A stretch of DNA of 64,000 nucleotides from Salpingoeca rosetta (Eukaryota; Protista; Choanoflagellata), in NCBI GenBank assembly GCA_033442325.1, contig JAWQFM010000004.1, forward strand, positions 428,979 to 492,978, in the 5' to 3' direction. Position 1 is the stretch's first letter; each line of letters begins with the position of its first letter. Under the pieces are notes generated by a model that saw nothing but the letters and a program-made list of their open reading frames with translations, was not told where the DNA came from and made no database searches. Positions 1 to 64,000 of this stretch are shown one piece after another. The translations under genes and the position numbers were made by a program.

Positions 1-298
1 TGTGTGTGTGTCTGTGTCTGTGTGTGTGTCTGTGTGTGTCTGTGTGTGTCTGTGTGTGTCTGTGTTCATGTGTGTGTGTGTGTGATGTGTCTGTGATGTG
101 TGTCTGTCTCTATATCTGCGTGTCGGTGTGTGTGTGTGTATTTTCTGTCCATCTGTCTGTCTGTCTCTCTGTCTGTGCCTGTGCCTGCGTGTCTGTGCAT
201 TCCTGTGCACTCGCGAGAACGTGCATGCTGTGTGTGCTTGTGATGGACGTCAAAGAGCACCGCTGACGTGCCATGTCACAACGACACCACCACTGCAT

Positions 299-1263
299 GC
301 AGGGCCGCACGGATTCCCGCGTGCGGCGTATGGCTTTGGAAAGACACTGGGACTCACTGTGAGGTGTGTTGACTCACACTCATTTCATGTGCGCAGTGGT
401 CTCTGCTGGCTCACTTTGTTGATCACGCACTGGCGCTCACTTTGCCTCACTGTCTTCCTCCCACCATGCACTTGACTCAGATTGCTGAGGAGAGCAAATG
501 AGGCGATGAGCTCATTCTCCAAGCGACATCAGATTGCGGAGTTGCACGAACAGCTGCAGTCTGGACTGAACGACATCAACGCGATCCGAAGTGAATGGCA
601 CCAACTCACCAACAGGCAGATGATCCAATCGTCGCTCCTCGGGTGGGTTTGTGATGGGGCTGTGTTTGTCTGTGGTGAAAGCTGAAAGACACCGCTCTTC
701 AATACATCTCTGCTCAACCACACGTGCACGCACTCTCACTCACTCACTCATTCACTCACTCATTCCTTCTCTCCCTCACACACACACTCACACACACTCA
801 CACACTCACTCACACACACACTCACTCACACACTCACTTACACTCTCCCTCACTCACTCACTCACTCACACACTCACACACACACACGTGCAACAGACAT
901 CAAGCAACGTCAGCCACTGCCCAAACCACGCTGCAATCCAGCGCTTCATCCACGCCAACGCCCACCCCTCCTTTGTCACCAACGCCACACACGACTGCTG
1001 CTACCGCTGCTGCTGCTGCTGGCACTCAGGCCCCAGCCTCCCCGCAGCCGTCAGCGTCGCAGCCACCATCCACGCCACCTGCACGCAGCAGTCAGGACGG
1101 ACATGCGGCCATGCTTGAGATGAGCGCGAAGACGGTGAAAAGCCAGCAGCAAGGCGTAGCGGGTAGTGACTATCTAAACGTGGCGCTGGCAGCACAACAG
1201 CTCGCCAGACAGGAACGCATCATCTTGCAGCAGCAGCAGCCAGGAAACGGGGCTGGTGACTGA
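299..1263 (+). CDS. 3' part of a spliced hypothetical protein (coiled-coil exon plus S/T/P/Q-rich last exon)
   Basis: AG-preceded exons at ~481-642 (LRRANEAMSSFSKRHQIAELHEQLQSGLNDINAIRSEW) and ~896-1263 ending in TGA, separated by microsatellite introns; 5' end lies outside the window. Confidence 0.5.
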
Positions 1264-1683
1264 CACATCACACCTGTTGCGCTTCATAATTAAGACCCTC
1301 GCTCTGCGTTTGTGTGTGTGTGTGTGTGTATGTCTGTGTCTGTGTCTGTGTCTGTGTCTGTGTGTCTGTGTGTCTGTGTGTCTGTGTGCATGCGTGCGTG
1401 ACAGTGTTTGTTTGTGCTGGTTATCCAGTGTGCTCTCGCTTGTGTGCACGCGAGCTCCTTATTGCCTCCCCCTCCTTGTATAAACGACTCTCTAGCACGA
1501 CCCATCAACGCGAGTGCTGCTGTTCGCTCGATTGTAATTGAAGTTGCTGATACGATTTCCATAGCACACGCGACAAGACAGACACACGCTCGCATACACA
1601 TCCGAAGCACACATCCCAACACACTCACTATCTGCTGCTGGCAAAGAAAACTCGATGGTGAGAATCATACTCACACTCCCACA

Positions 1684-1813
<130 letters not shown>

Positions 1814-1855
1814 CCGCGACATGAATTTGTGCCCAGGCGCACGCCTGAAGAGCCG

Positions 1856-5016
<3,161 letters not shown>

Positions 5017-5456
5017 CTGTCGTATCGAGAGCAGACCAGGGTGCGATGACGTGAGCCGGGGTACATGAGCCAACGTGCGAGTCAGAAGACTTGAAATGTG
5101 ACGGGCGCGTGAAACTATCACTCCACAACCGACAGATGGACAAGGGTAGCGTCGCTATGTGTCGACTACACAAAACCCGCGGCAAGGCATGAAAGAGTGT
5201 GCAAAAGGTGCAGTGCAGTTGGTTCAAGCCAGCAGCCACAAGTGCTGGCTTGAGCACGCAAGGCGCCCAGTCGCCTTCACCACACGTGCCATGGCGAGCT
5301 CAAGCAGGAAACCTCACCTTCAAACATTATCCCTGCGCTGAGCAGCAATGAGAAAGCAAAGGCAGGAGGGTACGAATGCTGTTCGTGAAGGATAAACTCT
5401 GTCGATACACGTGAGACAACCAAGGCATGCAGATATATGAGTAAGGGTGAATACAT

Positions 5457-5589
<133 letters not shown>

Positions 5590-6067
5590 GAACCACAAGC
5601 GCATCAGTTGCAACACAAGTCTCCGAAAAAGACAATGCAACTCCCATTCACTAACCAAGACTGACTGCTGAGGCGAATGAGTGGATCAAAGGGTGTGCCT
5701 GCGTTTGCGGTGTACGTTGTGTCCGGCCGTCTCTCTGCTGTTCACAACCGCTTCTCTTCAAAGTGCTGCTTGCTTGCTTGTGCTTGCCTTTACCCTTGCT
5801 CGCTTTGCTCGCTTGCTTGCCCCTTCGGCTTTGGACTGCTGCACGACTGTGTCGAAGGCAAACAAGAGGTGGTCGTGGTCGTGGTGGTCGTGGTCAGGCG
5901 ATGTGCACAAAACACACACACACACACAGACGCAGCGTGAATTTCGCCTTATTTTGCTGCTTGTTGACTGCTGGCGGGGTTTTTTGCGATTGGCAATGTC
6001 GAGGATTTGTGGGCGTTTTACGTCAATTATCAGTGGCACCCTTTCGTTTGTATTGTTCGCGGCACAC

Positions 6068-6100
6068 TTTTCGCGCCGCCAAATTTGAAGATTTTCGCGC
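6068..6100 (+). promoter_or_regulatory. Putative E2F/CDE-CHR elements in a bidirectional promoter
   Basis: TTTTCGCGC twice, flanking GCCGC-N4-TTTGAA. Confidence 0.45.
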
Positions 6101-6207
6101 TCAAACCTGTTTTGCAGCGGGCGACACCTCTCGTTGGGGCGACAGGCAGAGTTGTATGAACTGACAAGAAGAAGACGACAACGACCACGGCGAAGCGGTG
6201 TGTGGTG

Positions 6208-8715
6208 ATGATGGTCGCGGTCGTCGTGCTGGCAGTGGTGATGTTGGCAGTGGTGGTGGCGCAACGTGGAGGTGTAGTTGCGACGGCTGCAAGTACGACT
6301 GCCACGGAGGCTGCAACCGTAGCAAACGAGAAAGAGAATCGTGCGCACAGGAATGCATACCATGGGCTGACCAAGGAAGAAGAGAAGTTGTTGAGGTTGC
6401 ATGGACTGCGACGCTCCTCGTCCACAGGCATCCCCATTGACACCAATGGCTACCTTCTCTATTGCCCTTGCATGGGCCGCTTCGGCAACCAGGTGTGCTC
6501 TTGTCACAAAGGGGGTGGGTGAGTTGAGTTGCTGTGTGTCTGTGTGCGTGTGCTTGTTAGCGATTGTGTTTCTGGTTCTGTGTCTGGGTCTGTGTCTGTG
6601 TCTGTGTGCGTGTGTTTGTTTGCGATTGTGTTTCTGGTTCTATGTGTGGCTCTGTGTCTGTGTCTGTGTGCGTGTGTTTGTTTGCGAGTGTGCTTCTCGT
6701 TCTGTGTCTCTGTGTCTGGTGCTGTGTCTGTGGATGTGCGTGTTCCTGTGCGTGCGCCAACCCTGCCATTCACTGACATTGCATACCTTGGTTCCTTGTT
6801 GTGCTCCCTGACCATGACCTGCCAACCGCGCTTCATCACAGGCCGCGCACCTCATTGGCACGTTGTCAAAAGCAAAAGAGGTGAACAGGACACTCGTCGT
6901 GCCGCCATTTATCACTTACTCGCAGCGGCCCATTGGCTTGATCCCCTACACCAGCTACTTTGACCTGGCGTGAGTACACTTGATTCAAACACTCACAATG
7001 GTTGGTCCCGTCTGCGCTACTCGCCATTCCGTCGCCATTGGTCATGCTGTGCCCCTCTCCTCCTCCTTCACCAACATTACCCTCTTCACCAAACACAAAC
7101 ACCACCACCACCACCACCACCCTGCTCATCATCCCACGCTGCGCTGCCCCCTTGCGTTGACTGCGCCTCTGCCCATCACAGCACAACCGCCACCGCCACC
7201 TCTTCCTTCTCCTCCTCCTCCTCCTCCTCCTTCTTGTTTCCCCTCTTCTGTGCTGCCTCCCACAACACAAACTCATCACACCAACGCTCCTTCGCTGTCC
7301 ACAGGAAACTGCAAGAGTTCCACCGCGTGCTGCCCATGGAGACGTTCATGCAACTGCTGGCGCCGGAGGTGTGGCCGCCGGCACGCCGCCACATGTACTG
7401 CCCCCAGTTTCCATCCGCACACGGCTCTGATGCCCCCTCTGCAGTGGACTGCCGCACCAAGCAGGGTAACCCATTTGGGCCCTTCTGGGATGCGTTTGGT
7501 GTCGACTTCATCTCCGATCGAGCAGTTCCCCCGCACAGCGCAGACTGGGCAACAGCCCTGCCACCAAAGTCGCACCTGGTTGTGTCGCTGCGGGGTGCCC
7601 CTGCCCCCTTTCCCGAACGCCCCGAGCACAGATACATTGCGCAGTACATTGAGTGGAATGAAGAGGTGCATGCGAGCGTGGATGCGTGGATGATGCAGCA
7701 CCTGCAGCGGCCCGTTGTTGCGGCCCATCTGCGTGCTGGCGGTGACTGGCGTAACGCTTGCGCACGCGCGGCGGACACTATGCAAGAGTTTATGGCCAGC
7801 CCGCAATGCCCACACACCGGACCCATCACACAGGTCAATGAGTGCTCTGTGTGTCTGTGTGTGCGTGTCTGTGTGTCTGTGTCTGTGTCTGTGTGTCTTT
7901 GTATCTGTCTGTGTGTGTCTGTGTGTGTGTCTGTGTCTGTGTGTGTGCGTCAGTTTGTGTGTATGTTATTCTGTCTGTGTCCGTGTCTTTATGTCCATAC
8001 TCTGTCCCTCTGTTTCTGCGTCCCTCTGTTTCTGTGTCCCTCTGCCTGTCTGACTAACTGCCAGTGCGTGTGTCCGAGCGACGGGCATTCCTGTGCCTCT
8101 TGTCTCTGCCTCTACCTCTAACATATGATGTCGTTTTCCCTCATCATGGCTTGGCATGTTTGCAGGCCATGTGCCTGCCGACTGCGGAAGAGGCTGCGGC
8201 CAAGATTGCCGAAGAGGTGGTGAGGCAGGATGCGCGCTCTGTCTTCATTGCCACAGACAACTCTCATTACACCAAGCGCGTCGCTGCTATTGTCGAACAC
8301 CTTGTGTAAGACAAACGGCAGCCCATGGCTGACGCTGAGAGGGGGATGTGTCTCTGTGTGTCTGTGTGTGTGTGTGTGTGTGTATGCATGTGTGTGTGCG
8401 TCAGTGTGTGTGTGTGTATGCATGTGTGTGTGTGTTTCTTGTTTGCATGTGGTGCCGGTCATCTTACTGTGCTTCCAACGCACGTGTGCTCCCCCACTCT
8501 CTGACATTGACTTGCTCCCACCCACCCGCACAAATGTGTTCCCCCATGCAGCGATGCGCGTGTGGTGACGGCAGCCAAAGGATTCATGCACGACCTTGCT
8601 GTCCTGACAAAGTCGGACTTCTTCATCGGCAACTGCGTGAGCTCGTTTACCTCCTTTGTCACCCGGTACCGCCAAACCCGTGACCACCTCCCCATGACCT
8701 TCTTTGGACTCGACC

Positions 8716-8762
<47 letters not shown>

Positions 8763-8786
8763 GCCCACGACCCAACGGAATTTTGA
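6208..8786 (+). CDS. POFUT1: GDP-fucose protein O-fucosyltransferase 1 (GT65)
   Basis: Signal peptide; exons ~6208-6492, 6842-6969, 7304-7833, 8166-8305, 8552-8786 give [15 protein letters not shown]|[74 protein letters not shown], all diagnostic POFUT1 motifs; C-terminus PTEF resembles human RDEF. Confidence 0.96.
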
Positions 8787-9338
8787 CTTTGCCGTGGTGT
8801 CCTCTCGCCAAAGTCATTTTTGACATGGGCTTTGGCTTGAAAATTTGTGCATATTTTCAGTAAATCGTACGTAAGCGTTCCGATGCACACTCCTTCCTGC
8901 GTGCCACAAACGCCAACGCCACCACGAACAGACAGCCCACAGCAGAATGCGCTCAACAACAACACTGACACACAACAGGCAGCTGCGGCACATGCCTTCC
9001 TCCGTGTCGCGCATGCCAACTGTGGAAATGGAACAACCAACGCATGCCTTAGCTTCACAACAAGAAAACTTATGCCTGGCGGGATGTGCCGCCGTCTTGA
9101 GCGAGCCCTAAGCGAGCCTCGCAAACCATTTTCCTTTGCCTTTTCACCTCCCTGATCACCAGCAACCACCAACAACCACACTCGCCTCGAGTGCAAGCAC
9201 GACGACTCTCTCGCTTCATCCAGATCCATCCAGCACTTGAACTAACACCAAAGGCAGTCCAGCTGGCTTCAAGGAGAACGCCCGGCACACCCTAGATCAC
9301 ATCACACGCCCACAACAGACCTCGCTTGTGGCCGAGAG

Positions 9339-12300
9339 ATGGCTGGTGCGGCCACCGCAGCCACAGCAGTGCTGCTGGCACTGCTACTGGCCTCCCCAAA
9401 CGCACACGCAGGCGATTGGGAATGCCCGACTTACTCCGCCGTTGACAACTTCGAAGTCTCTTCCTACTCCAACAACGACGGCAACTTCAACTGGAACGGC
9501 CCTTGGGTCGAAGAGGACCCAAACGGCGGCGGCGTGACCTCCGGCAGGGTTCGCATCGAGAACGGCGATCTCCGCCTCGACGACATCGGCAGCACCCGCC
9601 AGCGCATCGCTGCCACGCGCTCTGTTGATCTCAGCAGCGCCGACCACAGCGCCACGCTCCAGCTGGAGTACCACACCGTCGGCGACGTCGAACGCACAGA
9701 CGAGTTTGTCATTGAAGTGTCAAAGGACGGCAATAGCTTTGTGGCCCTGGACACCATCAGCGCTACCTCCTGCCGCGACAACAAGCAATCCCGCATCTAC
9801 ACCATCTCCAAGTACGCGTCCCGCCACACCACCATCCGCATCCGCATCAAGGACGGCTTCCGTGGCCGCGACGAAGGCATCATCATCGACTGGATTGCCG
9901 TCACCTTCTCCTCGTGCAGCCCCTATTCATCCACAACCACAACACGGGCAGCCACAACCACCACCACCAAGGCACGCACCACGACCACGACACGGGCACC
10001 CACCACCACCACGACACGCGCTCCCACCACGACCACGACACGCGCTCCCACCACGACCACGACAGAGCGGGCCACGACAACGGCAGGCGGACCATGCGAT
10101 CCTAACCCGTGCCAGAACGGCGGCACCTGTGAGGTGTACTGGTGGAAGTACTACAAGTGCTACTGCCCAGACGGCTTCCGTGGCTCAAACTGCGAGGAGC
10201 AGGTGACAACCACATAACACNNNNNNNNNNNNNNNNNNNNNNNNNNNNNNNNNNNNNNNNNNNNNNNNNNNNNNNNNNNNNNNNNNNNNNNNNNNNNNNN
10301 NNNNNNNNNNNNNNNNNNNNCAGCAACCCGTGCCTGAACGGCGGCACGTGCAAGTCCAAGGACCACGGCCGGGACTACAAGTGCTACTGCCCCCACGGGT
10401 ACAAGGGCGAGCGCTGCGAGATCAACCGCTACACCACCACGCCCTCGCGCCCCACCACCACGGAGAACGACATCTGCGACAGCAACCCATGCCTGAACGG
10501 CGGCACGTGCAAGTCCAAGGACCACGGCCGGGACTACAAGTGCTACTGCCCCCACGGGTACAAGGGCGAGCGCTGCGAGATCAACCGCTACACCACCACG
10601 CCCTCGCGCCCCACCACCACGGAGAACGACATCTGCGACACCAACCCGTGACTGAACGGCGGCACGTGCAAAGTCCAAAGGACCACGGCCGGGACTACAA
10701 GTGCTACTGCCCCCACGGTACAAGGGCCGAGCGCTGCGAGATCAATCCGCTACACCACCACGTCCTCGCGACCCACCAGCACGGAGAACGACATCTGCGA
10801 CACCAACCCATGCCTGAACGGCGGCACGTGCAAGTCCAAGGACCACGGCCGGGACTACAAGTGCTACTGCCCCCACGGGTACAAGGGCGAGCGCTGCGAG
10901 ATCAACCGCTACACCACCACGCCCTCGCGCCCCACCACCACGGAGAACGACATCTGCGACAGCAACCCATGCCTGAACGGCGGCACGTGCAAGTCCAAGG
11001 ACCACGGCCGGGACTACAAGTGCTACTGCCCCCACGGGTACAAGGGCGAGCGCTGCGAGATCAACCGCTACACCACCACGCCCTCGCGCCCCACCACCAC
11101 GGAGAACGACATCTGCGACACCAACCCGTGCCTGAACGGCGGCACGTGCAAGTCCAAGGACCACGGCCGGGACTACAAGTGCTACTGCCCCCACGGGTAC
11201 AAGGGCGAGCGCTGCGAGATCAACCGCTACACCACCACGCCCTCGCGCCCCAGCACCACGGAGAACGACATCTGCGACAGCAACCCATGCCTGAACGGCG
11301 GCACGTGCAAGTCCAAGGACCACGGCCGGGACTACAAGTGCTACTGCCCCCACGGGTACAAGGGCGAGCGCTGCGAGATCAACCGCTACACCACCACGCC
11401 CTCGCGCCCCACCACCACGGAGAACGACATCTGCGACACCAACCCGTGCCTGAACGGCGGCACGTGCAAGTCCAAGGACCACGGCCGGGACTACAAGTGC
11501 TACTGCCCCCACGGGTACAAGGGCGAGCGCTGCGAGATCAACCGCTACACCACCACGCCCTCGCGCCCCACCACCACGGAGAACGACATCTGCGACACCA
11601 ACCCGTGCCTGAACGGCGGCACGTGCAAGTCCAAGGACCACGGCCGGGACTACAAGTGCTACTGCCCCCACGGGTACAAGGGCGAGCGCTGCGAGATCAA
11701 CCGCTACACCACCACGCCCTCGCGCCCCACCACCACGGAGAACGACATCTGCGACACCAACCCGTGCCTGAACGGCGGCACGTGCAAGTCCAAGGACCAC
11801 GGCCGGGACTACAAGTGCTACTGCCCCCACGGGTACAAGGGCGAGCGCTGCGAGATCAACCGCTACACCACCACGCCCTCGCGCCCCACCACCACGGAGA
11901 ACGACATCTGCGACACCAACCCGTGCCTGAACGGCGGCACGTGCAAGTCCAAGGACCACGGCCGGGACTACAAGTGCTACTGCCCCCACGGGTACAAGGG
12001 CGAGCGCTGCGAGATCAACCGCTACACCACCACGCCCTCGCGCCCCACCACCACGGAGAACGACATCTGCGACACCAACCCGTGCCTGAACGGCGGCACG
12101 TGCAAGTCCAAGGACCACGGCCGGGACTACAAGTGCTACTGCCCCCACGGGTACAAGGGCGAGCGCTGCGAGATCAACCGCTACACCACCACGCCCTCGC
12201 GCCCCACCACCACGGAGAACGACATCTGCGACACCAACCCATGCCTGAACGGCGGCACGTGCAAGTCCAAGGACCACGGCCGGGACTACAAGTGCTACTG

Positions 12301-15300
12301 CCCCCACGGGTACAAGGGCGAGCGCTGCGAGATCAACCGCTACACCACCACGCCCTCGCGCCCCACCACCACGGAGAACGACATCTGCGACAGCAACCCA
12401 TGCCTGAACGGCGGCACGTGCAAGTCCAAGGACCACGGCCGGGACTACAAGTGCTACTGCCCCCACGGGTACAAGGGCGAGCGCTGCGAGATCAACCGCT
12501 ACAGCACCACGCCCTCGCGCCCCACCATCACGGAGATCGACATCTGCGACAGCAACCCATGCCTGAACGGCGGCACGTGCAAGTCCAAGGACCACGGCCG
12601 GGACTACAAGTGCTACTGCCCCCACGGGTACAAGGGCGAGCGCTGCGAGATCAACCGCTACACCACCACGCCCTCGCGCCCCACCACCACGGAGAACGAC
12701 ATCTGCGACACCAACCCGTGCCTGAACGGCGGCACGTGCAAGTCCAAGGACCACGGCCGGGACTACAAGTGCTACTGCCCCCACGGGTACAAGGGCGAGC
12801 GCTGCGAGATCAACCGCTACACCACCACGCCCTCGCGCCCCACCACCACGGAGAACGACATCTGCGACACCAACCCGTGCCTGAACGGCGGCACGTGCAA
12901 GTCCAAGGACCACGGCCGGGACTACAAGTGCTACTGCCCCCACGGGTACAAGGGCGAGCGCTGCGAGATCAACCGCTACACCACCACGCCCTCGCGCCCC
13001 ACCACCACGGAGAACGACATCTGCGACACCAACCCATGCCTGAACGGCGGCACGTGCAAGTCCAAGGACCACGGCCGGGACTACAAGTGCTACTGCCCCC
13101 ACGGGTACAAGGGCGAGCGCTGCGAGATCAACCGCTACACCACCACGCCCTCGCGCCCCACCACCACGGAGAACGACATCTGCGACAGCAACCCATGCCT
13201 GAACGGCGGCACGTGCAAGTCCAAGGACCACGGCCGGGACTACAAGTGCTACTGCCCCCACGGGTACAAGGGCGAGCGCTGCGAGATCAACCGCTACACC
13301 ACCACGCCCTCGCGCCCCACCACCACGGAGAACGACATCTGCGACACCAACCCGTGCCTGAACGGCGGCACGTGCAAGTCCAAGGACCACGGCCGGGACT
13401 ACAAGTGCTACTGCCCACACGGGTACAAGGGCGAGCGCTGCGAGATCAACCGCTACACCACCACGCCCTCGCGCCCCACCACTACGCGTGCACCCCCAAC
13501 CACTACCGGTGATGGTCCCTGTGAACCAAACCCATGCGAGGTACGTGTGCTGTTTAGCTTTTTCATATGTTTTGTTTTGTGGTCAAATGACTTTAGTTGT
13601 CGTTATGTACCTGTGCTCATGCATTCTTTGATGCAACTTTACAGGGGTGCATGCAACCGCACACATATGTGCGTTACACTCATCTCATTACTCACCCATC
13701 CACGTCGTTTTTGTGTGTTTTCTTTGCGTTTGATAGAATGGCGGTACGTGCGAGGTGTACTGGTGGCTCTTCTTCACGTGCCACTGCCCTGAGGGCGTCT
13801 CTGGACGCACCTGCGAACATGTCGACACCACCGCAACTACACGTGCTCCAACCACTACAACGACAGAGGCGACACCCACACGTCCGCGTACGACCACACC
13901 GCGCACAACAGCTGCAACAACGCCCAGGCCAACCACAACAACGACACCAGCAGCCACGACCCTGCCTGGCTACACATGCTTGAAGGCACGCCAGTGTGAG
14001 GCAGCTCCGCCAGGCGAGAAGTACTGCAACACGGCTGTGCTGCAGCTGAACTGTGGTCCACGGAGAGTCATCAAGGTTGCGCATGCGTTCTACGGTCGTC
14101 GTGACAAGGACGTGTGCCCTGATCCGCTGCTCCGTGACGGCAGCACAGACTTGACAACGTGCTCCATCCAGGCAACTGACCTTGTTGCAGACATTTGCGA
14201 CGGCGAAGAGGCGTGCCGTGTGTCTGCATGCAACTCTGTCTTCTCCGATCCGTGCGTGGACACGTACAAATACCTCGAGGTCGACTACCAGTGTGTCGAT
14301 GAGGACGATGTTGACGAGGAGGTTCGCTGTGGCGAGCACACGACCACACGGGCACCCACCACCACCACTGAGCGTCGCACCACAACAACGGAGCGCCCAA
14401 CTACCACCACTGAGCGTCGCACCACAACAACGGAGCGCCCAACTACCACCACGGAGCGTCGCACCACAACAACTGAGCGTCGCACCACAACAACGGAGCG
14501 CCCAACTACCACTACGGAGCGTCGCACCACAACAACGGAGCGCCCAACTACCACCACTGAGCGTCGCACCACAACAACGGAGCGTCGCACCACAACAACT
14601 GAGCGTCGCACCACAACAACGGAGCGCCCAACTACCACTACGGAGCGTCGCACCACAACAACGGAGCGCCCAACCACCACCACAGAGCGTCGCACTACGA
14701 CAACGGACCGCCCAACTACCACCACGAAGCGTCGCACCAAGACAACGGACCGCCCAACTACCACCACGGAGCGCCCAACAACAACCACGGAGCGTCGTAC
14801 CACGACCACTGAGCGCCCAACTACCACCACGAAGCGTCGCACCAAGACAACGGACCGCCCAACTACCACCACGGAGCGCCCAACAACAACCACGGAGCGT
14901 CGTACCACGACCACTGAGCGCCCAACTACCACAACGGAACGCCGCACCACGACAACGGAACGCCCAACTACCACAACGGACCGCCCAACTACCACCACTG
15001 AGCGTCGCACCACAACAACTGAGCGTCGCACTACGACCACTCCTGGTGGAGATGTGTGTGGTGACTTGACTGCGACACGTGACTTCCTTGGCAACCTCAT
15101 CTTCTGCGGTCAGTCTGGCCATGCGTGCCCAGGTGGAAGCTTCTGTGGCAGCCGCGACTACTGCTGTGACCGCGCGGAGCCATCCACCACCATCACGGAG
15201 CGTCGCACCACGACAACTGAACGCCCAACTACCACAACGGAGCGCCGCACCACGACAACGGAACGCCCAACTACCACAACGGAACGCCGCACCACGACAA

Positions 15301-17357
15301 CGGAACGCCCAACTACCACAACGGACCGCCCAACTACCACCACTGAGCGTCGCACCACAACAACTGAGCGTCGCACTACGACCACTCCTGGTGGAGATGT
15401 GTGTGGTGACTTGACTGCGACACGTGACTTCCTTGGCAGCCTCATCTTCTGCGGTCAGTCTGGCCATGCGTGCCCAGGTGGAAGCTTCTGTGGCAGCCGC
15501 GACTACTGCTGTGACCGCGCGGAGCCTTCCACCACGACAACGGAGCGCCAAACTACCACCGCTGAGCGTCGCACCACGACAACAGCGCCTGGCACCCGTA
15601 CAGAAACGCGCACAGAGACTAAGATGGAGACAACGCGTGCACGGACCACCACGGCTCCTCGCACTACAGCGACGGCAACTGCCACCGCCACACACACGCG
15701 CACACGCACCGAGGCCACCACGACAGTCCCTGCCACACACACGCGCACACGCACCGAGGCCACCACCACAGCGACGGCCACGCGTACAGCGACACGCACA
15801 CGCACCGATGCGGCCAGCACCACCACACCCATGTCTCGCATCCACTATGTCACCATCACCTTCCCCGACATTGACTTCTTCAGCGTGTTCACACACCCGT
15901 CCTCTGCGCGTGCGCTTGAGTTTGCGGGCGCCGTGTGGGAGAGGCTGGTCGAGGAGGACGTTGCCGGACCCAAGGAGATCCGCACCATCGACGTGTCGCT
16001 CGGTTCGAACGGTATCGACGTGATTGTCGGCGCCATCAACGCCGACGCCGCCGACCGTATTGAGCGCTACGTTGGCGCCCGCGCGTTCTGCATGCCCGTG
16101 TCGGAGGTGCAGATTGTGCTGTGCACGAGCGGTGCGCATCGCCAGCTCACCACCACGCGTGACACGCGCGCAACCACGACGGGCACGTCCGCGCGTCGCT
16201 GGACCACCACCACGACCGTGCGCATCAGCAACGGTGAACGCGTCGGTGCAGACAACAGCAACGGTGGCAACGGTGGCAACGGCGACAGTGGCTCCACGGG
16301 TGACGGGTCCGGGTTCAAGTTCTCCACCACGACCAGCATCATCCTTGGCGTGGGCACCCTCATCATCGCCATCGCTGTGATTGCCGTGCTTGTTGTTCGG
16401 CGCCAGGCCAAGCGACGCGAGGCGCTGCGGTCGGAGCAGTTTGCATTCAGCGACCACCGCCGCCGCAAGTCCAGCATCACCGCCTTTGCGCAGGCCCTGC
16501 ACTCGATGAGCGCGACAGACGTGTCCACGCCGCCTGCGTACGCCAGCCCGCAGCACAGCGCGCCGCCATCCTCCACAGCACCAACAGAGGTGGAGGTTGC
16601 TCGCATCAACACGGCCCACGCCCACCACGCATACCACCACGCCGACCCCAGCAGCGACGCGTCCAGTGCAACGTACGACCGCGCAACCTACGAGCGGGCC
16701 AGCTCTGCAGGGTATGATCCAATGGCGCAGAGCACAACGGCAGGCGGCATCCGCCTACTGCCTGGTCGCTCCACGCACGGCGATGACGCTGTGGTGGCAG
16801 GGTACACCGCCGCCAGCGCTTCTGGCGACTATGACATTGCAAGCAACCACTATGGATACTCCTCGACGCGTTACGACAACGCAGACCCGTATGCTGTTGC
16901 AGAGCCTGACATGACGGCGCCCGAGCAGGCACACATTCTCTCGCGCCAGCGCAGGTTGTCCCGTGGGAACTTGCTTTCTCCACGCACGAACGCCCTGTAC
17001 ACCCGCAACGCCCCCGAGATTGTTGCTGCGTCCAACGTGACGCGCGCAAACGCGCCGCCGCCACCGCCATTCCCGCTGCACGAGAGCAAGCGCAAGAAGC
17101 GCGTCGTTATCTCGGCTGATGTGCGCGACAACGTGCCGCTCGGTGCACCGGCGAAACCGCCCCGCTCGCGCACGAGCATGGACGAGAGCAGCACGGACGA
17201 CGCAGATGTTGATGCGGAGATGCAGCGGCTGCACCTCGGGGCAGGTCGGCGATCAGAGGAGCACGAGCTCAAGTCGATTCTGTCGCGGGCGCGCGCTGCA
17301 ACACCCACGTCTGCACAACTCCGACACAGGACCCCAACGCCGTCCCTTGATGTCTGA
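9339..17357 (+). CDS. Large type-I membrane protein: signal peptide, beta-sandwich, >=22 EGF repeats, SUEL lectin, Thr-rich mucin stalk, two Cys-rich repeats, SEA-like domain, TM, Tyr-rich tail
   Basis: ORF 9339-10217 runs up to the N gap (its TAA lies in probably unreliable sequence at the gap edge); EGF array 10321-13490; phase-0 intron 13541-13736 splits the last EGF (CEPNPCE|NGGTC); reading frame continues to 17357 with TM IILGVGTLIIAIAVIAVLVV followed by RRQAKRR. Continuity across the gap is inferred. Confidence 0.85.
10221..10320. other. Assembly gap (100 N)
   Basis: Run of n characters. Confidence 1.
10321..13490 (+). repeat. Coding tandem array of 20 near-identical 159-bp units (53 aa: EGF plus T/P linker)
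   Basis: Unit ICD(S/T)NPCLNGGTCKSKDHGRDYKCYCPHGYKGERCEINRYTTTPSRPTTTEND recurs every 159 bp; copy 3 has indels and a TGA. Confidence 0.97.
14350..15580 (+). repeat. 21-bp coding minisatellite (TTTTERR/TTTTERP) plus a 345-bp duplication containing a 6-Cys module
   Basis: Heptapeptide repeats; GGDVCGDLTATRDFLG(N/S)LIFCGQSGHACPGGSFCGSRDYCC occurs at ~15045 and ~15390. Confidence 0.92.
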
Positions 17358-18025
17358 GCACGTGCTGTGCTCTATGTATGTGTTCGTGTCTGTGCCTGTG
17401 TGTGTGTGTGTGTGTCTGTGTGTCTGTGTGTCTGTGTGTCTGTGTGTCTGTGTGTGTGTGTCTGTTTGTGTTTGCTCTAGTTCTGCTGCTTCCCGATGTA
17501 TCTTTTCGCTCTTCCTTGCCAGCTCTGTTGACCAGTGCTGGCTCAGGTTCACTTGGCAGTTTTGCATCATGGTGTTTCAATGCATCATCAGTGTTTGCTC
17601 ACGCTGTCGTTTGACCACAAGCAACTCCTGCCCTTCTCCCTGTTCTCCTGAGTTTGGCTGACGGGTGCTTGGCTTGCCCTTCTTCGTATTCCCATAAACG
17701 AACACCTTTGCAACAACCCAGTGAATTGGTGTGACAGACATCGACGACACGAACAAACAGCGCACGGTGCGACGGTGGGCTGTGTGTTATACGTGGTTCT
17801 TGTATTGGGTTATGACGCCAGCCATCGTACGAAGGGCTGATAAAAAAGAAGTTGAGATTAGAACAACGGAAACAAAAGGCAACAACACTCCAACCAAACA
17901 AACGCAAGCGATCACATCATGTTACAACACCTCACGGAAGCAGAAAAAGACCTAAGGAAGGATGACCGCACGAACAACATCACGGACACAACCACCCAAA
18001 AGAACAGGGGTTGGGCATTCACGCT

Positions 18026-20903
18026 TCAAACGCGCTGCTTGAAGGAGGAGAGGGTTGGGTAATCAACCATGGCCCTGTGGCAAATCAAACGCAAGGAGAG
18101 GTGATGCAACAACGTTAAAAGTGGTGAGGAGTCTGCAAGTGTGCAAGCAGGGCAAGTGTGCGTGTGTGCATGACGTGTGCGTGTGTGCATGACGTGTGCA
18201 TTTGTGCATGACGTGTGCGTGTGTGCATGAAATATGCGCGGGTTCAAATGGTGTGCAAGTGTACGGCTTACTCCTTGATGCGCGGGTGGATGCGGTCGCG
18301 TGGGAAGCCCGAGTACTCGAGGAAGCTGACGTACTTCTCCAGGCCGTACAGCTGGCCCTGATCGAAGTCGGCAATCACCTCCGCCTCAAAGTCGTCAAAC
18401 AGCGCGAGGTTGAAGCGGTCCTCCTTGAACTGCTGCTCCAGCCCGTAGCCGTAGAACCGAAACAGGCACTCAAGCCCATACCTGGGGGGGGGGGGATGAT
18501 GGTGAGATAATGGTGGTGAGATAATGATGGTGAGATGAGGGTGGCTGTGCGGAATTGTGGTGGTGATGACGGCCATTTGCACAAAAAGCAGGACTTGCAG
18601 CACGCTTGCAACCGCATAACGACACTTGTACATGGAACATGTGCGACAGCCGTACCGGTGGCCGCCCTCTGCGTCGCGGTGCGCCAGCGCACGGAACTCA
18701 TCGTACATGGCCCTGTGCACACACACACACACATGTGAAGAGTGGAGCGGGTATGAGAGCAAGCCAAAATTGTTGGTCCATCATGAAGGTCTTCCTGTTG
18801 CAGCACACAACGCTACCACTGACTGCTTCACATCACACTGCAACCCATAGCGTGGCAGGAACAGCAGCAGGAACAACAGCAGGAACAGCAACAGCGGCCG
18901 CACGCACGCACTTGATGAAGCAGTCGCGGAGGAGGTACGACCAGAACCGGTACAGCCGCGGCATGGTCCAGTGGTTCGTCTCGTCCTGCTCGCCTCGCAT
19001 GCACCTGGTGCACAGCGCGCAAGTCATCCATGGCACCCACGGTGAGGAAAGAACTTCAATCTCAACGCATGTCGCTTGCACTGTTGCGCGGTGCGGAACA
19101 GAAAACCACACATACGCACCACGTCAACACTCGCAACAGCCACATGTCTGTCTGTGTGTGTGTGTGTATGTGTGTGTGTGTGTGTCTGTGTGTGTGTGTG
19201 TGTCTGTGTGTGTATGTATGTATGTGTGTGTGCTCACTTTTCGTGAAAGGCGGTGTAGGTGTCCTGGTTGAAGCGGACGCCATCAGCAAACACGACCGTC
19301 GACCCGCGGTGCTCGTTCTCCTCATCAATGTACCAGCCAACGCCTACAGCAGCACCAAATACACACACACATACATACATACAAGTGTGTAACATGAGCA
19401 TATGATTCCACGAGAACGCATTTCAGTCTCACCTCCTTCTCATGCGTGTCCCGTGACCACCCTCTCATGGCACTGGATGACGATGATGAACACCCCCTCC
19501 CCTTTGTCTGTCTCCTCCCACCTCACCACACCTTGCCATACCACATCCGACAACGCACCCTTCTCTGTAACGGCGTCTGGCGAGTACTTGGTCTTGAACG
19601 TCTGCGACCCCTTGGCGTGCTGCGTTCATTCACAACAAGCGAGCGTTCATTCACAACAAGCGAGTGAGCCGCTCACGATGGCAATGAAAGGGAGAGAGAT
19701 GCATGACACGACAAGGGCGGAGATACGAGCATGTGGAGATCGTGGCAATTGCTGACATGTGCGTTGTACAATGCAACAACAGCGCACACAATGTGCACGA
19801 CACCACAGCACCACTGCTCCCTTACCTTTGGACGCGTAGGCTTGTAGTAACGAAGAGCCTGAGCAGAGGACGGCAATAGTCATCAATCACACATGTTTTC
19901 AAGACGCATCACAAAGAACCGGTAGGAAGCGTGAGAGGGGTGGTGTGTTTACGAACCAACACCACCACAGACAAACAAAGGCATGCACACGTACACACAC
20001 TCAATCACACACAATCACACACAATCACACACAATCACACACAATCACACATCAGCGCGCACACATCACCATCACCATCACCGCCACGTGAATCAGGGCT
20101 GGTGCAGCACCTGTGAGTCCTGGACTTTGTTGAGCGGGGAGCGGCGGCCCGGGCGGGAGCCGGTCGAGTTGGCGCGGCGGTGGCGCCCGCCATTCCCCTG
20201 CGTATTCGCAAACGTCTGCACATGGCCAATATGCAATGAGGTGTTAGGCGGGGTGGGACTGGAGGGGAGAAGAAGGGGGAGGAGAAGAGGTGTCAATGCA
20301 CCTGCAGTTGTCTGCTTGTCTGCCTGCCTGTCTGGCTGAGTAAGGGACAGTCATGTAATCACACAGCTGCGCATGCTAAAGAACGCACCGGTTCCCAGTG
20401 GAGGGAGGAGGGTGACTCTGAGCGCTTGGAGGCGTTGGAGACGCGGCGATACGGGCTTGCCCGGTCAGCCTGGTGAGGGGAGGAACAAGTAACAAGGTGG
20501 GCAGTGTCATCAAAAAAGCACAAGTGAGACAAGAGTGCAGATCGGAGAGAACAGATACACAAGCTGCACGAACAGATAAACAAGCTGCACTGATGAGCCA
20601 AAGCACAATACACGTACGCTCATGTGTGCGCGGTCGTAGACGATGCGGAGGAGGTTGATGCCGCTGGCCGACAGCTGGTCCTCAGGATACGCGCGACGCC
20701 TGACGTGTGGTAGTGGTGGTAATCGTGGTGGGCGATGGTGAGTATGATGATGGCCATGATGGTGGTGACCGGGTTATTTGTGAAGGTCGACTGGGGCGAC
20801 TGTGGGGCGGTGGCGTTTGCACAAGAGCTGCATGGTTCATGAAGCTTACGCTGCTGGCTGTGGATCGTCGTCGAGGCAGCCGTCATCCTCAATGGGACCG
20901 TCT

Positions 20904-20965
<62 letters not shown>

Positions 20966-21551
20966 AAAGGCAGCGGGGATGAAGGTGGAGGTCAGACAAC
21001 ATGTGGTTGGTCCTTCGACACGCAGCATGATCAACAACGATGAACAACCACTCCAGCCACGCTGAACAACCACTGCCAAACACACACACACACACACACA
21101 CTCCACGACATGAGTCCCCGGCAGCTACAGCGCACACCTTCAAACTCGAACGAGTCCAGCAGCTTGTCGAGAGGCTTGTCCTCCACCTTGTGGCCATTCG
21201 CTTCCGTGGCATCCTTCTTGTTACCTTTCTCATCGCCAAAGCTGCTCGGAAAGCACAAGTAGATGTGACACAGGTTGGGCAGCGAGCATGGTGAGGTGCA
21301 TGGTAAGACGCATGAGGCGCAAAAACACAGAAGCGAAGCAAAGCTCGCTCAGAAGCTTCGCATCTGATTGTCAAGGCATTGCGCCTGGCTCACTCCACAT
21401 CACACAAATGGCCGGACTCACATCACTGGGATGAGGCAGCCGTCCGTCTTTGGCTTGATGGCATCCACTGTCGACAAACAAGGCATAGGTAGGGGCCCTC
21501 ACATGTGAACACATTGCTGGTGCAACGCTGCACAGCAACCAAGTCGACAGT

Positions 21552-21625
<74 letters not shown>

Positions 21626-22038
21626 CGCGCACGCGTGCGTGTTCACAGGTTCAAACGGACCGATGTCCGAAGACCTGGTGGTTGGCTCGGATGAATTGCG
21701 CTGGCGCCAGTTGTGGTTGATACCTGAGCAACCAGCCATGCGTGCAAACCGAGCGTGCGTGAGACGATGCAGCGACAAACAGGCGGCGATAGAGCGCATG
21801 TATAGAAGGGGGAGGGTGTGACGCAAACGTGTGCTGCGAAGATGAGACGTGGCACTGCAAACACACACATACACACACACGCACACACACGCACACACGC
21901 ACACGCACACACACCTGGGCGACGGCCCTTGCCGAAGCTGTGCGTACGTCGACGCTGATCGCCAAAGGAGTCGGAGCGCTGCCGACTGCTTGAGCGATGG
22001 CCGCCATACCGGCTACTCGAAGCTCCGCGGGAGGACAT
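18026..22038 (-). CDS. LARP1: La-related protein 1-like (DM15 cap/TOP-binding repeats)
   Basis: Spliced exons encode MPRLYRFWSYLLRDCF, MYDEFRALAHRDAEGGHRYG|LECLFRFYGYGLEQ, DFDQGQLYGLEKY and a last exon EAMVDYPTLSSFKQRV*, matching the LARP1 DM15 region; start MSSRGASS at 22038 is tentative. Confidence 0.88.
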
Positions 22039-23599
22039 TGTGCTGCTCTTTGCTGGGGTGTGCTGGAATGCGCGGACGCGTGTGTGGGTGGGTGGGTATG
22101 TGCTGCCTTGTCTAGCCCCGTCGCTGGTCAACAGATGCTGCTACTCGACTGCGGCTGACCGGTAATGGTGCACACGCGAGAGAGAGAGAGAGAGGGGCGG
22201 CAACAGACACACGGGTGTGTGTGCGTGTGTGTGGTGGACGTGATGCTGTGCCCTGTCGAAGAAAATGAGCGGCAGCGACGGGATATGAGAGATGTTGAGC
22301 AATATGTTGAGGAGGAATGACGAGGGAGATGTTGAGACAATCCAAACAAACACGTTCACGCCAGTCAAGAGGACGGAAAAAAATTGTGGAGTGAGAATCG
22401 GGCGAGCGACAGCGGAGCCCTTTATTCACCAAGCCTGCAGGCACGTGTGCGCGGTGCAATGACAGCTGGCGCAAGCCCGCACAAGATAGCAAACAAACAG
22501 GACTCACGTTTGCTTGCTGATCCGGTTTGGAATGGAATGAAAGGCGTCAGCTGGCGCCGGGTGTGTGGTAAACACTCACGTTCCTCCTTCGTGAGCGGCT
22601 GTTGCGGCAATGGTGCGAGTTGCCTTAACTCGTGTTGATGTGCTGCGGTTCAGGGTTTTGTTTGGGTTCCTTCGCGGCGTTCGAATGTGGCACGCACGCC
22701 AACAGCTAGGACGTCGATGCTTGCTTGCTTGCTTGCTTGCCACCTGACGTGATGATGGTTGCAGCCCGCCCGCAGAAAAAAAAAAAGGCAGACAGGAAGC
22801 GCAAGCGACGGGCTGGCTGGCGCGGGTGCGGGAGGGGAGGGTGTTTGGCAAGGACCGCACAAGAAAAAGGGCGGGTTCTGTTGCCGTTGCTGTTGTGCTT
22901 GCTGGTTCTTCATGCGCGTTTGTTTCGTGGCGTTTGGTTGGCGGGCGGGAATGTGCCACGCGTGTCCCGAAAAAACGATGACCGAACTGCAATTTGGATG
23001 AAATTTTCCCTAAATTTTCGCTGCGTGGTTGGGTTGCGGGTTTTGCCGCGAACCGGTGTTTGCATGTGAAACAGCACAAGCAGTAGCCAACTGTTGTGGG
23101 GTGCGTTGCGATGCAAAGGTATCGACACACGACACACAAAAGCATACACAGCTTCATCTTGGCTGTTGCACGCTTTGACGTTGGCTGTTGTTTGTTGTTG
23201 TTGTTTGTGTTTGTGACGTGAGCAGTGCATGCAGGGCTGCATGTTGCGCGTTTGACGTGTGTTGAAGAGAAGAAGGAGAGGAGGACGAAGAGTACGAGCG
23301 GCACACACCACTTCTTGCAACCACACACACACACACACACGCACAGAAATCGCACCCACGTCGTTGTCGCAACTGTCACTGTCCCACATCGCACCCACCA
23401 CACCCATCAACAGCAGCAGCAGCAGCAGCATCTGACTTGTCTCACACCAGCTTGAGCAACACAAGGCCGTCATCTGCTGACTCCGGTCACAGCGACATCG
23501 CTTCACATCGCTTCACATCGCTTCACATCGCTTCGCAGCACAGCACAGCACAGCACAGCACAGCACAACACACGCAGTGGCACTGCCAACGCCGCGTAC

Positions 23600-24053
23600 A
23601 TGTTTCCACGATGGCTGCGCCCCATGGTGGTTGTGGTGGTGTTGTTTGGGCTGGCATCGTTCGGCCATGTGGTGTATCTGCGCCTGCGACCGGAGATCCG
23701 GCGCACGCTGCGGTTCCCGCCGCTGCCGCCAGCATCAACGCCATACCCGCCACTACCAGTCATTGAGGACTTGGAGGTGCTTGTGGACTTCTTCCGCACG
23801 TCCCTTGACGATGTCGCTGAGGACACGACAAAGTCCCTCTGCGTTGCCGCGTCGTACAGTTTTGGCTGGACGCTCGTCGGTGACCGTAACTTTCGGCTGG
23901 CCAGAACCGCCGGCATGGCGCTTGGCTTGGGTGCCTACATGGGCTGCGATCGGCTCGGCGACGCCATTGGCGACCGAGCCGCGGATCTCATCACCTCCAC
24001 CATGACTATGCTCGGGTGCGTGCGTGCGTGTGCGTGTGCGTGCGCGTGTGTGT

Positions 24054-24100
<47 letters not shown>

Positions 24101-25398
24101 TGTCTGTCTGTCTGTGTCTGTCTGTCCGTGTGTGTGTGTGTGTCTGTGTGTCTTGTCTGTCTGTGTGTATGTATGTATGTGTGTGTCTGTCTGTCTGTAT
24201 GTCCGTGTCCGTGTGTATGTGTATGTGTGTGTGTGTGTGTTTATATCTGTGGGCGAGCTTGTCTCCGTCCCCATGTGCATGTCCATCAGTGCGTGCATGG
24301 CCGTGGCTACACAAGACACGCGATTGCTCTCATGCCACCTTCTGCCTTCTCCTCTCCCCCACGCCAACGTCTCAATGTTAACCGGCTCCCCGCCCTTCCT
24401 ACTTGTGCACTTGCAGGTATGTACCGCCGCTGCCCGAACCCAAGCGGGAGAAGAACTTTTCGCTGTTATCACGCGTCGCAGATGACGCCATGGAGGACAG
24501 CTTCAAGCTCGTGTGCCTGTGGTCGCACATCATGATTGGCGGCTTGCTCGGTGATAACCTCATTGTCAACACCTTTGGCATGCAATCCACCAGCCTGAAC
24601 TGGGCCATTCGCCTCGGGGTGCCTGCTGCCAAGTACAACCTCTGCAACATCTACGCCGACTATCTTGGCGAGTGGGTGCACTATCACATTGGACACATGA
24701 CGCAGTCATGGTCGCCCCAGCTCAGAATCGCCTCCATCACCACCACCACCAGCAGCAGCAGCAGCGACACCACACATGCTCATGGGCCGTCCCTCCTTAC
24801 AGGCGCGTGCTCCAGTTCCGGCAGTTGCGGTAACCGGAACAGTCGCCACCATTCTGCGCATGGTGGTGGCGGTGGTGATGGTGCTCAATGTGGGCGCTAT
24901 GGTGGTGATTGCATGGCAGGTCACGATGGCGGGAATGGTGGCAGCAGGCGCGATAGCAGAGCAGTCGACGTGTGCGGTTCGCCGAGCTTCACAACCTGGC
25001 TGTGCTCGTGGTGGACGCTGGTGTGGGAGTGGCTGGAATGGCTGCTCCCGTGGTCGCAGCCGCCTGCAAACGGGCTCACACACGCCCCAACACCACGCAG
25101 AGGCGCAGCCACAGCAACAGTCGCAGCAACAGCGAGCACAGTGCGGACACGGGAGGAGCGGCTTCGGGCTGCACAGGAGCTGCTACAGCGGTACTCGCGC
25201 CCGCGCCACGGCGGCAGTAGTGGTGGTGGTGGTGGTAGTAGTGATGACAGTGATGGTGGTGGTGGTGATGGCAGTGATGGTGGCGATGCTTGTGGTATTG
25301 GTGAACGTGGTGCTGGTGACACCCTCGATGAAGGAACAACATCCACTGCCCGCGGTGGTGGCGCTGCTGATGCTCATCCCGATGGCGTGCGTGTATGA
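23600..25398 (+). CDS. Hypothetical membrane protein with an internal two-fold repeat
   Basis: N-terminal hydrophobic helix; exon 1 to ~24015, TG-rich intron, exon 2 ~24418-25398. Confidence 0.7.
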
Positions 25399-25936
25399 TT
25401 GCGCTTTTGCAGTTGTCCCCTGACCGCTCTTCGCCTTGGCTGAGATGATGCGCATGCATGCGTGCGTTTGTGAGTGTGAGTGCCGTTTGCGTGCATTTTG
25501 GATTTCACATTTTGGATGTTATTTTCACCCCTTTGACTCCTCTATTGCTCTAAAGACTAGATTGATGACATTTGCATCATGCGTGTTGCTGGCTTGTGTG
25601 CTTCTGCTGGCTGACGTGACTGGCTGGCTTGTAATCGACTGTTGCTTGATACAATGAAAAAGAGAGAGAGAGAGAGAAAGCATTTCGCAGGTGACTGCTT
25701 TCACACGCACGCACGCACGCACGCATGCACGCACGCACGCACACCAGTGCCACGATCTGAGTGGAAGGAGAATGGGGCCTTTAAAAGGGGGGGAGAGAGA
25801 GAGAAGGGGGGAGTGAAGGAGCAAAGCAGCAGGGCGCGCACACTCAGCATCACAACAATCGTCGTTGTCGTTGTTGTCGCTGTTCTTGAAATTGCTGGTG
25901 TTGCTGCTGTTGCTGCTGTTGCTGCTGTTGGCGTCG

Positions 25937-26174
25937 TCATGCGGGCTGCCTGCTGCCAAGACACCACAGCTGCACACGCGCGCACGCAAACCGTCGCCTC
26001 AGTGATGTGCCGTCCACAAGCGGGGGCGATGCAAACGTGGTCGATGCAGAGGACACGCCACGGGAGAGGTCGTTGTCCAGCTCAATGGCATGACCATCAG
26101 GACCCCCACCAACGCAGATGGAGTCACCGATGATCGTCACGAACAGCGACGGCGGGTCTTCATCAACATAGTCA

Positions 26175-26234
<60 letters not shown>

Positions 26235-27507
26235 TGAGGACGTGGCAAGTTGGGTCCCTCCAAAACGCACTGCGTCATGTACATATACAAACATACACAA
26301 ACGCGCACGCACACACACATGCACACACGCGCACAGCGCGCGCCGTCGCCACACCAGCGCACCTGCATCTGCACACCACGGGTAAACGGTCATGGCTCCA
26401 CTCGTGTTGGAGAACACAAACGACTCGCCCGTGCCCTGATAGTCGGTCGCCTTGATGCAGTCGTTCCTGATGCACGCGTGAGAGAAGCATGAGAGAGGAG
26501 GGTATCACGCATGGTGAGAAAAATGAACAGAAAGCCTCACTGCAAAGAAACGAAGTACATTCATCTCAGCAACGTGTTCGCAAACCAGACCTTTCTTCCT
26601 CCCTTGGCTCGTTCGTTCCCTCTTTGCTTGATCCTTCCCTTCCTTCTTCCTTCCATCCTTCCTTCCTTCCTGCCTTCTCCTCTCCCCTCCCCTCCTCCTT
26701 CCTGCTTGCACCGCCTACCACGCTGCAGTGAGATATGCACCGATGGTGCTGCCGGCGTCCGTGCGAATGAGAAGAAGAAGCGGTGACGCCGTTCGCGATC
26801 GCGACAACAGCGAGTGGAAACTGCACGGTCGTGGTCGTGGTACGAAGGCGACATTGGAGGGTGAGGGACGCATGAATGGTGGCGAAATGTGCATAATCAC
26901 ACGCACGCGCGCGCGCGTGTGTGTGTGTGTGTCTGTGTGTGTGTGTGTCTGTGTGTGTCTGTGTGTGTGTCTGTGTGTGTGTCTGTGTGTGCGTGCGAAT
27001 GTGTTCGGATATACATGCGCATTCACACACATGACATGCACACACACAGACACACACACGACATGCACACTGGAGCAGAGGAACGCGCAGACCTGTGCCC
27101 GTGCTCGTGCGAGTCGAAGATGCAGACGAGGGAGTCGAGGCGGTGACGCATGGGCACTTCCCGCCACACGGGCGCCCACTGGTGGTGGTGGTGGTCGACA
27201 TGATGGTGGCGGTCGTTGTGGTGGTGGCGGCGGTGGTGGCGGCGGTGTGGAGTGGTGGTGGTGAGGACGGAAGGCGACAATCGTGGAAGACTTGAAGACC
27301 ATCCAAAAAAACTTCACACGCGCACGCACGCACACACGCACGCACGCACACACGCACACACGCAGCGGGCAGCCTGCCCAGCAGAGCGTGTGTGAGAACT
27401 CACGTCATTCTTGGCCATGATGTCACACGGATGATCCAGGCCCGGCGTATCCGGCAGACGCACGCGGCCGTGATAGCTGCCAAAGGGTGTGTGTGTTTGT
27501 GTGTGTG

Positions 27508-27562
<55 letters not shown>

Positions 27563-29925
27563 ATGATGAGCACAACGGATAAGTTTGAGGAGGTGTATCA
27601 TCCACATCGCTCGTGCACATGCGAGCACACTCACCTGCTTGCATGTTCGGCGCTTTCATCCACAAAGACCGATCTAAATAGCGGTTTCGTGCGTGCACAG
27701 AAGGTGGTGAGATAAGCAAACGAGATCAAGCAGAGCCAGAGAGACAGACACGCCGCACCTACTTCTCCTTTTCGGTCGCAGCACGAACACACACACGCAC
27801 GCACACGCACACGCACACACACACGCACGCACACACGCACACGCACGCGCACACACACTTCTTGCCCTCCCATCCTCCACCAATCCTCCACCAAGCGACA
27901 ATAGCGCTCACTTTCCGAGCTGGCGAAACACCTCTGGCGCCAACAGCAGGCCTTGCTCCTCCAAACTGTGCAGATGCTGCCGCTGAAACCTGCACACGTG
28001 CGAGTGTGTGGGAGTGAGAGTGAGTGAGTGAGTGAGTGAGTGAGTGGGCGGGTGTGAACATGAGGGAGTGAGTGAGTGTGTGTGTGTGACCAAAACGCTG
28101 CGTACGTGCAGATGAAACCTTCCACCACACATGTGCAAACGCACGCAAACGCATGCACACGCACAATACCAACGCCCCCGCCCCCCACGCACTTCCCTCT
28201 CAATTTCGCCCACACCCCGACACTCGGCTGCCCTGTGCTGCAAACTCACTTGAACGACATGCACATCTCGACAAACGCGTTGCAGTCGATGACGCTGGCT
28301 GCTGTTGCCTTGAGTGCAGACTGGCTCGCTGTCGGGGCTACCAGGTGCCGTCGCCGCTGCCGCTGCCGCTGGCGCTCCGCCTCCCGCCACGCACGCATGG
28401 TTTCGTTATCATCATCACCATCATCACCATCACCATCACCATCGCCATCGCCGCTGCTGGTGTCATTGCTGCTGCTATTACGTGCATTGCCAGCACTGTC
28501 TACTGTGGTATCGTCACTGTCACCCACCTTCACCTGCTGCTGTTGTTGTTGTTGTTGTTGTTGTTGTTGCTGCTGCTGCTGCTGCTGCTGTGACATGCGG
28601 CGTTTTGCTTCGCCCGCGTCGCTGTTTCGCCGCCGCCCAGATATCGACCCGCTCTTCTCGCCCGTGTAGGCATCACCCAGCACATGCTGCACACCTCCAT
28701 TACCATCACCATCAACACGTCTGCCACCACCACCATCACCATCAACACGTCTGCCACCACCACCAACACCACCACCACCGCCTGACACCTTGCCACCGAG
28801 AGGGCTGGTTGGTGCGGAGAGGGATGGCACGGACGGGCCCCGGATGCCTGGACCAGGGTTCCGCAGCTCGTGGAAGCTGCTGCTGCGACTCGTCCGCCCC
28901 ATATCGCTGCACCCGCTATAGCGCAACTCCTCGCACAGCACGCGCGCATCCTTGTTGAACGACCGCCGGTGGAACATGCGCGTGACAAGACGCGACGCCA
29001 GGCCTGCGCGGACGCGAAGCACGGTGCCCTTGTGGAACAGATACCACGACTCAACCACGGCCAGCGCAGCCTTGTACAGGATCTTGCGGCCCTCTGCCAT
29101 GAAGATGTCAGTGAGTCTGACCACGGTCCAGAAGGGGAGGTCGTCGGCAAACCACGACAGCACGCCGCCGACCAGCGGGTGCTGCTGCGTCAACGGGTGC
29201 GCCTTCTCGTCGAGCCCAAAGTGCGCGCAGAAGGTTCGGTAGTGATCCGGCATGCACCGGCGCGCGATGGTGTCCAGCGCATGCAGCCGCGCCCATGATC
29301 CGGCGCGCGTGTCAATGAGCTGCCGCCGCGTGATGAGGGCAGATACGGTGGCAAACGCGTCGCGCTCGTCCATCCAGTGCAGGCACATGGCGGTGAGGAA
29401 CGGCGCGACCGGGCACAGCGTCGTCGATGGATGGCGCTCGTGCAGGCACTTGAGGACGCGGACGCACGACACCTGCTGCTGCGGGGTTGTGGTCAGCCTC
29501 AGGTAGTCATAGCTGCACCCAAATAGCTGGCCCATGGCAGTCACCTCCTCTGCGCTCGGCGCAGCAAGCACAGCAGCAGCAGGTGAAGAAGAACTTGCCT
29601 CGTTGCTGCTGGTGCTGTCAGCTGCAGTGGTCGTGTCAGTGGCTGTGTCAGTGTTGCTGTTGCTGTTGGTGGGGAGGAGGCTTGGGTCTGTCGTGCACGC
29701 TGCGGCGAGCGCTTCGTCAAAGGCCCGCGGCTCCCGCTCCAGGAGCCGGCTGCCGCCGCTCAGTCGAAGCCAGCACCGCCCGCGCATGCTGTCTGGCATG
29801 GCCGTGCGTCTTGCGACGCGCTGTGCCTCTGTGCGGTCCGTTGGCGATGCTGCCACCATCTCCCACGCCTCCTTTGCATCTTCAGCCAATGCTGGCCGCA
29901 CCCCGCCTCGTTCCACGTCACCCAT
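25937..29925 (-). CDS. TBC1D24: TBC (Rab-GAP) plus TLDc domain protein, TBC1D24/Skywalker-like
   Basis: TBC motifs MPDSMRGRCWLRLSG, TTLCPVAPFLTAMCLHWMDE, VVRLTDIFMAEGRKILYKAALA; TLDc exons SFHSLLSRS..PLLLLIRTDAGSTIGAYL..W and ICVGGGPDGHAIELDNDLSRGVSSASTTFASPPL..RVQLW. Confidence 0.85.
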
Positions 29926-30512
29926 ATCCTCGTTAGTGTGAGACTGTGAACACGCGCACGATACGGCGGTGTGTGTCTGTCTGCTTTGCACTCTCTTTGC
30001 CAAGTTGTTCGCGGAGCTGGGGCCGCAGGGTTCTCGCCCGTGCCACTTCTTCGCCCAGTGAACCAACCGCCCAGTGCACACCAGTGCTCGCTCACTCGGT
30101 TGCTCCACGTCTTGTGGTTGCTGTTCGTTGCACGCAGCACGGAGGGTTGGCAGGCTTGCTTGGCTGTGTTGCGTGCTCCTCCCGCTCGCTTCGTGCTTGC
30201 GAAGGCGATCCAGCGAAAATGATGAATCATTGCTGAAATTTATCGAACATTTTCAAGTAATCTTCCCAACTGCAACGCAGGCAACAGCAACGCGCAACAA
30301 CGCTCTCTCGCGCACTCACTCTCATCACACACACGTTGTCGTTCCCTCCAACCCTCCCCTTTCTCTTCAAGCAAGCAACCAACCAAGGCACTCAAAGACA
30401 CGTTTCTGTCAAACACACACACATACACATCCATTCTCTTTGAGTGAGAAGTACATACACAAACGCACTTCTGCAACCAACCACACACATCCACCCATTC
30501 ACACGACACGCC

Positions 30513-31770
30513 ATGGCGTTGTTGGCAAAGAACAAGGTGCGGAGTTATGGCACGACAACCGTGCTCAACCGCTCCGACATGTGCATCGAACACGATGTCC
30601 AAGATGGAGACTCACTGCAATCCCTTGCCATCAAATATGACGTCCCGGTACGTTCATTAGGGAGATGACAACAGAGTGCAGCGTAAGCGTTCTTGTTGGA
30701 AATGTTTTTACATGTGTGCATCCATGAGTGCACTCACATGTGAAACGCACGCGACAAGTCATCAACCACAAGTCATAACCATAACTGTGTTTACGTTTGA
30801 TGTTCGCTCACGCATTTGCACACGCACGCACGCACACGCACATGTATGTGCACACACACGCACGCACGCACGCACGCACGCACACATACATACAGGTGGA
30901 TCACATCCTTCACATGAACCGGCTCTTTGCAACAGACAGCATCCACCTGCGTAAGACGCTGTTGATACCGCAGTCGAAACAGAGCAAGTGGAAGGGCGAC
31001 GACAGCTTGGACGACGATGACGAGGAGTCCTTGGCGCTTGACGGCGATGAGCACTGGGCGCGCCACCCCCAGCAACCGCGACACAACACAGCAGCACACG
31101 ACGACTACGTCCACACACACGCGATGAACGACAAGACGCCCGCCCCAGCCACGCTGCACGTGGACGACTTTCTCAAGCAGTTTGACGAGCGCTTTGCCCT
31201 CGCAAAAACAGGCATCGAGACAAGTCTCAAGTGCGTACATGCACCTGTTTGCGTGTGTGTGTCTGTGTGTGTCTGTGTGTGTCTGTGTGTGTGTGTGTGT
31301 CTGTCTGTGTGACTATCTGTTCATCTGTGTGTGTCTGCATAATTGTGTCTATGGCAGCTGTACGCGTTCATGCCACTTGTCCTTGCGTCCTCCGTCTCCC
31401 CTCCCTCCCCCCACCTTACCCACCCTCACGCTCAACCCCACGCGCTCCCTGCTGCAGGCAAATGTCGGCGTCGGTGCAGTCTGCCGGGAACATGCCGCTG
31501 TCATCGTCCAGCTCACAGCCATCGTCGTCATCATCATCATCATCGCCGTCCTCATCATCATCGTCGTCGTCGTCGTCACGAACAAGGAAGACAGCGAGAG
31601 CGAAAGCGAAAGCAACCAAGTCAAAGCAGAAGAAGGCAGCCCCCGCCACCACCTTGTCATCATCGACATCATCATCACCATCCAAGCGTAAGGGCAAGCC
31701 TGCACGTGGCAGTCTGCAGGGTGGCGACCAGGCCCTCATTGAGAAGGACACGCATCTCTTTGAACTGTAA
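30513..31770 (+). CDS. LysM domain protein (LYSMD1/2-like)
   Basis: RSYGTT then HDVQDGDSLQSLAIKYDVP|VDHILHMNRLFATDSIHLRKTLLIP; three exons ending LFEL*. Confidence 0.9.
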
Positions 31771-31950
31771 CCGACAGATGCAAGCAACGCCGCTGTGATG
31801 TTGTGTGTGAGCGTGGTGCATGACTGGTTGCACACGCGCACCAAACACCCGTGCCGCCGTTTTGATTGATTATTTGCTTGGTGGCTGCCGCTGGGGCTGT
31901 GGGTGTGGCTGTCATTGTCATGAACCTTATGTATGCGCACCCGCGCGCGC

Positions 31951-32030
<80 letters not shown>

Positions 32031-32297
32031 AGGAGTGGATGAGTGGAGGAGTGGGTGTCATTTACTCATTTGCGCACGGCTGGTGATGCCGTGGGGACGT
32101 GAGATGCACTCGTTTGCACGCATGTACGCAATGGGACACGGATAAAAGAAGAGAACCAAGCCACTCAAAGACGAACACACACACACACACAACACACATG
32201 TACACATAACAACGGGTGTCACCACTTCGAGGCGTGCCTGCTTCACAGGTGTATCTGACATGCATGAAAAGCATGATGGTGGGTGGTTGGACGGCAA

Positions 32298-33295
32298 TCA
32301 CGACTTCTGCTGAACCGCCGCAAGTTGCTCCCTGCGAACAATGCAGCACGCACGTGTGAGCAGAACAGCGCGACAAAGGAAGCCGGGCAAACGACGACCG
32401 CAAGCCGGGAAAAGAGGGCAAGGGAAGATGAAGACGACAACAGTGGTGGACAGGGTGCAACAAACAGTGATGAGAGATAGGTGAAACGAAAGGTGGGTGC
32501 GGCTGTCAGCTGACACGCTGAAAACTACCAATATGGTGGTCACTCATGCACGTGTCATGTGTACGTGTTCCCACACCGAGGGGTGTGAAACACTCATGAC
32601 AACATCAGACACAATTTGTTGCAAATTGGGTTCACATCACCCAGCCACGCGACACAGGAACGAAGAAGGGGGAGAGAAGCGAGTGAAAATGTGTGTGTGT
32701 GTGTGTGTGTGTGCAATGGTTTTCGTGTGCATTGCAATCTGGCTTACTTGAGCTGCTTTGAAAAGTCGTCCTCCATGTTGTCGTCATCCCAGTCGTCTTC
32801 CCAGATGTGTGCGTCCTGTGGCAACTTCTCCGACTCGCCCCACTCTGCATGTGTGTGCGTGTGCGCGTGTGTGCGTGTGTGCGTGTGTGTGCATGTGCAT
32901 GTGTGCGTGTGTGTGCATGTGTGTGAGGGGACGATCGGTGGACACAGCGGCAGGTGCTGTGCTTCCTTTGAGCCCATGCAACAATCATCACCACGCATGG
33001 TGCCAACGGCAACGCAGTCAATCGACTGCAACCAGAACAAACGACCACAAGACAACCACAAGACAACCACAATACAACCACAAGACAACCACAAGACAAC
33101 CACAAGACAACCACAAGACAACCACAAGACAACCACAAGACAACCACAAGACAACCACTTTGCCCCCCCCCCCCCACACACACACACACACATCATCATC
33201 ATCATCGCCAGCAACCAACCTTCCGTTGCAAACTCCTCAAACTCGTCGTCCTCCTCCAGAAGCTGGACGGGGTTGGCTGGCTCCTTTGCAGACAT
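32298..33295 (-). CDS. SEM1: 26S proteasome subunit SEM1/DSS1
   Basis: MSAKEPANPVQLLEEDDEFEEFATE|EWGE..HIWEDDWDDDNMEDDFSKQLK|EQLAAVQQKS*. Confidence 0.96.
33043..33157 (+). repeat. 11-bp intronic minisatellite (ACCACAAGACA)n
   Basis: About 10 tandem copies inside SEM1 intron 1. Confidence 0.9.
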
Positions 33296-33667
33296 GTCGA
33301 TGTGTGTCGCTGGGGTGTGTGGCTGAGGCGGGTTGCTGAGCGACTTGTTGTTCTGTTTCTTGCTTGCTTGCTGTGCTTGTCGTTCGTTCGTTGGTTGTCG
33401 TTGCTGTTTGCGCTTTGCAGTGTGCCGAAAATGGAGTATTTGTTGCATTTGAGATGCCCTAAGTGTGCAATTTGCAAAAGTGGCGAAGGCAACAACATCC
33501 AAGCTGTTGTGGTGGTCGCGCACATCGAGCACCACCGACCATCATCGCCATCACCACACACCACTGCACCACATAGGCCGCACACATCCTCTTGCCTTGC
33601 CTTGCTGCTTGGAACCTTTGCAGCAGGGTGGTTTCCTTCCCTTTCTCGTGGCCTGGCGTGCTTGAGG

Positions 33668-33786
33668 ATGGGTGATGCTCGCCCACCCGGCGCCAGCGTA
33701 AGCGATTGGCAACAACAACATGCACGTTGCCACGTGCGCCTGTGGCATGCATGTGGCGGCCTGTGTATGTATGAATGAATGTGTGA

Positions 33787-33818
<32 letters not shown>

Positions 33819-35636
33819 GTGCTGAGTAGCTGTTCAAGTGTTTTGAGTGCGGTCACATTTATGGCTGATGCTGGCACGCGCATGCTGACTTCATGCCCGC
33901 CTACTCTTTTTTTTTTTTTTTGCTTTCCTCTTGTTTGCCTGGCGTGCAGGACACGGCCATGCAGCGGCGTGGCCTGGTTGCCAGCGAGACGGGCGGCATC
34001 GTGGCCATCGCTGTGCTCGATTCCCTCGCGCTCGCAGGCACATCCACGGGTGACATTGTTGTCTGGGACATGGACACCAACACCGTCAAAACAACCCTCA
34101 CAGGACACACAGAGAAGATTGCAGACATTGTCGTTGAACCAGCAGGTCCGTGAGACGTTGTGCGAAGGGAGAGAGGGTCATGCATGCTTATCGAGGCAAC
34201 ATTCCTGCACACACACACACACACACTCCTGCCCGCATATACACACTTACATACGCACACATGCGCGCATACACTCACTTACATACGCACACGTGCACAC
34301 ATTCACACACTCCTGCGCGCACACATGCACACACATGCACACATGCCCTCCCTATTACCCATACAACACCTGACTTGCATGCGTTACGTCACACCCACCC
34401 TCAACTCATGCACACTCTTTGCCTCCCCCCTCCTCACACACAAACACACACACACACACTCACAAACTCACACACACACACACGCACGCAACTGCACCCA
34501 CCAGGGCAACGTGCTGTGTCTGCGTCGTACGATGGCACGGCGCGCGTGTGGTGCCTGCTTGAGTTCACGTGCCTGCACGTGCTGGAGGGCCACGAGTCGT
34601 GGTTGCGCAGCGTGGATGTGTACGACGGCCTCGTCCTCACCGCCGGCGGAGACAACACGGCACGCGTGTGGAGCATCGACCGCGGCGTGCACGAGAACAC
34701 GCTGCTGGGCCACACAGACTGGGTCAAGGCCGTGCGCGTGCACCGGCCCGATCGCAGCGTGACGGTGACGGGGTCGTGGGATGCAACAGTACGCACGTGG
34801 TCAACAGACACGGGCTCGCTGCTCAAGACGGTCACGTGCGACAGCGCTGTGCGGTGCCTGTGCGACAACAGCAAGAAGCTGGAGGCTGTGGCCGGCTGTG
34901 TAAGCGGCTCCGTCTCCATCATCGACCTCTCCGTCGGGGTAATACGTGTGCAGCTGCTGCCACCGCAACACGACCCGACCAACGCCGTCCGCTCGCACAT
35001 GCACGCCATCCTCGCCGCCACCAGCGCGGCCACCGTGCACGTGTGGACGTGCGACGGCCCCTCCATTGGCGTGTTCAAGCAGCACACCGCCTTTGTCAAC
35101 GACGTATCCGTTGCCCCCGACGGCACGTGCGTATCTGTGGACGGGGAGGGCCACGTGTTTGCGTGGGAGATGGAGACGCGCCGTGTTCTGTTTGAGGACG
35201 CAACAGAAGCGCCCGCGTTATGCTGCACCGCCACAGGCAACGACGAGACAACCTGCCTCGCATGCGGCCTCGAAAAGTCAGTGTGCGTGTGCGCGTGTGT
35301 GTATGTGTGTGTGTGTGTGTGTATGTGTGTGTGTGCGGGTGTGCGGGTGTGTGGGGTGTGGGTGGGTGTGTGTGTATGTTTGTATGTGTGCGTGTCTGTG
35401 TGGGTGGGTGTGTTTGTAAGTATGCGTGTGCGTGTGTGTCTGTGTGTGTCTGCGTGTCTGTCTGTCTGCCTCTCTGTCTGGATGTGTGGCTTCACTTACG
35501 CCTTCCTTCCTCCCTCGCTCACTTGTCCATCCCGTGTACCTCCGAATGTCGCCATTGCCTGCAGCGGACGTGTGCTCTCCGTTCGCTTCGCCTCGCGTGA
35601 TGTGGACACGGAGAAGCCAGCAGACACTACCACAAG
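33668..35636 (+). CDS. WD40-repeat protein (3' end lost in the gap)
   Basis: [56 protein letters not shown]. Confidence 0.88.
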
Positions 35637-35640
35637 TCAG

Positions 35641-35735
<95 letters not shown>

Positions 35736-36022
35736 TGAAAAGAAGCAACTGTGTTGGCGTACCTGCTGTTCCAAGCTGCTCCCTATTTCTTCGTGTGCCC
35801 CCCCCCCAACCCCCTCGTTCGTACCGTGCTTCCTCCTGCTGTTTCTCTGCATTGCGTCCCCACACCCACACCCATATAAGGTTGGTGAGAAAATGCGTGT
35901 ATGGTCCGATTGCCGGGGAGATTTTGAGACGGGTACACAATAAAAGGCGGGTGGGAAAAAAGGATAATATGAATACTCGTAATGGAGATGATTTTTCATA
36001 GAGTTAGCGCGCATTCACATTT

Positions 36023-36687
36023 NNNNNNNNNNNNNNNNNNNNNNNNNNNNNNNNNNNNNNNNNNNNNNNNNNNNNNNNNNNNNNNNNNNNNNNNNNNNNN
36101 NNNNNNNNNNNNNNNNNNNNNNNNNNNNNNNNNNNNNNNNNNNNNNNNNNNNNNNNNNNNNNNNNNNNNNNNNNNNNNNNNNNNNNNNNNNNNNNNNNNN
36201 NNNNNNNNNNNNNNNNNNNNNNNNNNNNNNNNNNNNNNNNNNNNNNNNNNNNNNNNNNNNNNNNNNNNNNNNNNNNNNNNNNNNNNNNNNNNNNNNNNNN
36301 NNNNNNNNNNNNNNNNNNNNNNNNNNNNNNNNNNNNNNNNNNNNNNNNNNNNNNNNNNNNNNNNNNNNNNNNNNNNNNNNNNNNNNNNNNNNNNNNNNNN
36401 NNNNNNNNNNNNNNNNNNNNNNNNNNNNNNNNNNNNNNNNNNNNNNNNNNNNNNNNNNNNNNNNNNNNNNNNNNNNNNNNNNNNNNNNNNNNNNNNNNNN
36501 NNNNNNNNNNNNNNNNNNNNNNNNNNNNNNNNNNNNNNNNNNNNNNNNNNNNNNNNNNNNNNNNNNNNNNNNNNNNNNNNNNNNNNNNNNNNNNNNNNNN
36601 NNNNNNNNNNNNNNNNNNNNNNNNNNNNNNNNNNNNNNNNNNNNNNNNNNNNNNNNNNNNNNNNNNNNNNNNNNNNNNNNNNNNNNN
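36023..36687. other. Assembly gap (N run)
   Basis: Run of n characters flanked by atypical, probably low-quality sequence. Confidence 1.
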
Positions 36688-37160
36688 CGTGCAGGGCGAA
36701 AGGTGATGCAAGATAACATGCTCCAGCTCCTTTACGGACGTGCATTTCTGGAGGCGTGGACGCTTGCGGTGTCGGAGTCCCCATCCATCTGGCATGATCC
36801 GTTAAACTGGTCTAGCACTAGTTCTTGTCGCAGCAGTTAGTCCAAATAGTAATACATCCGAGTCGAAGAATGAACAACTTCCTACTTCATCCGCCTGCTC
36901 CTACGTGCTTTGGATATCAGTTCTTTCATCCATTTCCTGCACTAGCTTATACTCTACTACAGACTCAGTATGTGGTGTCGTCGCATAAGTGTTGCTTTGT
37001 CTCACTTCCATCGCTGACGCCGTAGTCTGCTTCCAACACTCCGACAGCGTGTCGTCACAACAGTATCTCTGAAATACAAAATAGCTTCAGCTCGCGGCAC
37101 GTAGTCTCGCGTTAATATCACTCACAAAAAAAAAAAAAAAAAAAAAAACACAAAAATCCA

Positions 37161-37244
<84 letters not shown>

Positions 37245-37866
37245 GCGCGACCCCTCGAGCTTGCCCTCTCCCCTCCCACACACATTTTCTTCACGACTGT
37301 CATGGTCATGATGTTACAATTGCCTTTGTCGTCGCAGTATTCAATACAGGAAGATGTCTTGCCCTTGTCGTCATGTCACACCATTGCAACACTACAAAAG
37401 GTGTGACTGACCGAGTTTGAGGGTGGAGGGGAAGCATGGGGTCAAATGTAACAAAACGGGAATGATATGAAAAATGAGTTCATGGACAACACCAACAATG
37501 TAACGGGTCGCGCAGGGCGAGACACCCGTGGCGTGTTGGCATGCGCAGTCAGCAATAAACTCACAGCAGGGCAATGGTCACGCGTAGATATGACGACATG
37601 TAACACACGCACACATGTGTACAGATTGCGATTACATGCACGAAAACACGCGAAGATTAAAGCCGAGAAAAGCACGCACGCACGTACGCACGCACTCTCA
37701 CGCACACATACATACAAACACACACTCTCTCACACGCACACACGCACGCACTCTCACACGCACACATGCAAGCACGCATACACACACGCACTCTCACGCA
37801 AATAACACACTCGCCGACATGCATTCATGCACTCACACACAAGCTCTCTCTCTCATACTGTGTATA

Positions 37867-38979
37867 CTACGCACACCAGCGTCCGCGCACGTGCTCATTA
37901 CACGGTACCCCGTTGGCTGCGTTCTTCTCCTTGTAGCGACGATGCATAAAGGGCAAGTCGTCCTCTTGTGGAACGCACGCGGAGACCACTGCTTGGCATC
38001 GGCGCACGTACGCCTCCTGTGTGCTCTGGATCACCTGCGCTTCCAACTGAAGCACGGGCGTGATGCGCGCGCTAAACGCTGTCCGATAGTGGTCGTATAT
38101 CCTGTAGTCCATCCACAGCACCTCGCGCGCGCGTGCCTTTGTTGCATCTGAGATGTCGGGCACGGGCGCATGCCACCGCTTCTGGTCGTTCCACACCATG
38201 TCCTCAAACTCGAGCCCAATGTACCGCCGCAGCATGGCCATGGACATGTACCACTCCTCTGTCAGCAGGACCAGGCTGATGCGTCGCTGTGCGGCATTGA
38301 AGGCTTCCTCGAATGCAGCCGGCTCCAGGAAGGGGTTGTCCGTGATGCCAAAGTCAAAGGCGTAGCTGAGCATCGTTTGCGCGCGTGTTGTCGTGGAGAG
38401 CGTCCGCGCAAAGGTGCGGTTGCCCATGAGGTCAAACAGCCTGTTCACTTCGCTGTCGGTCATGTATCTGAGGTCAAAGCCGGCCTCCCTTAGCTCAATG
38501 GGCAGGAAGAAGCGCAGGGCGCTGATGAGGCGCTTGAACGGGTCGCGCAGCAGCGAGAAGGTGGGCACGTCTTCGCCGAGGAACCGCTGCACCATGGCCT
38601 GGGAGGCCGCCGTGAACCGCATGTGCGAGATGCAGGCGGAGAAGTTGAGCTTGTCTGCGCCGTACAGCTGTCGTTCCGGGTCAACAAAGCTGTCGGGCCA
38701 CCCAATGCACGTGCTGCAGATGGCATGGCCGTCGTCGCCAAAGGCCGGGTACAGGCCTCGCCTCTCCAGGGCCTGCCCCAACAGCACCATCAACGTGGAT
38801 GACCCTGTCTTGTGTGTCTTGACAAACACAAAGCGCAGGTCAGAGTTGTTGCCATCCGTCTTCCCTCCTGCTTGTTGCTCAGTGCCACCAGCAGCAGCAG
38901 CGGCAGCAGCTAGCAGCAACACCAACGACGGGAGAGCAACAGTGAAGGCGAAGACGAGGCGGGGTAGCGTCGTCATCAT
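37867..38979 (-). CDS. Galactose-3-O-sulfotransferase (Gal3ST)-family sulfotransferase
   Basis: Intronless; N-terminal hydrophobic anchor; 5'-PSB FVFVKTHKTGSST, SHMRF, 3'-PB LLRDPFKRLISA, LVLLTE, DYRIYDHY. Confidence 0.9.
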   Translation of the reverse strand: MMTTLPRLVFAFTVALPSLVLLLAAAAAAAGGTEQQAGGKTDGNNSDLRFVFVKTHKTGSSTLMVLLGQALERRGLYPAFGDDGHAICSTCIGWPDSFVDPERQLYGADKLNFSACISHMRFTAASQAMVQRFLGEDVPTFSLLRDPFKRLISALRFFLPIELREAGFDLRYMTDSEVNRLFDLMGNRTFARTLSTTTRAQTMLSYAFDFGITDNPFLEPAAFEEAFNAAQRRISLVLLTEEWYMSMAMLRRYIGLEFEDMVWNDQKRWHAPVPDISDATKARAREVLWMDYRIYDHYRTAFSARITPVLQLEAQVIQSTQEAYVRRCQAVVSACVPQEDDLPFMHRRYKEKNAANGVPCNEHVRGRWCA

Positions 38980-39357
38980 CAAGGGCGGGTGCGCTCAACT
39001 GGAGCTCCGACAACACAAATTGCATCACAAGCGCGACCACCACCACCACCATCATGGTCCCGCCTGTAAAGATCTTTGGAGCGCTTTCCCGCCAAAATGG
39101 TTCTGTGAGTCTGTGCTGGTTTGATGGTTTGGTTTGAACGTCAACAAATGTGCGTGTTCAAACAACAGCGTCGGTAGGTCGGTGGTGCTGCTGCCGGTGT
39201 CTTCTCTCGCGCTACAGCCACACACAGACACACACACACAGACACACACACACACACATTTACACAACACACAACACACAACACACAACACACAACACAC
39301 AACACAACACACAACACACAACACAACACACAACACAACCACACAACACTGCGGGTG

Positions 39358-41897
39358 ATGGAGGAGCTGGTGCTGGGGTGCGCGGAAGCCGTTCAGGTAC
39401 TGGAGGCAGGCGAGGTGGTGGCAGATGAGGTGCTGTGCGGGCTGGCTCATGCAGCACAACAGCTTGTGCTCGAGCGGTGCGGCGCACTGCACTCCGACCT
39501 GCAAACCGTGCTGGCACTGTGCACAGAGTTGACGGACACGCAGGCCGAGGTGAGGGATTGTGCAGCAGCTGTCACCAACAACAACAGCACCAGTACAGAT
39601 GCTGATGCGCGTCAACACATGCAGTTGGCGCTCTTCCTTCTTCAGACGGCCACAACAGGGCTGAACGCGGTGCTTGGTGACGAAGCCACAGCAGCAACAG
39701 CATCGGCAGCAGCAGGAGTTATCAACAATGAGATTCAAGGAAGGCTGTCGAACGCAGAAGAGCGCACCCACCCCAACAGTCGACACGAGCAGTACATGCT
39801 CTCATCATCAACCACCACGCCTAACGACAGTGGTGTTTGGGAGAACAGTAGACCTACAACCTCCCAACCTGAGCAACTGCGACAGCACCAGCAGTACCAC
39901 AACACCAAAGAGCACTCGCACCAGCACCAGGGCCCGCGGCCCAGCGTTGCGGAATCGTTACTTGCAGACGTGAGAGAGGCGCTGTGGGTTGCAGATCTCC
40001 CCAAAGAGATCAACCGAGGTGACGTGCGCGGATGCATTGCGTGGCTGGTCGAGCACGCACGCGGGTCACGTTGGGAGACGACGGACAGCTCCGGCAACAC
40101 GAGCGAAGAGGAAGAATCGCAGGAAGATGATGGTGATGTGGTAGCGAGAGGCGAACGCGATCAGACAGAGAAAGCCACAGACGACGACGGCATTACGGCG
40201 AGGAACGACAAACAACAACGACAACATCAACAACAACATCAATGCGGGAGCGAGGTGGAGGGTGAGAAGTTCGCAGATCACATGCAGTGCGACCACAGAT
40301 TGAAGGAGGAGGGGAAAAGAGGGTGCGTGCTTGTGGATATTGACGTTCACATTGAGAAAGAGGGTGTTACCACTGATCGGGCTTCGACAACAGCACAACC
40401 CAAACAACAGCAACACCAGAGGCGGCAGCGCCGCCACCGCCGTCGGCCCCGTCAGCAATCGCCCATGACCACTGCAGCCACACTCGGCGCCAACAACAGT
40501 GGCAGCGACAAGAACGGGGCGATATCCCAGCTGCAGATGCAATGGGAGAAGGAACGCGAGCAGATGCTGGAGACAATCAAGCAGCTTCAACAACAAGTGC
40601 AACAAGGCGCCCAACACAAAATGGCAGACACCACCACAGCCGCCACAGCCGCCACAGCCGCCGCGACTACGGCTGATACAGCCGTACAGCCGCCGTGCAG
40701 TCTTGATGACGGTGTATTGGACGCTCTACGCCCACACGAGGACCACATGCGTGCGTTCTTGCAGGACGCAGTTGGCGAGCAACACACGCTGGACAGCGTG
40801 CTGGCGGAAGTGTTTCGGTCACAGGCCTTTCTAGTCGAGTGCCACAGCAACACACTGCCACCTTCCTTTCTGGGCTTCATGCAAGCGCAGCTGGACATTG
40901 GACAGCGTGCCGTGCGCCGACGGCACAGCAGCGGCGTCAATTGCCTCGGGCGCATCACCGCCTTCCTCGCCTTGTATCAGCACCTCTGCGCAACAACGCT
41001 CGAGGCCCTACACAATACACGTATTGTGGACCTCCAAGAGATTGAAACGTGCGTGGCAGGATGGCAGAGCTGTAATCCGGCTTTGTGTGTGTGTGGGGGG
41101 GGGGGGAGTGCGTGTGGGCTGTTGTTACAAAGGTGTTTGAAGTGTTGATGTACTGTGTTGTTGCTGTGGTTGAAGGTTTTGGTGTGCTGTTTTGATGCTA
41201 GGCTGGTGATAGGGATACATGTGCATGCTCATCATTCACCCCGTCTAATGGCTTGGCCTTGTCACACGCTCACTTGCGAGGTTTGCAGGTTGCAGCGAAC
41301 AGTAGAGTCGCTGCGAACACAGGTTCGCGAAGTCGAACAACAGGCAGTGCTCGCACCAACCAAACCCACGGCCCAGTTCTCGTCAACTGAATTTGATCTG
41401 TTGTTGCTCCACGACACAGACCGAGCACATCAACCACACATGTTAGCACCGTCACCGCCGCCACACAGCCGCCACCACACCGCCCAAAGTGTCTGCCAGG
41501 TAAGATGAAGCTGTAAGAGCAGTGCAGTGGGGCGACAGAAGTGCACGTTGTGTTTTCGCGGCATGGTGTTTTGAAGTGAAATGGCCATGTTGTGCCGAGT
41601 AGGTAGTGCTGGGGGAGGTGACATGTGACAGTACACTTGAGGGTGAGACCTGAAAGATGCGCGCGCATACACAGTCCATGCAAACGCAGCAATGTCTGTT
41701 TCACTATCTTTTTGCGTTGTGTCTTCGCCTCATGCCTGTCATGCCTGTGTGTTGACGCACCACAGGGCGTGCTGGCCGTGATTGGGGCCGTCATGTGCTT
41801 GCTGACGGCGATTCTTGGGGCAGTGGTCATATTCACGCCAGCCGCGGACCCGCAGCGCAGCTGTTACATTCACCAATCCGAATACATCCCACAATGA
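39358..41897 (+). CDS. Tail-anchored coiled-coil protein (KASH-like architecture)
   Basis: Exons 39358-41048, 41289-41499, 41766-41897 join in frame; C-terminal TM GVLAVIGAVMCLLTAILGAVVIF followed by a 20-aa tail. Confidence 0.75.
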
Positions 41898-42288
41898 CAG
41901 GATGACACACACTTGCACACCACACCCAGACAAACACATAATTTGCACTCACACATGTACAACATGCTGGTGCACGCGCGTGGGTGTTTGTGTTGGCTTG
42001 GTTTATTTTGGTTACACTGTTAGCACCGTTCGTTTTCGACACGCAGTTGCATACACACGGATCACGAACACACAGGGTACAACAAGTCACGCACAAGAAG
42101 ACGCTTTCAGTCAACGCACAACATGCGTACACAGAGGGAGACAGAGAGTTATACACACACAGACAGACACACAGACAGACGGACAGACAGACGGACTGAC
42201 AGACACACACACACACACACAGACAGACAGACAGACAGACACACATACACACAGGTAAGCACGTAGTCGGCGCGGTGTGTCGAGGGGT

Positions 42289-43648
42289 TCAAGCTGCTGT
42301 GGAAGTCTTCCAGAGAGCAAACACGGCCGGGTCATAGGTCACGAGTGCATATCTGCCGTCGCTCGATGCGCACACCCCACGGATGACAAACGACAACTTG
42401 TCTGCACGCACATCCCCCAGCGCACAGTAGCGCACAACGTCTTGCGTCTGAATGGGTGCGTGCGTGAGGGAGAGTGAGAGTGAGAGTGAGAGTGAGTGTG
42501 AGTGTGTGTGAGTGCTAGTGGGGCACGCGAGTGTAAAAGCTTGCGTGTGAGCATTCTTTGTTTTCGCATTGCAGACAGGTGTAAGCCACACCATCCCAAC
42601 AGCGACGTATGACGCATCGCACCTGTGCCGGTTCGATGACATCTTGTGCGTTGACGGAAGTCGGGTCCACTGTGTACATGTACAGCGTCTGGGCGTGGCC
42701 GGCAACAACTTGAACGCCTTGTGGATTCGGAATGAGAGGGTGAGGTTTGGTTTGGGGGAGGGGGAGGGGCAGGCAGTATTCGTTTGTAGACATGAGCAAG
42801 AGGGGGCGCGGGGAGTCATGCAGGTAGGTCGACACAGATAGATAGAAAGAGACATACAGACAACAAAATGTCAGACAGACAGGCACACGCACAAAAACAC
42901 AGACACAGACACAGAGACAGATACAGACACAGGCACAGGCACACACACACACACACAGCCACACACACACGCACACGCACACGCACACGCACAGAGGCAC
43001 ATAAAACACACAAGAATCGCACCTGTTGGCGTCGCAAAGGCGTCGAGGCGGAAGTAGTATTCGTTGAACTTTGGCCATTGGAGGTGACACACCGTTTCCA
43101 AGTGGTGGTGCGGACCCGTGAGCCGCAGCAGCGCAATGTCGCTTTTTGTTCCTTTCGCAACTGCAGCAGTGAGTGACAATGGGCAGGGAAGGAGGACGTC
43201 ATGGCGTGTACGTCAGTGAGCGCGTGGTCACGCTTGAGTTGACAGCCTTCGTATCTCTCTCACACAGTTCAACACAGACAGACAGACACAGACACGACAC
43301 AGATACACTCACACACACACACACAAATACACAAACAAACACCCACACACACACTCACACAGACATAGAGACAACCGCACTCCCTCCTCATCGCACCAAA
43401 GAGGTTGGTGCCGGGGATGTGGACAATGGAGTCGACGACGACGGATTTGCTTGGGAAAATGTCTGTTCGCGCCTTCAACGGCTTGAGCGCGCTCTGCAGA
43501 AGTGCAGATTGGGAGAAGGCGGGGGGGGGGAGGGGTTTGGTGAGCATGGTGAGAGAGGACAGGAAGGGCAAGGAAGCAGCTAAGCGACATCAGGTGGGGG
43601 CGAAAAGAAGCAGGAGGACAGCCAGACAGACTGGGTCACAGCAAGAAA

Positions 43649-43730
<82 letters not shown>

Positions 43731-44616
43731 CGGTCGGGAAGAACGCTTATTCGTCGCATACCAACGCCAATACGGGATTGATTTGAGAGCTCACGTGACT
43801 GACGCGTGGTGCCGACCAACCGGAGCCGGACTGTTTTTTCCTATATAATGGATATATAAGCGTTTTTCCAACGCTATCCGGGAGAGTAGCGGGATCCGCT
43901 CGGCCCGAGGCTCCGAACCTTGGAGAACAGCTCAGAGTGGCTAACAGAGGCGTCTCTCTAAAAAGGCTGGCAGTCAGTGTTTGCCCCGATTTCCTGAGCC
44001 ACGCCCCGAGACGAAGACGACCAGCACGCTTGAATGCGGGATATTGTTAAAGATCGGCGGGGTCGATGGGCATGATCGTCAAACATTTGTTATGCACAAC
44101 TTTTACATCGAGACCAATACTAGTAATTCACTGCGATCGGCTCTACTGTTGATCTATGCCCTAGCACATTCCGTTGCTTTAAAGGAGCACATCTAAACTC
44201 ACCTGTGCTGGCGATATACCTAGAGGCGACTAGCAAAATCTCGCAGGCAAGGCTTTCTGTGCTGCAAGACGCATGGCCGCTTTCCTACAATAATCGTTTG
44301 AGGCGATTGTGCCTATTTCTAAGCTCGCGATGACCGGAAACGCGTACTTCAGAATCGCCAACACTCCCGCGGGAAAATGAATGGCCTGAATGCGTCGTGT
44401 GCCGTACTTGCCCAGTATGCGATAATGGAACACAATCTCCAAGGTTAGACGCATCCGCAAGATCTACTGATCAGCAGTAGAGTGCACCGTAACGTTCATA
44501 TAATACATGCGGATATCCCCCCACAGTAATATTGTATGATATCCCGCATTAAACCTCAAATCAGGAATCAGTCGTAGCTTTGGATATGCACACGCACACA
44601 CACACACAAGCACACA

Positions 44617-44676
<60 letters not shown>

Positions 44677-45310
44677 TACACACAACTCACGTTGCCGTAG
44701 CAGTTGGCGGATCGCTGGTCCACGAAATGTTCCACTGGAGAAGGCGCCCTTTGTCGTCGCCAGCTGCATGCCATGCAATATGAGCCGAGGCGGGGGGGGG
44801 GCGATGTGACATATGGGGCTTAGTGAGGATGAGGCGAGTGGAAGTGTGTGTTCGACAAGCTCAAACATGAACACAGTACCGTTTTCACGTACAAACACAG
44901 ACACACAACACACACACACACACACACAGACACAGACACACACACAGACACACAACACAGACACAGACACAGACACACACAGACACAGACACACACAGAC
45001 ACAGACACACACAGACACACACACGACCGAGCCACGAACCAAAGAGGACGGCTGGGTTTGTTGGGTGGAACATGATGGCGGTGGTGAGGCACTTGTATCT
45101 GCGAAACGCTAGCAAGGGCTCGCCCTTGACGGAGAACACCCAGACGTGGCCCGTGAGCCCTGTCGAAGAAAAAGGCGAGCGGTGAGACAGAAGTGGAGGA
45201 AGCGACAGGAAGAGGCAATGGGGGTGAGCTGAAACTTATTGCAACCACGAAGAGTCACACAAAACACAGACACACACACATGCAGATACAGACGACACAC
45301 ACACAGACAC

Positions 45311-45356
<46 letters not shown>

Positions 45357-46150
45357 GATAAGGTGCGCACCTGCAGCAGCAATGATGGGCATATCTGGCA
45401 CGCCCTGAAGCGGCTTCCAGCCCCAGCTAACACAGTACAAATCCTGAAGTCCAGCGCCAGCATGCATCAGTGAATGAAGCACGGCACCACACAAATCAAG
45501 GCACACCTCTGTGTCAGATGGTGGGGCAGCTCCTCTGTTCAGCAATCGTTCAGCGGGCTAGCCTCTCACGCACCATCATCCTCACCAAGCCGCCACTCCC
45601 ACAACGACGACAACATCAATCAACATTATGTGCATGATGTGACTTAACACAACACGTACAAATACCCGACCACACACCTCATCTGTGTCGAGCGTGTATT
45701 TGAAGAGGGGTCGCATATCCAAGCTGCAGTCACAGACGCACAAGTGCGGTCCACCAACTACCGCCACCAAGTGCTTGGCTTGAAGGGGGTCGAGCATGGT
45801 TCGGGTATGTTGCAGGAGGATGGTGCGATATGTATGTGAGGCAAGCCAAACATCCACGTTGCAACGCAGCGGGGATGGTTGAACTCAATCACCACTGACG
45901 CATCTTCAATAACTCACTTTGATCCGAAGTGCCAAAGGCGCTGCCCCAAACGCGCATGTCTGCGGCTTGCCTGATCTGCTTCGGCACGCTGTCAAACTAC
46001 ATGCGCGCGTGGGTTATTGTGAGCGCAGGCATTGTATGCGTGTGCCATGAGGGCTTGAATTGGTGGCCAACATGCAGCGTTGTGACGCACGGATAACGTG
46101 ATACAGCCAGCGACAGAAGGACACACACACACACACACACACGCACGCAT

Positions 46151-46246
<96 letters not shown>

Positions 46247-46334
46247 ACACACTCACCAAGACAAAGGGTCGTGGGTCGTGCAACCCTGTCACGACCTCGC
46301 TGCTGCCACTGCCACTGCCGCTGCCACTCATCAT
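42289..46334 (-). CDS. WD40 protein similar to the LRWD1/ORCA propeller
   Basis: Exons [30 protein letters not shown]|[60 protein letters not shown] align by eye with LRWD1 (LWACAF, TCGGEAVCVIDC..KY..FFSVAW, ASKG..LQW..YFSL). An EED-like identity is not excluded. Confidence 0.72.
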
Positions 46335-46481
46335 CGTGTTCCGCGTTCAACGACCGATCACGACACCATTAAATGTAGCGAAGAAGGACCCTCTTCTGTT
46401 TGCTTCTTGCTCAGACGACGACAGCCACCACACAACACACACCGTCCTTCCACCCATCATCCACCTGCGTGTTCAACCATC

Positions 46482-47526
46482 ATGGCTGATGACGACGCGG
46501 ACAGGTTGTTGGACGTGGACCACAATGACTTGTTCCGAGCACTGCAGACCAACCTCCACAAAGTGTGGCAGCAAGCACAGGTGTGTATGCGTGTGCAATG
46601 GCGTGCATGTGTGTTTGTGTGTGTGTTATTGTGTGTACGTTTGTGTGTGTGTGTTTGTGTGTGCGTTTGTGTGTGCGTTTGCGTGTATGTGAGTTGATTC
46701 ATGTGTGCGTGTGTTTGCGTGTTTGTTTGTTCCAGCACCGCCTGCATGTCCACTGCACTGTCGAGCGCTCACAACGTTCCATCCATCAACAAACAATGAA
46801 GGAGAACTGCTGGGTCGTGTGCATCCCAAGGCCGTCCATCTCCAACAACATTCGCCTGACAAAGGACATTGTGCGACGGCATGTGTTGCGCCCATCTCCA
46901 GTGTATAAAGGTGCGTTCAAAAGGGATTGGCTGATGCACTGTCCACCCCCACCGCTCCTGTTCCGCGCACGCACGCGTTCACCCACATGCACCATCACGG
47001 GTTTGATTCGCATTCACAGGTCAATACTTGACGCTGGGATCCAAGCCACACAAGTTTGAGATCAAGGGCAATCAGGTACGTCGTTCTCGTCGTTGTGGAA
47101 CGGACTGCGATTCCACCCAGCCACCTCCATCCCTTCGCCTGCAATGAGACATGCACACACACATACACTCACACACATACATACACTCACACACACACAC
47201 ACTCTCACTCACATACTCTCACTGTCTTACGTCTGCATTGCGCTAAACACTCGCACACCCGTGTTGCTGCTTGCGCCTGCAGTTGGTATCACTTGATGGC
47301 GACGCACCCATTCGCATCATCCACGAAGAGGCGTTCTACAACGAGAACTTTGAGCCGTTCAAAGTGTACTGCATCGACAACGCCATTGGCAACGTTACCT
47401 ACACAAAGGCAAACGAGGTGCATGCACACGTTTATTTGTTGCGTGCGTGTGTGTGTGTGTGTGCTTATGCGTGTGCTTATGCGTGTGTGTGTGTGTTTGA
47501 GGGATGCCTGTCTGTCTCCTTCATAC

Positions 47527-47615
<89 letters not shown>

Positions 47616-48651
47616 CACGCACACACACTGGCACTCCCTCACGCCCTCTTACCACAAACAATTCACCGAACCAATGCATTGCAACCACGCCCACAACACA
47701 GGGCAGTGATCTGCTCCAGCTGAAGCGGCTGCCGAGCGGGCGTGCGTATGTGGAATGGCTCGACGCCAACGTGGATGCGGAGAAGATGCTCCAGTGCCGC
47801 CGTCTCGTCCGCGCATTCAACATGGAATACCTCACCGCAAAGTGCGCGCCGCGTGTGCATGTGTGCATGTTCATGTGTGTGTGCATGTGTGCATGTTTAT
47901 GTGTGTGTGTATGTGTGCATGTGTGTGTATGTGTGCATGTGTGTGTATGTGAGTATGTGTGTGTATGTGTATATGTGTGTGTATGTGTGTGTGTATGTGT
48001 GTAGTGTGTGTGTGTGTGTGTGTGTGTGATTCGCACTTGCATTTCATTGCGTATCATCAACACCCCGGTTCCCTTCCCATGTGCCCCCCTCATCCCGCCC
48101 ATCATCACTCATCACCGCCGCGCCACCACAGGGGGTATGTGCACTATGTGCGGGAGAAAGTGTCTTCGCTGTGGACGGATGTGCTGATGAAAGTGCAGGG
48201 CAGCAGGCGTGGGCGCGGCTCCACACACACATCCACAGACGTCACGCAGTTCTGGGAGTACGTAGCCTGTATGCGTTCAATGGCGCAGCGTGGCGTGTGT
48301 GTGTGTGTGGTGTGTGGTGTGTGTATGCACGGTGTGGTGTGTGTGCATGGTGTGTGTGGTGTGTGTGTGTGTGTGTGTTTGTGTTTGGGTGCCGCGCTGT
48401 GGTCTTTATTTGTATTCGCATGATGTTGAAGTACTTTGGTGCATCATTTCCTCCTTCTCACCGCACGTTTCATGCAACCACTGCTGTGCGGTACAGGGAG
48501 GCTGCAGAGTGCTTTGTGCTCGTCGAATCACACAGGTGTGGAAATGACACACGCGTGAGATCAAGTGTGGGAGGTGGACAAGCAGACACAAGACACACAC
48601 ACACACACACATACACCCACATTCACAGACACACCCACACCCATATCCACA

Positions 48652-48732
<81 letters not shown>

Positions 48733-49780
48733 CCACACACAGACACACACAATTACGCAAATGCAGACATTGTTGTAATCCCCCCACCCCACCAACCTCC
48801 ACATCACCAACCTTCTCCGCCATCATCACATTTGCTGCAGGAAACTGCACGGCGTGTATGTGCGCGAGTGGGAAACGCACGCTGCTGTGCTTCGGTCGGC
48901 GTTTCATCGCTACCAGACCGACCCCGCCCCCCTCGATGTGTCACGCGCGTTTGAACCACTCGATCTGACGCAAGCCGTCGCCGCGCTCGCCACCCTCCCC
49001 GGCCGCCACTGCCGCCTGGACAAAGACGCGGCGTTGCAGGAGGTGCTGGACCTGATTTCCGCCGCAGCGGAATTGCATAATGTCACGACAGGCGCCAAGC
49101 TCGTGCTTGCCAGCGACGACCTCATACCGCTGCTAAGCAAATGCGTTTTGCTCTCGCGAAAGGACAGCCTGTTTGCCGAGCTTGCGTACATGAAGGAGAT
49201 GCGACTGTCCGACACCAACGACACCTCGCAGGCCCATTTCAACCTCGTCACGCTCGAGGCAGCGCTCACAAACGCCGTGCAGAGCTTTGGCCTCCAGCTG
49301 CCCGCCATATCCGGCGTTGGCGACACGCCTGTAGCGGCAGAACACACGCGCGGTGGAGGCACTGGTGGTGGTGGTGGTGGTGATGGGAGTGGCGTGCACT
49401 CCGCGCTTAGTGGAGGGCGAGGAAGAAGAGGGGACGGAGGTGTGAGTGGCAGCAATGCGGGTATGTCACAGCAGCAAGATTTGGTGTCAGGGGCGCCTGT
49501 GCAAGGCGGTGATGGGGGTGATGGACGGAGGGGCTCGGGAGGGAACAACGAGCAAAAACAGATACAACGACAGCGTGGTGGTGATGGGAGTGTTCATGGC
49601 AATGGCGATGGTGGTGACACCCAGGCGTCCACAGGCAAGACGACGGCCAAGACCAACACCACTGCTGCACCTGCGGAGGTGGTGGTGCTGCCTGAATTGC
49701 AATCGCGTGTGCGCACGACAGACGGCCAGGCACCGCGCGTAGGCGGTCTCCTCTCCCGCCTCTCGCAGTTCAACTTCTGA
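46482..49780 (+). CDS. VPS9-domain Rab GEF with an ANKRD27/VARP-like N-terminus
   Basis: NDLFRALQ, VVCIP, IIHEEAFYNENFEPFKVYCI (VARP: [20 protein letters not shown]); VPS9 core LASDDLIPLL..LFAELAYMKE..FNLVTLEAAL. Confidence 0.85.
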
Positions 49781-50166
49781 TGCGATGCGCTCTCGTGCTG
49801 TGGTGTTGTAGGTGCCGTGGTTGTTGGTGCCGTGGTTGTTCCGTGGTCTTGTGGGTGTCGTGGCTGTGGTGTTGTGGTCGTTCTAGGTGTAGGCTGTAGT
49901 TGTGGTTGATGAGCGATTTCGTGCGTGGAGCGTCGTGTTGCGGCTTCTTACCATTTAGACATGTGTGTCTGAGTGTGAAGGCGTGTTGCAATGGCGAGGA
50001 GAGTATTGTGTTGTTTGGTTTCATCTTCGATTACGCATCACATTCCGCTTATTTCTGTGCTCGGTGCATCTGTTACATTGCTCGGCGCCCGGCAGTCGTA
50101 CGCATCTTCCATAAATGTGAACCACCACCCCAATGGCATCGTCGCTTGATGTGTATGTGTGTGTGT

Positions 50167-50205
<39 letters not shown>

Positions 50206-50222
50206 TGTGTGTATGTGTGTGT

Positions 50223-50261
<39 letters not shown>

Positions 50262-50798
50262 TGCGCTTCACAACCATGTGTGGGCGCTTACTGTGTTGAG
50301 TAGCACATCCAGTGCCAGCCCTCCCTCGAACTCGCTCGCTCACTCACGCACACCACACGCGTGTGTGCGCGCAAATGTCTGGGTCTGGGTGTGAACTGTT
50401 GTAATGGAACGTGGAGGCACAGACACAACAACAAGACACTACTCAACACAAACGCAAACACAACAGCGAGAGGGCGTAAGGGGGAAATGGAACTGAAGGC
50501 CAAGCATCGCCGTGTGTGCAGCAACACAAACGCGTTAACACTCTTATCTCTCTGCTTCTTGTACACAACCGCACACAACACACACACACACACGGCTACG
50601 TATGAAGCATCTCCACGATGCCACGAGAAAGAGACGCAGCAATGCAGTCTAAACTTGGACTCAAACACACACAGACACAGACACAGACAGACACATCCAG
50701 ACAGGCAATGCCCTTGATGACACCGCGACGATGACAATCACCATCGTGGTCATGTCACACGACCACCATGGTGTTGGTGCTGATGGTGATGAACAAGG

Positions 50799-50865
<67 letters not shown>

Positions 50866-50872
50866 GGGATGA

Positions 50873-51164
50873 TCACCACGCCCAGTCGTCGTCATCGGGC
50901 ATCTCCTTCATCTTCTCCGGCAGTTTCCCGCCAAGACGCGTGATGCGTCGCTTCATCTCCTTGATCAGCGAGTTCTTCTCCTTCAGCTGCGCATGCAGGT
51001 CCTGCGTGGTGCGAGACATTGGGGGGGGGGGGGGAGAATGGGCAATTCGATGGTGATGTCAAGGGTGCGGTGGTGCGGGGGTGGCGATGAGATGACAGAC
51101 CTCGGCAGAGAGCGCAGCAGGTACAATGCATAAGCACAGGCAGACGCAAGGTCGCACGGTCGAG

Positions 51165-51196
<32 letters not shown>

Positions 51197-51216
51197 ACAG
51201 ACACACATACACAGAC

Positions 51217-51251
<35 letters not shown>

Positions 51252-52377
51252 CACACACACACACTTCCGCCGAATTGTTTGCACGTACCGCCAGCACGTC
51301 CTCTTTGCCGGCAAGGATGAGCTCCTTCTCTGCAAGTGTGTTCTCGTGCACTTCCTGCGACGCCTGCACCTGGTCAAGCTTCCGCTGAATCTCTTGAATC
51401 TGCTCCTTGGTGATCTTCAGATCCTCGTTGTCGTCCGCAATCCACTTCTCGTACATCTTTGTCAACCTGTGCAGAGCATCGTGGGCAGGTGGCGGTGAGA
51501 CGGTGGTGGACAGCGCGGTAAAGGAGCACAGAGGCAGGGGCAGCGCCAGGGACAGATAGATACACAGACAAGACACACACACACACACACACAGACACGC
51601 ACACAAACAAAGACACAGACAGACAAGACACAGACACACACACAGACACATAGACACACAGACAGACACAGACACACAAACAAAGACGCACACAGACACA
51701 GACTACAGACACACAGACACGGCAACGCACTCGTCCTCGTCCTTCTCCAGCTGTTCCTTGGCCTTCATCAGGGCATCGTTCTGGCCCTTGAGCTGCTGGT
51801 TGTGTTCGGAGACGTGTTGTTGGTTGAGGCGGGAGCGCTCCACAGCGGACTGCTCGAAGCGGAAGAAGAGGAAGCCAGCGCAGAGCACCGTCACAGCTAT
51901 CACCATGGATGACGACGATGTCCATAACGATGGCGACGACGGTGATGATGATCCACATTCATGCAAGCAAACGGACAGGGAGAAGGCATTGACGTGAGTT
52001 GTTAACAATGTGCTGGTGGAGTAGTTGCATGGGGTTGCCTGTTTGTGCATGTGTGCGTGTGTGCGTGTGCGTGCGCGTGTGCGTGCGTGTGCGTGCGCGT
52101 GTGCGTGCGTCTGTGTTTGTGCATGTGTGCGTGTGTGCGTGTGCGTGCGTGCGTGTGCGTGCGTGTGTGTGTGTGTGTCTGTGTGTCTGCTCTTTGCGGT
52201 CTTGCTCCAACACACACTATGTTCCAACACACGCCATTAAAAGGGGTGGAGCGCGTCGTGCACGCACGCATCGGGCACCCTTCACTCACTCAACTCACCA
52301 ATGATGATGCAGAGCTGCTTTGACAAGATGACGTGGTTGCGCCCAGCGCTTGTGATCAGGGGGCCTTGGGCAGCCAT
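50873..52377 (-). CDS. Small type-II membrane coiled-coil protein
   Basis: MAAQGP..LCIIIG|[14 protein letters not shown] then heptad-rich exons ending [10 protein letters not shown]. Confidence 0.75.
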
Positions 52378-53164
52378 GTTCGGTGTGTTTGTATGCGGTG
52401 CGTGTGTGTGTGTGCGTGTACGTGTGTGGGGCTTGTATGAATGGACGTTTGCTTGTGTGAGAAGCAGCAGCAGCAGCAGCAAAGAGCGCGTATCGCTTGG
52501 CTGTCGTCGTTCGTTGCTCGCTCCACGCAAATGCGCACACAAACACTTTTCTTTTTTGGTTCGGATAATTCCCCAATATCTTCAACAACAACGCGCGTGT
52601 GAGCAGTGTGTGTGTGTGTGTGAGTGAGTTTGTGTGTGCTTGTCCCCAGCCCTCCATCTCTCCATCTCTCTCTCTCTCTCTCGCGCGCGTGTGTTTGCCC
52701 CTCTCTCGCTTTGTCGTTCACTTTAGCTGCTGCGTGACCGCGGCTTGGTGCACTCGCTTTACAGGAACAAACAGAGAAACAATGGAATTACTACATGGTC
52801 CAACAGACACAAAGACACATACACACACACAACAACACGAACAAGAACTATAATGACGACAGTGACGACAGTGACGACGCGACCTTCACGTACGCCGCAC
52901 GTCACATCACATCAATACCAAGAGCCGCAACAGCCACGCCTCAATTCGGAAATTACACACGACATACAGCCTGCTGGTGTGGGTGCGTACAACCAGGCAG
53001 GCGGGAAACGAAGAGCCGAGAGAAAAGAAAATGGAAAGAAAGGGTAAACACCACCACACCACCACTAACAACAGCACAGCTTGGCAAAGTGCAGCTGCAA
53101 CCAGATGTGATGGCGATGGCGATGGCGACGGCGATGACGGGGTTGTTTGTGTGGTCGGGCAGGC

Positions 53165-53457
53165 TTAGTCGAGGGCAGCAGCACCAGAGATAATCTCGAT
53201 AAGCTCGCGGGTGATGACGGCCTGGCGCGTGCGGTTGAACGTCAGCTGCAGCTTCTCAATCATCTCGCCTAAACACACACAGTGGAACAAGCAGTGCGGC
53301 ACGCACGCGAGTGAAGGTGGGTGAGCCAGAGCAGGGAAGGGTAGGGTACAGTGTTCAGCAAGCGACGCCACAACAGCGGGGCACACAGTCAGGCGGACGC
53401 CAACGTTCTTCATCACACACCTGCAGCAACAACAACACAATCTGTGTCCATACAAAT

Positions 53458-53488
<31 letters not shown>

Positions 53489-56005
53489 ACACAAACACAC
53501 ACCCACCCACCCACACCCACACCCACCCACACCGACCACCACACGATTACGCACCAGCGTTCTTGGAGGCGTTCTCCATGGCGGTCATACGGGAAGACTG
53601 CTCTGCGGCCTGCGCCTCAACGAGCGCATAAAACAGGTTCGAGGCAAGCGAAAACTCCTGCAATATGTGCACACATTCATACATGTACGGACAACAGCAC
53701 ATGCAAACAAAACAGGCGTGAACCACACAGAGCAAGACAAGACAAAGCAGCAGTGCAGGCTAAAGCAGTGCACACAGAAAGCAGCAAAAAAGGCACAAAG
53801 GCACAAAGGCAAAAAAGGCACAAAGGCACAAACACACACAAGCAAACACGCACCTGGTAGCTGCGAAGGGTTTCGCTGTCAACATCATCGTACACATCAA
53901 GCTCGGGCTTGCCCTCCATCGAGGACACACTGGGGACCTGGGCGGTGGACACGGCGTAGGACACAGCAGACCTGCATGTGCGTGGGTCATGATGGTGAGA
54001 CGACACGTGAAAAATCAAAACAATCAAAATGGAGCAACACAGCATGTGCATGCATTGCACAAAACCGTTGACGTGTTGCACACAGTGCAAGCGAGGTGCA
54101 CCCAGATGCGGCGCACACGTCGCCTTCCGTCTCTCTGCTCCCATCTCTCCCTCACGCACGCTGCCTGCAGATTTACACGGAACTGACTTGAACTGGTTGT
54201 AGTAGATGTCGACGGTGTCTGCGTCGTAGCCGCTGGCGAGGAGCTCCTGTGCGAAGAACGAGGCGTCGCCAAATGTGGGTGGCAGACGGCCAACCTCGTT
54301 GGCAGACAGCGTGATCTTGTCACGCAGTGTCCTCTGGTCAACACCAAAGACACACACACACACATGAACGCGAGGAAGGTGTCAGTGCTGCAAAGGTCAA
54401 GCAAATCTTTGTCCCAGGGGGGGGGGGGTTTCTTAAATAAACAAAGAGGCTCCCGCTTCACAGCCAAAATGACACGAATAACAGCAGCAGCAGCAGCGAC
54501 ATCAACAACACCGCCACCACCACCACGACCAAGAGCAGCAAGCACGACAACAGCGACTGACCATGAGGATGCCACGGGGCTTGTCGCCAACGGTGGTGAT
54601 TTGGTAGTCGGCAGTGTCGGGGAACTCGCTGATGGCAGCGCGAATGGACTTGGACAGACCAGAGTGGATACCACCGCACAGACCACGGTCCGAGGACACG
54701 GCAACAATCGTCTAATACAGCGCAGACGACGATATGGTAATCACAAAGGAGAGGTGGAGTGTGAATTGGAGTTCTCAGCGACACCTCAGCAGTGTCAACT
54801 CAAGCGACCAATCACAATTTCTGTTTTGCACGTCATCGCAGCACACGCAACACGGGCGCAACGCAGCAAGCAGCGGACTCACGCGCTTGGCAGGGGCCTC
54901 GTCGGCGGTAATGCCACCCTTGGAGTTGAGGGCTGTTTGATGCAACCATCAACACATGCACACGTCACATTCGCGTCGTGAGTCCATGCCATCACAAGCA
55001 GTGACAAGCGCATAAGTGGATGCGCACAAGTGGATGAGACACAGGCAGTGCACAGAGACATCAACACACACGCAAACACAGACACACAGACACACAAGGA
55101 CACCCATCAACTCCTGCTCCGCACTCACTCGTGAGTGTGCATACCCTGTGCTGCGGCGCCGATGGGACGGGCACGCTTGAGAGCATCCTCTGCGCGCTTG
55201 AACTTGGCGGAAGACACCATCTTCATTGACTGGGTGATCTTCTGGATGTTCGACACAGACTTCAGACGCATGGAGACTGTACAGAAACAACAACGAACAC
55301 GAACGAACACAAAATCATAACGTCAGCATTCGTCCAGTATCACGTCATGTGCACGAGTGGCAGGATTGGCGACGTCTCGCTGCTGGTGCTGCGACGCTAC
55401 CGCAGTGCACAGCAAGTGGCTCGACGACAGACGGGCGCACCCGCCTTTCAAGAATACCAGCGACCCCCTCCTCCCCCTCTCCAGCACAACAAGCTTCTCC
55501 TCGCTCGCTCGCTCGCCAGTCAGTCTGCGTTGTTCACAGCATGTACACATCGACACTCCGCTCGCAACGCGCATCACACGAAGCCGCATGCAGTGGAGAC
55601 GTACTCTGTTTGAGGGTGGCCATGGTACGTGCGTTGTTGGGCATCTGCAGGCCCCTGCTCTCCCACACAGCCACCGCAGATACGTGCATGAGATGATGAC
55701 GATTGTGTCTCAGTGCGAACGTGCTTGCACTGTGCATGTCTGCACAACACCGGCAGCGCGCAGGTGCATCCAAACAGACGCAGAGAGACAGAGACAGAGA
55801 CAGAGACAGAGACAGAGAGAGAGAGAGAGACAGAGGGAGACACACACACACACACACACACACACGTACACAAACACACACACAGACACAGGCACACACA
55901 GGCACACACAGGCACACCACACGCTCCACTTCACGATGCAGACACACAGACACACAGACACACAGACACGGACACACACAGACACACACACACGCAGATA
56001 GACTT

Positions 56006-56036
<31 letters not shown>

Positions 56037-56070
56037 GATAGACTTACACGACGCGAGTGGAGGAGAGCAT
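53165..56070 (-). CDS. ATP5F1C: Mitochondrial F1 ATP synthase gamma subunit
   Basis: Presequence, then [80 protein letters not shown]. Confidence 0.98.
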
Positions 56071-56346
56071 GGCAGGGACGACCATGATGGCGGCTGCTGT
56101 GGTGGCTGGTTGTTGCGGAGGAGGGTGGTGGCGGTGTTTGCTGTGGCTTTGTGTGGGCACCAGCAGATGTGAAAGTCAGGCGAAAGCCACTGGCAAAAGG
56201 TGGGCTGTGTGGAATTTTCGCTGAAATCTTCCACTAATGATCACCAAAACGAGCACTTTGACTCTTTTGACAAGTATCCTCAAAACACAGCTTTCGCTCA
56301 TTTATGAAGCAAAGTAATTTGCGAAAAATCGTTCATCTCAAAGCTG

Positions 56347-56361
56347 CCGCGAAAATTCAAA
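56347..56361 (+). promoter_or_regulatory. Putative CDE-CHR element upstream of the SKA2-like gene
   Basis: CCGCG-AAAA-TTCAAA about 55 bp before the ATG. Confidence 0.45.
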
Positions 56362-56416
56362 ACACCAAGAAAGACAAGAGAGCAAGCTCACAGACCGACA
56401 GCAAGCAAGCGACAGG

Positions 56417-58375
56417 ATGGAGCAACGAGGCAGCGGTCGCATGAGCAGCGCCGTGTCTGGCTTGCAGCAGCTGTTTGAGACCGCCCTGCATGACCTGGAT
56501 GAGCTCGGTGGTGTGTTGGATAGCCGCCTGGCCATGCGCTTCCAGCAGCTCGGCGATGAGGAGGTGTGTTAGGCACGATGACCGTCACGCACTTGCAGTT
56601 GCACGCACACACGCGCCTTGCGTGCGTGTGTTGCGGTTGCTCATCTCGGGTTACGGAGGCAATTGGGTATTCACTTTTGCTCACATCACCAACTCTTCGC
56701 TTGCTGCACACACTCAGGTCAATCCACGGAAGCTGATTCGCCGCCTGCTTGAACTCAAGACCAGGGTGGAGCATGCACAGGAGAAATCAGATGCCATGGC
56801 AACAGAGCGCAAGGTGTGTGTGTGAGTGAGTGAGTGAGTGAGTGAGTGAGTGAGTGAGTGAGTGAGTGAGTGAGTGAGTGAGTGAGTGAGTGAGTGAGTG
56901 AGTGAGTGAGTGAGTGAGTGGAAGAAGCGCACTCTGATTTGAGCAAGGCTAGCACTCGTGACCCCTTGTCTGTTTGGTCTTCCTGTCAGCAGCTGACACG
57001 CTGCGCGTCCCTCGGTTGCAACAACGTGCACATCTCATATGGATCCCGTGTGTATCGCCCATTCAGGAATTGGCAGAGCAGGCACTTCACCTCTTTGTCG
57101 ACACGCGTACTACCTTGACGCAGCTGAAACACGCCTGTAACCTCAAGCCGGTGTGTTGATTGCGGCGAAGATAGGCGTACTTTGTTATTGTTTGGTGCTT
57201 GCATAAATCGGTGTGTGCAGACACGTGCCTGTGTAGGCGTGTGTGTGTGTGCTCGTGTGTGAGTGGGTGTGTGCGCGTGTGTTTGCGTGAGTGCACGTGA
57301 GAAGATTGTGTGATCAGTGGCTGCCGTTCTCTGTACGCCTTCTGATCGCAATGTCATCTGCAGAACCACGATGATGATGAGGAGGAGGAGCAAGAAGCAC
57401 TGGCGGAAGTGCGCAGCTGTGCTGGCGTTCCACACGATCAAGCACCACACGACCACAGCGATGACCTTCAATCCACCTTTGACCTCGCAGACCAAGCCGA
57501 GAACACAGGTGTTGTTTGTTTGTTTGTTTGTGTGTGTGTGTGTTCGTGTGTGAAGGTGTGTGTGTGTGTGTGTGTTCGTGTGTGAAGGTGTGTGTGTGCG
57601 TGTGGTTGTGTACTTGTGCGTAGCTGAAGTTGTGATGTTCATTTCATTGCCAGCATCGTCGGTCGTGTTTGCGAGCGCCTTCTCCAACATTGAGCCTCAC
57701 ACCTCCCCCCACACCTTCTTCCTGCACGACGCATTGCAGCGCCAGCACAAAACAGCACGCAAGGAGGACGCAAACACAACGCTGCTTCAAGGCAGCGAAC
57801 AGGAAAAGCACATCACAACTACCACCACCAGCAACAGCATGACCAGCACCAACTGCAGAAGACCAAGACGGGCAGGGGCGTTGCTTTTGAGCCCGTGACA
57901 GAGGAGGAGTTTATGAGCGTGTCCGACCTTGTTCGCGGCCGCTCCAAGCTGACTGACGTGAACAAGGTCTACCAGGCTCTCTTTGAGCACTTTACCAAGC
58001 AAAAGGGAAAAAAATCTCGCTTCCAGCCAGAGTACGTCACACGCACGAGAAAACACAGTCACACACAGCAAGCACGTGCCTTTAATGCTGTTCCGTGTAC
58101 ACACACACACATACACACACACACACACACGCATACACATTCACACACACACACACACACACAGAGCACTGTGCACCTGGCTTCTTTTTCAATCCTTACG
58201 GTTTGCTTACTCCATGCTTTTGACACATTGTTGCAGGACGGCGCCGCTGACGGTGAAGGAGATGTCGTCCATGGGGCTGAAGATCACAGGCAAGACGGGC
58301 GAGGCAAAGCTGCAGGTCCTCAAGGCGCTGCGCATCATCTCCATGTCAAACAAGGGCGTGCTCATGGACGTCTGA
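56417..58375 (+). CDS. SKA2: Spindle and kinetochore-associated protein, SKA2-like N-terminus with a SKA1-like C-terminal domain
   Basis: LQQLFETALHDLD..EE|VNPRKLIRRLLELKTR resembles Ska2 (LELMFQKAESDLD..KNPVTLLKEL..IKSR); the C-terminal part has VTEEEFMSVSDLVRGRSKLTDVN..TGEAKLQVLKALRII. Confidence 0.7.
56822..56919 (+). repeat. (TGAG)n tetranucleotide microsatellite in an intron
   Basis: About 24 perfect copies. Confidence 0.95.
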
Positions 58376-58857
58376 TTCCGCTGCAAGTGAGAAAGGAGAA
58401 GAACGTGGGCACAATGATGAGCGAGCAAGCAAGAAAGTGCTGCTCTGCGTCGCAAAGCGTGCGCCTGTTGTGATTGTCTGGTTCTTGTTTGCAATCGAGA
58501 GACATAGAGAGAGAGAGACCAGATGTACTGGCACCGTTGTAGCAAACGGCAGTGAGAGGCGTCGAGGGGATGTGTGCGTGTGCGAGCGTGTGTGCTTGCG
58601 TGACAGAGACAAGCGAACAAGCCAAGCAACAAGCAAACAAGCGAACAAGCGAACAGGGTGGATGTGTGAGCACGTTCCGCCGAGCAATCGATTATTGGTG
58701 ATGGTTTCCTTCACATTTCTACAACCGCATCTGTCCATAGCCACACAACCACCACAACAGCAACCACCACAACCCCTTCACGTCCTTCTGTTGCCGCCAC
58801 CCTACCGACATCCCACTCTCCCCACACACGTACACCACGCACAACAGACACACACCC

Positions 58858-59808
58858 ATGAACAGCGGTGATGGGGAAACGGGCTCGTCTTCCTTGGGAA
58901 CCCACCACCACCACCCGCCGCCGCCGCGGCAGCAGCAGCAGCAACAGCAGCCGTGGCGGGAAAGGGGGCAAGATGACCAAGAAGACGACAAAGACGAAGA
59001 AGAGCCCATGATTTGTGCTCCCAAACTCGACCCAGCGCCTGCCACAGCCGCCCCGGCCGCGGCAGTATCTGCAACAACAGCTGCTGCGAGCACTGCACCG
59101 CCTGCTGTGGCTTCCAGCGCCTATCATCCTGCCGTTGAGTCTGAGCACGGCAACCGGAAGGGGGCACACGTTAGCAGCTCAGGCACACATCGACACGACC
59201 CTGCTCATGAGGCAAGTATGCCCCCAGCAAACGAGCTCAGTCAAGAAGAAGAAGAGCCCACGGTCCCGGGAAAGAGCCGTCGGCCAGGCCGATTCACGAG
59301 CCGCAAGAAGCGCTCCAGCAGCGCTGCCAACCACAACGATGGTGACTACGACGGCAATCAGCAGGCCAAACACTCCAAACTCAGCGACGCACATGCTCCG
59401 CAAGCTTCAACAACTCACGACGCTGCGCATGGCGAGCATGCAGCGACACAACAACACGCGGCATATGTTCCCGAATTGCAGCGCGCAACATCCCAACAAC
59501 AGCAAAGACATCAGCAACAACAGCAACAACAACAACAACAACATGTGTATCAGCAACAGCAGCACCCGCATAATAGTTACAGCGCTGTTCACGAGCAACC
59601 CACGTCTCCACCCCAGCACCAACAGAGCACGTTCAGTATTCAAGCGTCCACGGCAGTCAATCCTGTTCACGGCCCTGCAATGCAGCCACTTGTTTCAACG
59701 GAGGCGAGCTATTTTCGTCACCCAGCGGTTGCGAGTCAGCCCCATGCTTCCACCACTGCTTCTGTCGATGTGCATCAACCCCAACAGCAGCAACAACATC
59801 AACCCCAA

Positions 59809-59840
<32 letters not shown>

Positions 59841-60682
59841 ACCGCAACAGCAGCAGCAGCAACCGCAACAGCATCAGCAAGGAGCATTTCAGCCCGTTTA
59901 TGCGACGCCTTCGAGCGAACTCGCATTCTCGGTCATGTCCCAGCCTTTGATTCAAGCAACAGTGGCCTCCTCACATGCAATACCCCTGTTGCAGCAGCCA
60001 CAACAACAACAGCAGCAGCAGCCGTCACCCTATCCAGGTTACTCCTTACAGCCGGCCTTGTATCCCAACACGTCGCACCAGCAGCAACAGCAGCAGGCAT
60101 TGCAGTCTCAATTGCAGACACAGCCGTTTCTCTCCCAGTCACACCCTCGCGCACAACCGTACACATACACGGACGAGTCGACGCCAGCGCTACCCTCGAT
60201 AGCATCGTCTTCTCAACTGCTGTCAGCATCAGGTGCAGCGCAACAGCAGCAACACCAACACCAACACCAACACCAACACCAGCAGCAATACCAATACCAA
60301 CAACCACAGCACCCACAACAGCACCCACAACAGCACCCACAACAGCAGCAGCAACAACAGCAGCAGCAACAACAGCTCACCGATGAGCAAGAGCACTCCA
60401 CGGCGCACTGCGTGCGCGAGGTGCGAACGCTGCTGATGACCATCAACTCATCGCTCCAACAACTCTCCTCCATCCTCAGCAACCCGTCCACGCTGCAAGC
60501 CCTACACACGCTCGCCATGGCCGACCCGTCTGACCACGCCGAACGCATCTCAAAGCGCATGCGCAAGGCATTTCGCAAATACATTGACGATGTCCTCGTT
60601 GAACAGGGGGTGAGGCCACGCTCGCGTGCATTTGAGAGAGTGTGTATCTGTGTGCATTTGTGTGTGTGCATTTGTGTGTGCA

Positions 60683-60780
<98 letters not shown>

Positions 60781-61814
60781 CGTGCAAACCTTGTTTAAGC
60801 GCTTGATCATTCGTTTGCTGCGTGTGCACAAAAAACATGTGTTTGAACATGTCTTTGTCGCCTCACGCGTAGCCCACCGCCACTGCACTGCTTGACTGTT
60901 CAGGTGTCGCTTGCCGATGTGCCCAAGGGCACGAAGCTGCTGAGCTATCAGCCCATTGTGGACGTTGTGCAGACAGCCGTGACGAAAGCGCGCGCAACCC
61001 ACTCCGACTTTGCAACCGTCTCTGTTCCAGCACTGCGTCGCACCGCTTTCGAGTACGCGTGCAAGTATATTTGAGTTGTCGTGTCGCCCTGTGCGCGTAC
61101 GTGCGTTGTGCTTATCCTGGTGTGCGTGTGCGTGTGCGTGTGCGTGTGCGTACTTGAATGTATTTTGTGTGTGTGTCCGCATGCAAGAGAAAATTCGCTC
61201 TTCAGTCGTTTGTTGCACTCGAACTGACACACTCTCTCCTCCACGTTCTTTTGCTCCATCACGACCACCACTGCCATCACCCTTGACAGCATATTGAAGC
61301 ACAAGTTGTACTACAGCCGCCTTCCCGAGCAGAGAAAACTCGAGAAGAACCAGCAGGCTGCCGAGGCCGTGAGCAGACGCCGCCAACGTGCGCACACACA
61401 CAAATACACACACAACTATGCACACATGTCGTGGTGGTGATGGTGGCAATGACACGCGCGCCCGCGTGTGTATGTGTGCATGTGCATGTGCACGTGTGTG
61501 TGTGTGCATGTGTGTGTGTGCATGTATGCACGTGTGTGTTGTGTGTGTGTGTGTTTGACGTAGCAGACATGTGCTTGAGTGGAGAAACTTGTTGCTCATC
61601 GTCCTTGTGTTTGAATGCGGCCTGCATTGATCCCTCACCCCCAACACATGTACAAACGTTCACAGGGGCGCGGGCGAGTGCTGAGGCGGCTGCCACTGCT
61701 GCTGCTGCTGCTGCTTCCGCTGCTATGGATGCGCAGCACACGGGAGACGACCACGGCACCCCACGTGTTCCGGATGTGGCAGCCATGTCCAGTGATCCCC
61801 ACATGTACTTCTAA
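58858..61814 (+). CDS. PolyQ/His-rich hypothetical protein with a C-terminal helical domain
   Basis: Long first exon with basic RKKR, then exons ~60904-61060, ~61290-61368 and ~61666-61814. Confidence 0.7.
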
Positions 61815-62582
61815 CGAACCCATGACGTGGCCTGATGTGTGTTGGTGTGCGACGAGCATAGCTCAAGTGACATTGGCTCCTGTCTGGCGCGTGCTGTTTT
61901 GTGCGAGTTGAAGTTCACAATCCTATTTGGCTTTCACGCACTCGCATGCTTCACTTTGAACGTGTACATACACGCATGTACATACACGCATGCGCGCGTC
62001 TCTCCTTTCTTCGACCTCTTCCTCTCTTTCCCTCCTTTTTTCTGTTGTACATATTGTTTGCTACCGGGCGCTTGTCTTGCTGGGCCACTCCTGTAGCGCT
62101 GTGCTGATGTCATTGTTGTCATGATGTATTGGTTGTTTGAGCGTCGACAAAACTCCTCTGTTCATCGAACAGCTGCACCATTACCAGCACACGCGATGCT
62201 GTTTGTGGTGTTGAAGGTGGTGCCTTTCGAGTGCTTGGTTGTGGTGCAGTCAGTGATGGGCGCAGCGTGATCACAGTTCGGTTACATCTACTTGCGTCGA
62301 TCTAACCGCGTAAACACGAACACGAGAGAGGGCCAAACAAGCAAACATACAGACACACATACAACACTCCAGCGAGCAGCGAACTAAGACACAACACCTA
62401 TACACTCACACCAACCAACCAGCCAACCGAGCAAACAACTAGACAAACAAACAAACAACTAGGCAAACAACCAAACAACCAACCAGCCAAACAAACCAGA
62501 CAAGCAAGGCAAGATAACCAAGGCAAGATAAGCGAGCCCGCTGTGCGTGCAATCCTGATGATGTTATGCCTTGGGGGCATGG

Positions 62583-63172
62583 CTAGTTGAGCGTGCCACG
62601 GCAGGTGCGCGCACCGCAGAAACACGGGATCTTGTTTGGTCCTTCCTCCCGCGGGAACTTGTAGTCGTACGTGATCTCCTCATTCGCCGCAATCGGCCGC
62701 TATGCATTGTGTGAGTGAATGAGTGAATGAGTGCGTGAGTGAATGAGTTAATGAGTGAGTGAGTTAATGAGTGCGTGTGTGTGAGTGTGCGCGAGAATGC
62801 GTGTGAGCGAGAAAGTGCGTGCGTGTGTGTTTGTGGGTGAGTTAACGTACGTGCGAGCGAGGACTCATCAGTGTAGCAACGACAATGTCACATGTTCGTG
62901 GTTGATCACTGACCTTTGAATAGATGCCGATGCGCTTCTTGCCATCCACAGACACGACCTGGGCGTAACAGTTGGCCTGAAGAACAAACGAGACAACCAC
63001 AACAACTTATCTGTCAGGCTAATCCATCATGCAAAAGCACGTACACACACAAGTATACACACGCAAGTATACACACGCAAGTACACACACGCACAGACAC
63101 ACATACACACACACAAACACAAGCACACAAAAACACACAGAAACGCACACACACACACACAAAAACACCCAG

Positions 63173-63251
<79 letters not shown>

Positions 63252-63840
63252 GGCCCATTCACGTACGTCGCACGAGTGGTTGATGAAGCGGGCGATGGAG
63301 CCCATGCGCGTGGCGTCAATGACGTAATCTTCGTCAATTCGGAACAGGTAGGAGCTGCCGATGCCAATTCTTGCGTAACGGCGCTCGCGGTCCTCCGCCA
63401 CCGTCTGCCGGACAATTTCGCCGACGTACTCAATCACAAGCTCGTCCTTGTCAATCGGCTGCACGCGCAACAACAAAAACAGGAATTGGTGGTGGGGAGT
63501 TGTTTGGGGAAGGGCGGGTATCAGCAATGAGGGTATGGGGAATTGGGAACAAGAAGATGCAGCGCCGGGTGGCACAGCACAGCACCGACTGAACACACAG
63601 ACACAACTAACTCAGTACGGCACGGCAACAACACGTCCAAAGTGACAAGTTGGTGTACTTGTGCATGTGCATGAGCGTGAGCGCACGTGTGTGTTTGTAT
63701 GTGTGTGCGTGACCGTGAGCGTGAGCGTATGTGTATGTGTATGTGTGTGCGCGAGCGTGTGTAATCTCCACACCTCTTGTGCGAAGAGGCCCCATTCGTG
63801 GATCATGCTCCGTGCGAATCGAAGCAGTTTGCGGCGGCGC
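62583..63840 (-). CDS. SETD1: SET1-family histone H3K4 methyltransferase, SET/post-SET end (5' part outside the window)
   Basis: [17 protein letters not shown]|[40 protein letters not shown]|ANCYA..IGIYSK|[25 protein letters not shown]. Confidence 0.95.
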
Positions 63841-64000
63841 TGCGCCGTGGACGTGATGATGATGTGGGTCAGAGGGTGAGATGGTTACAAATTGAATAAA
63901 CAAAAGTGCTCAACGTCGAGGGAGAGGAGGACGGAGCACTGGGTGCGAACGCGTCCAAAACCCATGACAACTCAGCCAAAGCCATCGACATAATATGGGC

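What the first reader, a model, noticed from the sequence alone, without database searches (positions are those of the whole stretch)
6208..17357. POFUT1 directly upstream of a multi-EGF surface protein full of its own target motif: candidate Notch-independent enzyme-substrate module
Seen: the POFUT1 stop (8786) is about 550 bp from the ATG (9339) of a co-oriented gene whose in-frame EGF repeats all read C-x-N-G-G-T-C (CQNGGTC, CLNGGTC, CENGGTC). Established: POFUT1 fucosylates C2-xxxx-(S/T)-C3 in folded EGF repeats and aids their ER export; in animals the key substrate is Notch. Seen: this protein has no LNR or ankyrin repeats, so it is not Notch. Inference: a physically linked glycosyltransferase-substrate pair, operon-like in logic, in a probable unicellular relative of animals. 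It could reflect an ancestral adhesion or colony-formation role of O-fucosylation.
Basis: partly seen in the sequence, partly recalled or inferred. Interest (0 to 1): 0.9.

Follow-up and report, generated by a model that had tools for sequence, protein, structure and literature searches.

The report
POFUT1 beside an EGF-repeat mucin gene
A working O-fucosyltransferase gene (POFUT1) of a choanoflagellate-type genome sits just upstream of a membrane protein whose 21 intact EGF repeats carry its target motif, so the protein is a likely substrate, but the side-by-side position is not kept in relatives and looks like an accident of gene order.

Summary
POFUT1 (6208-8786, five exons, 438 aa, all key motifs) is real, spliced and polyadenylated at about 8877. 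A co-oriented gene starts 552 bp after its stop, at ATG 9339. It encodes a membrane mucin-like protein of about 2,570 aa. It has 22 EGF repeats: 21 read C-x-N-G-G-T-C intact and one unit is disrupted. It also has a SUEL lectin domain and Thr-rich repeats, and no LNR or ankyrin repeats.

Caveats:
- The reading frame changes across the N gap.
- A TAA lies 3 bases before the gap. Read contigs do not support it.
- The disrupted unit shows error-like homopolymer indels.

This gene holds 20 of the genome's 50 exact motif hits, so it is the richest candidate POFUT1 substrate.

The "linked module" reading fails its own tests:
- At least 24 other loci on many contigs carry consensus EGFs.
- In Monosiga brevicollis and a second relative, a PRMT gene lies downstream of POFUT1, not an EGF gene.
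- POFUT2 is not next to a thrombospondin-repeat gene.
- In two RNA runs POFUT1 is level while the EGF gene differs about 8-fold and stays at least 20-fold lower.

Verdict: a likely enzyme-substrate pair whose adjacency is probably lineage-specific chance. The scan's other notes here are on this same stretch, not on other DNA.

The parts
1856..5257 (-). Upstream, divergently transcribed polyQ-rich gene (longest ORF). It is head-to-head with POFUT1. This is the neighbour that is conserved with M. brevicollis.
   Evidence: A 27-aa motif at 3461-3541 is 78% identical (E 2e-11) to the gene lying head-to-head with M. brevicollis POFUT1. There is no significant Pfam family.
6086..8877 (+). POFUT1 transcript, from the start of the RNA contig to the poly(A) site.
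   Evidence: RNA contig of run X4 covers 6086-6489/6839-6969/7305-7830/8163-8305/8552-8705. Four GT..AG joints appear in raw stranded RNA reads of X21 and X22. Poly(A) loose ends lie at 8877.
6208..6492 (+). POFUT1 CDS exon 1: hydrophobic signal anchor and the [10 protein letters not shown] motif.
6842..6969 (+). POFUT1 CDS exon 2.
7305..7833 (+). POFUT1 CDS exon 3: [17 protein letters not shown] (catalytic Arg motif) and MASPQC.
   Evidence: 5kxh E 7e-42; Pfam O-FucT
8166..8305 (+). POFUT1 CDS exon 4 (FIATD).
8552..8786 (+). POFUT1 CDS exon 5: GNCVSSFT and a 16-Gln run. The protein ends ...AHDPTEF, followed by the stop.
8878..9338 (+). Spacer between the POFUT1 poly(A) site and the ATG of the EGF gene. 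It is transcribed at a low level (5'UTR of the EGF gene or POFUT1 read-through).
   Evidence: Depth is about 1 in X22 and falls from 3 to 0.4 in X21. An X4 RNA contig runs continuously over 8774-9461.
9339..10213 (+). EGF gene, first coding stretch. Signal peptide about 9339-9410. Beta-sandwich N-domain about 9411-9920. Thr-rich linker. EGF1 with CQNGGTC, about 10095-10199.
   Evidence: ORF and translation. Pfam EGF 9e-8. The N-domain model has pLDDT 61 and gives MAM/CBM/Eph-LBD-like jelly-roll matches with TM about 0.5.
10214..10320 (.). Unsupported end letters TAACAC (they carry the TAA at 10215-10217) plus the 100-N assembly gap.
   Evidence: Contigs of X1 and X4 read CATA plus linker-like sequence after 10213. 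The gap is not bridged.
10321..13540 (+). Array of 20 units of 159 bp (53 aa: EGF plus a Thr/Pro linker), followed by the first half of the last EGF. Nineteen units are intact with C-L-N-G-G-T-C.
   Evidence: TRF: 19.9 copies, 98% identical. Unit table. Pfam EGF 1.8e-137, 17 stretches. DNA-run word depth is 365 against about 20 for single-copy sequence, which fits about 18 copies.
10634..10795 (+). Disrupted array unit: a stop in place of C2 plus frameshifts.
   Evidence: Alignment to the unit consensus shows 4 single-base insertions, 1 deletion and 5 substitutions.
13541..13736 (+). Intron (GTACGT...GATAG) that splits the last EGF. Splicing gives C-E-N-G-G-T-C.
   Evidence: Sequence reading. 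It is not covered by the reads laid.
13737..17357 (+). Last exon. Rest of EGF22. SUEL lectin, about 14046-14294. ERRTTTT/ERPTTTT mucin repeats, 14357-15386, with two Cys-rich modules. Juxtamembrane domain, about 15816-16154. Transmembrane helix, 16338-16397. Cytoplasmic tail of about 320 aa. Stop at 17357.
   Evidence: Pfam SUEL_Lectin 3.8e-19; TRF; translation.

Best explanation
Two separate, co-oriented genes.

The first encodes the genome's single POFUT1, an ER-type GDP-fucose:protein O-fucosyltransferase. It is intact, spliced and steadily expressed.

The second encodes a type I membrane, mucin-like surface protein of about 2,570 aa. Its parts, in order, are: a signal peptide, a beta-sandwich N-domain, 22 EGF repeats separated by Thr/Pro linkers, a SUEL (galactose/rhamnose-type) lectin domain, long Thr-rich repeats, a transmembrane helix and a cytoplasmic tail.

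Inferred mechanism: as each EGF folds in the ER, POFUT1 transfers fucose from GDP-fucose to the Thr of C2-L/Q/E-N-G-G-T-C3. A GMD gene for making GDP-fucose is present. With 21 intact sites this protein is the most site-rich candidate substrate in the genome, but at least 24 other loci also carry consensus EGFs.

The adjacency is best read as a lineage-specific accident of gene order in a compact genome, not as a conserved or co-regulated module. The arrangement shared with relatives is POFUT1 head-to-head with the upstream polyQ gene and tail-to-tail with a PRMT gene. Here the EGF gene occupies the downstream place. The EGF array is young or kept uniform by concerted evolution (units 98-100% identical).

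Shown: gene structures, motifs, motif counts, gene order in two relatives, and RNA levels in three runs. Inferred: fucosylation itself, surface location, and the lack of functional coupling.
For: POFUT1 identity and integrity.

Single POFUT1: the only other O-FucT locus matches POFUT2 structures at about 1e-23.

Substrate fit:
- Six-Cys EGFs with C2-x4-T-C3 in 21 units.
- The unit matches the EGFs co-crystallised with mouse POFUT1: factor VII EGF1 in 5kxh_B at 6e-7 and a Notch1 EGF in 5ky9_B at 3e-7. It also matches Notch1, DLL1, factor IX and tPA EGFs.
- GMD gene at C23:180.8-183.4 kb.

Substrates elsewhere in the genome:
- 30 further exact motif hits at about 20 places.
- 78 further PF00008 matches on 18 contigs, a lower bound.
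- 18 of the 20 fetched EGF stretches hold at least one consensus EGF. The largest count elsewhere is 10 sites, against 21 here.

No conserved linkage:
- M. brevicollis has PRMT, bHLH and HMG genes downstream of POFUT1 and no six-Cys EGF pattern within 10 kb on either side.
- A second relative's contig, L023, also has POFUT1 followed by a convergent PRMT gene.
- The upstream neighbour is conserved.

No parallel pairs: thrombospondin-repeat (TSR) loci lie on C21, C13 and C22, while POFUT2 is on C2. The GT90 and Fringe-domain loci are not near the detected EGF loci.

Separate and uncoupled expression:
- Poly(A) end at 8877.
- POFUT1 depth is about 15-25 in both X21 and X22.
- The unique part of the EGF gene has depth 0 in X21 and about 0.6-1.2 in X22. 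The array bin has about 2 against about 15.
- In X4 the contig depths are 758 for POFUT1 against 30-43 for the EGF gene.
Against: - With at least 24 substrate-type loci and an assumed 11,000-12,000 genes (my assumption, not a tool result), the chance that one of POFUT1's two immediate neighbours is such a gene is only about 0.4-1%. Allowing for the eight transferase loci that could have told the same story, it is about 3-8%.
- The neighbour is not just any EGF gene but the one with by far the most perfect sites.
- RNA covers the whole spacer at a low level, and one RNA contig runs from the POFUT1 3'UTR into the EGF gene. Some transcriptional read-through coupling is therefore not excluded.
- Only two RNA runs from one study, plus one set of contigs, were compared.
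- Only two relatives, both distant (46-52% identity in the largest POFUT1 exon), could be checked for gene order. A module confined to this lineage remains possible.
Confidence: 0.7

Rival explanations
1. A selected but lineage-specific enzyme-substrate neighbourhood. After the EGF gene arrived next to POFUT1, the pair was kept together because shared chromatin or POFUT1 read-through transcription helps to match enzyme supply to a protein with more than 20 sites.
For: - Single-test adjacency probability is about 0.4-1%, and the neighbour is the richest motif carrier in the genome.
- Both genes lie on the same strand, with only 461 nt between the poly(A) site and the ATG.
- Low, continuous RNA cover of the spacer, and an RNA contig spanning 8774-9461.
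Against: - POFUT1 has a clear poly(A) end.
- The EGF gene is at least 20-fold lower than POFUT1 and changes about 8-fold between two runs while POFUT1 stays level.
- No linkage in M. brevicollis or in L023.
- No parallel POFUT2-TSR or GT90-EGF pairs.
- POFUT1 must also serve at least 24 unlinked loci.
Confidence: 0.12
2. The downstream gene is a decaying or misassembled pseudogene, so no substrate protein is made and the motif richness is only a satellite-like tandem array.
For: - TAA at 10215-10217.
- Frame change across the gap.
- One unit with a stop and frameshifts.
- Very low RNA level in two runs.
Against: - Nineteen units and the 1,200-codon last exon are open.
- The changes among intact units are mostly conservative: a Ser/Thr toggle, plus T>S, T>I and N>I in the linker.
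- The TAA is contradicted by contigs of two runs.
- The damaged unit shows homopolymer indels typical of read errors next to a gap.
- RNA contigs cover the 5' exon in X4.
Confidence: 0.08
3. One reading: an ancestral, pre-animal POFUT1-substrate module for adhesion or colony formation that predates Notch.
For: - POFUT1 is present in choanoflagellates that lack a true Notch. Gazave 2009 (PMC2770060) calls O-fut holozoan-specific.
- LNR matches lie elsewhere in this genome, not in this gene.
- The neighbour is a surface protein with lectin and EGF domains.
Against: - M. brevicollis and a second relative share a different downstream neighbour, PRMT. That arrangement is therefore the likelier ancestral one.
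- The array units are 98-100% identical, which points to recent expansion or homogenisation.
Confidence: 0.03

Closest known systems
Animal POFUT1 / Drosophila O-fut1 (GT65; structures 5kxh, 5ux6, 3zy2)
   Same: - Same Pfam family.
- 43% identity to a shark POFUT1 and 36% to a Drosophila one over about 360 aa.
- The [10 protein letters not shown], HLRxGxDW, ATD and GNCVSSFT motifs are kept.
- N-terminal hydrophobic anchor.
   Different: - The host has no Notch-type receptor in this gene neighbourhood.
- It carries a 16-Gln run near the C-terminus.
- It ends in PTEF rather than the KDEL-like RDEF that I recall for the human enzyme, so ER retrieval is unverified.
M. brevicollis MONBRDRAFT_25935 (POFUT1)
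   Same: - 49.6% identity over 345 aa.
- The same head-to-head upstream neighbour.
   Different: Its downstream neighbour is a convergent PRMT gene, not an EGF gene.
O-fucosylated EGF modules of factor VII/IX, tPA, Notch and Delta
   Same: - Six-Cys EGF with C2-x-N-G-G-S/T-C3.
- Direct sequence matches to the EGFs co-crystallised with POFUT1.
   Different: - Here there are 20 nearly identical copies in tandem, each followed by a Thr/Pro mucin-type linker.
- No calcium-binding D-x-D/N-E-C prefix.
- No LNR, NOD, ankyrin or DSL partners.
Membrane-tethered mucins and the M. brevicollis EGF-repeat transmembrane 'protoNotch' discussed in PMC4810162
   Same: A type I membrane protein with tandem EGF repeats, heavily Thr-rich stretches, and a juxtamembrane globular domain before the transmembrane helix.
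   Different: - It adds a SUEL lectin and a MAM/CBM-like N-domain.
- Orthology to the M. brevicollis protein was not testable here.
- The SEA-like look of the juxtamembrane domain is only an impression (model pLDDT 51).

Membership tests
POFUT1 (GT65, Pfam O-FucT PF10250) | Match to the family profile above the curated cut-off | tested here: met
   69.4 bits against 31.5 for exon 3. Further exon matches are collinear with it.
POFUT1 (GT65, Pfam O-FucT PF10250) | Closer to POFUT1 than to POFUT2 | tested here: met
   Solved POFUT1s score 7e-42 to 2e-25. The genome's other O-FucT locus matches POFUT2 structures instead.
POFUT1 (GT65, Pfam O-FucT PF10250) | Conserved donor-binding and catalytic motifs (GRFGNQ, HLRxGxDW with the catalytic Arg, [11 protein letters not shown]) | tested here: met
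   All are present in the 438-aa spliced product. The assignment of roles to the motifs rests on my knowledge of the mouse and human structures.
POFUT1 (GT65, Pfam O-FucT PF10250) | Intact, expressed gene | tested here: met
   Four RNA-supported GT..AG introns, no internal stop, a poly(A) end at 8877, and depth about 15-25 in two RNA runs.
POFUT1 (GT65, Pfam O-FucT PF10250) | ER residence through a C-terminal KDEL-like signal | tested here: inconclusive
   The C-terminus reads ...AHDPTEF, which is not a canonical KDEL-like tetrapeptide.
POFUT1 (GT65, Pfam O-FucT PF10250) | Transfers fucose to Ser/Thr of folded EGF | not testable with these tools
   Needs an enzyme assay or glycoproteomics.
EGF repeat with O-fucose consensus | Six cysteines in EGF spacing and a Pfam EGF match | tested here: met
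   PF00008 E 1.8e-137 over 17 stretches in 10796-13534, and 9e-8 for EGF1.
EGF repeat with O-fucose consensus | C2-x-x-x-x-(S/T)-C3 | tested here: met
   Met in 21 intact units (1 QNGGT, 19 LNGGT, 1 ENGGT after splicing). One further unit has C2 replaced by a stop.
EGF repeat with O-fucose consensus | Fucose actually attached | not testable with these tools
   Needs mass spectrometry (+146 Da on the LNGGTC peptide).
Notch receptor | LNR repeats, NOD/NODP region and ankyrin repeats in the same protein | tested here: not met
   Pfam finds only EGF and SUEL_Lectin in this gene. LNR matches lie on C8 and C12.
Conserved enzyme-substrate gene cluster (operon-like module) | Linkage kept in related genomes | tested here: not met
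   M. brevicollis and the L023 organism have POFUT1 followed by a convergent PRMT gene, with no EGF nearby.
Conserved enzyme-substrate gene cluster (operon-like module) | Shared transcript or co-variation of expression | tested here: not met
   POFUT1 has its own poly(A) site at 8877 and is level between runs, while the EGF gene is at least 20-fold lower and differs about 8-fold. Low read-through is not excluded.
Conserved enzyme-substrate gene cluster (operon-like module) | Adjacency beyond chance | tested here: inconclusive
   About 0.4-1% for a single test and about 3-8% after allowing for eight comparable enzyme loci. This rests on lower-bound locus counts and an assumed gene number.
Conserved enzyme-substrate gene cluster (operon-like module) | The same logic at sister enzymes (POFUT2 with TSR genes; GT90 or Fringe-domain genes with EGF genes) | tested here: not met
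   POFUT2 is on C2, while the TSR loci are on C21, C13 and C22. The GT90 and Fringe-domain loci are far from the detected EGF loci.
SUEL-type (galactose/rhamnose-binding) lectin domain | Match to PF02140 above the cut-off | tested here: met
   69.3 bits against 31.4, over residues 98-180 of the last exon's ORF.

The most novel reading that the evidence does not exclude
In this lineage the EGF-mucin gene landed directly behind POFUT1 and is partly driven by POFUT1 read-through, or its 5'UTR overlaps the POFUT1 3'UTR. The single fucosyltransferase and its most demanding client, with more than 20 sites per molecule, would then form a young, transcriptionally coupled glycosyltransferase-substrate pair. 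That would be a rare eukaryotic case of enzyme-substrate clustering. It would also be the first named non-Notch client of POFUT1 in a unicellular relative of animals.
Probability: 0.1. Interest if true: 0.6.

Novelty: new member of a known kind. Interest (0 to 1): 0.33.

Why it matters
What POFUT1 does in organisms that lack Notch is an open question about how animal signalling began.

This locus does not show an ancestral enzyme-substrate module. It does name a concrete top candidate client: one surface protein that holds 40% of the genome's perfect C-x-N-G-G-T-C motifs. That turns the question into a direct experiment, namely glycoproteomics on one repeated peptide or a POFUT1 knockout with this protein as the read-out.

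It also warns that adjacency in a compact genome is weak evidence. Gene order in two relatives was enough to separate the conserved neighbour (the upstream divergent gene) from the non-conserved one.

Tried and rejected
- Protein searches with the largest POFUT1 exon and with a 12-sequence profile never returned this genome's own protein. The profile search was swamped by animal POFUT1s. A third search, with the S. helianthica protein as query, found the M. brevicollis protein.
- The representative search gave only unnamed short contigs as closer relatives. The best was 63% identical, on contigs of at most 1.5 kb, too short for gene order.
- L022, another relative's contig of 4.3 kb, has too little downstream DNA to show a neighbour.
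Only 20 of about 38 EGF stretches were inspected, so all locus counts are lower bounds.
- The gap could not be bridged. The only joints across it have 20-letter sides and come from motif similarity.
- A PRMT orthologue was sought near POFUT1 in this genome. Only weak hits on C23 and C9 were found.
- The juxtamembrane domain model was too poor (pLDDT 51) to search with, so 'SEA-like' is not claimed. The N-domain model is of modest quality (pLDDT 61), so its MAM/CBM/Eph-LBD-like fold is only a lead.
- A word search of earlier findings gave nothing.

Full report
**What is there**

The window is G000:C4:428979-492978 of a 55.4-Mb, 68-contig eukaryotic genome. Its introns are rich in CA/TG microsatellites. 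The nearest named POFUT1 proteins are from Monosiga brevicollis (49.6% identity over 345 aa) and Salpingoeca helianthica (45%), ahead of animals (36-43%). The host is therefore choanoflagellate-like.

**POFUT1**

- The ORF pieces between 6208 and 8786 match Pfam O-FucT.
- They match solved POFUT1 structures: mouse 5kxh at 7e-42, human 5ux6, and C. elegans 3zy2.
- Raw stranded RNA reads from two runs and an RNA contig from a third give four GT..AG introns: 6493-6841, 6970-7304, 7834-8165 and 8306-8551. Poly(A) tails start after 8877.
- The spliced CDS is 438 aa with no stop. It keeps [36 protein letters not shown] and GNCVSSFT.
- It starts with a hydrophobic anchor. It ends in a 16-Gln run followed by AHDPTEF, so a KDEL-like retrieval signal is not evident.
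- The only other O-FucT locus in the genome (C2:229 kb) matches POFUT2 structures at about 1e-23. This is therefore the single POFUT1.
- A multi-exon GMD gene is present, so GDP-fucose can be made.

**The downstream gene**

The ATG at 9339 opens a signal peptide. After it come these parts:

- A domain of about 170 aa with no Pfam family. A modest model (pLDDT 61) looks like a MAM/CBM/Eph-LBD-type jelly roll.
- A Thr-rich linker.
- EGF1, with CQNGGTC.
- The 100-N gap.
- A 159-bp tandem array at 10324-13486, with 19.9 copies that are 98% identical. Each unit encodes C-D-(T/S)-N-P-C-L-N-G-G-T-C-KSKDHGRDYK-C-Y-C-PHGYKGER-C-EIN followed by a Thr/Pro linker.
- A last EGF that is split by an intron at 13541-13736 and reads CENGGTC after splicing.
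- A final exon encoding a SUEL lectin domain, ERRTTTT/ERPTTTT mucin repeats with two Cys-rich modules, a juxtamembrane domain, a transmembrane helix and a tail of about 320 aa.

There is no LNR or ankyrin repeat in this gene. LNR matches lie on C8 and C12.

**The gap and the frames (tested first, as asked)**

- Codons before the gap start at positions 0 mod 3. The array is read at 2 mod 3. A gap of 3k+2 bases would join the two frames. Because the 100 N are a convention, the mismatch is uninformative.
- A TAA at 10215-10217 sits 3 bases before the gap. Contigs of a DNA-like run (X1) and of an RNA run (X4) leave the window after 10213 and read CATA followed by linker-like sequence. The TAACAC end letters are therefore unsupported.
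- No contig bridges the gap. Word depth in X1 is about 365 on the array unit against about 20 on single-copy sequence. That fits about 18 copies, so the gap hides few units.
- One unit (10634-10795) carries TGC>TGA, four single-base homopolymer insertions, one deletion and four other substitutions. This looks like read error next to a gap, but that is not proven.

**Are the repeats POFUT1 substrates?**

Twenty-one intact EGFs fit C2-x4-T-C3. The unit matches Notch1, DLL1, factor IX and tPA EGFs. It also matches the very EGFs crystallised in complex with mouse POFUT1: factor VII EGF1 in 5kxh_B (6e-7) and Notch1 EGFs in 5ky9_B and 5ky0_B. By my recollection C-x-N-G-G-S/T-C is the classical O-fucose site of factor VII, uPA and tPA. 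With a single POFUT1 in the genome, I put the enzyme-substrate relation at about 85%. Attachment of fucose cannot be tested here.

**Is the adjacency more than chance?**

- The exact DNA pattern for C-x-N-G-G-T-C hits 50 times in the genome, against 3 for the control. Twenty hits are in this gene and 30 lie at about 20 other places.
- A six-frame PF00008 search gives 99 matches, which is a lower bound. Of these, 21 are in this gene and 78 lie on 18 contigs.
- In the 20 EGF stretches I could fetch, 18 hold at least one six-Cys EGF with C2-x4-S/T-C3, 43 sites in all. The largest count elsewhere is 10, at C24:533-553 kb.
- With at least 24 such loci and an assumed 11,000-12,000 genes, the chance that one of POFUT1's two neighbours is such a gene is about 0.4-1%.
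- Eight enzyme loci could have told the same story: POFUT1, POFUT2, three GT90 loci and three Fringe-domain loci. Allowing for them raises the chance to about 3-8%.
- None of the other seven is next to a detected EGF or TSR locus.

**Gene order in relatives**

- M. brevicollis POFUT1 (MONBRDRAFT_25935) is followed by a convergent PRMT gene, then a bHLH gene and an HMG-box gene. No six-Cys EGF pattern occurs within 10 kb on either side.
- A genomic contig from a second, unnamed relative (L023) also shows POFUT1 followed by a convergent PRMT gene. Its exons are 66-74% identical to the M. brevicollis PRMT gene.
- In contrast, the gene head-to-head with POFUT1 in M. brevicollis shares a 27-aa motif (78% identical, E 2e-11) with the window's upstream minus-strand ORF.
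- The conserved neighbour is therefore the upstream one. The EGF gene occupies a place that PRMT holds in the two relatives.
- PRMT-like hits in this genome lie on other contigs.

**Expression**

- In two stranded RNA runs from one study, POFUT1 exons have depth of about 15-25 in both.
- The unique 5' part of the EGF gene has depth 0 in X21 and 0.6-1.2 in X22. The array bin has about 2 in X21 and about 15 in X22.
- In RNA contigs of a third run, X4, the depths are 758 for POFUT1 against 30-43 for the EGF gene.
- The EGF gene is thus at least 20-fold lower than POFUT1 and varies while POFUT1 is level.
- The spacer is covered at a low level, and an X4 contig runs from 8774 to 9461. Read-through, or a long 5'UTR that overlaps the POFUT1 3'UTR, is therefore not excluded.

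**What is already known**

Gazave et al. 2009 (PMC2770060) list O-fut as holozoan-specific, so POFUT1 in choanoflagellates is already known. PMC4810162 discusses an EGF-repeat transmembrane 'protoNotch' in M. brevicollis. PMC8022947 places the Fringe-domain genes of M. brevicollis and S. rosetta with C1GALT, and reports a true Fringe only in Acanthoeca, so elongation of O-fucose is unverified here. I found no paper on a POFUT1-EGF gene adjacency.

**Verdict**

The EGF-mucin protein is a strong candidate POFUT1 client and a useful experimental handle. The 'module' is not conserved, is not paralleled at sister enzymes, and is not co-expressed in the data at hand. Lineage-specific chance adjacency is the best explanation (0.7). 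A young coupled pair is the main rival (about 0.1).

Noticed in passing
window 1856-5257 (-), motif at 3461-3541; L021 6139-8266 (-): The polyQ-rich gene head-to-head with POFUT1 shares a 27-aa Cys-rich motif (RGPYRCGRCGQMLKGHTCPYK region, 78% identical) with the gene head-to-head with M. brevicollis POFUT1. This would be a conserved divergent gene pair, possibly with a shared promoter, across distant choanoflagellates. No Pfam family was found.
   Followed up: partly
window 10321-13490: At the O-glucose position (C1-x-S-x-P-C2), 7 of the 20 units read C-D-S-N-P-C and 13 read C-D-T-N-P-C, in otherwise near-identical repeats. GT90 (POGLUT-like) loci exist on C35, C22 and C5.
   Followed up: partly
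window 9411-9920: The N-terminal domain of the EGF protein, about 170 aa, has no Pfam family. Language-model neighbours are mostly unnamed, partly bacterial clusters, plus Cleaved_Adhesin, MAM and CBM families. A pLDDT-61 model matches MAM, CBM and Eph ligand-binding jelly rolls at TM about 0.5.
   Followed up: partly
window 14877-15547: A 345-bp direct repeat (1.9 copies, 96% identical) duplicates a Cys-rich module of about 48 aa (PGGDVCGDLTATRDFLG..FCGQSGHACPGGSFCGSRDYCCDR) embedded in the mucin repeats. It has no family match.
   Followed up: no
window 8720-8770: POFUT1 carries a 16-Gln (CAG/CAA) run just before its C-terminus and ends in PTEF rather than a KDEL-like signal. Read contigs break at this repeat.
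   Followed up: no
window 10330: G>A in 3 of 6 RNA reads of run X22 at the first array unit. This is probably a variant between repeat copies rather than editing.
   Followed up: no
window 36023-36687: A second assembly gap (665 N). It explains the GC dip to 0.33 in the 36-38 kb composition bin.
   Followed up: no
L023 (Logan contig SRR29340320_269484) and L021: The POFUT1 and convergent PRMT gene order is shared by M. brevicollis and an unnamed relative. This is a small conserved microsynteny block that is broken in the window's genome.
   Followed up: partly
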